From Thermoplasmatota archaeon (lineage in GTDB: Archaea; Thermoplasmatota; Thermoplasmata; UBA10834): DNA of 64,000 bases. The stretch covers positions 192,001 to 256,000 of the forward strand of contig JBFMHR010000003.1 in the NCBI GenBank assembly GCA_040751795.1, read 5' to 3'. This document shows positions 1 to 64,000 of this stretch, in pieces. How positions within the stretch are numbered: the stretch's first letter is position 1; the number at the start of each line of letters is the position of its first letter. The notes under the pieces are model-generated. The model did not search any database and was not told the origin of the DNA. It saw nothing but the letters and a program-made list of their open reading frames with translations. Position numbers and translations under genes: made by a program.

Positions 1-179
1 ATGACCCGCCAGGAGAAGTCCTGGAAGGGCGTGAGCTTGACGTAGTCGGGTATCGCGCCCTTCGGCAGCCTGACCGCGTGGGGCCCGATGTCCTCCTTGT
101 AGGCTCCCTTGGTCTTGATGTAGTCGCCCTTCTTGACCTCGACCCTCTTGAAGACGTCCGATACCTCAGGCAGGCGCAA
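1..179 (-). CDS. 5' part of probable type II secretion F / TadC-like pilus membrane protein (runs off window start)
   Basis: Open frame (L)RLPEVSDVFKRVEVKKGDYIKTK... overlaps the ATPase stop. SD GGGGGTG upstream. Product inferred only from its position after the ATPase. Start is TTG 179 or CTG 173. Confidence 0.5.
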   Translation of the reverse strand, partial: MRLPEVSDVFKRVEVKKGDYIKTKGAYKEDIGPHAVRLPKGAIPDYVKLTPFQDFSWRV

Positions 180-1929
180 CACCCCCTGTCGGCGCCCTGA
201 CGGGGACCTGTGGCGGCGCGCTCAGGTGCAGCTCCTTCCTGGCCCGCTCCGCGGTGATCTTGGGGTCCTTGTAGTAGGCCCTGATGAGATCCCAGATCTC
301 CCTGTGGTCGCTGAGGTCCTTGGCCACCATGTACTTGATTATGTCCACACGCCGCTCGAACTCCTGCAGGAGCTCCTCGTGCGTGAGGTTCTTCATCTCC
401 ATGATCTTGTCGAACAGGAAGCTGTGGCCCTTGAAGATGAACTTGTCAGTCGCCTGGTCCCACTCGTACACCGTGTTGCTGATGAGCTCGTTCGTCTCGG
501 GCTCGAAACCGACGATCTCGATCAGCTGCTTGATCCTCCTGACCATGTCCATCCCGACCCTCGCGTGGGTCTGGATGATGACGTTCCTGAGCGCGGTCAG
601 CAGGATCCTCGGGCAGTTGATGGGCGGGTTCTCGAGCCTGTTCACCATGCCCTTGACCGAGTCGGCGTGCATGGTGGAGTAGGTCGTGTGGCCGGTGGCC
701 ATCGCCTGGAACATCGTGTAGGTCTCCTTGCCCCTGACCTCTCCCACGATGATGTAGTTGGGCCTCTGCCTCAGCGCGGCCCTCACGAGGTCGTACATGT
801 CGATCTCGCCCGCGGCCTTGCCGTCGGGCCCGCGTTCCCCGCTGCCGGTCCTGGTCGCGCCGGGGATCCAGTTCTCGTGGGGCAGGTTGATCTCCCTGGT
901 GTCCTCCATCGTGACGACCTTGGCCCCGGGCGGGATGAAGAGGGCCATGGCGTTCAGCGTGGCCGTCTTGCCGCTCGCGGTGCCGCCCGCGATGATGGCC
1001 GACTCGCCATGCTCGACGCTGAGCCAGAGGTACGCGACGATCTCGGGCGAGGCCGTCCCGTACTTGATCAGCTCGACTGGCGTGAAGGGCTTCTCCTTGA
1101 ACCGCCTGATGGTGAACGACGCGCCCCTGGTGGTGACCTCCCTCGCGTACGTCGCCTGGACCCTGTGCCCCTCGGGGGTCGTGCCGTCCAGGATCGGGTT
1201 GGACACCGACAGCTGCTTCCCGCACCTCTGGCCGAGCGAAATGACGAACGAGTTCAGGTCGTCCTCGTCGTTGAAGATGATGCTGGTCTTGATGGACTCG
1301 AACTTGTTGTGGAACAGGAACAGCGGGATGCCCACGCCGTCGCATGAGACGTCCTCCACATGCGGGTCGCGCATGAGGGTGTCGATCGGCCCGTACCCGA
1401 CGAAGTCCCTGGAGATGTAGTACTTTATCTTGTCCTCGGAGATGGGCTCGAGCCTTATCCCCCTGGACCTGATGTAGCTGTCGACGCTCTTATCCAGGTA
1501 GCTCTCCTTGTCCATCACGTCGAGCTTCTCCCACTCGTAGTCGAGGGTCATCTCGAAGGTGTTCTTGATCCGGTTGAGCAGCTCCTGCTCGAAGTCGTTG
1601 AGCTTCGGCTCGATCACGGTCATGAGGTAGTCGCTCACGGACGTGTCGTAGGTCACCCTGATGTAGCTGAAGGGCTCGACGACGCTGTAGAACGCCATCT
1701 CCTGGATGTTGGTGTCGGTGATGGGCGGGACGTCGGTGTACGGCGAGCCCTTGCCGTTCTTCCACCTGCGCCTCCTGGCCTCCGCGCCCTTGGCCTGCTT
1801 CTTCTTCACGGGCTCGGACTTGAGCTTGCTGAGCGCGTTGATGTACCCGCGCCAGATCTTCGTCGACACCGGCTGCTTCGGGCCCCTCAGGGGCACGTCG
1901 TGCTTCACCTTCGTCTCTGCCTCGGCCAT
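166..1929 (-). CDS. type II/IV secretion system ATPase (FlaI/PilB/TadA family)
   Basis: Walker A GGTASGKT, EDTRE Asp box, LRQRPNYIIVGEVRG, TGH..YSTMHA His box. Confidence 0.95.
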   Translation of the reverse strand: MAEAETKVKHDVPLRGPKQPVSTKIWRGYINALSKLKSEPVKKKQAKGAEARRRRWKNGKGSPYTDVPPITDTNIQEMAFYSVVEPFSYIRVTYDTSVSDYLMTVIEPKLNDFEQELLNRIKNTFEMTLDYEWEKLDVMDKESYLDKSVDSYIRSRGIRLEPISEDKIKYYISRDFVGYGPIDTLMRDPHVEDVSCDGVGIPLFLFHNKFESIKTSIIFNDEDDLNSFVISLGQRCGKQLSVSNPILDGTTPEGHRVQATYAREVTTRGASFTIRRFKEKPFTPVELIKYGTASPEIVAYLWLSVEHGESAIIAGGTASGKTATLNAMALFIPPGAKVVTMEDTREINLPHENWIPGATRTGSGERGPDGKAAGEIDMYDLVRAALRQRPNYIIVGEVRGKETYTMFQAMATGHTTYSTMHADSVKGMVNRLENPPINCPRILLTALRNVIIQTHARVGMDMVRRIKQLIEIVGFEPETNELISNTVYEWDQATDKFIFKGHSFLFDKIMEMKNLTHEELLQEFERRVDIIKYMVAKDLSDHREIWDLIRAYYKDPKITAERARKELHLSAPPQVPVRAPTGGVAPA

Positions 1930-1941
1930 CCTCACCGCCTC

Positions 1942-2925
1942 CTACAGGGACACCTCGCCGAGCGACATCTGGATGGTCGCATGGGTGTGGTCGAAGACGT
2001 TCACATCGTTGATCACGACGGTCACCAGGTAGCAGCCCACGGCCCTGCCGAGGTACGTGTACGTATCGTCGTACTGGGTGGACACCGAGTAGTCTGTCGT
2101 GTAGTCCAGGCCGGCCAGCGACGAGTTGAGGGCCCTGTTGAAGTAGGATGCCCAGGCCGTCCCGTGCATCGTGAATACCGTTATGGTGATGGATGAGCCG
2201 GACCCCGACTTGAGGGTGTTCGTGTCCGCGTACATCATCTCCGCGTTGATGCTCTTGGTCCCGGTTCCGCCGATGGTCTTGTTGGGGCCGAAGAGCGAGA
2301 CCTGGGTCAGCTTCACGACCCTGCTCCCGGACACGTCGCTCACGGAGAACTGCGGCCCCGAGATGATGAACTCCCCGTCGGACTGGTTCAGGATCACCGC
2401 CCCGGCCTCGTAGACCAGGTACTGCTCGACGTAGTACCTGTTGGGGGCGTAGAGGTGGACGTAGCCTCCCGCGTGGCCGCCCGTCGACGGGCTGAGGGTG
2501 AAGTCGTCGTCCACATACGTGACGTTGACGCATGGGAGGGCGGACGTGGTCTCGTGCTTGAATTCGAGGATGCCCGCCGTGGGCTCAGCGAATATGGGTA
2601 TCCCCGAGGCATGGAGGGTGATCGGCGCCACTATCGGGGCCGGGGCGAGCAGGCTGTTCGAGTAGTCTGCCACCAGCCCGTCAATGTCCGCCTTGAAGCC
2701 CAGCATCTGGGTGACGGCGGTCGCCATGTGGGTGCTCTCGTTGTCGCTCATCCAGACGGGGACGAACTGGTTGGTGAACATCCCCATGAACGTGAGGAAT
2801 ACGAGGAGGGACATTATCGTACCTATGGTCGCGGCGACGCCCTCGTCGTCCCACCTCGGTGACTTCTTGATGCGTTCAACCGCATAGAATTTACAATAGC
2901 GGACTCGCAGATGTGACAAATCCAT
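1942..2925 (-). CDS. archaeal type IV pilin-like protein with class III signal peptide
   Basis: KKSPRWDDEG|VAATIGTIMSLLVFLTFMGMF: charged leader, Gly at cleavage site, hydrophobic helix. Directly upstream of the pilus ATPase. Start uncertain. Confidence 0.75.
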   Translation of the reverse strand: MDLSHLRVRYCKFYAVERIKKSPRWDDEGVAATIGTIMSLLVFLTFMGMFTNQFVPVWMSDNESTHMATAVTQMLGFKADIDGLVADYSNSLLAPAPIVAPITLHASGIPIFAEPTAGILEFKHETTSALPCVNVTYVDDDFTLSPSTGGHAGGYVHLYAPNRYYVEQYLVYEAGAVILNQSDGEFIISGPQFSVSDVSGSRVVKLTQVSLFGPNKTIGGTGTKSINAEMMYADTNTLKSGSGSSITITVFTMHGTAWASYFNRALNSSLAGLDYTTDYSVSTQYDDTYTYLGRAVGCYLVTVVINDVNVFDHTHATIQMSLGEVSL

Positions 2926-2940
2926 CCTACCACCGAAGGG

Positions 2941-2982
2941 GGTTGCTGAAGCAACCTAATCAGCACCTGGAATATATTTAAA
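2941..2982 (-). promoter_or_regulatory. pilin operon promoter: TATA box plus palindromic operator
   Basis: Minus-strand TTTAAATATATT at 2971-2982; inverted repeat GGTTGCT-GA-AGCAACC at 2941-2956. Confidence 0.55.
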
Positions 2983-3120
2983 GGTGTCGTTTTTGCTATC
3001 GTCTGGAATACACCTTCCGAAAACACGCCAGGAACCGCCTTCCGCGCGCGTCCCGCGCCTCCTCCGGGGCCCCTCCCCGAGCCCTCGTCCGATGAGGCGC
3101 TCCCCGCCGCCCCTCCGACC

Positions 3121-3137
3121 AAGGAAGGTTTAATACC
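3121..3137 (+). promoter_or_regulatory. BRE/TATA of tRNA-Phe
   Basis: AAGGAAGGTTTAATA about 35-50 nt upstream of the tRNA. Confidence 0.55.
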
Positions 3138-3170
3138 GAGGTACGCCTAACTGCCAATCCCCACCTGAAT

Positions 3171-3243
3171 GCCGTGGTAACTCAGTTGGGAGAGTGCAAG
3201 ACTGAAGATCTTGAAGTCGCTGGTTCAAGTCCGGCCCACGGCA
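3171..3243 (+). tRNA. tRNA-Phe (GAA)
   Basis: Acceptor GCCGTGG/CCACGGC, anticodon arm CAAGA-CTGAAGA-TCTTG, T loop TTCAAGT; CCA not encoded. Confidence 0.97.
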
Positions 3244-3330
3244 CTCGATTCCATACTGGCCGGTCCGCGCCGCGCCCGGGAATAGCTTCATGCCGGCGCA
3301 AGCGCTTCGAGGCCCGAGGAGGGACGTGCG

Positions 3331-3768
3331 ATGCCGATCAAGTCGTTCGAGCTCGTGTCGATGGACGCCAAGAGGTTCACCAAGCTGGGGGAGCGCCCCC
3401 CGCAGCTCAGGGTCGACCACAACACCTCGGTGACGAGCATCTCCGCCCAGTCGGAGAGGGACGCGCTGATCGACTTCACGTTCACGGTCAGCTACGTGGG
3501 GGTCGGCCTGATCAAGATCGACGGCCGCGTCGTCTGGGACGGCGAGGCCAAGGCGGTCGCCTCGCAGTGGGCCAACAAGAAGGAGCTCCCGCCAGAGGTG
3601 TTCAACCCGATCCTCGGCGCGATATTCGCCAACTGCATGCCCGCAGCCGTCGTGGTGGCCAAGGACCTCAGCCTCCCGCCGCCCCTCCCCCCGCCGCAGA
3701 TCGCGATGAAGCAGGGCGCGAAGCCGCCCAAGGCCAAGGACCACAAGTCCTCGATGGAAGTCGCGTGA
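3331..3768 (+). CDS. hypothetical protein, SecB-like fold suspected
   Basis: SD GGAGGG, good codon usage; beta-strands then helices and an LPPPLPPP tail. Confidence 0.7.
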   Translation: MPIKSFELVSMDAKRFTKLGERPPQLRVDHNTSVTSISAQSERDALIDFTFTVSYVGVGLIKIDGRVVWDGEAKAVASQWANKKELPPEVFNPILGAIFANCMPAAVVVAKDLSLPPPLPPPQIAMKQGAKPPKAKDHKSSMEVA

Positions 3769-3775
3769 GCCGCCG

Positions 3776-6154
3776 TCACCTGATGTGGTCCAGGGAGAAC
3801 GAGCCGATGTTGAGCCCGGACTTGGTGGCGGAGTACCTTATGAAGGCGCGGGACTGGACCTCGCATATGCCCTTGACCGCGAGGAACGTGTTCAGGTTCT
3901 CGACCTTCAGGTCGATCATGCCGTCCATGAGGGACCCGAGCATCTGGATCTCCTGCTCGCCGTGGACCCCCTTCTCGATGGTGAACATGGAGACGGCCCG
4001 GTCCCTCTTCCTCCTGCCGACGACCGGGCTCAGGAACCTGAACGCGGTGTTGGGGTCCAGGTAGGCTATGAGGGTCGATATGGACCTGAAGCCGAGCCTG
4101 TAGTACTCGTGCTTCGACTTGAACTCCTTGGCCGCGTTCTCGATAGCCTTCTGGATGGACTCGTAGTCGGTCGGGGCCTCGACGTAGTCGGTGTACGGGT
4201 CCTGGGACTCGTCCCCCATGCTCCTCGAGTAGGTGTCGATGTACCTGACGAGTCCGCGCTTCTCGTACTCCTCGTAACCGGAGAGCACGAACATCATCTC
4301 CTCGCGCATCTCCTTGGGCGACTTCTCGGTGATGACCCAGATCGCCGGTATGCCCTTCTTGAGGCCGTCGGCGATGAACGAGTTCACCAGCACCTCCTTG
4401 CCGGTGAAGGGCGGGCCGTAGATGAGCACGTTCGAGCCGAAGGGTATGCCGCCCAGGAGCAGGTCGTCCAGCCTCGCGGTCCCCGTCTTGACCTTCTCGA
4501 CCTTGAGCTCCATGAGGCGCTCCTGCTCGCGCTTCTCGATCTCCTCGCCGATGACCCCCTGCTCCCTCGCCCTCAGCTCCTCCTCCTTCATGGCGAGGTA
4601 CTTCTCCTTGTTCCTGATCTCCTCTTCCTTCTGGGTGACCTCGGCCTTGAGCTCCTCCAGCCTCTTCTTGAGGGTGATCTCGTCGCTGGAGCCGACCTCC
4701 ATCTTCTGGTGCGCGACCCTCTTCAGCTCCTCCTGCAGGAGCCTCTCCCTGTACATCAGGTCGTCCTCGCGCCGGTTCATCTCCTGCTCCTTGTAGGCGA
4801 GGGGCTCCTTCAGCTTGGTCATCTCGTCCTCCCTGATGCGGAGCTCCTCCTTCAGCCGCTCTATCTCCCGGTCGCGGATGCTCACGGAGCTCTCCAGGCC
4901 CTGGGCCTGCTCCAGCTTCTTGATGAGCTCCGGGTCCATGCCGGCCTTGCCGCTCTCGGCCATGGCCAGCCGCTCCTCCACGTGCTTGATGTCGAGCTCC
5001 GACTGGGACAGCTTGGCCTGGAGGGAGTGTATCTCGTCCATCATCTCCTTCTCCTTGGCCGCCGTGGCCTCGACCTGCTCGAGGGACGCGCCCGAGTCCC
5101 TGGGCACGGGGGTGTAGGAGAACAGCCCCTCCTTGAGGGCCTCCTCCTTCGCCCTGAGCTGGTGCTCGAGGGCGTCGACCTTGGCCTTCCTCTCGGTCAG
5201 CTCGATCTCCTGCCGCCTCAGCTCCTGGACGTCGGGCGGCGAGGCCGCGATGCTCTTCTCCGTCTTGTCCCTGAGGCCGGCGACGAGGGTCTCCAGCTCC
5301 ATCACCTTGAGCTCGAGGTTCTCCCTGATCGACATCTCGGTGGCGAGCTGGTCCGCCAGGTTGACGGCGTCCGCCCCGCTCGCCTGCTGCTTCTTGATGA
5401 ACTTGATGACCGCGATGCTCCCGCGTTTGACGTTCTCGAGCTCCTCCTCGAGCTGCCTCCTCTGGGCCTTCCCCGCCTCCACCTCGGCCCTCGCCTTCGC
5501 GAGCTCGTCCACGACCGCGGAGGGGTCGAACCCCTCCACCTGGAACTTGCCCAGGAGCGCCTTCAGCGACTCCCGCAGCTCCACGATCTCGGCCTGCTGC
5601 TCCAGGATCTCCTCGGGGTGCTCCAGGGCCCCTTCGCCCGTCTTCTTTATGGGCGACTCGGTGAGCCAGGAATCCAGCCCCTCCTCGTCCCCGGAGAGCC
5701 ACTTGGCGAGCGTCTCGTCGTGGGGCAGCTCGGGCTCGTCCGCGACTGCGGGTTTCGGTTCCTCGCCCTCCCGTCCGGACAGCCAGGAGGAGAGCCCTTC
5801 GTCCTCCCCGGAGAGCCAGCTCGCCAGGCCTTCGTCCTTGGGGGCGGCGACGGCGTGGGCGCTCTCGATGATCTTCGCAGCGAGCTTGTCGCCGATGCCC
5901 TTCACGTTCGCGAGGTCCTCCGGCGTCGCCTTCTGGAGGTCGTCAACGGAGCGGTAGCCCGCCTTGTACAGCTCGTGGGCCTTCGCGTCCCCGATGCCGG
6001 GGACGGACATGAGCGCCTCGACCCCCTCGCTCTCTGACGGCGCCGCCCCGGGCCCGAGCGGCTCGGAGCAGTTGGAGCACACCTGCGCGTCGGGGGGCGA
6101 AGCCTCCCCGCACTTGGGGCAAACGATGTCCTCCTTCTGTTCCTTCTTCGGCAT
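3776..6154 (-). CDS. KaiC/RAD55-like RecA-superfamily ATPase with N-terminal Zn ribbon, HhH and coiled coil
   Basis: CPKC..CSNC; VPGIG/VKGIG HhH; E/K-rich coiled coil; TGTARLDDLLLGGIP..GPPFTGKE. Confidence 0.88.
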   Translation of the reverse strand: MPKKEQKEDIVCPKCGEASPPDAQVCSNCSEPLGPGAAPSESEGVEALMSVPGIGDAKAHELYKAGYRSVDDLQKATPEDLANVKGIGDKLAAKIIESAHAVAAPKDEGLASWLSGEDEGLSSWLSGREGEEPKPAVADEPELPHDETLAKWLSGDEEGLDSWLTESPIKKTGEGALEHPEEILEQQAEIVELRESLKALLGKFQVEGFDPSAVVDELAKARAEVEAGKAQRRQLEEELENVKRGSIAVIKFIKKQQASGADAVNLADQLATEMSIRENLELKVMELETLVAGLRDKTEKSIAASPPDVQELRRQEIELTERKAKVDALEHQLRAKEEALKEGLFSYTPVPRDSGASLEQVEATAAKEKEMMDEIHSLQAKLSQSELDIKHVEERLAMAESGKAGMDPELIKKLEQAQGLESSVSIRDREIERLKEELRIREDEMTKLKEPLAYKEQEMNRREDDLMYRERLLQEELKRVAHQKMEVGSSDEITLKKRLEELKAEVTQKEEEIRNKEKYLAMKEEELRAREQGVIGEEIEKREQERLMELKVEKVKTGTARLDDLLLGGIPFGSNVLIYGPPFTGKEVLVNSFIADGLKKGIPAIWVITEKSPKEMREEMMFVLSGYEEYEKRGLVRYIDTYSRSMGDESQDPYTDYVEAPTDYESIQKAIENAAKEFKSKHEYYRLGFRSISTLIAYLDPNTAFRFLSPVVGRRKRDRAVSMFTIEKGVHGEQEIQMLGSLMDGMIDLKVENLNTFLAVKGICEVQSRAFIRYSATKSGLNIGSFSLDHIR

Positions 6155-6425
6155 CCTGCCTCTCCTTCCGTCGTCACAAGGCCGTCAGTCGATAGGGGGG
6201 CGCCACCTCGGGTCGCACGCGCCAGACCTCTCCGCGGGGCCGGTCCAGCCGCGTCCTCTGAACGCATCTAAATAACCTGGCCGGCATATATATAGTTGCG
6301 TGACCGGGCATCGCCGCCAGTGTCCCGGGCCCGCGCGCGCGCCCCGCGGACGCCCGCCCCCCGCGGCCGCGGCGCCGTTTTTCGTCCAAAGCGCAATAAG
6401 CCCCCGCACCGATTCCCGGGCGCAG

Positions 6426-8831
6426 ATGCCCGAGGACGAGAAGAGGCCCAAGAAGGAGCGCATAGGGGTGTACGTGTGCCACTGCGGCACCAACATCGGC
6501 GGGACGGTCGACTGCAAGGCCGTGGCAGAGTACGCCCAGTCCCTGGAGGACGTCGTCGTCAGCAGGGACAACGTCTACACCTGCTCCGAGCCAGGCCAGA
6601 ACCAGATCGTCGAGGACATCAGGGACCTCGGCCTGACCAAGGTCGTCGTGGCCTCCTGCTCCCCCAAGATGCACGAGAAGACCTTCAGGAAGACGCTCCA
6701 GGACGCGGGCCTCAACCCCTACGTCCTCGAGATGGTCAACCTCAGGGAGCAGTGCTCATGGGTGCACAAGGACAAGGTCGAGGCGACCAAGAAGGCCAAG
6801 GACCTGGTCCGGGGCGGGGTCCGGAGGGCCGGGCTGCTGGAGGAGCTGGTCCCGGCGGAGGTCTCCATGTCCAGGGAGGCGCTCGTGGTCGGGGCGGGCA
6901 TCGCCGGCATATCCGCGGCGCTCCAGCTGGCCAACTCGGGGTACAGGGTGCACCTCGTCGAGAAGAGGACCTCGATCGGCGGGAGGATGGCCCAGCTCAG
7001 CAAGACCTTCCCCACGCTCGACTGCGCGCCGTGCATCCTCAGCCCGAGGATGGTCGAGGTCGCGTCCAACCCCAACGTGACTCTGTACACGCGTGCCGAG
7101 GTCGTCTCCGTCGAGGGGTCGCCAGGCAACTACAGGGCCAGGGTGAGGGTGGCGCCGCGCGGCGTCGACCCCAAGAAGTGCACCGGCTGCGCCAAGTGCG
7201 AGAAGGTCTGCCCGGTCAAGGTCCCCAACGAGTTCGAGGAGGGGCTGTACGAGCGGAAGGCGATCCACAAGCCGTTCCCGCAGGCGGTCCCGGCGTGCTA
7301 CGTCGTCGACTTCGAGAGCTGCAAGGAGTGCGGCGCCTGCGAGAAGGTCTGCACCGCCAAGGCGATCGACATGGACGAGGAGGAGAGGACGGTGGACCTC
7401 GAGGTCGGCGCGATCATAGTCGCCACCGGGTTCGACCTCTTCGACGTGAGGAGGCTCGGCGAGTACGACACCTCCCTCCCGGACGTCATCACCGCGACGC
7501 AGATGGAGCGCCTCATGATCAACGAGTGCGGGGCCGGCATGGTCCTGAAGAGGAAGGCGGACGGGAACAGGGTCAAGAAGGTCGCGTTCGTGCTCTGCGC
7601 CGGCTCGCGGACGAGGAAGGTCGGGGTGCCTTACTGCAGCAAGGTCTGCTGCAACTACGCCATCAAGCAGGCAGTGATACTCCGCAAGACCTTCCCCTAC
7701 ATGCAGGTGTACGTCTACTACATCGACGTGAGGTCCGCAGGGCGCGGCTTCGAGGAGTTCTACGTCCGCTCGATGGAGGAGTTCGGGGTGAGGTACATCC
7801 ACGGCAGGGTCTCGGACATCCAGAAGGGCGCCTCCGGGATCATGGTCCGGGCGGAGGACGTCACCCTCGGCGAGATCGTGGAGAACGAGTTCGACACGGT
7901 CGTGCTGTGCACGGCGATGGTCCCGTCCGCCGGGACGGAGGCCCTGGCCAAGGTGCTCAAGGTCCCCCTCGGCGAGGACGGCTTCGTGTCGGAGAAGCAC
8001 CCGAAGCTGGACCCGGTGTCATCGCACAGGAGCGGCGTGTTCGCCGCCGGGGCCGTCCTGGGGCCGAAGGACGTCCGGGACAGCGTCGTGGACGGGAGGA
8101 GCACCGCGGCCCACGTCATCGAGTTCCTCGGGTCCGGCAGGATGCTGCTCGACCCGGTGAAGGCCCAGATCGTCGACGCGTCCCGGTGCACAAGGTGCGG
8201 CGCCTGCGTTGAGGTATGCCCCGTCAGCGCCGTGACGCTGGACGACCTCCCGCAGGTCGACCAGATCGCATGCATCGGCTGCGGCGCTTGCGTGTCCGAA
8301 TGCCCGGTCAGCGTGTTCGAGCTGGCCCACTACACCGACAGGCAGGTGGCCGCCGCCGTCGAGGGGCTGCTCTCCGAGCCGTCCGAGGACGTGCGCGTCC
8401 TCGGGGTGTTCGGCGACGTCCTCGCGTACGTCGCGGCGGATACGGCCGGCACCGCGAGGATGGAGTACCCGCCGGCCATCAGGATCCTGAGGCTTCCGTC
8501 AGCGGCCAGGTTCGCGAGGAGGGAGATCCTGGGCGCCTTCGCCGCCGGCGCGGACGGCGTGATGCTCTCGGACGAGGAGGGCGGGGAGATGGCCCACGTG
8601 GTCGAGGAGCGGCTCAGGGCCCTCGGGCCTGAGCTGGACGCGCTCGGAATAGGCAAGGAGCGCGTGACCTTCGTCCCGATGCTCCTCCCGATCTACAAGG
8701 TCCTCCCGAAGTTCGTCGACACGTTCGAGAAGAAGGTCCGGCAGCTCGGGAAGCTGAGCGAAGGGGCGAGGAAGGGGGCGCGAGAGGCCGCGGCGAGGCA
8801 GGCGGACCCGGTCTTCGGGAGGAAGGGGTGA
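6426..8831 (+). CDS. hdrA: heterodisulfide reductase subunit A-like flavoprotein with C-terminal MvhD-like domain
   Basis: IGVYVCHCGTNI, LREQCSWVH, GAGIAG FAD motif, KTFPTLDC, YCSKVCC, two ferredoxin pairs, ADTAG.ARMEYP..GADGV. Confidence 0.93.
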   Translation: MPEDEKRPKKERIGVYVCHCGTNIGGTVDCKAVAEYAQSLEDVVVSRDNVYTCSEPGQNQIVEDIRDLGLTKVVVASCSPKMHEKTFRKTLQDAGLNPYVLEMVNLREQCSWVHKDKVEATKKAKDLVRGGVRRAGLLEELVPAEVSMSREALVVGAGIAGISAALQLANSGYRVHLVEKRTSIGGRMAQLSKTFPTLDCAPCILSPRMVEVASNPNVTLYTRAEVVSVEGSPGNYRARVRVAPRGVDPKKCTGCAKCEKVCPVKVPNEFEEGLYERKAIHKPFPQAVPACYVVDFESCKECGACEKVCTAKAIDMDEEERTVDLEVGAIIVATGFDLFDVRRLGEYDTSLPDVITATQMERLMINECGAGMVLKRKADGNRVKKVAFVLCAGSRTRKVGVPYCSKVCCNYAIKQAVILRKTFPYMQVYVYYIDVRSAGRGFEEFYVRSMEEFGVRYIHGRVSDIQKGASGIMVRAEDVTLGEIVENEFDTVVLCTAMVPSAGTEALAKVLKVPLGEDGFVSEKHPKLDPVSSHRSGVFAAGAVLGPKDVRDSVVDGRSTAAHVIEFLGSGRMLLDPVKAQIVDASRCTRCGACVEVCPVSAVTLDDLPQVDQIACIGCGACVSECPVSVFELAHYTDRQVAAAVEGLLSEPSEDVRVLGVFGDVLAYVAADTAGTARMEYPPAIRILRLPSAARFARREILGAFAAGADGVMLSDEEGGEMAHVVEERLRALGPELDALGIGKERVTFVPMLLPIYKVLPKFVDTFEKKVRQLGKLSEGARKGAREAAARQADPVFGRKG

Positions 8832-8973
8832 GCCGCGCGCTGCAGCGCGCCGGCGCCCGCGTGCCTTCGCGCACGCGTGGCCGGCCGTCCAGCCACCTCC
8901 TGTAAACATATTTATATCGAGATTTTCCATAGGAACCATGTCCTGCGCCAGGCCGAGGGCGGGGGTGTCCGGC

Positions 8974-9141
8974 ATGCAGAAGAAGATCCTCGTGAAGATC
9001 AAGAAGGACGGCTCGGAGCTGAGCCTCCGCGAGGTGCTGGACAAGATCAAGGAGCTCCAGGACCAGAACCCCGACGAGGACGTGTTCTTCGACGGGGACG
9101 AGTACGCCATATGCGCGAGGCCGCGGAAGGCCGCGCCCTGA
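8974..9141 (+). CDS. small hypothetical protein (55 aa)
   Basis: SD GGGGGTG, TATA ATTTATAT near 8910, strong codon bias: MQKKILVKIKK...DVFFDGDEYAIC. Confidence 0.75.
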   Translation: MQKKILVKIKKDGSELSLREVLDKIKELQDQNPDEDVFFDGDEYAICARPRKAAP

Positions 9142-9201
9142 CCGCCGCCGGTTCCCATGTTCTAATATCCGCCAAGCGATAGGGTACCGGACGGCCGTCC
9201 C

Positions 9202-9732
9202 ATGCCAGGCAGGGTGACAATCGGATTATACAACTCCTACGACCCGGTCAAGTTCCGCGAGGCCCACAGGCGCGTCCTCGCGAGGGTCGGGCCGCTCGCC
9301 CTGGCGTTCGACTGCAACCTGGCCACGTTCGGGTTCCCCTACGACAAGGAGCTCTCCACGCCGGTCGAGATAGCCAAGTGGGTCTCCACGACCACGACCA
9401 TCGGGGAGGGCGGGGAGTACCTGATCGAGCTGTCGGAGAAGGGGAGGTTCTCGGCGTTCGACTACCCGAAGAAGGGGTTCCCTCCCCAGCTGGGCGAGGC
9501 GGTGGTGACGACGAGGAAGCCCGTCAAGGGGAGGTCCGTGTCGCGGGAGCAGGTCAGGTCGACGCTGGGGTCCGGGAGGTCCGTCCTCCTGGTTTTCGGC
9601 CTCGGCCCCCACGGCCTCCCGAAGGAGGTCTTCGAGCTCTCGAGGATGCACATGGACGTGACGGGGAGGGGCATGTCCCTCGAGACGTGCACGGCCCTCG
9701 GCGCGGTGGTCGGCTCGCTGCTCGGGAAGTGA
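9202..9732 (+). CDS. DUF531 family SPOUT-like putative RNA methyltransferase
   Basis: TIGLYNSYD start; FGLGPHGLP and SLETCTALG knot motifs. Confidence 0.8.
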   Translation: MPGRVTIGLYNSYDPVKFREAHRRVLARVGPLALAFDCNLATFGFPYDKELSTPVEIAKWVSTTTTIGEGGEYLIELSEKGRFSAFDYPKKGFPPQLGEAVVTTRKPVKGRSVSREQVRSTLGSGRSVLLVFGLGPHGLPKEVFELSRMHMDVTGRGMSLETCTALGAVVGSLLGK

Positions 9733-10755
9733 TCAGTACGCCGTGTACGCGAGCCCCAGCTCGGGCACCCTGACGCCCTTGCCCTTGTCCACGCGGCCCA
9801 CGACCTTGGCGCCCTTGCCGGCGGCCTTCCTGACCGCGTCCGCCTCGGAATCGGGGACCACGAGGCAGTAGCCCATGCCCATGTTGAACGTCTGGTACAT
9901 CTCCTGGTCGGGGACGCCGCCGAGCCTCTGGATGACTCCGAACACGGGGTTCGGCCTGACGGGGTCGTCGAGCTCGAACCCGACGCCCTTCTTGAGCCTG
10001 ATGAGGTTCCTCAGCCCCCCGCCTGTGATGTTGGCCATGCCGTGGACCTCGTGCCCGTCGAGGATGCGCAGGACCTTCCTAACGTAGATGGTCGTGGGCT
10101 CGAGCAGCTCGAGCCCGAGGGGCCTCGCGAGCCCGCCGACCCTCTTCCTGTAGCCGACGCCCGCCCCCTCGACCACCTTCCTCGCGAGGGTGAGGCCGTT
10201 GGAGTGGACCCCCGAGCTGGGCAGCGCGACAATGGCGTCGCCTGGCCTGATCCTCTGGCCCGTGACGATCCTGTCCTTGTCCACCACCCCGAGGCACGTG
10301 CCGGCGAGGTCGAAGCCCTTGACGAGCTCCGGGAGGACGGCTATCTCCCCCCCGATTATCGTCATGTTGGAGAGCCTCGCGCCGGCCTCGAGGCCCTTGC
10401 CGACCTCGGAGGTCTTCCTCTCGTCGGGGACGTCTATGGCGATGTAGTCCACGAACGCGACGGGCTCCGCCCCGACGCATATCGTGTCGTTGACGTTCAT
10501 GGCGATGCAGTCTATGCCCACGGTGTCCCACTTCCTCATCTCGTCGGCCACGAGCAGCTTCGTGCCGACGCCGTCCGTGCAAAGGGACAGGGCGACGTCG
10601 CCCAGGTCGATGAGGCCGGTGAAGTGCCCTGGTAGGTCGAGCGGCCTCCCGAACCCCTTCCTCTTGAACCTGAGGTGCTCGACCAGGGCCGAGATGCTCC
10701 GGGACTTCCTGTCGATGTCCACTCCCGCCTTGGCGTAGGTCATTCCCTTGGGCAT
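9733..10755 (-). CDS. purM: phosphoribosylformylglycinamidine cyclo-ligase
   Basis: YAKAGVD, TDGVGTK, AMNVND, SSGVHSNG, ITGGG, FNMGMG. Confidence 0.97.
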   Translation of the reverse strand: MPKGMTYAKAGVDIDRKSRSISALVEHLRFKRKGFGRPLDLPGHFTGLIDLGDVALSLCTDGVGTKLLVADEMRKWDTVGIDCIAMNVNDTICVGAEPVAFVDYIAIDVPDERKTSEVGKGLEAGARLSNMTIIGGEIAVLPELVKGFDLAGTCLGVVDKDRIVTGQRIRPGDAIVALPSSGVHSNGLTLARKVVEGAGVGYRKRVGGLARPLGLELLEPTTIYVRKVLRILDGHEVHGMANITGGGLRNLIRLKKGVGFELDDPVRPNPVFGVIQRLGGVPDQEMYQTFNMGMGYCLVVPDSEADAVRKAAGKGAKVVGRVDKGKGVRVPELGLAYTAY

Positions 10756-10846
10756 TCCGTACCAGCCTCTGACCGGGCGATTGCGTATTGTGCCTATACC
10801 TTTTTCCTAGTGCTAGATAACGATAAATCCGCCCTGCGGGTATCCC

Positions 10847-11464
10847 ATGCCCGTGACAAAGGCCTGGAGGGCCGAGCGCAGGAAGGACTTCTACTACCGC
10901 AAGGCCAAGAAGGAGCACTACAGGAGCAGGGCCTCCTACAAGCTCAAGCAGCTCGACTTCCGCTTCGCGCTGATAGAGCCCGGGAACACTGTCGTGGACC
11001 TGGGCGCATCCCCCGGGGGGTGGTCCCAGGTCGCCGTCGAGCTGGCGGGCCCAGGTGCGAAGGTCATCGCGGTCGACATCGACCGCTTCGCCCCGATAGA
11101 GGGCGTGACGTTCCTCAGGGGGGACATAAGGGAGGAGTCGGTTGTGAAGAGGATCCTCGAGCTCGTCCCGGAGGGGGCGGACGTCGTCCTCTCGGACATG
11201 TCCCCGAACATCAGCGGGAACTACTCCTACGACCACGCCCGCTCGGTCGAGCTCTGCGAGCACGCCCTGGCCGTCGCGGTGAGGGTCCTGAAGCCGGGCG
11301 GCGACTTCGTCGCCAAGATGTTCTCCGGCGACATGAGCAGGCCCTTCAACGACAGGGTGAGGCGCCTGTTCGAGGAGTTCCACACCAACCACCCGAAGGC
11401 GTCCAGGACGTCAAGCTCGGAGGTCTACGTCCTCGGCCTCGGGTTCCGGCCCCCGCGCCGCTAG
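10847..11464 (+). CDS. rlmE: 23S rRNA (U2552-2'-O)-methyltransferase RlmE/FtsJ
   Basis: YRSRASYKL, DLGASPGGWSQ, SDMSPN, KASR..SSEVY. Confidence 0.96.
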   Translation: MPVTKAWRAERRKDFYYRKAKKEHYRSRASYKLKQLDFRFALIEPGNTVVDLGASPGGWSQVAVELAGPGAKVIAVDIDRFAPIEGVTFLRGDIREESVVKRILELVPEGADVVLSDMSPNISGNYSYDHARSVELCEHALAVAVRVLKPGGDFVAKMFSGDMSRPFNDRVRRLFEEFHTNHPKASRTSSSEVYVLGLGFRPPRR

Positions 11465-14205
11465 TCCCAGAACCGCTTCGTGCGCGCGTAGGTTATCTCC
11501 GCAGCGAGTATGTCCCTGAGGAACTCGTCCTCCTCGAGGTGGTACCTCGCGAGGATCCTCGCGGCGGTGTCAGCGCCCACGCCCCTTCCGACCATTGCCA
11601 TGGCCGCCTTCCTGCCGTGCGCCATGACCAGGTTGGCGTTCTTGTAGATCCTCTTCAGCGCCCTCCTCCCCTCCTCGTCGGAGGCCCCCCTCTTGAGGAC
11701 GTCGAAGTCCTTCTTGGCGTAGGGCTGGATGGCGGCGACCAGGACCCCGCCGCACTTCGAGCACCTCACCCTCTCCGGGAGCGAGCCCACGGTCGTCCTC
11801 CTCTGGCTCCTGCAGTTCATGCACACGGTGACGACGTCTTCGGACAGCAGTCTCTCCTTCAGGGCGAGGAGGACGGTCTTGTCCGCCCTCTGCGGCTGGA
11901 CCAGCTCCCGGCGGTCGCCTATCGCCTCGGTCCCCATCGGCGACAGCTTCCCGGCCACGAGCTCGATGGTCCCGTCCTGGATGCGCCTCAGGACGGTCGC
12001 CGTCCCCTCGACGTCCATGTTCTCCCAGAGGGTCTTCGACACCGCCTCCTCGAATATGGGGGAGTGCTCGAAGACGTCGATGAGCTTCGACACGTTCAGC
12101 ATCTTGTAGTCCGCGTCCTTCCGGACGGCGCCGAACTTCTTCGCCACGTGGACGAACTGCCAGCGCAGGTCGGACGAGTTGCGGACAATGAGCCTCATCA
12201 GCTGGTGGAGTCCGGCGGTGTCGGTCTCCTTGATCGTCCTGAGGACGTCGTCCACCCTCAGGCCCCGCGGCACCTCGAGCACGATCGAGTAGGGCTCGGT
12301 GTGGACCCCTATGCTCTCGCCGAACCTTGCGGCCAGCAGTGTGGTGACGAGCTTCGCGAGGGTCTCGTTCACCCTCGTCCCGAAGCAGCAGTTGACGACT
12401 ATGACGCCCTCGCCCTGCTCGACCGTCACCAGCTTGTCCGTCGGGACCGGGAGCCCCTTCTGGGCCGCGACCCACTCCTCGACCTCCCTCCTGGTGTCCG
12501 GGTCCGCGGGGTACACGTCCATCGGGAGCAGCCGGCGCATCGCCCCGACCTCCTGGGCGACCTCGTACGGGACGGGGATCTCCTCGCCTATCCACGAGGG
12601 GGTGGCGCCGATCTCCCTGACCTGCTCCACCATCACCTCGTCCTCCCCCACCTCTATGACGCGCCAGGTCCTGCCGCGGGCGACGAACGTGGCGTAGGGC
12701 TCCGCGTACGAGGCGACGAAGCTCTCGTCCAGCGTTCCGATGACCCTCCTCGACGACACCTCGCGTATCCTGTAGGTCCTCTCGTCGGGGATCATGGATA
12801 TGTTGTCGAAGAAGTGCCTCATGCCGTTCGTCTTCTTCCTGAAGGCGTCCTCGTCGTTCCACAGTATGTGCAGCTCTGCGAGGAGCCTCAGGACCTCGTC
12901 GAAGTCGGCGCGGAGGAGGTTCCTGAAGGGGTAGGCCCTCCTGATGACCGAGTACGCCCAGTCCTTCCCGACCTTCGGCTCAGTGAGGGTCATGGCGACA
13001 AGCTGGTTCGCGAGCACCCCGAGCGGGTTCTCCCGTATCCGGTACCGCTCCAGCTCCTCGAGCATCGCCCTCCGGGCGATGACGAGGCTCTCAGCCGTCT
13101 CGGAGGGGGTCGTGGTGATGACGGTGCCGGTCGACGTCTCGTAGTGCCTGTGCCCGGCCCTCCCCACGCGTTGTATCAGCCGCGTGACCTGCCTGGGGGA
13201 GTTGAACTGTATTGTGAAGTCGGCCGAGCCCACGTCGATGCCGAGCTCGAGCGACGAGGTGCATATCAGCGCCTTGAGCCTCTGCTCCTTGAAGTCGTCC
13301 TCCATCTGCACCCGTATGTCCTTCGACAGCGACCCGTGGTGCACGCCGACGCTGAACGCCTCGTCCCAGAGGTGGTACCTCACGCCGAGCGCCTCGGCGT
13401 AGTCCCTGGTGTTCACGAAGAAGAGGGTCGAGGCGTGCCCCTCGACCAGCTCCCGGCACCTCCTCATCGCCGCGACGTGCTTCTCGTCGGTCTGCAGGCG
13501 GGTTGCCAGGGCCTTGTCGCCGTCCGCCATCCGCGGGCTCTCCACCGAGATCGCCATCTCCTTAGCCGCGGAGACCTTGAGGTCCGTGACCCTCCTCCCC
13601 GCGCCGCCCAGGAAGCCGGAGACCTCGTCGACGGAGCCCACGGTAGCCGAGAGCCCTATCCTCTGGAACTCCCCTGCGATGCCGCAGAGCCGCTCCAGGC
13701 CGACCGCGAGCTGCGCCCCGCGCTCGTCCTCCGCGAGCTCGTGCACCTCGTCCACGACCACGTGCCTGACGTTGGCCAGGTGCCTGCGGAGGTTCCTCCC
13801 GGTGAAGAGGACCTGGAGCGTCTCGGGAGTGGTGATCATGACGTCGGGAGGGGACTTCGACTGCGCCGTCCTCTCCGACTGGGGGGTGTCGCCGTGCCTG
13901 ACCGCGACCTCGACGCCGACCGAGGCCCCCATCTCCTTGAGCCTCTTGAGGAGGTCCCGGTTCAGCGCCCTGAGCGGGGTGACGTAGAGGCATTTGATGC
14001 CCGGCCCGCTCTCCTTGGCCAGGAGCGTCAGGATCGGGAGCATCGCTGCCTCCGTCTTGCCGATGCCTGTCGGCGCCACGAGGAGGAGGTGGTCGCCCGA
14101 CAGGACCGCAGGTATGGCCTTCCTCTGAGGCTCGGTGGGCTCGGTGATGCCCTGTCCTGCGAGGAATGAGTTGAGCCTGGGGTCCAAGAGCTCGAATACG
14201 TTCAT
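11461..14205 (-). CDS. lhr: Lhr-like DEAD/DEAH-box helicase
   Basis: APTGIGKT, DEVHE, SAT, HHGSLS, SSLELGID, QRVGRAGH, C-terminal CxxC..CxxC, RFWD end. Confidence 0.93.
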   Translation of the reverse strand: MNVFELLDPRLNSFLAGQGITEPTEPQRKAIPAVLSGDHLLLVAPTGIGKTEAAMLPILTLLAKESGPGIKCLYVTPLRALNRDLLKRLKEMGASVGVEVAVRHGDTPQSERTAQSKSPPDVMITTPETLQVLFTGRNLRRHLANVRHVVVDEVHELAEDERGAQLAVGLERLCGIAGEFQRIGLSATVGSVDEVSGFLGGAGRRVTDLKVSAAKEMAISVESPRMADGDKALATRLQTDEKHVAAMRRCRELVEGHASTLFFVNTRDYAEALGVRYHLWDEAFSVGVHHGSLSKDIRVQMEDDFKEQRLKALICTSSLELGIDVGSADFTIQFNSPRQVTRLIQRVGRAGHRHYETSTGTVITTTPSETAESLVIARRAMLEELERYRIRENPLGVLANQLVAMTLTEPKVGKDWAYSVIRRAYPFRNLLRADFDEVLRLLAELHILWNDEDAFRKKTNGMRHFFDNISMIPDERTYRIREVSSRRVIGTLDESFVASYAEPYATFVARGRTWRVIEVGEDEVMVEQVREIGATPSWIGEEIPVPYEVAQEVGAMRRLLPMDVYPADPDTRREVEEWVAAQKGLPVPTDKLVTVEQGEGVIVVNCCFGTRVNETLAKLVTTLLAARFGESIGVHTEPYSIVLEVPRGLRVDDVLRTIKETDTAGLHQLMRLIVRNSSDLRWQFVHVAKKFGAVRKDADYKMLNVSKLIDVFEHSPIFEEAVSKTLWENMDVEGTATVLRRIQDGTIELVAGKLSPMGTEAIGDRRELVQPQRADKTVLLALKERLLSEDVVTVCMNCRSQRRTTVGSLPERVRCSKCGGVLVAAIQPYAKKDFDVLKRGASDEEGRRALKRIYKNANLVMAHGRKAAMAMVGRGVGADTAARILARYHLEEDEFLRDILAAEITYARTKRFWD

Positions 14206-14430
14206 CTGCAGACGGTCACCTGCGGCCGTCGGGATTAAACCTTCTCGGCGATCCCTCCCCTGTCCGTCGCCTCCGCGCAGGGGGAGGCCCCGACCTTAGG
14301 TCAGTAGGCCGCAAAATGAGGGCAATACGGGGCGGAAGCGATTTATAGCGGGAGCCGGTTCGAAACCCTGACGGCGGGCAATGTACGGAATCATACTGCG
14401 CCGTCGGTAAACCATTCGGGGGAATAGGAA

Positions 14431-15816
14431 GTGAAGAAGGCATTAGGTGCGTTTTTCGCATCGGCAATAGTGATGGCACTGGCGTTCAGCGCGGTAGTCG
14501 TCAGTGCAGGAAATGGGAGCACCTGGCTCAGGGAGACGGAGGTGCCGGAGGAGACCCCGGTCGCCGACGACCTTGGGCTGGACGACTGGACCATCATGGT
14601 CTACATCGCCGGGGACAACAACCTCGAGATCAACGCCCTGGACGACCTCGATGAGATGGAGCTCGTGGGCTCATCCGACACTGTCAACATCATCGTCCTC
14701 ATGGACACCCTGACGCTCGTCGAAGGCACCCACTGGTACGTGATCGAGGCCGCGGCGGACGAGATCGACCACATCGACCTCGAGGCCGGCGTGAACGACT
14801 GCGACTGCGAGGCGGTCGCGGGCGCCTGCCCCGACGGGGACCTGAACATGGGCGACGGCGAGACGCTGAAGGACTTCATCGTGAAGTCGGCCGCCTACGC
14901 CCCGGCCGAGCAGTACATGCTCGTCCTCTGGGACCACGGCGGCGGCTGGTACGGCGTCTGCTGGGACGACAGCTCCGTCAGGGAGGAGGACGGCAGGATC
15001 GACAGGCTGACGGTCGACGAGTTCGGCAACGCCATAAGGGCGGCCGAGGAGGAGGCCGGCATATGGTTCACCGTGATCGGGTTCGACGCCTGCCTCATGT
15101 CGATGCTGGAGATCGCCTACGAGATACGCGACCTGGCCGACTACATGATCTCGTCCGTGACGGGCATACCCGTCGCCGGATGGCCGTACGACCTCTCGTT
15201 CGACGAGCTCATCGCCGACTCCAGCCTGGACGCGCTCACGCTCTCCGATGAGATCATCGAGGGCTACATCGAGTACTACTCCCTGTGCGCGGGCGAGGGC
15301 CTCGGCGGATGGATGGGCGTGACGCTGAACCTCATCGACCTGTCGGTCATCGGCGACCTCGCCATGGCCATGGACGCCCTGTCGTACGACCTGCAGGAGG
15401 CCTTCGAGTCCGGCGAGGTGAGCAGGGGGGCCCTGCTCTCCATCGCGAGCTCGCTGACCCCGGCGCTCGAGATGTACGGGCAGTCGTTCGCGTTCTCGGA
15501 CATCGGCGTGCTCGCCGAGGGCCTCGCGAACTTCGAGGCGTTCGAGGAGAGCGCGACAGCGGTTTCCGAGCTGATGCCGGCCGCGGTCCCGATGGTCGAA
15601 TGGGTCAGCCAGACGACCGGCGGCGCGTTCAACACGACCGGCCTCACGGTGTACTTCCCGGCCGCGTACTACTACACCTACATGGACTACGCGTACGAGA
15701 CCGAGGAGGAGGCGGCGGAGAACGACGAGCTCATCTACTTCGGGCTCGACTTCGCCACCGACACGAACTGGGACGAGTTCGTCCTGTACACCTGCCCGGC
15801 GGTCGTAGAGGAATAG
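14431..15816 (+). CDS. secreted clostripain-family (C11) cysteine peptidase
   Basis: Signal peptide; WTIMVYIAGDNNL, LWDHGGG (His), GFDACLM (Cys). Confidence 0.9.
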   Translation: MKKALGAFFASAIVMALAFSAVVVSAGNGSTWLRETEVPEETPVADDLGLDDWTIMVYIAGDNNLEINALDDLDEMELVGSSDTVNIIVLMDTLTLVEGTHWYVIEAAADEIDHIDLEAGVNDCDCEAVAGACPDGDLNMGDGETLKDFIVKSAAYAPAEQYMLVLWDHGGGWYGVCWDDSSVREEDGRIDRLTVDEFGNAIRAAEEEAGIWFTVIGFDACLMSMLEIAYEIRDLADYMISSVTGIPVAGWPYDLSFDELIADSSLDALTLSDEIIEGYIEYYSLCAGEGLGGWMGVTLNLIDLSVIGDLAMAMDALSYDLQEAFESGEVSRGALLSIASSLTPALEMYGQSFAFSDIGVLAEGLANFEAFEESATAVSELMPAAVPMVEWVSQTTGGAFNTTGLTVYFPAAYYYTYMDYAYETEEEAAENDELIYFGLDFATDTNWDEFVLYTCPAVVEE

Positions 15817-15833
15817 GCCTGCAAAACACAACA

Positions 15834-15890
15834 CCGGGGCCGGGCCGCGCGCGCGGCCCGCCCTGGTCAGTTTTATCCAATCTGTTTTTA
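15834..15890 (+). terminator. GC hairpin followed by T tracts
   Basis: GGGCCGCGCGCGCGGCCC self-complementary core, then GTTTT and TGTTTTT. Confidence 0.45.
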
Positions 15891-15896
15891 TCGTGA

Positions 15897-17201
<1,305 letters not shown>

Positions 17202-17465
17202 CCTCCGCCCAGGGCCAGGTCCTCAGCGAGAGGGCCCATCCACGGGAGCGTCTGAGGCCAGCGCGCGCGTTCGGCGTCATTCAACCATTTGAACAGGGTA
17301 AGATGGGGCATTTGACCATAAATCGAGGGATATATCTCGGCAATCAACCATTCTAATGTCCGATTTGCGGCACAATGATGATTATGGTTGTCCGCGGTTC
17401 GCCGTTCGCAGACCGGCGGCAGGACAGGCGCGTCGCGCAGCTCGCCGCCGGGGCGGAAGGTGAGC

Positions 17466-18755
17466 ATGATGTCCCCGAAGGGAGTTGCACGGAACAGCGG
17501 CCTGCGAGACCAGACCGACAGGAACCAGAACGGCCTCAACAACCCGCCCGTTGCAAAGCCCAGGCTCGGGCGCATCAAGCTGGTCGACACGACCTGCAGG
17601 GACGGGGAGCAGATGCCGGGGATCTCCTTCACCTGCGACGAGAAGGTCGGCATCGCCCTCGGGCTCGAGGGGCTCGGGGTGGAGCAGATCGAGACCTTCG
17701 CCACGTACAACGACAGCGACAGGAGGTGCGCGGAAATCCTCAGCGCCCGCCTGGGCAGCGCCTCGCTGATGGGGTGGAACAGGATGGTCAAGGCCGACGT
17801 CGACGACTCCGTCTCGCACGGGGTGGACGCCGTGTCGGTCTCGACCGACACCTCCGACATAGCGCTCGCGAGCAAGCTCAGGATCACGAGGGCGCAGCAG
17901 ATCGATGCGCTGGTGGACTGCGTCGAGCACGCCAAGGCGCACGGCGTCTACGTGTGCTTCAACGCGGGCGACGCCACGAGGACGGACCCCGACTACCTCG
18001 TCGAGTTCGCGAGGGCCGGGCTCGAGGCGGGCGGGGACAGGTTCAGGATCTGCGACACGGTCGGGGTCCTCACCCCCGCAGGTGCATCGTCCCTCGTCTC
18101 CAAGGTCATGTCCAGCGTCGACATCGACGTCGAGTTCCACGCCCACAACGACTTCGGGCTGGCGGTGGCCAACGCCCTCGCCGCGTGCGAGGCAGCCGCC
18201 GCGTTCCCCGAGAGGACGCTGTGGCTATCCACCACGGTGAACGGGCTGGGGGAGCGCGCCGGCAACGTGCCGCTCGAGGTCCTGGTGATGAACCTCCGGG
18301 CCCACTACGGGGTGGAGACTTACAGCGCGGAGCGCATCATGCCGCTCTGCAGGCGCGTCGAGAAGGCCTCGGGGCTGGGGATACCGCCCAACCACCCCGT
18401 CGTCGGCGGGAACATGTTCACGCACAAGTCCGGCATACACGTGGACGGCGTCCTGAAGGAGCCGGCGCTCTACGAGGCCTTCGACCCTGGGCCGCTCGGC
18501 CTGTCCAGGAGGATAGCGATAGGGAAGCACTCGGGGAAGGCCTCCATCAGGCACAAGCTCGACCAGATGGGCCTCTCGGTCCCGCCCGGGGCGGTGGAGG
18601 CGATCCGCTGCGAGGTGAGCGCTTCTGGGGAGAGGGTGAAGAGGGACCTCACCGACGATGAGTTCGCGCGGATATGCTCGAAGTACGCGGGCGGCTCGTC
18701 CCCCAACGAGAAGAGGGTCGCGGCGATCGACGCCAACATCCCGTGGGGGAAGTGA
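17466..18755 (+). CDS. DRE-TIM acyltransferase (homocitrate synthase NifV/LeuA family; candidate Re-citrate synthase)
   Basis: DTTCRDGEQ, HAHNDFGLA, NGLGERAGN, HKSGIHVDG, GKHSG; no LeuA regulatory domain. Confidence 0.88.
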   Translation: MMSPKGVARNSGLRDQTDRNQNGLNNPPVAKPRLGRIKLVDTTCRDGEQMPGISFTCDEKVGIALGLEGLGVEQIETFATYNDSDRRCAEILSARLGSASLMGWNRMVKADVDDSVSHGVDAVSVSTDTSDIALASKLRITRAQQIDALVDCVEHAKAHGVYVCFNAGDATRTDPDYLVEFARAGLEAGGDRFRICDTVGVLTPAGASSLVSKVMSSVDIDVEFHAHNDFGLAVANALAACEAAAAFPERTLWLSTTVNGLGERAGNVPLEVLVMNLRAHYGVETYSAERIMPLCRRVEKASGLGIPPNHPVVGGNMFTHKSGIHVDGVLKEPALYEAFDPGPLGLSRRIAIGKHSGKASIRHKLDQMGLSVPPGAVEAIRCEVSASGERVKRDLTDDEFARICSKYAGGSSPNEKRVAAIDANIPWGK

Positions 18756-18769
18756 GGAGGGGGACCGGC

Positions 18770-20023
18770 ATGGGCAAGACGATCGCGGAGAAGGTGCTGA
18801 GCGACCGCTCGGGCTCCGACTGCTGGGCGGGGGACATGACCGTCGCGTCCGTGGACTTCTGCATGGCCCAGGACGGGACGTCCACGATGATGATGCGGGA
18901 GCTGGAGTCCCTCGGGTTCGAGGCGCCCCGCACCCGCCGCGGCATGGCCATGGTGATAGACCACAGCTCGCCCAGCCCTTCGGCCAACATATCCAGGATC
19001 CACGGCCGCATCAGGGCGTTCGCCCGGTCCCACGGCATCCCGCTCTGCGACATAGGCGGGGGCGTGTGCCACCAGGTGGTCCCGGAGAGCGGGAAGGTCC
19101 TCCCCGGCGACCTGGTCGTCGGGGCGGACTCGCACACGTGCACATACGGGGCCCTGAACGCCTGCTCGACGGGGCTCGGCTCCGCCGACGTCGCCGCGGC
19201 CGCGTTCACCGGGAGGCTGTGGTTCAGGGTGCCAGAGTCGTACCGGGTCGAGCTCTCGGGGCGGCTCCCTGCGCGCGTAAGCACGAAGGACCTGGCCCTG
19301 GACCTGATAGGCCAGGTCGGCGCCGACGGCGCAACCTACAAGTCCATTGAGTACTCAGGCGACGGGCTCGCATCGCTGCCGATGGACGGCAGGATGACAG
19401 TCGCCAACATGGCAGTGGAGATGGGGGCGAAGTTCTCCCCGTTCCCGTTCGATTCGTACACGCGCGAATGGTACGCGTCCAGGGGGGTCGACCCCGGGCC
19501 GGGGGTGTCCGGGGACCCCGATGCCGATTACGAGCGGGGGCTCGACGTCGACCTGGCCAGCATCGTGCCGAAGGTCGCCGCCCCTCACCAGGTGGACAAC
19601 GTGCGCGATGTCTCGGAGCTGGCGGGCACGCCCGTGCAGCAGGTCTTCGTCGGGACATGCACCAACGGCCGGCTTGACGACCTAAGGTCCGTCGTCTCCG
19701 TGATGAGGGGGCGCCGGGTGATGGACGGCGTCCGCATGATCGTCGCGCCGGCCTCCAGGGAGGTCATGCTCAGAGCGACGGATGAAGGGGTGATGTCGCA
19801 GCTGGTCAGGTCGGGGGCGGTGGTCATGCCTCCAGGGTGCGGGCCCTGCGTCGGGACTCACGCGGGCGTGCCGGCTGACGGAGAGAACGTGGTGTCGACG
19901 GCGAACCGGAACTTCAGGGGCAGGATGGGCAACAACCAGGACGTGAACATATTCCTGGTCTCCCCTGAGACCGCTGCGGCGACGGCTGTCACGGGCGAGA
20001 TCACGGACCCGAGGGAGGTGTGA
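18770..20023 (+). CDS. 3-isopropylmalate dehydratase/homoaconitase-family large subunit
   Basis: KTIAEK, GVCHQ, GADSHTCT, GTCTNGR, CGPCVG, STANRNF. Confidence 0.93.
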   Translation: MGKTIAEKVLSDRSGSDCWAGDMTVASVDFCMAQDGTSTMMMRELESLGFEAPRTRRGMAMVIDHSSPSPSANISRIHGRIRAFARSHGIPLCDIGGGVCHQVVPESGKVLPGDLVVGADSHTCTYGALNACSTGLGSADVAAAAFTGRLWFRVPESYRVELSGRLPARVSTKDLALDLIGQVGADGATYKSIEYSGDGLASLPMDGRMTVANMAVEMGAKFSPFPFDSYTREWYASRGVDPGPGVSGDPDADYERGLDVDLASIVPKVAAPHQVDNVRDVSELAGTPVQQVFVGTCTNGRLDDLRSVVSVMRGRRVMDGVRMIVAPASREVMLRATDEGVMSQLVRSGAVVMPPGCGPCVGTHAGVPADGENVVSTANRNFRGRMGNNQDVNIFLVSPETAAATAVTGEITDPREV

Positions 20024-20026
20024 GGC

Positions 20027-20539
20027 ATGGGTGACATACTCAAAGGGACCGCGCACAGGTTCGAGCCGAACGACGACATCAACACCGACTACATCATATC
20101 GGGCCGCTACAAGTTCAAGATCGACGACATGGACGACCTCGCCAGGCACGTCATGGAGGACATCGACCCGACATTCGCCTCGAGGGTGGCGCCGGGCGAC
20201 TTCATAGTCGCGGGGCGCAACTTCGGATGCGGCTCCAGCAGGGAGCAGGCCCCCAGGGCGCTGAAGGCCGCGGGGGTGTCGGCGGTGCTGGCGAAGTCCT
20301 ACGCGCGCATCTTCTACAGGAGCTCGTTCAACGTCGGCCTGCCCCTGGTGCAGTGCGACACCGACTGGGTGCTCCAGGGGGACGGGCTGACCGTCGACCT
20401 CGCCACGGGCGAGGTCTCCTGCCCGGCACGCGGGACGGGCGCGAAGGCGTCCGCTGTCCCCCGGCTCATGCAGGCGCTGCTCGACGACGGGGGCCTGGTC
20501 CCCCACTTGAGGAAACACGGGGGATTCTCCCTCGAGTGA
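20027..20539 (+). CDS. 3-isopropylmalate dehydratase/homoaconitase-family small subunit
   Basis: [29 protein letters not shown]. Confidence 0.93.
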
Positions 20540-20551
20540 GGAAGTGGGGCC

Positions 20552-29541: not shown

Positions 29542-30273
29542 ATGGCCGCTATCGAGGCACGCGAAGTGACGATGGATTTCGGCGGGATGAAGGCCCTCGA
29601 CCGCGTCAGCCTGGAGGTGGGGAAGGGCGACGTCTTCGGCTTCTTCGGCCCCAACGGCGCGGGCAAGACCACCCTGATCAGGATACTCACGGGCCAGCTC
29701 GAGCCGACCTCCGGCACGGTGAGCGTCCTCGGGGTCGACGTGGTCAAGGACCCCATCAGGGTCAAGGAGCTCGTCGGGATCGTCCCCGAGGTCGAGAGCC
29801 CCCCGACCTACCTGACCGCCTACGAGTACATGTACTTCGTCGGGAAGGTGCGGAAGCTGGACGGCCTCGAGGAGCGGATCGACAAGTGGCTCGCCTACTT
29901 CGACCTCGAGACCAAGAAGGGAACGATCTGCAAGGACATGTCCAAGGGCATGCGCCAGAAGCTGATGCTCGCGTCCGCGTTCATGCACGAGCCAGAGCTC
30001 CTGTTCCTGGACGAGCCGTTCATCAACCTCGACCCGATCTACCAGAAGCTCCTCAGGGAGTACATCGAGGAGTACGTGGCCAAGGGGGGCACGGTGTTCC
30101 TCTGCTCGCACATTCTGGAGATCGCCGAGCGCCTCTGCAACAGGCTCGCCATCGTCAACCTGGGCAAGGTGGCGCTGCAGGGGACCAAGGCCGACCTCGT
30201 CAAGGGGGACGAGGACCTCGAGCACGTGTTCATGCGCGCGATCGGAGGCGGTCTGATACGAAGACCCTCCTGA
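29542..30273 (+). CDS. ABC transporter ATP-binding protein
   Basis: GPNGAGKTT, MSKGMRQK, LFLDEP, CSH. Confidence 0.95.
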   Translation: MAAIEAREVTMDFGGMKALDRVSLEVGKGDVFGFFGPNGAGKTTLIRILTGQLEPTSGTVSVLGVDVVKDPIRVKELVGIVPEVESPPTYLTAYEYMYFVGKVRKLDGLEERIDKWLAYFDLETKKGTICKDMSKGMRQKLMLASAFMHEPELLFLDEPFINLDPIYQKLLREYIEEYVAKGGTVFLCSHILEIAERLCNRLAIVNLGKVALQGTKADLVKGDEDLEHVFMRAIGGGLIRRPS

Positions 30274-30278
30274 GGCTG

Positions 30279-31724
30279 ATGCTCAAGGAGGAGTTCAGGA
30301 GCCACGCCTCCTACTCCGGGCAGGAGCGCTTCCTGACCTTCCCCGTCTTCGTGTTCGTCATAGCGACGATCGTCGCCCTGACCCTCGACAAGACCCTGGA
30401 GACGGTGTCGCTCAGGCAGATGATGGAGTTCTCCCACCTGTCGGCGTTCATCTACGGCCTCAGCGTGGGCACGTTCGGGCTCATGGGCAGGCAGTACCTG
30501 GAGAGGCGCTACGGCAGGAGCAACTACCTCGTGGCCATGCCGTACATCCTCCCCCTGTCCTTCAAGACCACTTTCCTCGGGATCTACCTCAGGGACGCGC
30601 TGTTCTACCTGATACTGCTGCTCGTCCCGGCGACCGGGGGCCTCCTCGCGGCCGCCCCGGTCATGGGCTACTCCTACGTCAGCATCGGGCTCTTCTTCAG
30701 CGCGATACTCCTGACCTTCATGGTCGGCCTCTCCATGAGCTTCCTCGCCTCGGTCATGTACATCAGGGACAAGAGGTGGTTCGGCGCGTTCACGGCTGCC
30801 ATAGCGGCGCTCTTCGTGCTCCACGGCGCCTTCGGCCTGGTGCCACTGGAGGCCGTGCTGCCCCCGCTGGGGATGCAGATGAACGTGCGCCCGTTCGCCC
30901 TCGACGGCCCCGCCGCCCTCGCGTTCGCCGCGGCCTCCGTCGCCGAGGTCGCCGCGATGACCCTCTTGGCCTACTCGCTGGTCGAGGTGAGGATCAGCAT
31001 CACGTCGCAGTCGTACCCTGACCTCCTCCCGAGGTACCACGCCCGGATGGACTGGCTGAAGGGCATGGCCCGCACCCTCGTCGCGAAGGAGTTCGTCGAC
31101 CTGAAGAGGAGCGGGACCGTGGCCAAGATGTCCTTCTCCTTCGTCCTGCCCCTCCTGTTCCTCTCCTTCACGACCTGGTTCGTGAACTACGGCCTCGCCA
31201 TCCCGGTCGGGTTCAACACCGTCTTCTACGCGTCCATGGTGGGCTTCGTGGGGGTGATGATGTACAGCTGGCTGAACAACATAGACCTCGCCGAGTACTA
31301 CTCCCTCATCCCGGTCACCGTCCCCCAGCTCATCAAGGTCAGGGTCACGGTCTTCCTGGTCCTCACCCTCGGCATATCGGCGTTCTTCGTGGTCGGCATC
31401 TCGGTGCTCAACGACGAGGTCAGGTACCTGTGGCTCGCGCTCCTGGTGATGTTCGTCACATCCCTCTACATGGTCCTGGTGCTCGCCTACCTCACCGGCC
31501 TGAGGACCAACACGTTCCTCTTCGACACGAGCGTGCTGGCCAAGTTCAGCGTCATGTCCTTCCTGCCGGACGTGTGCCTCGTGATACTCTCCTTCACCCT
31601 GAAGACCGAGTGGACCTTCGCCCTCCTGGGCCTCGCCCTGGTCCTCTCCTCCATGTTCGTCACATCGATGATACTCTACAGGGGGATCGAGTCCAAGTGG
31701 GGCAGGTCGTCCTTCACTGAGTAG
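30279..31724 (+). CDS. putative ABC exporter permease
   Basis: About 12 TM helices in two halves, each starting KEEF/KEF; follows the ATPase. Start may be ACG 30258. Confidence 0.8.
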   Translation: MLKEEFRSHASYSGQERFLTFPVFVFVIATIVALTLDKTLETVSLRQMMEFSHLSAFIYGLSVGTFGLMGRQYLERRYGRSNYLVAMPYILPLSFKTTFLGIYLRDALFYLILLLVPATGGLLAAAPVMGYSYVSIGLFFSAILLTFMVGLSMSFLASVMYIRDKRWFGAFTAAIAALFVLHGAFGLVPLEAVLPPLGMQMNVRPFALDGPAALAFAAASVAEVAAMTLLAYSLVEVRISITSQSYPDLLPRYHARMDWLKGMARTLVAKEFVDLKRSGTVAKMSFSFVLPLLFLSFTTWFVNYGLAIPVGFNTVFYASMVGFVGVMMYSWLNNIDLAEYYSLIPVTVPQLIKVRVTVFLVLTLGISAFFVVGISVLNDEVRYLWLALLVMFVTSLYMVLVLAYLTGLRTNTFLFDTSVLAKFSVMSFLPDVCLVILSFTLKTEWTFALLGLALVLSSMFVTSMILYRGIESKWGRSSFTE

Positions 31725-31777
31725 CGAAGCATTATCTCCGCCCTGGGCGGTTCCCTTGGCCGGAGGGCTTCTACACC

Positions 31778-32344
31778 ATGGATCGGGCCGTCATGTTCAG
31801 GAGGTTCCTGCACTGCCTGATGGCCCTCGCCCCGGCCTACTACTTCCTGCCGGTCGACGTGCCCGTGCTGGAGGTGCGGAGGTGGGTCCTCCTCGTGGTC
31901 TTCATCACGGCGGTGGTCCTCGTCGAGGTGGTCCGCCTGCTCATGGGGTGGGACTTCTTCGGGCTGAGGCCGCACGAGAGGAACCAGATCGCCTCGTTCG
32001 TCTGGGCCGCGGCGGGGGTCACCGCCGCGCTCTGGCTCTTCAGGGAGGACGTCGCTACCGCGGGGATCATCGGCTGGGCCCTCGTGGATCCCCTCGCGGG
32101 GGAGCTGAGGAGGAGGGACCCGCGCAGGTCGGTGTCGGTCGCGGTCCCCGTGGCCGTGTACGCCGCCCTCGCGGCGCCGGCGCTGTACGCGTGGGGTATG
32201 CTGTCGCTGCCGTCGGTCGCCCTAGTGAGCGCCGTGGGCGCCGTCGCGGCCGTGCTGGTCGAGAGGCAGAAGGTTCGCTACGTGGACGACGACTTCCTCA
32301 TGGTCGTGCTGCCATGCCTCATAATGGAGGTCGTCACCTTCTGA
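31778..32344 (+). CDS. membrane protein, dolichol/phytol kinase-like
   Basis: RRFLH, RPHE, DPLAG, E...DDDF pattern. Confidence 0.6.
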   Translation: MDRAVMFRRFLHCLMALAPAYYFLPVDVPVLEVRRWVLLVVFITAVVLVEVVRLLMGWDFFGLRPHERNQIASFVWAAAGVTAALWLFREDVATAGIIGWALVDPLAGELRRRDPRRSVSVAVPVAVYAALAAPALYAWGMLSLPSVALVSAVGAVAAVLVERQKVRYVDDDFLMVVLPCLIMEVVTF

Positions 32345-32357
32345 CTGCCGCGCCTGG

Positions 32358-32651
32358 TCAGAGCACTTCGAGCTTCCCGTACTTGCCCGCGCTGACCTGG
32401 AGCTTGTTCTTGAAGGACGAGGCCCAGCCGTTCGTTATCCGGATCTTGGAGCTGACCTGGACCTTCTCGATGTCGTCGTTCCAGAGGGTGAGGTTGACCT
32501 TGTCCCCGCTCTCGTCCTCGCCGACCGCGTCGCAGACGCGGCCGCCCGAGCCGCTCCACTTGGAGGTCCACTCCCGGGGCTCCCCCTTCTCGACGACCGT
32601 CACCGTGAGCTCGTCGACCTTCGCCTTGTCCTTCAGGTCCTTCGCCATCAT
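32358..32651 (-). CDS. single OB-fold ssDNA-binding protein (SSB/RPA-like)
   Basis: DESG.KVNLTLWN, IRITNGW, GKYGKL. Confidence 0.88.
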   Translation of the reverse strand: MMAKDLKDKAKVDELTVTVVEKGEPREWTSKWSGSGGRVCDAVGEDESGDKVNLTLWNDDIEKVQVSSKIRITNGWASSFKNKLQVSAGKYGKLEVL

Positions 32652-32839
32652 TTTGACACGCTCTAGGAGCGTCCGAAGCGGGTCATCGTACTTAAACCTC
32701 GCCCCTCCCCGGGCCCCGGATTCGGTGCCCGACAGATGTGTGCCTTGCCACCGTTTCGAGGCCGTGCCAGATGTCCATCGAAACCTCCGTTTCTACTCCA
32801 ATTAGCATTTTATACCCTAGATTCAGATAGGGGCCGTCC

Positions 32840-33343
32840 ATGACTAGGATCAAGGTCATCACCGAACCGGCGGAGTTGGTTCCGATGTTCCGGGCGGTGG
32901 ACACCAAGGTCAAGAGGGAGGTCCTGAAACTGGTCACCCTCGAATGGCACACGGTCAAGGACATCGAGAAGCAGTTCGGTCCTGCCGGGAAGGAGGCCCT
33001 CCTCTTCTTCGAGAAGATGAAGCTCGTCGAGACCAGGTGGCAGACCTCCGAGACGCAGCAGCCCGAGAAGGCCTATCACACCTACTACACCTCGTTCCAC
33101 ATAAACGCCTCGTGGCCCGTCTACGAGATAAGCGACGTACTGGCCGCGGCGGTCATGGAGGACAAGGAGTTCCTGAAGATCGAGAAGCAGATCCACGACC
33201 TCGTCGGGGCGCAGGGCAAGTTCGCCGGGGACGTCGCGGAGATCCTCGGGGTCACGTTCACGATGCTCAAGAGCCTGGTGAAGAGGAGCACCAAGCTGGA
33301 CTACAGGGGACACAGGATCGAGCGCGTGAAGGAGCCGCATTAG
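32840..33343 (+). CDS. archaeal ArsR-like transcriptional regulator
   Basis: LVETRWQ...PEKAYHTYYTSFHIN; second HTH at C-terminus. Confidence 0.8.
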   Translation: MTRIKVITEPAELVPMFRAVDTKVKREVLKLVTLEWHTVKDIEKQFGPAGKEALLFFEKMKLVETRWQTSETQQPEKAYHTYYTSFHINASWPVYEISDVLAAAVMEDKEFLKIEKQIHDLVGAQGKFAGDVAEILGVTFTMLKSLVKRSTKLDYRGHRIERVKEPH

Positions 33344-33368
33344 CCCGCCGCGCACGGGGGGTGCGCAC

Positions 33369-33905
33369 ATGATAGTCGTCATGAGGCTCGGCCACCGCCC
33401 TGACAGGGACCAGAGGGTCACGACGCACGTCGCATTGACGGCGAGGGCGCTGGGGGCGGACGAGGTCTGGGTCTCCACGAAGGACCCCTCGCTCGAGCGC
33501 TCCGTCAGGGGCGTGGTCGAGCGGTTCGGGGGCGGCTTCGTCATCAAGACCGGCGTCGAGTGGCGCAAGGCCATCAGGTCCTGGGAGGGCACGGTCGTCC
33601 ACCTGACGATGTACGGCGAGAGCCTCTCCGAGGCCCTCCCGACCATCCCGGACGACGACCTGATGGTCGTCGTGGGGGCCGAGAAGGTCCCCAGGGAGGT
33701 CTACGAGATGGCGCACAGGAACGTGTCGGTGGGGAACCAGCCGCATTCCGAGGTCGCCGCGCTCGCGATATTCCTCGACAGGCTCAAGGGCGGGAAGGCG
33801 GTCGAGAGGGACATGAAGGGGAGGATGAGGATCGTCCCCAACCCGAGGGGGAAGACGGTAGTTGACGGACGCGAAGGCAAGGCCCGTGAAGGTGCCAAGC
33901 GCTGA
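33369..33905 (+). CDS. trm56: tRNA (cytidine(56)-2'-O)-methyltransferase
   Basis: RLGHRPDRDQRVTTHVALTARA, HLTMYG, GAEKVP, GNQPHSEVAALA. Confidence 0.96.
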   Translation: MIVVMRLGHRPDRDQRVTTHVALTARALGADEVWVSTKDPSLERSVRGVVERFGGGFVIKTGVEWRKAIRSWEGTVVHLTMYGESLSEALPTIPDDDLMVVVGAEKVPREVYEMAHRNVSVGNQPHSEVAALAIFLDRLKGGKAVERDMKGRMRIVPNPRGKTVVDGREGKAREGAKR

Positions 33906-34407
33906 GGAGTGCCTCAGGATCCTCGCGCAGAGCGGCTGCAGCGAGTCGGTCCAGCAGCACTGCGTCGCCGTCGCCCGCCTCGCCGTGAAGATCGCGAGGA
34001 GGTGCGGGGCGGACGTCGAACTGGTCCAGGCCGGTGCCCTCCTCCACGACCTCGGCCGCTGCAAGACGCATGGCATGGCCCACGCCGTCGAGGGGGCCAG
34101 GATGGCCGCGGACATGAAGCTGCCCCCGGCGCTGGTCAAGATCATCGAGAGGCACATCGGCGGGGGCATAACTAGGGCGGAGGCCGCCAAGCTGGGCCTC
34201 CCGAAGAAGGACTTCGTCCCCCGCACCCTCGAGGAGAAGGTGGTGGCCCACGCCGACAACCTCACCGCCGGGGCCAGGCGGGTGTCCATCGGCGAGACGC
34301 TCTCGGGGCTCGTGCGCAGGAGGATGAGCGAGCCTGCCGAGCAGATACTGCACCTCCACCGGGAGCTGTCCGAGGTCTGCGGCTGCGACGTCGACGAGAT
34401 ACCCTGA
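33862..34407 (+). CDS. HD domain (HDIG) phosphohydrolase
   Basis: HC..VA, LLHDLGR, HAVEGA, ERHIGGGI, EEKVVAHADN. Confidence 0.9.
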   Translation: MTDAKARPVKVPSAEECLRILAQSGCSESVQQHCVAVARLAVKIARRCGADVELVQAGALLHDLGRCKTHGMAHAVEGARMAADMKLPPALVKIIERHIGGGITRAEAAKLGLPKKDFVPRTLEEKVVAHADNLTAGARRVSIGETLSGLVRRRMSEPAEQILHLHRELSEVCGCDVDEIP

Positions 34408-34414
34408 CCGCAGG

Positions 34415-34930
34415 TCATCCAGGGTGGCGGTACCTCGGGTATTTCCCGTCCCTGTGGGCGTCGCGGAGCTTGTGGTACTCCTCCGCATTCCTCTTCGCCG
34501 CCTCCATGAGCGTCGGGTCGTTCTCCTTGACGACCTTCGCGGGCACGCCGACGACCAGGCTGCCCGGCGGCACCTTCATTCCCGACTTGACCAGGGCGTT
34601 GGCGCCTATGACGGAGCCCGAGCCCACCTCGGCGCCGTCCAGCACGGACGAGTTCATGCCGACTATGACGTAGTCGCCTATCCTCGCGGCGTGTATGATC
34701 GCCCCGTGCCCGATGGAGACGTTCCTCCCGACGATGGTGGGCTTCCCGGGGTTGCCGTGTATCTGGCAGTGCTCCTGGACGCTGGAACCCTCGCCGATCC
34801 TGACGGGGGACAGGTCCCCCCGGATGACGGCGTACGGCCAGACGCTGCAGCCCTTCTCGATGACCACGTCGCCCACTATGACGGCCTCTGGAGCTACGTA
34901 GCACGATGAGTCGACGATGGGTCCTGACAC
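34415..34930 (-). CDS. gamma carbonic anhydrase family protein
   Basis: Hexapeptide repeats, IRGD, QEHCQIH, GHGAIIH, GVPAK. Confidence 0.93.
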   Translation of the reverse strand: MSGPIVDSSCYVAPEAVIVGDVVIEKGCSVWPYAVIRGDLSPVRIGEGSSVQEHCQIHGNPGKPTIVGRNVSIGHGAIIHAARIGDYVIVGMNSSVLDGAEVGSGSVIGANALVKSGMKVPPGSLVVGVPAKVVKENDPTLMEAAKRNAEEYHKLRDAHRDGKYPRYRHPG

Positions 34931-34969
34931 GGACCGCTTGAGGGCGGTCGCGACGATAAAACCTCCGCC

Positions 34970-35251
34970 TCAGGCTTCCTTCTTCTCCGTCTTCGGCTTC
35001 GACCCCCTCTTGAGGGCCACGCGCTTCGGGAAGTACTTCAGTATCACGATGTCGCCTACGGACCCGATCCACCTGAAGGGGACGTTGACCGACTTGGACC
35101 CCTCGACGAGCAGCGGGTTCGTCTGGCTGATGAACAGTCCCTGGACCTTGTTCTCGTCCACCTCGACGACCAGGTTGGAGATGTTCCCCAGGTATATCCC
35201 CTGGTTCGTGTAGACCTGCAGACCAATCATATCAGAAGCTTCGGTGAGCAT
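34970..35251 (-). CDS. PRC-barrel protein (CdpB2-like)
   Basis: IGLQVYTNQGIYLG...VPFRWIGSVGDIVIL. Confidence 0.88.
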   Translation of the reverse strand: MLTEASDMIGLQVYTNQGIYLGNISNLVVEVDENKVQGLFISQTNPLLVEGSKSVNVPFRWIGSVGDIVILKYFPKRVALKRGSKPKTEKKEA

Positions 35252-35431
35252 CCTGCATCCCTGCGACCGTATCGCAATCCTGTCTTTAAATAGTTTTGTT
35301 TGAGCCAGATTGCCGCTCCCAAGACTACGTCTTGGGTCCCGGGACGCACATGTTCGACGCAATAGTTAAGTACGGAGGCAGCAATCGGTAGTGCGTAATA
35401 AAGGCACAAGCGTGCAATTCCGGTGGAACCG

Positions 35432-35842
35432 ATGTCTGAGCTCGATGAGATAAGACAGAGGAAGTTGCAGGAGATGATGAGGATGGCAGGCTCGGCCCCG
35501 TCAGGGGGCAACGGATTCCCAGATTCGCCAGTGGTAGTGACAGATTCCGATTTCGAGGAGACGGTCGGCAAGTACCCCTACGTGGTAGTGGACTGCTGGG
35601 CGCCGTGGTGCGGCCCGTGCAGGATGCTTTCGCCGACCGTGGACGCCATGGCCAAGGACTACAAGGGCAAGGTCGTCTTCGCCAAGCTGAACACGGACGA
35701 CAACATCGCCGTCGCCAGCAAGTTCAGGATCATGAGCATCCCCACGCTGCTCTACTTCAGGGACGGCAAGCTCGTCGACAAGTCGGTCGGCGCCCTGCCG
35801 AGGCCCATGCTCGAGTCGCAGGTGAACAAGCACCTGCAGTGA
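35432..35842 (+). CDS. trxA: thioredoxin
   Basis: WAPWCGPC, SIPT, GALP. Confidence 0.96.
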   Translation: MSELDEIRQRKLQEMMRMAGSAPSGGNGFPDSPVVVTDSDFEETVGKYPYVVVDCWAPWCGPCRMLSPTVDAMAKDYKGKVVFAKLNTDDNIAVASKFRIMSIPTLLYFRDGKLVDKSVGALPRPMLESQVNKHLQ

Positions 35843-35951
35843 TTCACGATAAACCCCATAGTCCCCACTTCCCCCACTTTTTCTGTTTCGCTGTCCAGCG
35901 AAGGCCCTGCAAAGAAACAAATCGTCCGTGGCCCATGCGTGTACGATACCG

Positions 35952-36365
35952 ATGGACTTCGTGACGACCGTCGCCTACGACGGCGCCTACCCCGCCCGGC
36001 TGGACTGCCAGAACGGCATGTCGGTGCAGTACTCCGCCCCGGTGGAACTCAGAGGGATGAAGGGGCCGATGACCCCGGAGGACGCCTTCGTCGGGGCCGC
36101 GAACATGTGCTTCCAGATCGTGTTCGGGCCCGTGGCCGAGGGCCTGGGGCTGAAGTTGCTGGCCTACCGGTGCAAGGCGGTGGGCGACCTCCAGACCGTG
36201 GACGGTTTCAAGAGGTTCGTGAGGATCACGCTGTACCCCGAGGTGCGGTTCGCCGAGGGCTCCAAGGTGGAGAACCTCCAGAAGGCCGTCGAGGGGACGA
36301 AGAAGAGGTGCCTCGTCACGAACTCGATGTCGTGCGAGGTCGTCGTTGAGCCCAAGGTGTTGTGA
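35952..36365 (+). CDS. OsmC family protein
   Basis: TPEDAFVGAANMC...CLVTNSM. Confidence 0.88.
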   Translation: MDFVTTVAYDGAYPARLDCQNGMSVQYSAPVELRGMKGPMTPEDAFVGAANMCFQIVFGPVAEGLGLKLLAYRCKAVGDLQTVDGFKRFVRITLYPEVRFAEGSKVENLQKAVEGTKKRCLVTNSMSCEVVVEPKVL

Positions 36366-36375
36366 GGTCCCGTCC

Positions 36376-37116
36376 ATGTGCAGGATGCTTGGTGTGGTGT
36401 TCCGGGAGAGGCCGAGGCTGGACGCCTTCAGGGACCTCCAGCACGTGGCCGAGGTCGGCCCCGTTCCCGACCAGGGCGACGAGCCGCCGGGGCACAGGGA
36501 CGGATGGGGCATCGCCTCGTTCATGGCGGGGTCCCCCAGGTACGTCGGCAGGAGCGAGAGGCCGATGCACATGGACCCGTCCTACGACTCGGCGCTGATC
36601 GACGTCGCGGCCCTCGATGGCCCCAACATAGCGATCGCCCATGCGCGGCGCGGCTCCGAGGGCTCGCGCTCGATGGCCAACACGCACCCTTTCATATCCG
36701 ACGGGGTGGTCTTCGCGCACAACGGCACGGTCAAGTCCTTCCAACCCCAGACCACTAGGCAGGCGAAGGGGCAGACCGACAGCGAGAGGCTGTTCATGGC
36801 CCTCCTCGACAGGGTCGACGAGAAGAAGGGGGTGGGCGAGGCGCTGAAGTCCCTCGTCCGCGAGGACGTGAAGGGGCGTGAGTACACCGCGCTCATTCTG
36901 ATGGTCTCCGACGGCAGGGCCCTCTACGGGTACCGTGGCTACGCGGAGGAGAGGAACGCGTGGTACTACGCCCTCAAGGTCTCCCAGTGCGAGGGCATCG
37001 TGACGCTCTTCCAGGAGACCGTGCAGGGCTACGCGGGCGACGTCATCGAGGTCCCCAACGGCGGGCTGGTCAAAGTGACCCTGGACCTCGGGGTGTCTTA
37101 CGAACGCGTTCTCTAG
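36376..37116 (+). CDS. class II glutamine amidotransferase (YafJ/EgtC-like)
   Basis: MCRM, HRDGWG, AHARR, NTHPF, HNGT, TDSE. Confidence 0.9.
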   Translation: MCRMLGVVFRERPRLDAFRDLQHVAEVGPVPDQGDEPPGHRDGWGIASFMAGSPRYVGRSERPMHMDPSYDSALIDVAALDGPNIAIAHARRGSEGSRSMANTHPFISDGVVFAHNGTVKSFQPQTTRQAKGQTDSERLFMALLDRVDEKKGVGEALKSLVREDVKGREYTALILMVSDGRALYGYRGYAEERNAWYYALKVSQCEGIVTLFQETVQGYAGDVIEVPNGGLVKVTLDLGVSYERVL

Positions 37117-37637
37117 GCCTCGGACTTCCTGGCCGCCAACCTTATCGCGTCGGTGACGCTGTCGCGGGGCATGATCGTCGCGATGGGGAGGTCCACGACC
37201 TTCTCTATGGTCGCGCTCACGATCGGGGCGCACACGACCGCGACCGCCCCGTCCCTCTCTGCCCTTATTGCCGCGACTATGGCGTCCTCCACGGTCGATG
37301 CGGGGTACTCCCTCACGCGCACCGTCCCGTCCCCGATGGAGACGGACCTCTCCTCCACCTCGTCGAGCACGTGGCGGGCCGCGATGACCGCGATGAAGTT
37401 GCCCGCCCTCAGCCCCTCGGCCTCCCTGACAGCCCCCACTATCCTCCTCAGGATCCCGAGGCTCGGGGACCGGTTCTCGGTGGTGATCTTGTAGAGTGTG
37501 CTGGGGGATACATCGGCCCTCTTGGCGAGTTCCTGCACCGTCATCCCGAGCTCGTCGAGCGCCGCTTCAAGCGCCTCCTTGAAAGCCTCGTCCGACTTCA
37601 TGGCCCCTGCGATGATTTTCCTAGATGCATCCTTCAT
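37113..37637 (-). CDS. XRE-family HTH regulator with C-terminal effector domain
   Basis: ELAKRADVSPSTLYKI; RAERDGAVAVVCAPI. Confidence 0.85.
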   Translation of the reverse strand: MKDASRKIIAGAMKSDEAFKEALEAALDELGMTVQELAKRADVSPSTLYKITTENRSPSLGILRRIVGAVREAEGLRAGNFIAVIAARHVLDEVEERSVSIGDGTVRVREYPASTVEDAIVAAIRAERDGAVAVVCAPIVSATIEKVVDLPIATIMPRDSVTDAIRLAARKSEA

Positions 37638-37664
37638 GTTTCCGATATATGCAAATACCTGCCC

Positions 37665-37720
37665 ATATATTTATACAATTGTATCAATCATCTGCCGTCA
37701 TTCTGCAAAGGGTTTAATAC
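37665..37720. promoter_or_regulatory. divergent promoter with palindrome ATACAATTGTAT
   Basis: Minus-strand TATA ATAAATATAT at 37665-37674, plus-strand AAAGGGTTTAATA at 37707-37719, palindrome at 37673-37684. Confidence 0.6.
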
Positions 37721-37755
37721 GCCGCGGTCGCTGACGTTGCACACAGGGGAGCATC

Positions 37756-38871
37756 ATGGACCGGAAGATAGTCATTCTGACAGTAGCCGTCGTGGCCGCG
37801 GTAGTGCTTGCTGGAGTCGCGACAGCCCTCTACTTGAACCGCGCCTCGGGCGACGACAGCGTCGGCTACGTGAACATGGCCCCGAGCCTGATGGAGGGAT
37901 GGCTCGCAGGGAACCAGTCCGATGCGTACATAGCATGGGAGCCGTACGTCTCCTCATCAGTCGTGTCCGGCACGGGCAGGGTGATCATGTGGACGAACGA
38001 GATCATGCCGAACCACCCGTGCTGCGTGGTCGCCGTCTCCGAGGACTTCCTGGCCCGGGAGGGCGGCCAGGACCTCGCAGCGAGGTTCCTCAAGGCCCAC
38101 ATCGAGGCGAACAGGTGGATGGCGGAGGCGATGGCCGATGAGGGGAGCGCCAACTACTCGCTCCTGCTCAACATGTCCGCCGCCTTCACGCTCCGGACCC
38201 CTGAGGTGGTCGAGGAGGCTCTCGGCCACGTCGAGTACGGTTACGAAATGGAAGCGGACTTCCTCTCCGCGCTCAAACAGTTCACCGACATGTACGTGGA
38301 TACGAACATCATATCCAACGAGACGCTCTCGGACCTCGGTTTCGGCAACGTCAGCGATTTCATCGAGGACTTCGTCGACGAGTCGCTCCTGGAGGTCGCA
38401 GGCGACGTTCAGCCGAGCGGCGCGATCCTCAACCCCGCGGACGAGGACGCGATCAGGCTGGGCTACCTCTCTGGGGACATACACCAGTTGGCCCAATTCA
38501 TCGCCCAGAACAAGACCGTAGGGGGAGGCGAGAAGAACCTGTTCGAGGTCTACGGCCTCAATGTGGACCCGCTCCCTCCCTATCTGAACGGAGGCGTCCT
38601 GATGGACGGCTTCTCCCTGGGCGACATCGACGTCGGCTACCTGGGCGCCCCGCCCGCGATCCAGAAGCACGCCAACCTTGGCGTGTCGGTCAAGATCATA
38701 GCGCAGGCCAACTCGGAGGGGAGCGGCATAGTGGTGCACGCGGACAGCGACATCCACACCCTGGAGGACCTGATAGGTAGGACGATCGCCACGCCGGGAG
38801 AGGCCACCATCCAGCACCTGCTGCTGAAGATAGCCCTCAGCCGCGAAGGGATCCCCTTCTTGAAGGCGTGA
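37756..38871 (+). CDS. NitT/TauT (SsuA-like) ABC substrate-binding protein, circularly permuted
   Basis: N-terminal TM anchor; AWEPY, HPCC, IRLGYL, DVGYLGAPP, NSEGSG, IATPG..TIQH. Confidence 0.88.
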   Translation: MDRKIVILTVAVVAAVVLAGVATALYLNRASGDDSVGYVNMAPSLMEGWLAGNQSDAYIAWEPYVSSSVVSGTGRVIMWTNEIMPNHPCCVVAVSEDFLAREGGQDLAARFLKAHIEANRWMAEAMADEGSANYSLLLNMSAAFTLRTPEVVEEALGHVEYGYEMEADFLSALKQFTDMYVDTNIISNETLSDLGFGNVSDFIEDFVDESLLEVAGDVQPSGAILNPADEDAIRLGYLSGDIHQLAQFIAQNKTVGGGEKNLFEVYGLNVDPLPPYLNGGVLMDGFSLGDIDVGYLGAPPAIQKHANLGVSVKIIAQANSEGSGIVVHADSDIHTLEDLIGRTIATPGEATIQHLLLKIALSREGIPFLKA

Positions 38872-38931
38872 GGCACCAAACCTCTATCTCCGGAAAAGTC
38901 ATTGGTGAGCGCGATGCCGCGTGGGCGAGCG

Positions 38932-39756
38932 ATGCTGGTGAGGGTCAGGGACTCAGTCGCGGCGAACTGGGTGAGGCTGGTCCTCGGCATCATCTCGATA
39001 GTCGCCTTCATAGCGACTTGGGCGATAGTGTCCGACTACCTCGCGGACACGGACAGCGACAAGTCGGAGTACCTGCCAGGCCCCGGGGCCGTCGCCGAGG
39101 CGTTCGTGAAGTCCTTCCTGGAGCCGGTCCCCGGGTTCGACGACATCAGGATGGGCGACATGGTCGCCTCCAGCCTGATCCGCGTTTTCTGGGGGTTCCT
39201 GCTGGCCCTGGCCGTGGCGCTGCCATTGGGACTGACGATGGGCTACTACAGGGCCGCCGACGCGATGGGCAGGCCGCTCGTCGAGATCTTCAGGCCGATC
39301 CCGCCGCTGGCGTGGGTGCCAGTGTTCATGATGGTCTTCAGGAGCTTCTGGGGACCGGTGAGCATAGTCTTCATCGGGGCGTTCTTCCCGATACTCCTCA
39401 ACGTGGTCTTCGGGGTGAGGAGCGTCGACCCGCGGCTGATCGACGCCGCGAGGACGCTCGGGGCCAGGAGGGGCGCCCTGTTCATGAAGGTCGTCATCCC
39501 GACCATAATCCCGTACCTGATGACCGGCATCAAGGTGGGCCTCGGAGTGGGGTGGATGTGCGTCGTCGCAGCGGAGATGATGCCCATCCAGGGCGGGATC
39601 GGGGTCGGGTACTACGTGTGGGCCTCGGCCTTCAGCTACAGCATGTACGACTACACCTACGCGACGATGCTGGTGATCGGCCTGCTCGGAGTGCTCACGA
39701 CGGGAGTCGCCGAGGTCCTCGAGAAGAGGGTCTCGAGATGGATGGGGATGCGATGA
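38932..39756 (+). CDS. NitT/TauT ABC permease
   Basis: RPIPPLAWVP, DAARTLGA, VVAAEM; start uncertain (38902-38932). Confidence 0.93.
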   Translation: MLVRVRDSVAANWVRLVLGIISIVAFIATWAIVSDYLADTDSDKSEYLPGPGAVAEAFVKSFLEPVPGFDDIRMGDMVASSLIRVFWGFLLALAVALPLGLTMGYYRAADAMGRPLVEIFRPIPPLAWVPVFMMVFRSFWGPVSIVFIGAFFPILLNVVFGVRSVDPRLIDAARTLGARRGALFMKVVIPTIIPYLMTGIKVGLGVGWMCVVAAEMMPIQGGIGVGYYVWASAFSYSMYDYTYATMLVIGLLGVLTTGVAEVLEKRVSRWMGMR

Positions 39757-40538
39757 CCGCCTGCATAGAGGTCCGAGGCCTGTCGAAGGTCTTCGTCAAG
39801 GGCAAGCGCGAGGTGGTCGCCCTCGACGGTCTCGACTTCGAGGTGGCAGATGCGGAGTTCGTCTGTCTGCTCGGCCCTTCCGGGTGCGGGAAGACGACGG
39901 TGCTCAGGATCGTGGCCGGCCTCGAGATGGCCACAAAGGGCGATGTCCTGGTCCACGGGAAGAAGGTCGTATCGGCGGGGCCGGAGCGAGGCATGGTGTT
40001 CCAGGAGTTCGCCCTGTTCCCCTGGCGCACGGTCCGCAAGAACATCGAGTTCGGCCTCGAGGTGAGAGGGGTGCCCGAGGCGGAGAGGCACGCGCTCTCC
40101 TCGAAGCTGGTGGACCTGGTCGGCCTGGAGGGGTTCGAGGACGCACACCCCGACGAGCTCTCCGGCGGCATGAGGCAGAGGGTGGGGATCGCGAGGGCGC
40201 TGGCGAACGAGCCCACCGTGCTCCTGATGGACGAGCCGTTCGGCTCTCTGGACGCGCAGACGCGGAACCTGATGCAGAAGGAGCTGCTGAGGATATGGTC
40301 GGCCACGAGGAAGACGGTCCTCTTCGTGACCCACTCCGTCGACGAGGCCGTGTTCCTCGCCGACAAGATCATGGTCATGACGGCCAGGCCAGGGCGGATA
40401 AGGGAGACCATCCCGGTGTCGCTGCCCCGGCCGAGGGACCGCACCAGCGCGGAGTTCATAGCGGTGAGGGGGAAGGTCCTCGCCGAGCTCGACGAGGAGT
40501 TCGAGAAGGCCAGGGAGAAGGAGCTCTCCCCGGAATGA
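39753..40538 (+). CDS. NitT/TauT ABC ATP-binding protein
   Basis: GPSGCGKTT, LSGGMRQR, MDEPFGSLD, VTHSVDEA; ATGA overlap. Confidence 0.95.
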   Translation: MTACIEVRGLSKVFVKGKREVVALDGLDFEVADAEFVCLLGPSGCGKTTVLRIVAGLEMATKGDVLVHGKKVVSAGPERGMVFQEFALFPWRTVRKNIEFGLEVRGVPEAERHALSSKLVDLVGLEGFEDAHPDELSGGMRQRVGIARALANEPTVLLMDEPFGSLDAQTRNLMQKELLRIWSATRKTVLFVTHSVDEAVFLADKIMVMTARPGRIRETIPVSLPRPRDRTSAEFIAVRGKVLAELDEEFEKAREKELSPE

Positions 40539-40595
40539 CCGTGTGCGGCGAATAAAGCATAATGCTTACATAATATCCAATCCATTTAGCGGGCC

Positions 40596-41075
40596 ATGAG
40601 CTTCGAGCTAAATGTCGTCAGCAACACGCCCCTCACGCCGCTGAACGACATAGACGAGGTCGCCATCCTGTTCCTCAACCAGGTCGGGTACTTCCAGAAG
40701 GGCTACGGCCCCAAGACCGACGTCACGGACATCAGGGACAGCGTCCCCTACAGGCTCATGGTCGACCACTTCCTGGCGAGGATGGACAAGGCATGGGTCG
40801 TCGAGGACCTCGCCACGTCCCTCGGGACGACCAAGGCGACGGTCTACAGGCACATCAACAAGCTGAAGGGCTTCGACATCCTCGAGGAGATGAACGTCGA
40901 GCAGCCCGACGGCTCAAGGAAGAAGGGCTATCGGATAAGGTACGGCAACCTGAGCAAGGCGTGGAACTTCACGGAGGCGCACGTGCAGGTCGCGATGGAG
41001 AACTACCGCAAGACGGTGGACCACCTGCAGGAGCTGGCCTCCAAGAGAGGTGAGAAGCATGGCAAAAAGAGATGA
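40596..41075 (+). CDS. winged-HTH transcriptional regulator
   Basis: VEDLATSLGTTKATVYRHINKL. Confidence 0.8.
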   Translation: MSFELNVVSNTPLTPLNDIDEVAILFLNQVGYFQKGYGPKTDVTDIRDSVPYRLMVDHFLARMDKAWVVEDLATSLGTTKATVYRHINKLKGFDILEEMNVEQPDGSRKKGYRIRYGNLSKAWNFTEAHVQVAMENYRKTVDHLQELASKRGEKHGKKR

Positions 41076-41346
41076 CGCGATCGTGCTGACCCCTGGCTCG
41101 CTGTACAGGGTCAGGAGCCTGGAGTCGAGGGAGAAGCCGCTCGAGACGATAGGGGTGTTCAAGGGCTACGCGGCGGTGGCCCACGACACGGCCATCGTGA
41201 TGGAGGTCGAGCTCTCGACCGGCGGGAGCAAGGAGAGGTTCATGCGCCTGATCCCGTCGCACATGGTCATCTCCATCGACGTCCTCAAGGCGGAGAAGGA
41301 GGAGGAGCAGAAGGAGAAGGACAGCAACGCTGTCTACTTCGGATGA
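41059..41346 (+). CDS. hypothetical small beta-barrel protein
   Basis: SD GAGGTGA; RLIPSHMVISIDV; overlaps upstream gene. Confidence 0.75.
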   Translation: MAKRDDAIVLTPGSLYRVRSLESREKPLETIGVFKGYAAVAHDTAIVMEVELSTGGSKERFMRLIPSHMVISIDVLKAEKEEEQKEKDSNAVYFG

Positions 41347-41358
41347 CCTCTCGGGGAC

Positions 41359-41643
41359 ATGATCGTCAAGCTCAGCCCGACCGAGATGAGGATACTGAAG
41401 ATTCTCCAGGACTGGTACCCGGTCACGGTCGAGGAGATCAGGGAGGAGCTCAGGATGAGGGAGGACACCCTCCATAGGGCCCTCAAGTCCATGGTGGTAA
41501 AGGGGGTCGTCGCCCTCGAGCCGCTGAGCGACAAGACCTACGTGAGGCTCCTCATGTCTGACGTGAGCGTCGCCCCCAAGGGTAGGAGGCCGAAGACGGG
41601 GGACGGGCCCGAGGACTTCTACGACGCGCTGGTGTACCAGTGA
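41359..41643 (+). CDS. small winged-HTH protein
   Basis: LSPTEMRIL..YPVTVEEIREEL..LHRALKSM..KGVV. Confidence 0.75.
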   Translation: MIVKLSPTEMRILKILQDWYPVTVEEIREELRMREDTLHRALKSMVVKGVVALEPLSDKTYVRLLMSDVSVAPKGRRPKTGDGPEDFYDALVYQ

Positions 41644-41694
41644 GGGCCGGGCGGGCCGATAAGTAGATATCCGGACTGATTTCTAGGAGCGGGC

Positions 41695-43248
41695 GTGGGC
41701 TACTACGACGAGTTCATCCAGGCCATCGTCTCGGGCGATGTGACGACCAGGGACGCCGTCCTGCGGCTCAAGGCGAGGCTGTGCAGGAGGCACGGCCTGT
41801 CCAGGGTGCCCACCAACTACGAGATACTCGCCCATGTCCCCGAGGGGCTGAGGGAGGTCGTCGAGCCCCTCCTGAGGAACAAGCCCGTCAGGACGATCAG
41901 CGGGGTCGCCCCCGTCGCCGTGATGACGAGCCCGTACGAGTGCCCCCACGGCAGGTGCTCGTACTGCCCGGGGGGCGTCGCGAACAACAGCCCCCAGTCC
42001 TACACGGGCAGGGAGCCGGCCGCGCTCCGCGCGGCCATGAACGACTTCGACCCGCACAGGCAGACCTCGTCGCGGCTGGAGCAGCTCAGGGCAATCGGCC
42101 ACAGGACCGACAAGGTCGACCTCATCGTCATGGGCGGGACGTTCACATCGAGGCCGGAGGACTACCAGGAGTGGTTCGTCAAGCGCTGCTTCGACGCGAT
42201 GAACCGGCAGGAGTCGCGGGACATAGCCGCAGCGCACTCGCTGAACGAGGCCGCTCCGTCCAGGTGCGTCGGGCTCACGGTCGAGACGCGGCCGGACTGG
42301 TTCGCCGCCGATCAGATAGACACCTCCATGCGCCTCGGCGCCACGAAGGTGGAGTTCGGGGTCCAGATACTGGACGACGCGGTCCTGGACGGCGTGAAGC
42401 GCGGCCACCGCGTCGATGCGGTGGTCGAGGCGACTGCGAGGGCGAAGGACGCGGGGCTCAAGGTGTGCTACCACGTCATGCCCGGCCTCCCGGGCAGCTC
42501 CCGCGAGAAGGACCTCGCCTCATTCGCCAGGATGTTCGAGGACCCGAGGTTCCGGCCGGACATGCTCAAGATATACCCGACGCTCGTGGTCAAGGGGACC
42601 GGGCTCCACGGCCAGTGGGAGAGGGGCGAGTACGCGCCGCTCTCGGTCGAGGAGGGCGTCTCCCTCCTCGCCGAGATGAAGTCCATGGTCCCTCCCTACG
42701 TCAGGATACTCAGGATCCAGAGGGACATCCCCGCGCACCTCATCGAGGCCGGCATCAGGAAGGGGCACCTCAGGGAGCTCGTCGCAGAGAGGATGTCCGC
42801 TGAAGGACGGGCCTGCGGATGCATCCGCTGCCGCGAGGTCGGGCACCTCGGAGTGGACGCCTCCGACAGGGCGACGGAGCCCGGCCTGCGCTCCGTGGCA
42901 TACGACGCCTCCGGGGGCAGGGAGGTGTTCCTCTCGTTCGAGTCGGAGGGCAGGGGCTCGCTGGTCGGCTACGCCAGGCTGCGGCTCCCTGGCGGGGGAT
43001 CGGACCATGCCTTCGTGAGGGAGCTCCATGTCTACGGCCAGATGGTCCCGATCCACGGGGAGCCCGGCGCCAAGTGGCAGCACCGCGGCTTCGGAGAGCG
43101 CCTGCTGGCCGAATGCGAGCGTCTGGCGTCATCCGAGGGTCGGCCGGAGCTCAGGGTCACCAGCGGCGTGGGCGTCAGGGGCTATTACCGGGCCCTGGGG
43201 TACGAGAGGCGGGGCCATTACATGGCCAAGCCGCTCGGCGGGCCATGA
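41695..43248 (+). CDS. elp3: Elp3 radical SAM/GNAT tRNA U34 modification enzyme
   Basis: RTISGVAPVAVM, CPHGRCSYCPGG, ETRPD, KIYPT, RELHVYG, QHRGFG. Confidence 0.96.
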   Translation: MGYYDEFIQAIVSGDVTTRDAVLRLKARLCRRHGLSRVPTNYEILAHVPEGLREVVEPLLRNKPVRTISGVAPVAVMTSPYECPHGRCSYCPGGVANNSPQSYTGREPAALRAAMNDFDPHRQTSSRLEQLRAIGHRTDKVDLIVMGGTFTSRPEDYQEWFVKRCFDAMNRQESRDIAAAHSLNEAAPSRCVGLTVETRPDWFAADQIDTSMRLGATKVEFGVQILDDAVLDGVKRGHRVDAVVEATARAKDAGLKVCYHVMPGLPGSSREKDLASFARMFEDPRFRPDMLKIYPTLVVKGTGLHGQWERGEYAPLSVEEGVSLLAEMKSMVPPYVRILRIQRDIPAHLIEAGIRKGHLRELVAERMSAEGRACGCIRCREVGHLGVDASDRATEPGLRSVAYDASGGREVFLSFESEGRGSLVGYARLRLPGGGSDHAFVRELHVYGQMVPIHGEPGAKWQHRGFGERLLAECERLASSEGRPELRVTSGVGVRGYYRALGYERRGHYMAKPLGGP

Positions 43249-43312
43249 CCCGACGCTATGATTATATGAGTAGAACCTTTATCGCATAAGCGACTCAGAA
43301 AGGGGGTACTGT

Positions 43313-45193
43313 TTGGCCTGTCTGAAATGTGGCACCATGACCGAGGACGGCGCCCTCCTCTGCGAGAACTGCGCCGACGAATCCATCATGGACCCCAGGT
43401 TCTTCATCAATCCTTCACTCATAGGCAGGAGCGTGTTCACGAGGCTCAGGTCCGAGGGGTCGGGAGCCGCCGCCCTGGGACCGGTGGCCGGCCCCGACGT
43501 CTCGTTCATCGCCTCCTCGGACCTGGATAGGGCGGTCAGGGACGCCGTCGTCACCGCAATGGGGCCGGAGGAGGCCAGGCCGTTCTGCGACAGGTGCAAC
43601 ACCATCCTGTCGCACCTGGGCGTGCCCCTGAAGTTCGACGACCGCGTGATGCTCCTGACCGACGACTCCGCGGCGACCATATCGACGATAGTCCAGAGGG
43701 TGAACGCGGTCGACGCTGCGCACCCCGGTTGCGGCCCGACGGACCTTTACCTGCGTATGGGAATGATCTACTGGTGCGCCCACCACAGCGTGCTCCTGAG
43801 GGCCGCGCCGAAGCGGTGGGCCGCCAGGAAGCGCGAGGAGTTCTACGGCAAGGCCAGGGACTACCTGTCGAAGGTCCCCGAGAACGACGACCTGCGGTCG
43901 ATCGCCGAGTACGACCTTGGCGTCCTCGGGGTCGGGGCGCGTGACTGGGATGCAGCGCGGGACCACCTCACCAAGGCCCTCTCGCACTTCGCCGGGGACC
44001 TCAGCATCATCGAGCACCTCGCGAGGGCGCACCTCGAGCTGGGGAACTCGATGGACGCGATGGCCAGGATAGATGAGGCGCTGGCTTCCGCCGACGTCCC
44101 GCGGCTGTGGGTCCTCAAGGGCGAGCTGCTCGAGAACATGAACATGCTCCAGGAGTCGCTGGAGTGCTACAGCAGGGCCCTGACGCTGGACCCGAGGTAC
44201 ATGGACGCGCACGACCACATCATCGCGGTCCTCAGGGGACTGGGGAGGATGGAGGAGGCCTCCCTCGCCGAGCGCCAGCGCGCCATGGCGAAGACCCCAG
44301 ACCTGGACCAGAAGGTCGCCGACCTGATCAACGAGCTGAAGAAGGCGTCGGCCGAGGTCGCCGCGCCCCACGTCAAGCACCCCCCGCGTCCCGTGCCGAC
44401 TCACGAGGCTCCGAAGGCAGAGGAGCCAGTGTCGTACCCGATAGAGCTGGCCAAGGAGGCGCTCAGGTCGGGCAACTACGACTCCGCCATCCAGATGTCC
44501 GAGCAGATCCTCAGGGAGGACCCGGACTCGCGCGAAGTCCAGCTGATGCTCATCGAGTCCCTGGTCGCCACAGGCGACCTCGCGAGGGCCTCGTCCGCCG
44601 TCCGCTCGTTCTACGAGAAGAACCGCGAGGACCCCCACGCCTGGTACTGGCGGGGCGTCGTCGCCGACAGGGAGGGCAAGTGGGGCGCGGCCGTCCAGTA
44701 CTTCTCCAAGTCGGTCACCCTCGACCCGTCCTACATCGGCTCGTGGCTCGCGATGGGCGACCTCCTTCTCAAGAACGACAAGGTCAGCGGAGCCGATGAG
44801 AGCTACTCGCGCGTGCTCCAGATGGACGGCGCCAGCCCGCAGGCATGGCTCGGCAAGGCCAAGGCAATGCACAAGCTGGGCAGGTGGGGAGCCGCGATCC
44901 AGTGCATGGACAAGTACAACATGCTGGCGCCTCGGGACAAGGACGCGTGGCTCCTCAAGGCCGACCTGCTCTTCGAGAAGGAGAAGCACAGGCGCGCCGT
45001 CGAGGCCTACGACAAGTTCCTCGAGCTCGACCAGGACGACTCGTACGCCCTCGGCAGGAAGGGGATAGCCCTCAACGCCCTGGGGATGACGGACGAGGCG
45101 AGGAAGTGCCTCGAGGAGGCCGTCAGGCTGGACCCGGCGAACAGGGACGCGGCGAAGTGGCTGAAGCTGCTCGTCGAGGAGGGCGGGGCCTGA
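43313..45193 (+). CDS. TPR-repeat protein with N-terminal zinc ribbon
   Basis: CLKC..CENC; many TPR units (AWYWRG, AWLGKA, AWLLKA); own TATA near 43260. Confidence 0.88.
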   Translation: MACLKCGTMTEDGALLCENCADESIMDPRFFINPSLIGRSVFTRLRSEGSGAAALGPVAGPDVSFIASSDLDRAVRDAVVTAMGPEEARPFCDRCNTILSHLGVPLKFDDRVMLLTDDSAATISTIVQRVNAVDAAHPGCGPTDLYLRMGMIYWCAHHSVLLRAAPKRWAARKREEFYGKARDYLSKVPENDDLRSIAEYDLGVLGVGARDWDAARDHLTKALSHFAGDLSIIEHLARAHLELGNSMDAMARIDEALASADVPRLWVLKGELLENMNMLQESLECYSRALTLDPRYMDAHDHIIAVLRGLGRMEEASLAERQRAMAKTPDLDQKVADLINELKKASAEVAAPHVKHPPRPVPTHEAPKAEEPVSYPIELAKEALRSGNYDSAIQMSEQILREDPDSREVQLMLIESLVATGDLARASSAVRSFYEKNREDPHAWYWRGVVADREGKWGAAVQYFSKSVTLDPSYIGSWLAMGDLLLKNDKVSGADESYSRVLQMDGASPQAWLGKAKAMHKLGRWGAAIQCMDKYNMLAPRDKDAWLLKADLLFEKEKHRRAVEAYDKFLELDQDDSYALGRKGIALNALGMTDEARKCLEEAVRLDPANRDAAKWLKLLVEEGGA

Positions 45194-47784
45194 TGGTCGA
45201 GCTGGACAAGATCCTCAGCGAGCGCTCGGACGAGCGCATCCTCTCGTCCGTGGCGTCGCTCCCGGACCAGGAGTTCGGCTCCCTGGTCGAGAAGATCCTG
45301 GGGTACCTCGAGCTCAAGACGCTCCGCAGCCGGCCGCGGGGCACGTTCATCATCGCGGACTGCGAGCACAGGCCGGACGGCAGGAAGTACGCCGTGTTCT
45401 TCTCCAGGAGGGACGAGGCCATCGTCAGGGGCGACGTGGAGAGCCTGACCTCCTACATGGAGAAGACGGGCTCCGACAGCGCCCTCGTGCTCACGGTGAG
45501 CGTGGTCGCCCCGGAGGCCCAGGCCTTCCTGAACAAGCGCGGCATCGGGTTCGCGGACGGGCCCAAGCTCGCAGCGCTCCTCCGCAGGTTCGACCTCGAC
45601 AAGGCCGTGGTCGGCTACGCGGACTCCAAGAAGGCGGAGGTCCCGCTCGAGCCGGAGCGCGCCAAGGCCGCCGGGGCGAGGCTCGAGGACGCGATGCGCA
45701 CCGGCTACGACGCCCTCTCCTCCAAGGACCTCATGCGGGCGCTGGAGGCCTTCGACCTGGCGATATTCCTCGACGACACCTACGACGTCTCCTGGAGGCT
45801 CAAGGGCAACACGCTGGACGAGATGGGCTACCACGAGCAGGCGCTGGAGTGCTACAAGCGCGCACTGGAGCTCCTCCCCGAGGGCGAGGAGACATGGTAC
45901 TCCCTCGGGAACTGCTTCTACGCGCTCGGCCGGTTCAACGAGGAGATCATGTGCTACGACAAGGCGCTCTTCTACAACCCCACGCTGCAGAAGGCGCTGA
46001 TCAACAAAGGCTCCACGCTCCACAGGCTCGGCCGCTACCAGGAGGCCCTCGACACATACGACAAGGTCCTCAAGATCAACTACAGGCTCGAGAAGGTCCA
46101 CAACAACAAGGGCGCCACGTTCCACGCGATGGGGCGGGGCCCGGAGGCGCTCGACTCGTACAACAGGGCCATCGAGCTGAAGCACGACTACGTCGAGGCA
46201 TGGGTCAACAAGGGCAACCTCCTCTACGAGCTCGCCCGGTACGACGAGGCCCTCGAGGCGTTCTCCCAGGTGACCGGGTTCAGGCCGGAGTACCCCAAGG
46301 GCTGGTACCTGCAGGGCCTGGTGCTCCGGAAGCTCGGCAGGGCCGTCCAGGCCAAGGCCGCGTTCGAGCAGGCCATAAGGCTCGACCCCGACATGGTCGA
46401 GGCTAGGAGGGCGCTTGAGGAGGAGTCCAAGAAGGTCGCGGACAGGTTCGTCGAGGTCCCGAGGCTCGTCAAGGACATCTTCGCCAGGCGCCCGGAGGAG
46501 GAGGAGCCGCCTCCTCCCCCGGAGGAGGAGCCGCCGGCGCCCATGGTGGCGGAGGACGAGGTCGCCAGGGACCGGGAGCAGAGGGTCGAGGCCATCGCCG
46601 AGGAGCTCTACGGCGACCGGGCCGAGCTGCTCCTGCTCCTCGGTCGGTTCGACGAGGCCTTCGACTTCCTTGGGAAGTCGCTCAGGCTCGAGGGCGAGAG
46701 CGCGCCCCTCCTCACCGCCGCCGGCAACGTGCTGTACCGGCAGGGGAAGCGCGACGCGGCGATCAAGTCCTTCGAGCACGCCGTCGCGGCCGACCCGTCG
46801 TACGTGCCGGCCCTGATCAACCTGCACACCGCCCTGGTCGACTCGGGGGAGTGGGACAGGGCGAACCAGGTGGGCGACTCCCTCAGGCGCTCGGACGCCG
46901 GATGGCAGGGCCACGCGCTGGCATCGCTGGCCTCCAGGCACAGGAAGGACTACCCGAGGGCCATCGAGGACGCCGAGAACGCCATCGCCGCGGACAACCT
47001 CTCCATGCTCATGAACTACAGGGGGCTGCTGAAGCTCGAGGCGGACGACCTCGCCGGCGCGGGGGAGTCCTTCGAGCGAGCGAAGTCCATGGCCCTGGAC
47101 CCGTCCGAGGCCCACAACAACTCCGGCCTGGTCCTGTACAGGAAGGGGGACGTCGAGGCGGCGAGCCTGGAGTTCGACAGGGCGATAAGGATGGCCAAGG
47201 CCAACGCCGCGGCGTGGAATAACCGGGGCTGCGTCCTCTACAAGATGGACAGGCTGCGCGAGGCGGTCGCCTGCTTCGAGGAGTCGATCCTCATATCGCC
47301 CACCACCGTCGCGGCGAACAACAAGGGGTTCAGCCAGCTCACCCTCGACTCCCTACCGGAGGCCCTCGCCTCCTTCGACCACTCGCTGAAGCTCGGGGAG
47401 ACGGCGGAGGCATACAACAGCAGGGGCATCGTGCTGCTGAGGATGGGCCAGGTGGAGGAGTCCCAGGCGGCCTTCAGGGAGGCGCTGAGGCTCTCGCCCG
47501 TGTTCAAGGACGCCCTCTCCAACCTGAAGAGGGCGGAGTCGCTCAGGCCGCTCCCGAGGCCCCCGGAACCGGAGTCGGGGCCCAAGGCCCCGCCGAGGAT
47601 GGAGGTCGTGGGCGGGAAGGAGCCGTCCTCCGTGAAGTTGTCCGACCTCACCCTCCAGAACCTGAGGGGGAAGCGGAAGTCGGAGCTCGAGGCGATGTGC
47701 GAGTCCGTCGGCGCGAGCCCGAGGGGCTCGAAGACGGAGCTCATCAACCGCCTGCTGAGGACGAGGAAGCAGCTCGAGAAGTGA
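45193..47784 (+). CDS. TPR-repeat protein with N-terminal Mrr-like domain and C-terminal SAP motif
   Basis: TGATG coupling; many NKG/NRG TPRs; KSELEAMCESVGASPRGSKTELINRL. Confidence 0.88.
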   Translation: MVELDKILSERSDERILSSVASLPDQEFGSLVEKILGYLELKTLRSRPRGTFIIADCEHRPDGRKYAVFFSRRDEAIVRGDVESLTSYMEKTGSDSALVLTVSVVAPEAQAFLNKRGIGFADGPKLAALLRRFDLDKAVVGYADSKKAEVPLEPERAKAAGARLEDAMRTGYDALSSKDLMRALEAFDLAIFLDDTYDVSWRLKGNTLDEMGYHEQALECYKRALELLPEGEETWYSLGNCFYALGRFNEEIMCYDKALFYNPTLQKALINKGSTLHRLGRYQEALDTYDKVLKINYRLEKVHNNKGATFHAMGRGPEALDSYNRAIELKHDYVEAWVNKGNLLYELARYDEALEAFSQVTGFRPEYPKGWYLQGLVLRKLGRAVQAKAAFEQAIRLDPDMVEARRALEEESKKVADRFVEVPRLVKDIFARRPEEEEPPPPPEEEPPAPMVAEDEVARDREQRVEAIAEELYGDRAELLLLLGRFDEAFDFLGKSLRLEGESAPLLTAAGNVLYRQGKRDAAIKSFEHAVAADPSYVPALINLHTALVDSGEWDRANQVGDSLRRSDAGWQGHALASLASRHRKDYPRAIEDAENAIAADNLSMLMNYRGLLKLEADDLAGAGESFERAKSMALDPSEAHNNSGLVLYRKGDVEAASLEFDRAIRMAKANAAAWNNRGCVLYKMDRLREAVACFEESILISPTTVAANNKGFSQLTLDSLPEALASFDHSLKLGETAEAYNSRGIVLLRMGQVEESQAAFREALRLSPVFKDALSNLKRAESLRPLPRPPEPESGPKAPPRMEVVGGKEPSSVKLSDLTLQNLRGKRKSELEAMCESVGASPRGSKTELINRLLRTRKQLEK

Positions 47785-47834
47785 GCAGGGCTCCCGCTCT
47801 GCCGTGTCTCAGTCATGCCGTCGGCCGGCGCCCT

Positions 47835-48080
47835 TCAGGCTATGTTCATGACGACTACGTCACGGACCGCCTTCATCTCGCTGAAGGGCAGTATGAGCCT
47901 TCCCTGAGCGTCCGTCTTGAAGAGCCTCGGCTCGACCTCCTCCGCCGGGATCACGAGGACGTTCTGCAGCTCGCCGGACTTCGTGTCGATCAGGAAGTTC
48001 TCAATCATTCCGAGTATCTGGCCGTCGTTGGTCATCACGGTTTTGCCCTTCAGCTCGGTGATGAATTTCCGCATTGACAT
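47835..48080 (-). CDS. PRC-barrel protein (CdpB1-like)
   Basis: LKGKTVMTNDGQILG..IDTKSGEL..LPFSEMKAVRDVVV. Confidence 0.88.
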   Translation of the reverse strand: MSMRKFITELKGKTVMTNDGQILGMIENFLIDTKSGELQNVLVIPAEEVEPRLFKTDAQGRLILPFSEMKAVRDVVVMNIA

Positions 48081-48091
48081 CCCATCTCCAG

Positions 48092-50314
48092 CTATCTGTA
48101 GTAGCTGAGGCCATTATCATCTTTGCTCTTCTTAGACGTTGCGGTCTTGATCTCCTGGGCCTGCGATTCGTAGTACTTCATGGTGTCCTTGTCGGTCGAC
48201 GGCCTCACTGTAGCGAGCGCGCGCTCGAAGTGCTCCATGGTCACCTTCGAGGCCTTCTTCGACTGCCTGAGGGCGCCGAGCGCCGCCTCGCGGCAGAGGT
48301 TCTCGATGTCCGCGCCGACGAATCCCTCGAGCCTCTCCGCCAGGACGCCCAGGTCAACGCCCTCGAGGGGCATCCCCTTCGTGTGGACCTCCAGGATCTT
48401 CAGCCTGCTGGGCCTGTCGGGGACGGGCGTGAGCAGCAGCTTGTCGAACCTGCCTGGCCTGAGCAGCGCCGGGTCGACGATGTCCGGGCGGTTCGTCGCC
48501 GCGATGACGAACACGTTCTCCATGTCCTCCAGCCCGTCCATCGACGTGAGGAGCTGGTTGACGATCCGCTCCGTCGCACCGGAGTCGTTGCGCCCGCCCC
48601 GCCTCGGGGCGATGGCGTCGATCTCGTCGAGGAACACGATGCACGGCGAGACCTGCTTCGCCTTCTTGAATATCATCCTGACGGCCTTCTCGCTCTCCCC
48701 GACCCACTTGGACATGATCTCCGGGCCCTTGATGGGGATGAAGTTAGCCTTCGACTCGTTGGCGATCGCCCTCGCGATGAGGGTCTTCCCGGTGCCGGGC
48801 GGGCCGAAGAGCAGGACCCCCCTCGGCGGCCTGATGCCCAGCCTCCTGAACGACTCGGGGTCCTCCAGCGGCAGTTCGATCGCCTCGTGCAGGTCCTTCT
48901 TGACATGGTCGAGCCCGCCCACGTCCTGCCAGGTCGTCTTCGGTATCTCGACGAGGACCTCCCTCATCGCGCTGGGCTCGATCTCCTTCAGCGCGTCCGA
49001 GAAGTCCGCCGAGGTGACCTTCATCTTCTCGAGGAGCTCGGCGGGTATCGGCTTGCCGAGGTCTATGTCGGGGAGGTACCTCCTCAGGGCCCTCATGGCC
49101 GCCTCCCGCGCGAGCGCGGCCATGTCCGCGCCCACGAACCCGTGAGTGGACTCCGCGATCCTCTCGACCGCGATGTCCTCCGCGAGGGGCATGCCCCTCG
49201 TATGTATCTGGAATATCTCCTGTCTCCCCGCCACGGTCGGGACGCCTATCTGTATCTCGCGGTCGAACCTTCCCGGCCGCCTGAGGGCGGGGTCTATGGC
49301 GTCCTCGCGGTTGGTGGCTGCTATCACAATGACGTTGCCCCTCGTCGTGAGCCCGTCCATCAGCGTCAGGAGCTGGGCGACCACCCTCCTCTCGACCTCC
49401 CCGTGGACCTCGTCCCTCTTAGGGGCGATGGAGTCGAGCTCGTCGATGAATATCACGGACGGGGCGTTCTTCTCGGCCTCGGTGAAGATCTCCCTGAGGC
49501 GCTCCTCGCTCTGGCCGTAGAACTTCGACATTATCTCCGGGCCCTGTATGGAGAAGAAGTTGGCCCCGGCCTCGTTGGCGACCGCCCTGGCGATTAGGGT
49601 CTTGCCGGTGCCTGGCGGGCCGTACAGCAGGACGCCCTTGGGCGGGTCTATGCCGAGGCGCGTGAATACCTCGGGGTGCTTGAGGGGGAGCTCTATCATC
49701 TCCCTGATCCTCTGCAGCTCGTCCTCGAGCCCTCCGATGTCCTCGTAGGTGACGGAGGGCCTCGCCAGCTCCGTCACCTCCACCGGCTCGGTCTTGACCG
49801 ACAGCTCCGTCGACTCGGAGACCTGGACGATCCCGTTGGGGGCCGTGGACGCGACCACGAAGGGCAGGAACCCGCCCATGAGCGCGATGTTGGGGATGAT
49901 TATCTCGTCCCCCTTGACCAGGGCCCTGTTCAGGAGGCCCTTCTTGAAGAGCCCCTCGACGCCCTGGCCGAACCTCACCCTCTTCCCCGAGGGTATCTTG
50001 GGGGCCACGACGACCTTCTGGGCGGCCTGCGCCTCGGCCTTCCTGACCACGACGTTCTCGCCGATGGAGACCCCGGCGTTGCCCCTGATCATGCCGTCGA
50101 CCCTGATTATGCCCTTGCCCTCGTCCTCGTGGGCCGCCCTGAAGACCTTCGCCGCGGTCTTCTTGCCGCCGGTTATCTCTATTATGTCCCCGACGTCGGC
50201 GCCCAGCTCCTTCCTCGTGAACGAGTCTATCCTGGCCCTCCCGAGGCCCACCTCGGACTGGTGGTGGGCCCGGGCGACCCTCAGGGTGATGCCTTCCGCT
50301 TGTTTCTTGGCCAT
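48092..50314 (-). CDS. cdc48: CDC48/VAT AAA+ ATPase
   Basis: N domain plus two AAA modules with GPPGTGKT and RPGRFD. Confidence 0.97.
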
Positions 50315-50544
50315 CTGACCGCCAAATCAGTCACCCTGCGGAAAAACGTTTGGGAGGGAGGGCGGCCGCCGTGCTGACATTCGACAGTGGAGGTGCCGCC
50401 GGAAACGATGTTCGAGATGTGCCGCAGCATATGGGCCAGCATTCGGAGGGACGCCCCGGAGGCCCGAATCGGCCGGGCGGGGCGCGGGTTGCTCAGAAAG
50501 CATTAAAAAAGCCCCACCCATACAAAACGACGCGAGGCTTCAGG

Positions 50545-51429
50545 ATGCACGAGGTACGTTTCCACGGCCGCGGCGGGCAAGGCGCGGTCATGGCTGCACA
50601 GGCACTCGCGAGCGCAGCACACCAGGAGGGCGGCTATGCGACCGCCTTCCCGTTCTTCGGGGCCGAGAGGCGAGGCGCCCCAGTGCTCGCGTTCACGAGG
50701 ATTGACAAGGGCAGGATATACCGCAAGACCCAGGTCTACGAGCCCGACATCGTCGTCGTCCTCGACGAGTCGCTCATCGACGTCGTCAACGTAGTCGACG
50801 GCCTGAAGGAGGGCGGGATGGTCATTGTCAACACGGCTAAGAGGCCCGAGGAGGTCGACGTGGGCAAGGACGTCAAGGTCGCCACCGTCGACGCGACCTC
50901 CGTCGCGCTCGAGATACTCAAGCAGCCGGCGACGAACTCGGCGATACTCGGCGCGCTGGCCAAGGCGACCGGCATGGTCAAGATCGAGTCCATCGAGAAG
51001 GGGATCATGCAGGTCTTCGGCGACAGGCTCGGCCCCAAGATCGGGGAGAAGAACGCTCTCGCCGCCAAGGCCGCCTACGACCGCACGGTCATCGGCCAGT
51101 CGCACGGCAAGCGCCCGCTCACGAAGGCCAAGAAGTGGCTGCCGGACGTCAATGAGCTCCCGATGGGGGCGGCCGCGGTCAAGAAGGAGACCGCCGCCGG
51201 CCTGGTCGGTCCGGGCTCGTTCATCGAGAACAAGACGGGCAGCTGGAAGGTCTTCAGGCCCGAGTACGACAAGGAGAAGTGCACCATGTGCAACTTCTGC
51301 TGGTTCTACTGCCCCGAGGGTTGCATCTACAGGAAGGACGACCGCATGGAGTTCGACATGAGCTACTGCAAGGGCTGCGGGATATGCGCCAACGAGTGCC
51401 CCGTCGAGGCCATCAAGATGGTGAGGTGA
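50545..51429 (+). CDS. 2-oxoacid:ferredoxin oxidoreductase gamma-delta fusion
   Basis: [18 protein letters not shown]; C-terminal TGSW and CxxCxxCxxxCP x2. Confidence 0.93.
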
Positions 51430-51434
51430 GAGAG

Positions 51435-52616
51435 ATGGTCCAGAAGGTCGTAACCGGGAACTACGCAGCGGCATACGGGGCCATGAGGAGCAGGGTCAAG
51501 ACGGTCGCAGCATACCCCATCACCCCGCAGACGTTCATAGTCGAGCACCTCTCCGAGTTCGTCAACAACGGGGAGCTGGACTGCGAGTACATCGAGGTTG
51601 AGAGCGAGCACTCCGCCATGAGCGCGTGCGTGTCCGCGAGCGCCTCGGGCGTCCGCACGTTCACGGCCACATCGTCACAGGGGCTCGCGCTGATGCACGA
51701 GCTCCTCCCGATCGCGAGCGGCCTGAGGCTCCCGGTCGTGATGGCGGTCGTGAACAGGGCGATAGCCGCCCCGATCAACATCTGGGTCGAGCACTCCGAC
51801 ATCATGCCCGAGAGGGACTCCGGGTGGCTGCAGGTCTTCTGCGACCACAACCAGGAGGTCCAGGACATGGTCCTCCAGGCGTTCAAGATCGCGGAGGACA
51901 AGCGCGTCGCGCTGCCGATGTCGGTGGGCCTGGACGCGTTCATCCTCTCGCACACGGTGGAGCCCGTGGACCTGATCTGCTCGGAAGACGCGGACAAGTT
52001 CCTGCCCAAGTACAGCCCGCCGAGCCCGACCCTCGACACGAAGGACGTCAGGTCGGTCGGCGTGTTCGTGCCGCCCGAGTACATGATGGAGACTCGGTGG
52101 CAGCTGGACAGGGCCGTCCGCGAGGCCCCGACGGTCATCGAGGAGGTCAACAAGCAGTTCGCCCGGCAGTTCGGGAGGGACCACGGAGGGATGATCGACG
52201 CCTACAGGTGCGACGACGCGGACGCGGTCCTCATCACCCTCGGCACGGTCAGCTCGACCGCCCACGAGGTGGTCGACTCGATGCGCGCTGAGGGCAAGAA
52301 GGTCGGCCTTGTCAAGCAGAGGTTCTGGAGGCCGTACCCGGCCAAGCAGCTCCGCGCCATAGCCGAGAAGGCCAAGGCCGTCGGCGTGTTCGACAGGGCC
52401 GTGTCCTACGGGGTCGCGGGCCCGTCCTACATCGAGTTCAGGAACGCCGCCTACGGCCTGAACGTCCCGACCATGGACTTCATAGGCGGCCTGGGCGGCA
52501 ACGACGTCTCGCTGGCGGACATCCGGTTCATCTACGACCGCCTGCTCGAGGCGGCGAAGACCGGGAAGGCCAGGCGCGAAGTGACCTGGCTGAACACCAG
52601 GGGGGTGGAGCAGTGA
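51435..52616 (+). CDS. porA: pyruvate/ketoisovalerate:ferredoxin oxidoreductase alpha subunit
   Basis: AYPITPQT, VESEHSA, TATSSQGL. Confidence 0.93.
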   Translation: MVQKVVTGNYAAAYGAMRSRVKTVAAYPITPQTFIVEHLSEFVNNGELDCEYIEVESEHSAMSACVSASASGVRTFTATSSQGLALMHELLPIASGLRLPVVMAVVNRAIAAPINIWVEHSDIMPERDSGWLQVFCDHNQEVQDMVLQAFKIAEDKRVALPMSVGLDAFILSHTVEPVDLICSEDADKFLPKYSPPSPTLDTKDVRSVGVFVPPEYMMETRWQLDRAVREAPTVIEEVNKQFARQFGRDHGGMIDAYRCDDADAVLITLGTVSSTAHEVVDSMRAEGKKVGLVKQRFWRPYPAKQLRAIAEKAKAVGVFDRAVSYGVAGPSYIEFRNAAYGLNVPTMDFIGGLGGNDVSLADIRFIYDRLLEAAKTGKARREVTWLNTRGVEQ

Positions 52617-53503
52617 AGCTCAAGGAGTTGCCGGACGAGGAGATGTTCACCCGCGGGCACACGGCGTGCGCGGGCTGCGGCGGCGCGATCGCCGTCAGGA
52701 ACCTGATGAAGATACTGGGCAAGGACACGGTGGTCGTCAACCCCGCATGCTGCCTGCTCATCTTCGGGGCCACATACCCGAACATCGCATGGAAGGTCCC
52801 GTTCCACCACGTGGCGTTCGAGAACACCGCCGCGTGCGCGACCGGGATGGCCAGGGCCCTGAAGGCGAAGGGCGACGGCGACACCCTCGTCATGGGGATC
52901 GCCGGCGACGGCGGCACCGCTGACATCGGCTTCCAGGCCCTCTCCGGGGCGGCCGAGAGGAACGAGGACATCCTCTACGTCATGTACGACAACGAGGCCT
53001 ACATGAACACAGGTATCCAGAGGTCGGGGTCCACCCCGTTCGGCGCGTGGACGACAACGACCCCCGTGGGCAAGGTCAGGTCGGGCAAGGCCAACTTCAA
53101 GAAGGACATGCCCCAGATCATGATGGCCCACAACGTCCCGTACGTCGCGACCGCGTCGGTCGGCCACATCCAGGACTTCATCAACAAGTTCGAGAAGGCC
53201 AAGAAGATCAAGGGCTTCAGGTACATCCAGGTCTTCACGCCCTGCCCGACGGGGTGGAGGCACGACACCGCCAAGACCATCGAGGTGTGCAAGCTGGCCG
53301 TCGACACCGGGATGTGGACCCTGTACGAGTGCGAGAACGGGAAGGTCACCATAAACAGGAAGCCGAAGATGACCCCCGTCGCCGACTACCTGAAGATCCA
53401 GGGCAGGTTCAGGCACATGACGGAAGAGGACATCAAGAAGCTGCAGGACTGGGTCACCAGGAAGTGGCAGGCGGACGAGAAGTTCGCCCAGTGCAAGTCC
53501 TGA
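52613..53503 (+). CDS. porB: pyruvate/ketoisovalerate:ferredoxin oxidoreductase beta subunit
   Basis: GHTACAGCG, GDGGTADIG, DNEAYMNTG, PCPTGW. Confidence 0.93.
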   Translation: MKLKELPDEEMFTRGHTACAGCGGAIAVRNLMKILGKDTVVVNPACCLLIFGATYPNIAWKVPFHHVAFENTAACATGMARALKAKGDGDTLVMGIAGDGGTADIGFQALSGAAERNEDILYVMYDNEAYMNTGIQRSGSTPFGAWTTTTPVGKVRSGKANFKKDMPQIMMAHNVPYVATASVGHIQDFINKFEKAKKIKGFRYIQVFTPCPTGWRHDTAKTIEVCKLAVDTGMWTLYECENGKVTINRKPKMTPVADYLKIQGRFRHMTEEDIKKLQDWVTRKWQADEKFAQCKS

Positions 53504-53567
53504 ACAGGGCCCGCCAAACCCCTTGAAACCCTACTTGTTCCATCCACCGGCCGCCGGCGGTGCGGCC

Positions 53568-54413
53568 TCAGGCTAGGCTCTTCCGCATCTCGACCTGCTT
53601 CATCGTCACGGCGAAGTCGAACTTGTCCAGCATGCGCAGGACCTGTGGGTCCTCGTTCAGGTTGTAGATCGCGACCTTGAATGCCCCGAGCTCCCAGAGC
53701 CTGTTGAGGGCGAACTTCGCCAGGGAGGTCCCTATCCCCTCCCCCCTCCGGCCGGGGAGGACCCCGAGGTACGGGATGTAGCCCGTCGACTCGACCTTCC
53801 GGACGAGGACGAACCCCCCGTCAGCGATGTAGCACTCCGCCGTGCGGACGGACGAGACAAGCCCGTGGACCTTCCTCCTCTGCCAGCATGTGTCGGAGTA
53901 GGCCTCGGCGTGCATCGGCATGAGCTCCTCGAGGGCGGCCCTCCGGGGCCGGATGCCGTACCCCGCGAACTGGACGGGCTTCCCCTCGGCGCAGATGTAC
54001 TTCCTGACGTCCCTGTAGCCGATGTGCGAGTAGAGCGAGTAGGCGCGCTCGTTCCCCTCGATGACCTCGAGGACCGATGCGCGGGCCCCCTCCCTCCGGG
54101 AGAACTCCTCGCCGGCGAGCATCAGCCTCTTGCCCAGCCCCCTGCCCCTGTGGCTCGGAACCACTCCGACGCCGCCGACCCAGGACTCGCCGCCGTCGAC
54201 CACCGGGTTGACGTAGCCGACGACCCTGCCTCCGTCCGTGGCGACTATCACGTTGGACAGTTTGCCCCCAACGGACTGGACGAAGTCGACGAAGAACTCC
54301 CTGCTCGACCTCATGGGCACGAGGTAGTCGGAGAAGATCTCGTTCTGCGCGTCCACGAGCGCGTCGAGCTCCCCACTCGCGATGTGCCTGAGCTGGATGC
54401 CTTCGCCGGCCAT
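53568..54413 (-). CDS. tandem GNAT N-acetyltransferase
   Basis: Two motif A copies: RGRGLG and RGEGIG. Confidence 0.9.
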   Translation of the reverse strand: MAGEGIQLRHIASGELDALVDAQNEIFSDYLVPMRSSREFFVDFVQSVGGKLSNVIVATDGGRVVGYVNPVVDGGESWVGGVGVVPSHRGRGLGKRLMLAGEEFSRREGARASVLEVIEGNERAYSLYSHIGYRDVRKYICAEGKPVQFAGYGIRPRRAALEELMPMHAEAYSDTCWQRRKVHGLVSSVRTAECYIADGGFVLVRKVESTGYIPYLGVLPGRRGEGIGTSLAKFALNRLWELGAFKVAIYNLNEDPQVLRMLDKFDFAVTMKQVEMRKSLA

Positions 54414-54423
54414 CTCAAGCCCT

Positions 54424-55908
54424 CTAGACCGCCTCTGGCTTCATGTGGGGGAACAGCAGGACCTCCTTGATGGAGGGCGCGTCGGTGAGTATCATGGCGA
54501 ACCTGTCGACCCCTATCCCGAGGCCGCCGGTGGGCGGGAGCCCGCACTCCAGGGCGCGGATGTAGTCGAGGTCGATCGGGTGCGCCTCCTCGTCGCCCTC
54601 GTTCTTCAGCCGGTCCTGCTCCCTGAACCTCTGCTCCTGCTCCTCGGGGTCGTTCAGCTCCGAGAACGCGTTGGCGAACTCCCAGCCGTTGATGAACAGC
54701 TCGAACCGCTCCACCAGGCTCGGGTCCCCGCGCTTCCTCTTCGCAAGTGGCGAGACCTCCAGCGGGTGGTCTATGACGAACGTCGGGTCGATCAGGCTGG
54801 GCTGCGCCTTCTGGTCGAAGAGCTCGGCCACTATCTTGCCCATCTCCCCGCAGTCCTCGATGTCCCTGACGCCGAGTGCCATCGCCGCGGCCCTCGCCTC
54901 GGCCACGTCCTTGAAGGTGGATATGTCCAGGCCCGTGTGCTCCTTGATCGCGTCGTGCATCGTGACCCTGCGCCAAGGCCTCGTGAAGTCGAGGACCTTG
55001 TCGCCGTACTTGATCTTCTCAGTCCCGACGATGTGCATCGCGGTGTCGTACAGGAGGCTCTCGGTGAGGTCCATGATGGCCTCGTAGTCGACGTAGGCCT
55101 CGTATAGCTCCAGGGAGGTGTACTCGGGGTAGTGCTGCGCGTCTATGTCCTCGTTCCTGAAGTTCTTCCCGATCTCGTAGACCTTCTCAAGGTTCCCGAC
55201 GATGCACCTCTTGTGGTACAGCTCGGGCGCTATCCTGAGGTAGAGGTCCATGTCTAGGTAGTTGTGGTGGGTGACGAAGGGCCGGGCCAGCGCGCCGCCG
55301 TAGAGCGGCTGCAGTATGGGCGTCTCGACCTCGAGGAAGCCGCGCTTGTTGAGCCAGTCCCTCATGAACGCGACCATCCTGCTGCGGCTGATGAACCTCC
55401 GCCTGACGTCGTCGTTCATGGCGAGGTCGAGGTACCTCTGCCTGTACCTCGTCTGGACGTCCTGCAGCCCGTGGAACTTCTCGGGGAACGGTATGAGCGC
55501 CTTCGAGAGCACCTCGATCTCCCTGACCGCGACGGTTACCTCGCCCATCTTGGTCCTGAACACCGGCCCGCGGACGCCTATAATGTCGCCGCGGTCGAGG
55601 GCGGTGAACGTGGTCCAGGCCTCCTGTCCGACCTCGTCGAGCCTGACGTAGACCTGCACCTTCCCCTCCCTGTCCACGAGGTCGGCGAAGCCGGCCTTCC
55701 CGTGGACCCGGATGGCCATCACCCTCCCCGCGGCAGCGACCTCCTTCGCGCTCCTCTCGGCGCCAGCCCCGGCGAACTCGCTCCTGATCGAGACGGTGTC
55801 GTGGGTGCGTGCGAACTCGTACTTCTTGTAGGGGTCGAGCCCCCTGCTCTTGAGCGCCTCGAGCTTGCCCTTCATCAGGGCCCTCATGTCGCTCTCCTGT
55901 TCGGGCAT
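54424..55908 (-). CDS. lysS: lysine--tRNA ligase, class II
   Basis: OB anticodon domain, RYRQRYLDL, GGALARPF, FRNE, PPTGGLGIGVDR. Confidence 0.97.
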   Translation of the reverse strand: MPEQESDMRALMKGKLEALKSRGLDPYKKYEFARTHDTVSIRSEFAGAGAERSAKEVAAAGRVMAIRVHGKAGFADLVDREGKVQVYVRLDEVGQEAWTTFTALDRGDIIGVRGPVFRTKMGEVTVAVREIEVLSKALIPFPEKFHGLQDVQTRYRQRYLDLAMNDDVRRRFISRSRMVAFMRDWLNKRGFLEVETPILQPLYGGALARPFVTHHNYLDMDLYLRIAPELYHKRCIVGNLEKVYEIGKNFRNEDIDAQHYPEYTSLELYEAYVDYEAIMDLTESLLYDTAMHIVGTEKIKYGDKVLDFTRPWRRVTMHDAIKEHTGLDISTFKDVAEARAAAMALGVRDIEDCGEMGKIVAELFDQKAQPSLIDPTFVIDHPLEVSPLAKRKRGDPSLVERFELFINGWEFANAFSELNDPEEQEQRFREQDRLKNEGDEEAHPIDLDYIRALECGLPPTGGLGIGVDRFAMILTDAPSIKEVLLFPHMKPEAV

Positions 55909-56062
55909 CAGGCATCCCCCGGGTAGGGTGCGTTCTCATATCCCCAGGGCCTACTTAAACGTAAGCGGCCGCCGGGCAGGGCCAACGCATCGATATCGCT
56001 CTCTCTCGCACTCATGCAGAACCACTCTCGGGCAGGGACGGCGGCTCGCGCCGCGGGCCCCG

Positions 56063-56434
56063 CTAACCCTTCTTCTCCCCTTCGGCCTCTGAGATGGCCG
56101 CGAGGAGCTCCTCTATCCTGAAGGGCTTGAGGAGGAACCCCCTGGCCCCGGCCGCGAGCGCCTCCTTCTCGATGTGGAGGTCGGCGCTCCCGAAGAATAT
56201 CAGCGCCTCAGGGTCCATCTTGAGGATCTCCTGGGTCGCGCTCACGCCGTCCTTGATCGGCATCCTCTGGTCCATGATTATGACGACGGGCTTCTCCTTC
56301 ATGTCCCTGTACTTCCTCACGGCCTCCTCGCCGTCGGAGGCCACGTCGACGACCGTGTGGCCGTTGGCCTCGAGGATGTCTTTGTACAGGTCGACGATGA
56401 ACTTCTCGTCGTCGACAAGGAACACCGTGGCGAT
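56063..56434 (-). CDS. single-domain response regulator (CheY-like receiver)
   Basis: FLVDD, MDQRMP.KDG, SA, LLKPF; start ATC 56434 or GTG 56425. Confidence 0.92.
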   Translation of the reverse strand: MATVFLVDDEKFIVDLYKDILEANGHTVVDVASDGEEAVRKYRDMKEKPVVIIMDQRMPIKDGVSATQEILKMDPEALIFFGSADLHIEKEALAAGARGFLLKPFRIEELLAAISEAEGEKKG

Positions 56435-56659
56435 AGTACTACCTCCGAATCCCTCTCTTCAGCCCTCTGCTCTCTGATGGGTCCGCCTAGATGTCGTCAC
56501 GCCGTGACCGCGCCTAGCCAGATGGGATTCTGTCAATTATCTTGTACATTATATAATGCTTTTCCTGATGGCCCGTCGCCTGGGAGGCGCCGAGGAGGGT
56601 GGGCGACTGGCCCGTAAAGGCTTATATATGGAGGCCCTCAATAGGCCTCCCCGAGGCCT

Positions 56660-56827
56660 ATGCCGAAGCAGAAGAAGGGCGAGGGGTTCCACTCCGCAGC
56701 CGGTCTCATCCGGTACTTCGACTCCGAGGATGAGAAGGCGCTGAAGATCAACCCGTGGTTCGTCGTCGCCATGTGCATCACCGCATCGGTGGTGGTGCTC
56801 GTCCTGGGCGCCCTGTACCCGACCTGA
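56660..56827 (+). CDS. secG: preprotein translocase subunit Sec61beta
   Basis: Not in the ORF track; MPKQKKGEGFHSAAGLIRYFDSEDEKALKINPWFVV plus one TM; TATA TTATATA near 56622. Confidence 0.93.
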   Translation: MPKQKKGEGFHSAAGLIRYFDSEDEKALKINPWFVVAMCITASVVVLVLGALYPT

Positions 56828-57117
56828 CGCCGCCCGGCCCCTGAGTTCTACGCCACGCCGCATGCCAGCGCCCGCGCCGCATGTACACATGTGTCCGTCA
56901 GGCGCCGCGCACCGGACACAACAACTAAATACCGTCGTTGGCTTCGCTGGCCTGCTCGAGGCGCAAGGACATGGCTCCAAGATCGGTCGTGTTTGGTTGT
57001 CTTCACGCGTGAGTCCACGCGTACCAGCATGCGCCCCGGGTTGTTCTGTGCCGTAGGTCAACGCGTCAGCGTGCTCGCTGGCCCTGGCTCGCCGGCGCCG
57101 ACCATGGAGGTGTTTCA

Positions 57118-57984
57118 GTGAGCATGCTCAGGATAGCTCTGCCGAACAAGGGAAGGTTGAACGGAAGCGCGGTCAGGCTCATGAACAGGATAGGGTTCCC
57201 GGTGCCCGACTCGAACAGCCGGACCCTCCTGGCCGAGTTCGGCAAGGGCCGGTACCAGGTCCTCATGGCGCGGGCCCAGGACATCCCCGAGTTCGTGGAG
57301 ATGGGCGCGGCCGACATAGGCATCACTGGCCTTGACCTGGTCCTGGAGACCAAGAGGGACGTCAGGAGGCTCATGGACCTCGACTTCGGCAGGTGCCGGC
57401 TCGTGGCCGCGGTGCCGGAGGAATCCAGCGTCAAGGGGGCGGCCGACGTGCCGGACGGCTGCGTCGTCGCCACCTCGTTCCCCAACCTGACCAGGGAGTT
57501 CTTCCAAGGGCTCGGCAGGGCCGTGACGCCGGCCGAGGTGTCCGGGTCCACGGAGGTCGCGCCGCGGATCGGCCTCGCGGACGTCATCGTCGACCTCACC
57601 GAGACAGGCTCGACGATGAAGATGAACCGCCTCAGGGAGGTCGGCGTCATCCTCGAGTCGGTGGCCGTGGTCATCGCGAACCCGAGGGCGATCGAGGAGA
57701 AGCGCCTCACGATCGAGGAGGTCACGAGCGCGTTCGCCAGCGTGATGAACGCCTCCAGGAAGCGCTACATCATGGCGAACGTCCCCAGGGACAGGCTCCA
57801 GACCCTGAACACCCTCGTGCCCGGCGTCTCCGGGCCGACGGTCATGAACATCATGGGGAGGGACGACCTGGTGGCGATCCACGCGGTCACGAACGAGGAC
57901 GAGGTCAACGGCGTGATCGCCATGCTCAAGGGCATCGGGGCCGCGGGGATACTCGTGATGCCGATAGAAAGGATGGTGCTCTGA
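57118..57984 (+). CDS. hisG: ATP phosphoribosyltransferase (long form)
   Basis: IALPNKGRL, RAQDIP, GSTE.AP, TGSTM; C-terminal regulatory domain. Confidence 0.97.
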   Translation: MSMLRIALPNKGRLNGSAVRLMNRIGFPVPDSNSRTLLAEFGKGRYQVLMARAQDIPEFVEMGAADIGITGLDLVLETKRDVRRLMDLDFGRCRLVAAVPEESSVKGAADVPDGCVVATSFPNLTREFFQGLGRAVTPAEVSGSTEVAPRIGLADVIVDLTETGSTMKMNRLREVGVILESVAVVIANPRAIEEKRLTIEEVTSAFASVMNASRKRYIMANVPRDRLQTLNTLVPGVSGPTVMNIMGRDDLVAIHAVTNEDEVNGVIAMLKGIGAAGILVMPIERMVL

Positions 57985-57985
57985 C

Positions 57986-59269
57986 ATGCTGGCCTTCGAG
58001 ATCTCAAGGTTATCCGACGAGGAGCGGAGGAGGCTGGTCTCCAGGGAGGGGGTGGACCTGTCCGCCCCGCTCGCCGCCGCTGCGGCCATAGTCGGCCGTG
58101 TCCGGAGCGGGGGCGACCAGGCCCTGCTCGCATGCGCCAGGGAGTTCGACTCGTTCACTGGCGGCCCGCTCCGCGTCCCGGAGGCCGAGCTGCTGGCCGC
58201 CATGGACCGCCTGCCGGCGGAGCTGATGGACGCGATGGTCGCATGCAAGGAGCGAATCGAGAAGTTCCACTCCGAGCAGGTGTTCAGACCCTTCGAGTAC
58301 ATCGACGAATCAGGTTCGTTCGGGCAGAAGGTCGTGCCGTTGGACAGGGTCGGCGTCTACGTCCCTGGAGGGACGGCGGACTACGCTTCCTCGGTGTTGA
58401 TGGCGTGCGTGCCCGCGCGCGTCGCGGGCGTCCCGGAGATAGTCCTGTGCACGCCCGCGAGGGGAGGCCGCGTCGGGGACGCCGTCCTCGCAGCGGCAGG
58501 CCTCTGCGGGGTGCGCGAGGTCTACTCCGTGGGGGGAGCACAGGCGATTGCGGCGATGGCCTACGGGACGGAGACGATCCCCCCGGTCAGGAAGATCGTC
58601 GGCCCCGGGGGCGCGTTCGTGACCGCCGCCAAGCTCCTGGTTAGGAACGACTGCGAGATCGACTTCCTCGCAGGGCCGTCCGAGGTCCTCGTCGTCGCCG
58701 ACGGCGGGGCCGACCCGCTCCTGCTGGCGGCCGAGATGCTAGCCCAGCTGGAACACGATCCGCTCGCCCGCGCGGTCCTCGTGTCGACCTCCAGCGACGC
58801 ACTCCAGGCGACGGCCAGGAGGCTGCGGGAGCTGACGGGGTCGGCGTCCAGGCGGAGCACGGTGGAGGCCGCCTCCAGGGAGGGCGCGGTGTTCCTCCTC
58901 GCCAAGGACCTCGACGAGGCCCTCGCGTTCTCGAACGAGTACGCGCCCGAGCACCTCGTCCTGGACGTCTCCTCGCCCAGGGAGGCGCTCGGGAAGGTGA
59001 CGAGCGCCGGCTCGGTCTTCGTGGGGCGCCGCTCCTCCGTGGCCTTCGGGGACTACTGCGCGGGGCCGAACCACATCCTCCCGACCAAGGGCACGGCCTC
59101 CGCCAGGTCGTCCCTCTCGACATACGACTTCATGAAGGTCATCCCCTACCAGGAGCTGACGGCGTCCGGTGCCTCGAGGCTCGCCCCGCTGGCCGAGCGG
59201 ATGGCGATGGCCGAGGGCCTGCCAGGGCACGCGCAGGCGGCCCGCCTCAGGAAGGAGGTGGGCATGTGA
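57986..59269 (+). CDS. hisD: histidinol dehydrogenase
   Basis: GVYVPGG, GGAQAI, AGPSE, QLEHD, APEHL, GDY, NHILP. Confidence 0.97.
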   Translation: MLAFEISRLSDEERRRLVSREGVDLSAPLAAAAAIVGRVRSGGDQALLACAREFDSFTGGPLRVPEAELLAAMDRLPAELMDAMVACKERIEKFHSEQVFRPFEYIDESGSFGQKVVPLDRVGVYVPGGTADYASSVLMACVPARVAGVPEIVLCTPARGGRVGDAVLAAAGLCGVREVYSVGGAQAIAAMAYGTETIPPVRKIVGPGGAFVTAAKLLVRNDCEIDFLAGPSEVLVVADGGADPLLLAAEMLAQLEHDPLARAVLVSTSSDALQATARRLRELTGSASRRSTVEAASREGAVFLLAKDLDEALAFSNEYAPEHLVLDVSSPREALGKVTSAGSVFVGRRSSVAFGDYCAGPNHILPTKGTASARSSLSTYDFMKVIPYQELTASGASRLAPLAERMAMAEGLPGHAQAARLRKEVGM

Positions 59270-60330
59270 CCTCGGCCGGAGAGCTCAGGCGCCGGACCCT
59301 CGAGAGCCTGTCGCGCCCGTCCTACTCGATAGCGAGCAGGGACATGCTCCTCCTGAACGACAACGCCAACCTGTTCGGGACGAACCCGGCCGTCGCGGAG
59401 GTCGCGGGGTCCTTCGACTTCGCGAGGCTCTGGGCGTACCCCAGCGAGAACTCGGACTCCCTCAGGGAGAGGATCGCGTCCGAGTTCGGCGTGGACGCAG
59501 GGGAGGTCATCGTGGGGAACGGGTCGGACGAGCTGCTCGACATGGCGTGCAAGTGCTTCATCAACCCCGGGGACGCGTTCTGCTCCCCCTCCCCGACCTT
59601 CAGCATGTACAGGTTCTACGCGCGGGTCAACCTCGCCAGGATCGTGGAGAAGCCCCTCGGACCGGGGTTCGCCCTCGATGCGGGGCCGATACTGTCGGAG
59701 GGGGCCAAGCTGACCGCCCTGTGCCAGCCGAACAACCCGACGGGGAACCTGTTCGACGCGCGCGAGGTGTCCAGGGTGCTGTCCGAGTCGGCGGGCGTGG
59801 TCCTCCTCGACGAGGCGTACGCCGACTTCTGCGGCTCGGACATGCTCCGGGAGGCGCTCTCCGCCCCTTGCGCCATAGACACGCGGACGCTGTCGAAGGC
59901 GTACGGCATGGCCGGCCTGCGGGCCGGCTTCGCCATGGCGAGGAAGGAGGTCGTCGACGAGCTGCGGAGGGTGCGCACGCCCTTCGGCCTGAACTCGTTC
60001 ACCGAGGCGGTCGCCATCCGGGCGATGGACAACGGGCGGTGGGTGGAGGAGAAGGCCGCCGAGATGAGGAAGGAGAGGGAGCACCTCCGGTCGCGGATGG
60101 ACGCCATGGGCTTCCGGCCGCTCCCATCGGAGTGCAATTTCGTCACGGCCAGGTGCCCGGCGGAGGGCACCCCGTTCGTTGCGGCGCTGAGGGCGAGGGG
60201 GGTCGCGGTGAGGGACTGCAGCTCGATGCCGATGCTCGAGGACCACATCCGGGTCACGGTGGGGCCGAGGTGGATGATGGACAGGTTCGTCGCCGAGGCC
60301 GAGTCGGTCATATCGGGTGGTGCGCCATGA
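59266..60330 (+). CDS. hisC: histidinol-phosphate aminotransferase
   Basis: GNGSDE, PNNPTG, DEAY, RTLSKAYGMAGLR. Confidence 0.96.
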   Translation: MTSAGELRRRTLESLSRPSYSIASRDMLLLNDNANLFGTNPAVAEVAGSFDFARLWAYPSENSDSLRERIASEFGVDAGEVIVGNGSDELLDMACKCFINPGDAFCSPSPTFSMYRFYARVNLARIVEKPLGPGFALDAGPILSEGAKLTALCQPNNPTGNLFDAREVSRVLSESAGVVLLDEAYADFCGSDMLREALSAPCAIDTRTLSKAYGMAGLRAGFAMARKEVVDELRRVRTPFGLNSFTEAVAIRAMDNGRWVEEKAAEMRKEREHLRSRMDAMGFRPLPSECNFVTARCPAEGTPFVAALRARGVAVRDCSSMPMLEDHIRVTVGPRWMMDRFVAEAESVISGGAP

Positions 60331-60926
60331 GGGTCGCCATCGTGGACTACGGCGTCGGCAACCTCCACAGCATCTCGAAGGGCCTCGAGCGCGCGGGCGC
60401 CTCGGTGGAGGTTGTCCCGGACGCCTCCCGCCTGGAGGGTGCGGAGTGCCTGGTGTTCCCGGGCGTCGGCGCGTTCGGCGCGGCGACGGAGCGGATCAGG
60501 CCTGCGATGCCGGCCATCCGCGACGCCATCTCGTCCGGCACCCCGGTCCTCGGCATATGCCTCGGCATGCAGGTCATGTTCGAGCGGAGCGAGGAGTCAC
60601 CGGGCGAGGGCCTGGGCACGTTCAGGGGCGATGTGAGGCGGCTGAGGGCCGATAGGGTCCCGCACATGGGGTGGAACGAGGTCTCCCACTGCGGGGACCC
60701 GCTGTTCGAGGGGGTTCCGCAGGGGGCGAGGTTCTACTTCGCCAACTCCTACGTCTGCCACCCCATGGAAAAAGTCGGAATAGCAGATACGCGATACGGT
60801 GAGACGTTCACCTCCGCGGTCAGGAAGGGGCGCGCGTTCGGCGTCCAGTTCCACCCTGAGAAGAGCGGGGAGGTCGGGCTGAGGCTGCTGAGGAACTTCG
60901 TCGGGTTGGCAGAGGGTTCAGGATGA
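60327..60926 (+). CDS. hisH: imidazole glycerol phosphate synthase glutaminase subunit
   Basis: DYGVGN, PGVGAF, GICLGMQ, PHMGWN, QFHPEKS. Confidence 0.97.
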   Translation: MRVAIVDYGVGNLHSISKGLERAGASVEVVPDASRLEGAECLVFPGVGAFGAATERIRPAMPAIRDAISSGTPVLGICLGMQVMFERSEESPGEGLGTFRGDVRRLRADRVPHMGWNEVSHCGDPLFEGVPQGARFYFANSYVCHPMEKVGIADTRYGETFTSAVRKGRAFGVQFHPEKSGEVGLRLLRNFVGLAEGSG

Positions 60927-61633
60927 AGGTCATACCAGCGTTGGACATCAGGGGCGGCAAGTGCGTGCAGCTGGTCGGCGGGAAGCCTGGGACCGAGCAG
61001 GTCCAGATAGACGACGTCCTGGGCGTCGCGAGGAGGTGGCAGGAGGAGGGCGCCGAGATGCTGCACGTGGTCGACCTCGACTCGGCCATGGGGGCCGGCA
61101 ACAACGAGGCCCTCATCGAGATGATCATCGGCGACCTGGCCATCCCCGTGCAGGCGGGCGGGGGCATCAGGACCGAGGAGAAGGCCCAGAGGCTCTTCGA
61201 GATCGGGTGCGAGAGGGTCATAGTCGGCACCAGGGCGGTCCAGGACCCGGGCTTCATCGCCTCGCTCGCGTCCAAGTTCCCCGGCGACGTGGTCGTCGCG
61301 GTGGACTCCGCCTCGGACCAGGTTCTCATCAAGGGGTGGCAGGAGAGCTCGGGCAAGGGCACGGTCCCGGTGGTCAAGGAGCTCGAGCAGTACGACATCT
61401 GGGGCTTCCTCTACACGAACGTCGAGGTGGAGGGCAGGCTCCAGGGCATCAACCCCAGCCTCGTGAAGGGCTTCATCGGCCTGACGCACAAGCCGGTGAT
61501 AGTCTCCGGCGGGTTCACGACCGCGGCGGACCTGGCGATGGTCAAGGCGATGGGCGCGGACTCCGTCGTCCTCGGCATGTCGATCTACACGGGCAAGATA
61601 GACTTCAGGAAGGCGGTCAGGGAGTTCAGGTGA
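60923..61633 (+). CDS. hisA: ProFAR isomerase
   Basis: [25 protein letters not shown]. Confidence 0.96.
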
Positions 61634-62196
61634 GTGTCTTGGCAGCGAGGGAGGCGGACGTCGTCAGGGAGACGAGGGAGACCAGGGTCGAGGTCAGGCT
61701 GAGGCTCGACGGCCCGGGCGAGGCCAAGGCGGCCGTCCCCGACGAGTTCCTGAGGCACATGGTCGAGACCCTCTCGAAGTACTCCGGCGCCGACATCGAG
61801 TTGACGGCGAAGGGGGACCTGGCCCACCACCTGATAGAGGACGTGGCGATAACCCTGGGGCGCGCGTACCGGCAGGCGATGGGCGACGCCCCCGTGAGGC
61901 GGATCGCGAGCGCCACGGTCCCCATGGACGAGGCCCTGGTGCAGGTCACGGTCGACCTGGTCGACAGGCCGTACGCGCACCTGGAGGTGCCGGACGTGAT
62001 GTACGAGCACTTCCTGCGGTCCTTCGTCATGGAGCTACGCGCGACGGTCCACACCATCGTCATCAGGGGGAAGGACGGCCACCACATAGTGGAGGCCACT
62101 TTCAAGGCGCTCGGCCTCGCGCTCAAGGAGGCCATGCGGCCGAGCGAGTCGCTCGTCTCCACCAAATCGGACGTCGTATGGGGGACCCCAAGATGA
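61630..62196 (+). CDS. hisB: imidazoleglycerol-phosphate dehydratase
   Basis: RETRET, HHLIED, PMDEAL, HHIVEA.FK, STK. Confidence 0.95.
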
Positions 62197-62957
62197 CCCT
62201 CACCAAGAGGATAATACCGTGCCTGGACGTGAAGGAGGGCGCGGTCGTCAAGGGCGTGTGCTTCAGGGACCTGAGGCAGGTGGGGGACCCGCCGACGCTC
62301 GCGGTCGAGTACCAGGCGCAGGGGGCGGACGAGATCGTGTTCCTCGACGTGAACGCCTCCGTCGCGGGGACCAGGACGATGCACGAGGCCGTCCAGAGGA
62401 CGGCGGAGCGGCTGTTCGTCCCCCTCACCGTCGGCGGCGGGATCCGCTCCTTCGAGGACGTGAGGAGTACGCTCAAGGTAGGGGCCGACAAGACCTCGAT
62501 CAACACCGCCGCGGTGCTCGACCCGTCCCTCATCTCGAGGTGCGCGGAGGCGTTCGGCAGCCAGTGCGTCGTCCTCGCCCTCGACGCGAAGAGGTCCGGC
62601 GACTCATGGGAGGTCTACACCCACTCCGGGACCAGGCCGACCGGCCTGGACGCGGTCGCATGGGCCGAAGACGCGGTCGCGAGGGGCGCGGGCGAGATAC
62701 TCCTCACGAGCATGGACGCGGACGGCACCAAGGCAGGGTACGACTTAGAGCTGACGAGGGCGGTCGCGAGGGCCGTCCGCGTGCCCGTCATAGCCTCCGG
62801 CGGCTGTGGCTCGGTCGAGGACATGGTCGAGGTCCTGACCGAGGGCGAGGCCGACGCCGCCCTCGCCGCATCCATATTCCACTACGGGCAGCACACCGTG
62901 GCGGAGGTCAAGAGGGCCTTAGAGGCGGAGGGAGTACCGGTGAGGTGGGGCTCGTGA
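62193..62957 (+). CDS. hisF: imidazole glycerol phosphate synthase cyclase subunit
   Basis: [40 protein letters not shown]. Confidence 0.97.
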
Positions 62958-63538
62958 CCGCGGAGGAGGGGAAGGGGCTGACCCCCGTGGTCGTCCAGGA
63001 CGTGCGGAACAACAACGTCCTGATGCTGGCCTACATGAACGACGAATCTCTAGAGCTGACGAGGAGAACCGGCTACATGCACTACTGGAGCCGCTCCAGG
63101 AACGCCATATGGAAGAAGGGCGAGACGTCCGGCAACCTCCAGAAGGCCGTGGAGATCCTGACGGACTGCGACGGGGACGCCCTGCTGGCCAGGGTCGAGC
63201 AGACCGGGGTCGCGTGCCATACGGGCGCCTACTCGTGCTTCGCGGAGGCCCCCATCGAACAGAGGGACGTCCTCGCCGAGCTATGGGGCGTGTTCGCCGA
63301 GCGCAAGGCCTCCCAGTGCGGGTCCAGCTACACGTGCAAGCTCATGAACGACAGGAACCTCCTCCTGAAGAAGATCGCGGAGGAGAGCTCCGAGGTGATC
63401 ATAGCCGCGAAGGACGGGGAACGCCCGCAGGTGGTGTACGAGGCCGCCGACCTGCTCTACCACCTCATGGTGCTGCTCTTCGACGAGGGCATCACGATGG
63501 ACGAGGTCAAGAAGGAACTGGAGGGACGAAGGAGATGA
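62954..63538 (+). CDS. hisIE: bifunctional phosphoribosyl-AMP cyclohydrolase/phosphoribosyl-ATP pyrophosphatase
   Basis: [25 protein letters not shown]; SYT, KKIAEE..E, ADLLYH. Confidence 0.96.
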
Positions 63539-64000
63539 GGGCCAGGAGATGCGACTTCCACATGCACACGACGCTCAGCGACGGGGACCTGCTGCCGATG
63601 GAGCTCATAAGGAGGGCCGCCGCGTCGGACCACCGGGCGGTCGCCCTGACCGACCATGCCTCCTTCTCCAACATCGAGTTCGTGGTCAAGTCCCTGGCAA
63701 GGGACTGCGAGAAGGCGGAGAGCTGGGGCATAGAGGCGGTCCCAGGGGTGGAGCTCACCCATGTCCCCGTGAGGCACATCGACGAGGCCGTCTCCCTCGC
63801 GAGGAAGAAGGGCGCGGAGATCGTCGTGGTCCACGGGGAGACGCCGGTCGAGCCCGTCGAGCCCGGGACCGACCACGCCGCCGCCTCGAACCCGGAGGTG
63901 GACATACTCGCCCACCCGGGGATGATCTCGGAGGAGGACGTGCAGCTCGCGGCGGGCAACGGCGTCTACCTCGAGGTCTCCTGCAGGAAGGGCCACTCCC
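63535..64000 (+). CDS. PHP-domain protein, candidate histidinol-phosphate phosphatase (partial, runs off window end)
   Basis: Not in the ORF track; [37 protein letters not shown]; ATGA overlap with hisIE. Confidence 0.88.

Follow-up and report, generated by a model that had tools for sequence, protein, structure and literature searches.

What might two overlapping genes for large TPR proteins, the second opening with a nuclease-like head, do in an uncultured member of the Thermoplasmata? The pair lies in the window, the 64,000-nucleotide stretch of archaeal DNA analysed here, where the list of open reading frames places gene A at 43313..45193 (+ strand, TTG start, 626 aa) and gene B at 45193..47784 (+, 863 aa). 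At 45191..45195 (+) the sequence reads TGATG, the final A of gene A's TGA (45191-45193) being the first A of gene B's ATG (45193-45195). A preliminary description of the locus had reported exactly this, two large TPR proteins joined by a stop/start overlap, and the observation is confirmed. In relatives, the two genes overlap by 1-49 nt or are separated by small gaps. The Elp3 gene upstream of A has its own stop, and the Elp3-A intergenic region contains a conserved TATA-box-like motif, TATGATTATAT (43257..43267, +), whose ATTATAT core is invariant in 9/9 aligned family loci while the flanking bases vary; it probably acts as the promoter of A. A Shine-Dalgarno-like GGGGGT (43302..43307, +) stands 5 nt before the TTG start, and relatives have GGAGGAG or GGGGGT at this position. 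These signals and the zero gap between A and B would fit the single promoter proposed earlier, and A and B are probably co-transcribed. As had also been described, B converges on Cdc48 (48092-50314, −), with a PRC-barrel gene (47835-48080, −) in between.

The head of B (aa 1-140; 45193..45612, +) was examined by profile and structure comparison. Its first ~110 residues had been likened to Mrr_cat, and aa 23-130 indeed match this Pfam family (E 5.5e-7, 30.1 bits, cut-off 21). An AlphaFold model (pLDDT 89) shows the alpha-beta-beta-beta-alpha-beta order and matches MspJI, EndoMS, EcoT38I, 1y88 and AspBHI in Foldseek (E 6e-5 to 7e-4). VIA structure comparison gave Z values of 12.0 for AspBHI, 10.6 for AF1548 and 10.3 for MspJI, with 8.8 also among the values, confirming a restriction-endonuclease fold. 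The head is thus homologous in fold to the Mrr/type IV restriction endonuclease domain (PF04471; AspBHI, MspJI, AF1548), sharing its order of elements and its strand-2 acid (D56). It differs in its displaced helix-1 Glu, in having F-F-S for the strand-3 (D/E/Q)xK, in the ~600 aa of TPRs and the SAP tail fused to it, and in its genomic setting, the B gene being core, syntenic and outside any restriction system. The N-terminal (jaw) domain of Rpb5 in eukaryotic RNA polymerases is a non-catalytic restriction-endonuclease-like structural module and recurs among the fold matches; however, it has no sequence relationship to the head and another context, and its Z of about 6-8 possibly reflects a mere common arrangement.

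The loss of the active site is consistent across homologues. In a profile alignment to AF1548 (1y88), the AF1548 ExK falls on F69-F70-S71 and its D on D56, and the helix-1 FE position reads E27-F28-G29; both changes noted earlier, FE to FG and QxK to FFS, are present. No (D/E/Q)xK occurs in the 24 aligned class-wide orthologues, and none of 113 close homologues has an acid at position 69 or a lysine at 71, indicating that the head is most likely catalytically inactive. Position 56 remains acidic in 20/24 orthologues. Class-wide conservation is limited to F28, A109 and L126; H59, D62, S71, R72, D122 and K125 show little or no variation within the family, and these family-specific polar residues are lost in the sister family and beyond. 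With a mildly acidic pI of 5.9 and no polar surface residue conserved class-wide, the head may not contact nucleic acid at all, and the idea that a pseudo-nuclease here senses modified DNA finds no support.

The remainder of B is built from repeats and a basic tail. Its homologue set comprises 114 proteins including the window's own, nearly all of 850-880 aa, with two shorter ones (529 and 798 aa). The first TPR block (approx. aa 166-433; 45688..46491, +; Pfam stretches aa 200-410) contains near-invariant Asn residues (N271, N304/N305 and N339 across 24 sequences). It is followed by an acidic Pro-rich linker (aa 434-453; 46492..46551, +; 9 P in 20), a second TPR block (approx. aa 454-785; 46552..47547, +; Pfam stretches aa 474-767) and a second Pro-rich spacer (aa 786-805; 47548..47607, +; 8 P in 20). 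Two genes replace the single B in families f21 and f15, with the break near the linker (split forms L033 and L036); the split third gene in L033 encodes SAP-TPR-HhH2. The tail (aa 791-863, pI 9.8) is the sole basic part of B and includes a SAP-like helix-extended-helix motif (47671..47760, +). Although the window's own tail falls just under the Pfam SAP cut-off (E 1.6e-4, 21.6 bits against 23.9), orthologue tails exceed theirs (L013, SAP 25.9; L020, SAP_new25 35.4), in agreement with the SAP-like C-terminus first described. Lineages differ in tail type, SAP or (HhH)2, and some add zinc ribbons: HHH_5 is above cut-off in 6/6 distant tails tested, a zinc ribbon, SAP and HhH2 occur together in L023, and HhH2 is accompanied by many zinc ribbons in L040. 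The distant proteins L024, L034, L035, L037-L039 and L041 have no recognisable tail and end in TPRs. An analogous head occurs in another class, where a SLFN_AlbA_2-TPR gene comes after a giant zinc-ribbon-TPR gene and the Schlafen-type AlbA_2 domain replaces Mrr.

Protein A begins with the reported zinc ribbon, CxxC-x10-CxxC (43319..43372, +), whose C3, C6, C17 and C20 are invariant in 24/24 aligned proteins, though the Pfam matches are weak (DZR and Zn_Ribbon_1, E 0.006-0.016, DZR at 0.006). The next 180 aa (aa 21-200; 43373..43912, +) form a low-confidence loop followed by helical repeats, in which a GVP motif is conserved; the model of this N-terminal region (pLDDT 84) had zero PDB matches at E<=0.001, with weak 14-3-3 and KLC-TPR rows only. 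A first TPR block (approx. aa 201-356; 43913..44380, +; Pfam stretches aa 211-300), a Pro-rich linker (aa 357-376; 44381..44440, +; 7 P in 20) and a second TPR block (approx. aa 377-626; 44441..45190, +; Pfam stretches aa 380-615) complete the protein. TPR families score heavily in two separate regions of both A and B, matching the described division by a Pro-rich linker. An N-terminal zinc ribbon followed by TPRs is a common architecture, and zinc-ribbon-TPR clusters scored 0.87-0.88 in an Atlas feature search, as leads only; unlike such generic proteins, A has motifs of its own in the region after the ribbon (G38, P57, G103-x-P105) and a fixed partnership with B. A literature search found no description of this family or architecture, as the first reading had supposed.

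We surveyed the distribution and linkage of the pair. The B head was found in 24/24 other family genomes and 3/3 sister-family genomes, and a larger sample gave 38/39 family genomes, while the window's own genome matched once (39/40 overall). The pair is single-copy at a constant syntenic locus and is core, not patchy, in its family. Linkage extends beyond it: among the 104 class genomes in which both genes were placed (counted by hand), B directly follows A in 78, from 14 families, with 2 contig-end cuts and 24 unlinked cases, and a zinc-ribbon gene directly precedes B on the same strand in 24/31 loci. This linkage suggests that A and B may associate in a heteromeric complex. The A-like and B-like genes are unlinked in f16 (20 genomes), f10 (3) and f5 (1), suggesting that an obligate 1:1 complex is not required everywhere or that these copies are paralogues. 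The block up159-up98-(up94)-Elp3-A-B-PRC-Cdc48 occurs in 11/11 family and order loci, a count that takes in loci cut by a contig end, with up94 confined to the 8 family loci. Overall, we see roughly even chances that the pair acts in uncultured Thermoplasmata as a housekeeping TPR scaffold, non-catalytic and tethered to nucleic acid.

A specific version of this scaffold, an adaptor in division, segregation or the cytoskeleton that ties the chromosome to tubulin-family filaments or to PRC-barrel/Cdc48 machinery, has some support from neighbours but is unlikely. In L030 (f18) and L031 (f22), the same-strand gene immediately before A encodes a divergent member of the Tubulin/FtsZ family (311 aa; Pfam 38.8 and 40 bits, cut-off 33); one of this family is ~4 kb from the pair in L033 (f21), and in L029 (f4) the gene after B encodes a Ras-family GTPase. 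PRC-barrel and Cdc48 genes are convergent to B, accompanying the pair only in f1, f2, f22, f26 and f33, and PRC-barrel proteins function in archaeal division, often next to Cdc48, according to 10.1101/2023.03.28.534520. That neighbourhood is, however, a known association in its own right (same source) and a unit of its own on the opposite strand. The window's genome has 8 tubulin-family matches, none within 135 kb of A-B, and neighbour clustering over 31 loci found no shared partner beyond the one synteny block and the three FtsZ-like genes. The earlier suggestion of Cdc48 as a partner, drawn from adjacency that amounts to synteny within one subclade, is likewise weakened.

Other neighbours would fit a scaffold whose B tail and head bind RNA and whose TPRs organise tRNA-modification or processing enzymes, a reading that we regard as quite improbable. 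Elp3 lies directly upstream of A in f1, f2, f26 and f33, the gene after B in L032 resembles archaeosine synthase (DUF5591 + TGT_C2 + PUA), and in L067 and L068 the stand-alone A-like gene comes after genes that we take from their N-terminal sequences to be QueA-like and TGT-like. The AlbA_2 head that takes the place of Mrr in another class and a tRNA-splicing endonuclease among the fold matches of the B head (Z 6.6) point the same way. These are nevertheless three post-hoc contexts among more than 12; the TGT context is missing in L066 and L069, and Elp3 is separated from A by its own stop and the conserved promoter-like box. Moreover, (HhH)2 and SAP are mainly duplex-DNA binders (PMC6320978, PMC4201288).

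The six residues of the B head that hardly vary within the family could equally reflect a ligand specific to this lineage or an active site of non-canonical type; together with the retained acid at position 56, the latter would suit an active nuclease of DNA repair in the manner of FAN1. FAN1 is the sole well-studied protein known to unite SAP, TPR and PD-(D/E)xK, and the SAP, TPR and nuclease domains of PaFAN1 each touch DNA (PMC4201288). The order in FAN1 is, however, SAP-TPR-VRR_nuc, its single TPR domain is short and its two-metal site is active, whereas B has the reverse order, Mrr-TPR-TPR-SAP, with an Mrr_cat domain that has lost its motif and a second TPR protein beside it. No member of either homologue set has the second acid or the lysine, and the family-specific polar residues do not persist beyond the family, making an active FAN1-like nuclease a poor prospect. 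ERCC1, the non-catalytic partner of XPF, resembles distant B orthologues in pairing a dead nuclease head with an (HhH)2 tail; its dead domain now offers a surface for proteins and ssDNA, to which FANCG attaches via TPRs (PMC6320978). ERCC1, however, is a member of the ERCC4 family rather than Mrr_cat, lacks a TPR array and partners an active paralogue, whereas neither A nor B has an active nuclease, and no ERCC1/XPF chains were among the B-head fold matches listed.

The pair was compared with conflict systems. Mrr_cat is typical of type IV restriction, and the heads (Mrr/AlbA_2) and tails (SAP, HhH, zinc ribbon) vary by lineage, yet an anti-virus system of TPR sensor plus Mrr-type effector or adaptor head, akin to the defence role once proposed, is highly improbable for a single-copy, syntenic and near-universal pair among housekeeping genes, with a lost catalytic motif, no NTPase or other effector, and no fitting model in a PADLOC scan, whose weak, TPR-driven rows concern the whole proteins and none the B head. 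A weak TPR-S match on A and a weak NA-iREase1 match of the B head (PF22722; E 0.0027, 18.1 bits, below the cut-off of 27) also count in its favour; NA-iREase1, NACHT-associated and characterised here by its Pfam name only ('iREase' is absent from PMC7159879), would likewise be an inactive REase at the N-terminus of a repeat-containing protein, but the pair has no NACHT/STAND NTPase and is core, not conflict-associated.

What stands of the earlier interpretation is the dead nuclease fold, the SAP-type tail and the linkage; defence is unlikely, modified-DNA sensing finds no support and the Cdc48 partnership is weakened. Based on these findings, we propose a plausible role for A and B as TPR scaffold proteins without enzymatic activity, transcribed together and inherited vertically as a pair. 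The dead Mrr-type head of B would serve as a binding or oligomerisation module, and the small basic tail, which is SAP here and elsewhere (HhH)2, in some cases joined by zinc ribbons and SAP, would bind DNA or another nucleic acid and thereby tether the protein to it. A would contribute its zinc ribbon and an additional TPR surface. The conserved Asn ladder suggests that the TPR superhelices may hold extended peptides, either client proteins or the Pro/Glu-rich linkers of the partner. For the cell, such a scaffold would probably serve chromosome-associated organisation or the recruitment of other factors.

Gene A, which encodes a 626-aa zinc-ribbon-TPR protein from a TTG start (43313–45193, +), is followed directly by gene B, which encodes an 863-aa TPR protein (45193–47784, +). 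The TGATG overlap claimed in the preliminary description is borne out, with the stop codon of A (TGA) and the start codon of B (ATG) sharing one base at 45191–45195. Upstream of A lie three small genes of 159, 98, and 94 aa (40596–41643, +) and an Elp3-like radical-SAM/acetyltransferase gene (41695–43248, +); the 159-aa and 94-aa products have a winged-helix look, judged by eye. The 64-nt spacer preceding A contains TATGATTATAT (43257–43267), the ATTATAT core of which is invariant in nine of nine family loci with variable flanking bases, followed by an SD-like GGGGGT. We infer that TATGATTATAT may serve as an archaeal TATA box for both A and B. A sigma-70 scan, which does not cover archaeal promoters, returned no promoter-like sites, and a terminator scan returned two terminator-like sites, both on the minus strand, against 2.2 expected. 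In one related locus (L075, genome G019; 4059–7568, −), Elp3 and A lie within a single 1170-aa stop-free frame; since A retains its own start region, the spacer there most likely just lacks an in-frame stop. Downstream of B, a PRC-barrel gene (81 aa; 47835–48080, −) and Cdc48 (48092–50314, −) sit on the opposite strand, as the described convergence on cdc48 implied; the PRC-barrel protein is 91–100% identical across the family. The genome comprises 2.05 Mb in 53 contigs and is 93% complete, and every close relative that carries a name is an uncultured Thermoplasmata MAG. A tubulin/FtsZ-family query gave eight matches in this genome (contigs C12, C23, C45, and C51), a large set for a 2-Mb archaeon, with three on the window’s contig at a distance of 135–150 kb.

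The N-terminal head of B (aa 1–140) belongs to the Mrr_cat/PD-(D/E)xK superfamily by homology. Pfam Mrr_cat (PF04471) matches B with an E-value of 5.5e-7 and 30.1 bits against a cut-off of 21, spanning B aa 24–130 and profile positions 5–115 of 115, and most of the 114 B proteins listed carry it as a precomputed annotation. The AlphaFold model of the head, built from a 16-sequence alignment, has a pLDDT of 89 and a predicted alpha-beta-beta-beta-alpha-beta order. Its structural matches include AspBHI (Z 12.0, rmsd 3.7 with 137 aligned, Foldseek E 6.9e-4), AF1548 (1y88; Z 10.6, E 4.8e-4), MspJI (Z 10.3, E 6.3e-5), and EndoMS (Z 8.8, E 1.7e-4), and the non-catalytic Rpb5 jaw domain recurs among them at Z of about 6–8. 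Because Mrr_cat scores above its cut-off and these structures match, the restriction-endonuclease fold previously suggested for this region is present. A fold search was necessary: phmmer with the head as query returned a chance match only from PDB sequences, and the profile search reached 1y88 at an E-value of only 0.056.

Profile alignment to 1y88 places its Asp on D56 of B and its Glu-x-Lys on F69-F70-S71. Position 56 is D or E in all 113 close homologues and acidic in 20 of the 24 class-wide orthologues; among the close homologues, F, L, and Y, the three commonest residues at position 69, account for 110 of 113 sequences, and all have S or T at position 71. The (D/E/Q)xK element, and with it the D...(D/E/Q)xK pattern of an active Mrr_cat nuclease, is present in none of the 113 close homologues and none of the 24 class-wide orthologues. 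Given this absence and the alignment of ExK to F69-F70-S71, the head is most likely catalytically dead, in agreement with the degeneration first noticed by eye. The only residues conserved class-wide are F28, A109, and L126, and the head is mildly acidic (pI 5.9).

Two known proteins resemble B in design, not in family. FAN1 combines SAP, TPR, and PD-(D/E)xK domains, according to PMC4201288, but its domain order is the reverse of that in B, B is missing the catalytic motif, and the FAN1 nuclease domain is a C-terminal VRR_nuc, the B head an Mrr_cat; VRR_nuc was absent from the three Pfam families listed for the head (E ≤ 10) and from the best 25 of 40 for whole B. The resemblance to ERCC1 lies in a dead head and, in distant B orthologues, an HhH2 tail. 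In PMC6320978, ERCC1 is described as a dead nuclease fold plus HhH2 whose dead domain binds a partner peptide and ssDNA, and FANCG TPRs bind the ERCC1 domain. XPF/ERCC1 chains, which have the ERCC4-family fold, are absent among the listed fold matches of the B head, which belongs to Mrr_cat. By analogy with the dead domain of ERCC1, the head of B need not bind DNA.

Protein A begins with a predicted zinc ribbon comprising two CxxC knuckles (C3, C6, C17, and C20) that show no variation among the 24 orthologues aligned; Pfam DZR and Zn_Ribbon_1 match weakly, under their cut-offs. The following ~180 aa have conserved positions of their own (G38, P57, and G103-x-P105) and in the model (pLDDT 84) form a loop of low confidence and then helical repeats. 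A Foldseek search of the N-terminal model of A against solved structures returned nothing at E ≤ 0.001, with only weak 14-3-3 and KLC-TPR rows. Atlas searches reached scores of only 0.86–0.88, and their leads were consistent with zinc-ribbon-TPR and Mrr_cat. Both proteins have the two TPR blocks split by a Pro-rich linker that had been described: TPR_1 matches A (E 7.1e-32) in two regions separated by a Pro-rich window at aa 357–376, and it matches B (E 1.4e-71) in 10 stretches forming two regions, with an acidic, Pro-rich linker at aa 434–453 between them and a second Pro-rich spacer at aa 786–805. The first TPR block of B carries near-invariant Asn residues (N271, N304/N305, and N339). An Asn ladder is a feature of peptide-binding TPR superhelices such as that of OGT, which these residues appear to resemble.

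Of all the regions of A and B, only the 73-aa tail of B (aa 791–863; pI 9.8) is basic. The proposal that this tail is SAP-like stood for orthologous tails, with SAP (PF02037) scoring 25.9 bits in L013 and 25.3 in the third gene of L033 against a cut-off of 23.9, and SAP_new25 scoring 35.4 bits in L020 against 26.3; the window’s own tail falls just under (21.6 bits, cut-off 23.9, E 1.6e-4). Lengths differ widely (A, 286–1056 aa; B, 444–2148 aa), and the composition of B varies as well. All six distant tails tested carry (HhH)2, with HHH_5 at 38–55 bits against a cut-off of 27; one B protein has a zinc ribbon, SAP, and (HhH)2 in succession (L023), in another, numerous zinc ribbons precede (HhH)2 (L040), and seven B proteins of the sample have no recognizable tail. 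B is also split near the linker in two families, into Mrr-TPR and SAP-TPR-(HhH)2 pieces in f21 (L033) and with a third gene in f15 (L036) that shows a TPR match only plus a faint SAP_new25 (E 0.06). That different small nucleic-acid-binding modules have repeatedly taken the place of the tail is the strongest indirect sign that nucleic-acid tethering may be part of A–B function, and the basic pI of the tail is a further indirect pointer to nucleic-acid binding.

In other classes of the phylum, the A-type N-terminus is found on giant TPR proteins of 1900–2300 aa. These lack a B-type head and are not taken as A–B fusions. At one such locus (L071; 3246–13925, +), the gene for a 2291-aa zinc-ribbon-TPR protein lies 25 nt before one for a 1259-aa TPR protein that has a SLFN_AlbA_2 head (42.6 bits, cut-off 25.3). 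This two-gene arrangement appears to parallel A–B, with another head (Schlafen AlbA_2) in place of Mrr. In genome G016 (L074; 3160–6432, −), A and B aa 1–316 share a 1091-aa open frame, after which B is frameshifted; this could reflect a real fusion, a decaying gene, or assembly indels, and the frame was therefore left out of the evidence.

A profile search with the B head found matches in 152 of 301 class genomes. The head was found in 24/24 other genomes of the window’s family and 3/3 of the sister family; in the class-wide search, it was matched in 38/39 genomes of the window’s family (f1), 12/13 of f9, 36/41 of f16, 7/7 of f15, 5/5 of f18, and 5/5 of f21. Matches were few in f6 (2/35), f11 (1/37), and f19 (1/33), where many listed genomes are 99–100% complete assemblies. 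The sole f1 genome without B (G275, 84% complete) is also missing A. To the question of whether the pair is core or patchy, the answer in f1 is thus a core pair at a fixed locus. The gene order, consisting of the 159-aa, 98-aa, and (94-aa) genes, Elp3, A, B, PRC-barrel, and Cdc48, recurs at all 11 family and order loci, either whole or truncated by contig ends, with the 94-aa gene matched in the eight f1 loci only. Partial recurrence of this block is seen in f22, f26, and f33, and in f1, f2, f26, and f33, A is preceded by an unvarying set of the 159-aa, 98-aa, and Elp3 genes. Outside that synteny subclade, A–B alone persists.

In 24 of 31 loci, the gene immediately preceding B has the same orientation, mostly overlaps it, and begins with the zinc ribbon. 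We also counted linkage by hand over the search tables for the 104 genomes in which both genes could be placed. A is directly upstream of B in 78, comprising 38 of f1, three of f2, and 37 in f3, f4, f7, f9, f13, f17, f18, f21, f22, f24, f26, and f33; in two more, the pair is cut by contig ends. The linkage expected from the window therefore holds across 14 families; it is not universal, since the genes are unlinked in 24 genomes (20 f16, three f10, and one f5), including two where a single contig carries both, at distances of 61 and 104 kb. Two f16 loci (L067, 3928–7346, +; L068, 5338–8708, −) have a stand-alone A-like gene of ~420 aa, preceded by genes that we take, from their N-terminal sequences, to be QueA-like and bacterial-type TGT-like. 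Queuosine-type genes would be unusual in archaea. A related-loci search with a single protein returned 19 loci, all from uncultured Thermoplasmata, Thermoplasmatota, or ‘Methanobacteriota’ MAGs. The gene overlap and the linkage across 14 families suggest that the A and B proteins act together. Complex prediction for A aa 1–300 with B aa 1–445 (24-row alignments) scored 0.00 in two runs and counts neither way.

On balance, A and B could well form a TPR scaffold pair that lacks enzymatic activity, is tethered to nucleic acid, and serves a housekeeping role, a reading that we hold with even confidence. Gene neighbors raise two more specific readings. Divergent Tubulin/FtsZ-family genes, all short (311–327 aa), occur in three class-level families, directly upstream of A in f18 (L030, 13769–14704, −) and f22 (L031, 13178–14113, −) and nearby in f21 (L033, 17053–18036, −); a Ras/Roc-family small GTPase (Ras, 119.5 bits) follows B in f4 by 30 nt on the same strand (L029, 5845–6696, −); and the PRC-barrel/Cdc48 pair is conserved downstream of B in f1, f2, f22, f26, and f33. 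These contexts, few and post hoc, would fit an adaptor for division or segregation, which we regard as unlikely; clustering of the neighbors of 31 loci revealed no common partner besides the Elp3...Cdc48 block and the three FtsZ-like genes. An RNA- or tRNA-linked scaffold, also rather improbable, draws on similarly few and post hoc contexts: Elp3, an ArcS-like gene, and the presumed TGT/QueA-like genes are neighbors, and an AlbA_2 head occurs in another class. The speculative partnership with Cdc48 itself comes down to adjacency, since the PRC-barrel/Cdc48 neighborhood is a known association of its own (10.1101/2023.03.28.534520).

Residues H59, D62, S71, R72, D122, and K125 of the head are invariant or nearly so at the family level, which makes a ligand or site particular to this lineage conceivable; an active non-canonical nuclease nevertheless seems doubtful in the face of the missing motif. 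A role in anti-phage defence, as once proposed, is highly improbable: the motif is dead, no NTPase domain (NACHT/STAND included) is among the Pfam matches listed for A and B, the pair is single-copy at a fixed core locus in 38 of 39 family genomes, and PADLOC-DB 2.0 matches are weak and confined to TPR regions (PrimPol, E 1.4e-4 and 2.6e-6; TPR, E 0.0085), with none in the head. B likewise falls outside NA-iREase1 (PF22722), which scores 18.1 bits on the head against a cut-off of 27; ‘iREase’ terms are absent from PMC7159879.

Source annotations call B proteins ‘tetratricopeptide repeat protein’, ‘hypothetical protein’, or ‘superkiller protein 3’. No description of the A–B family was found in the literature searched, consistent with the initial impression of an unrecognized architecture; the supplementary neighborhood lists of the PRC-barrel paper might include these TPR genes. 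The lineages carrying A–B are, as far as named records show, uncultured Thermoplasmata MAGs, which may be why a class-wide core module is annotated merely as ‘tetratricopeptide repeat protein’.

A–B is a real, conserved, undescribed two-gene module built from known domains, which we class as a pseudo-nuclease scaffold. Its architecture and evolutionary history emerge clearly and are somewhat out of the ordinary, but no result so far calls for a surprising mechanism. We also put forward, as an unlikely further step, that A–B is the core of an unrecognized chromosome-associated scaffold of Thermoplasmatota, an archaeal counterpart of eukaryotic TPR-based chromatin adaptors. In such a scaffold, a zinc-ribbon-TPR protein would pair with a ‘head-TPR-tail’ protein, whose exchangeable heads (dead Mrr or AlbA_2) and tails (SAP, HhH2, or zinc-ribbon arrays) would anchor it to DNA, while the TPR Asn ladders would draw in partners from the cytoskeleton or the segregation machinery (FtsZ-family proteins, small GTPases, or PRC-barrel/Cdc48). 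A–B is a clear case in nature of a nuclease domain of the restriction type that now serves, most likely without catalysis, as a module of a housekeeping scaffold, with the tail, and in another class the head, swapped between lineages. If DNA tethering is false, the pair would still be a well-defined target for structural and interaction study; if it is true, A–B would represent an unstudied layer of archaeal chromosome organization or factor recruitment.
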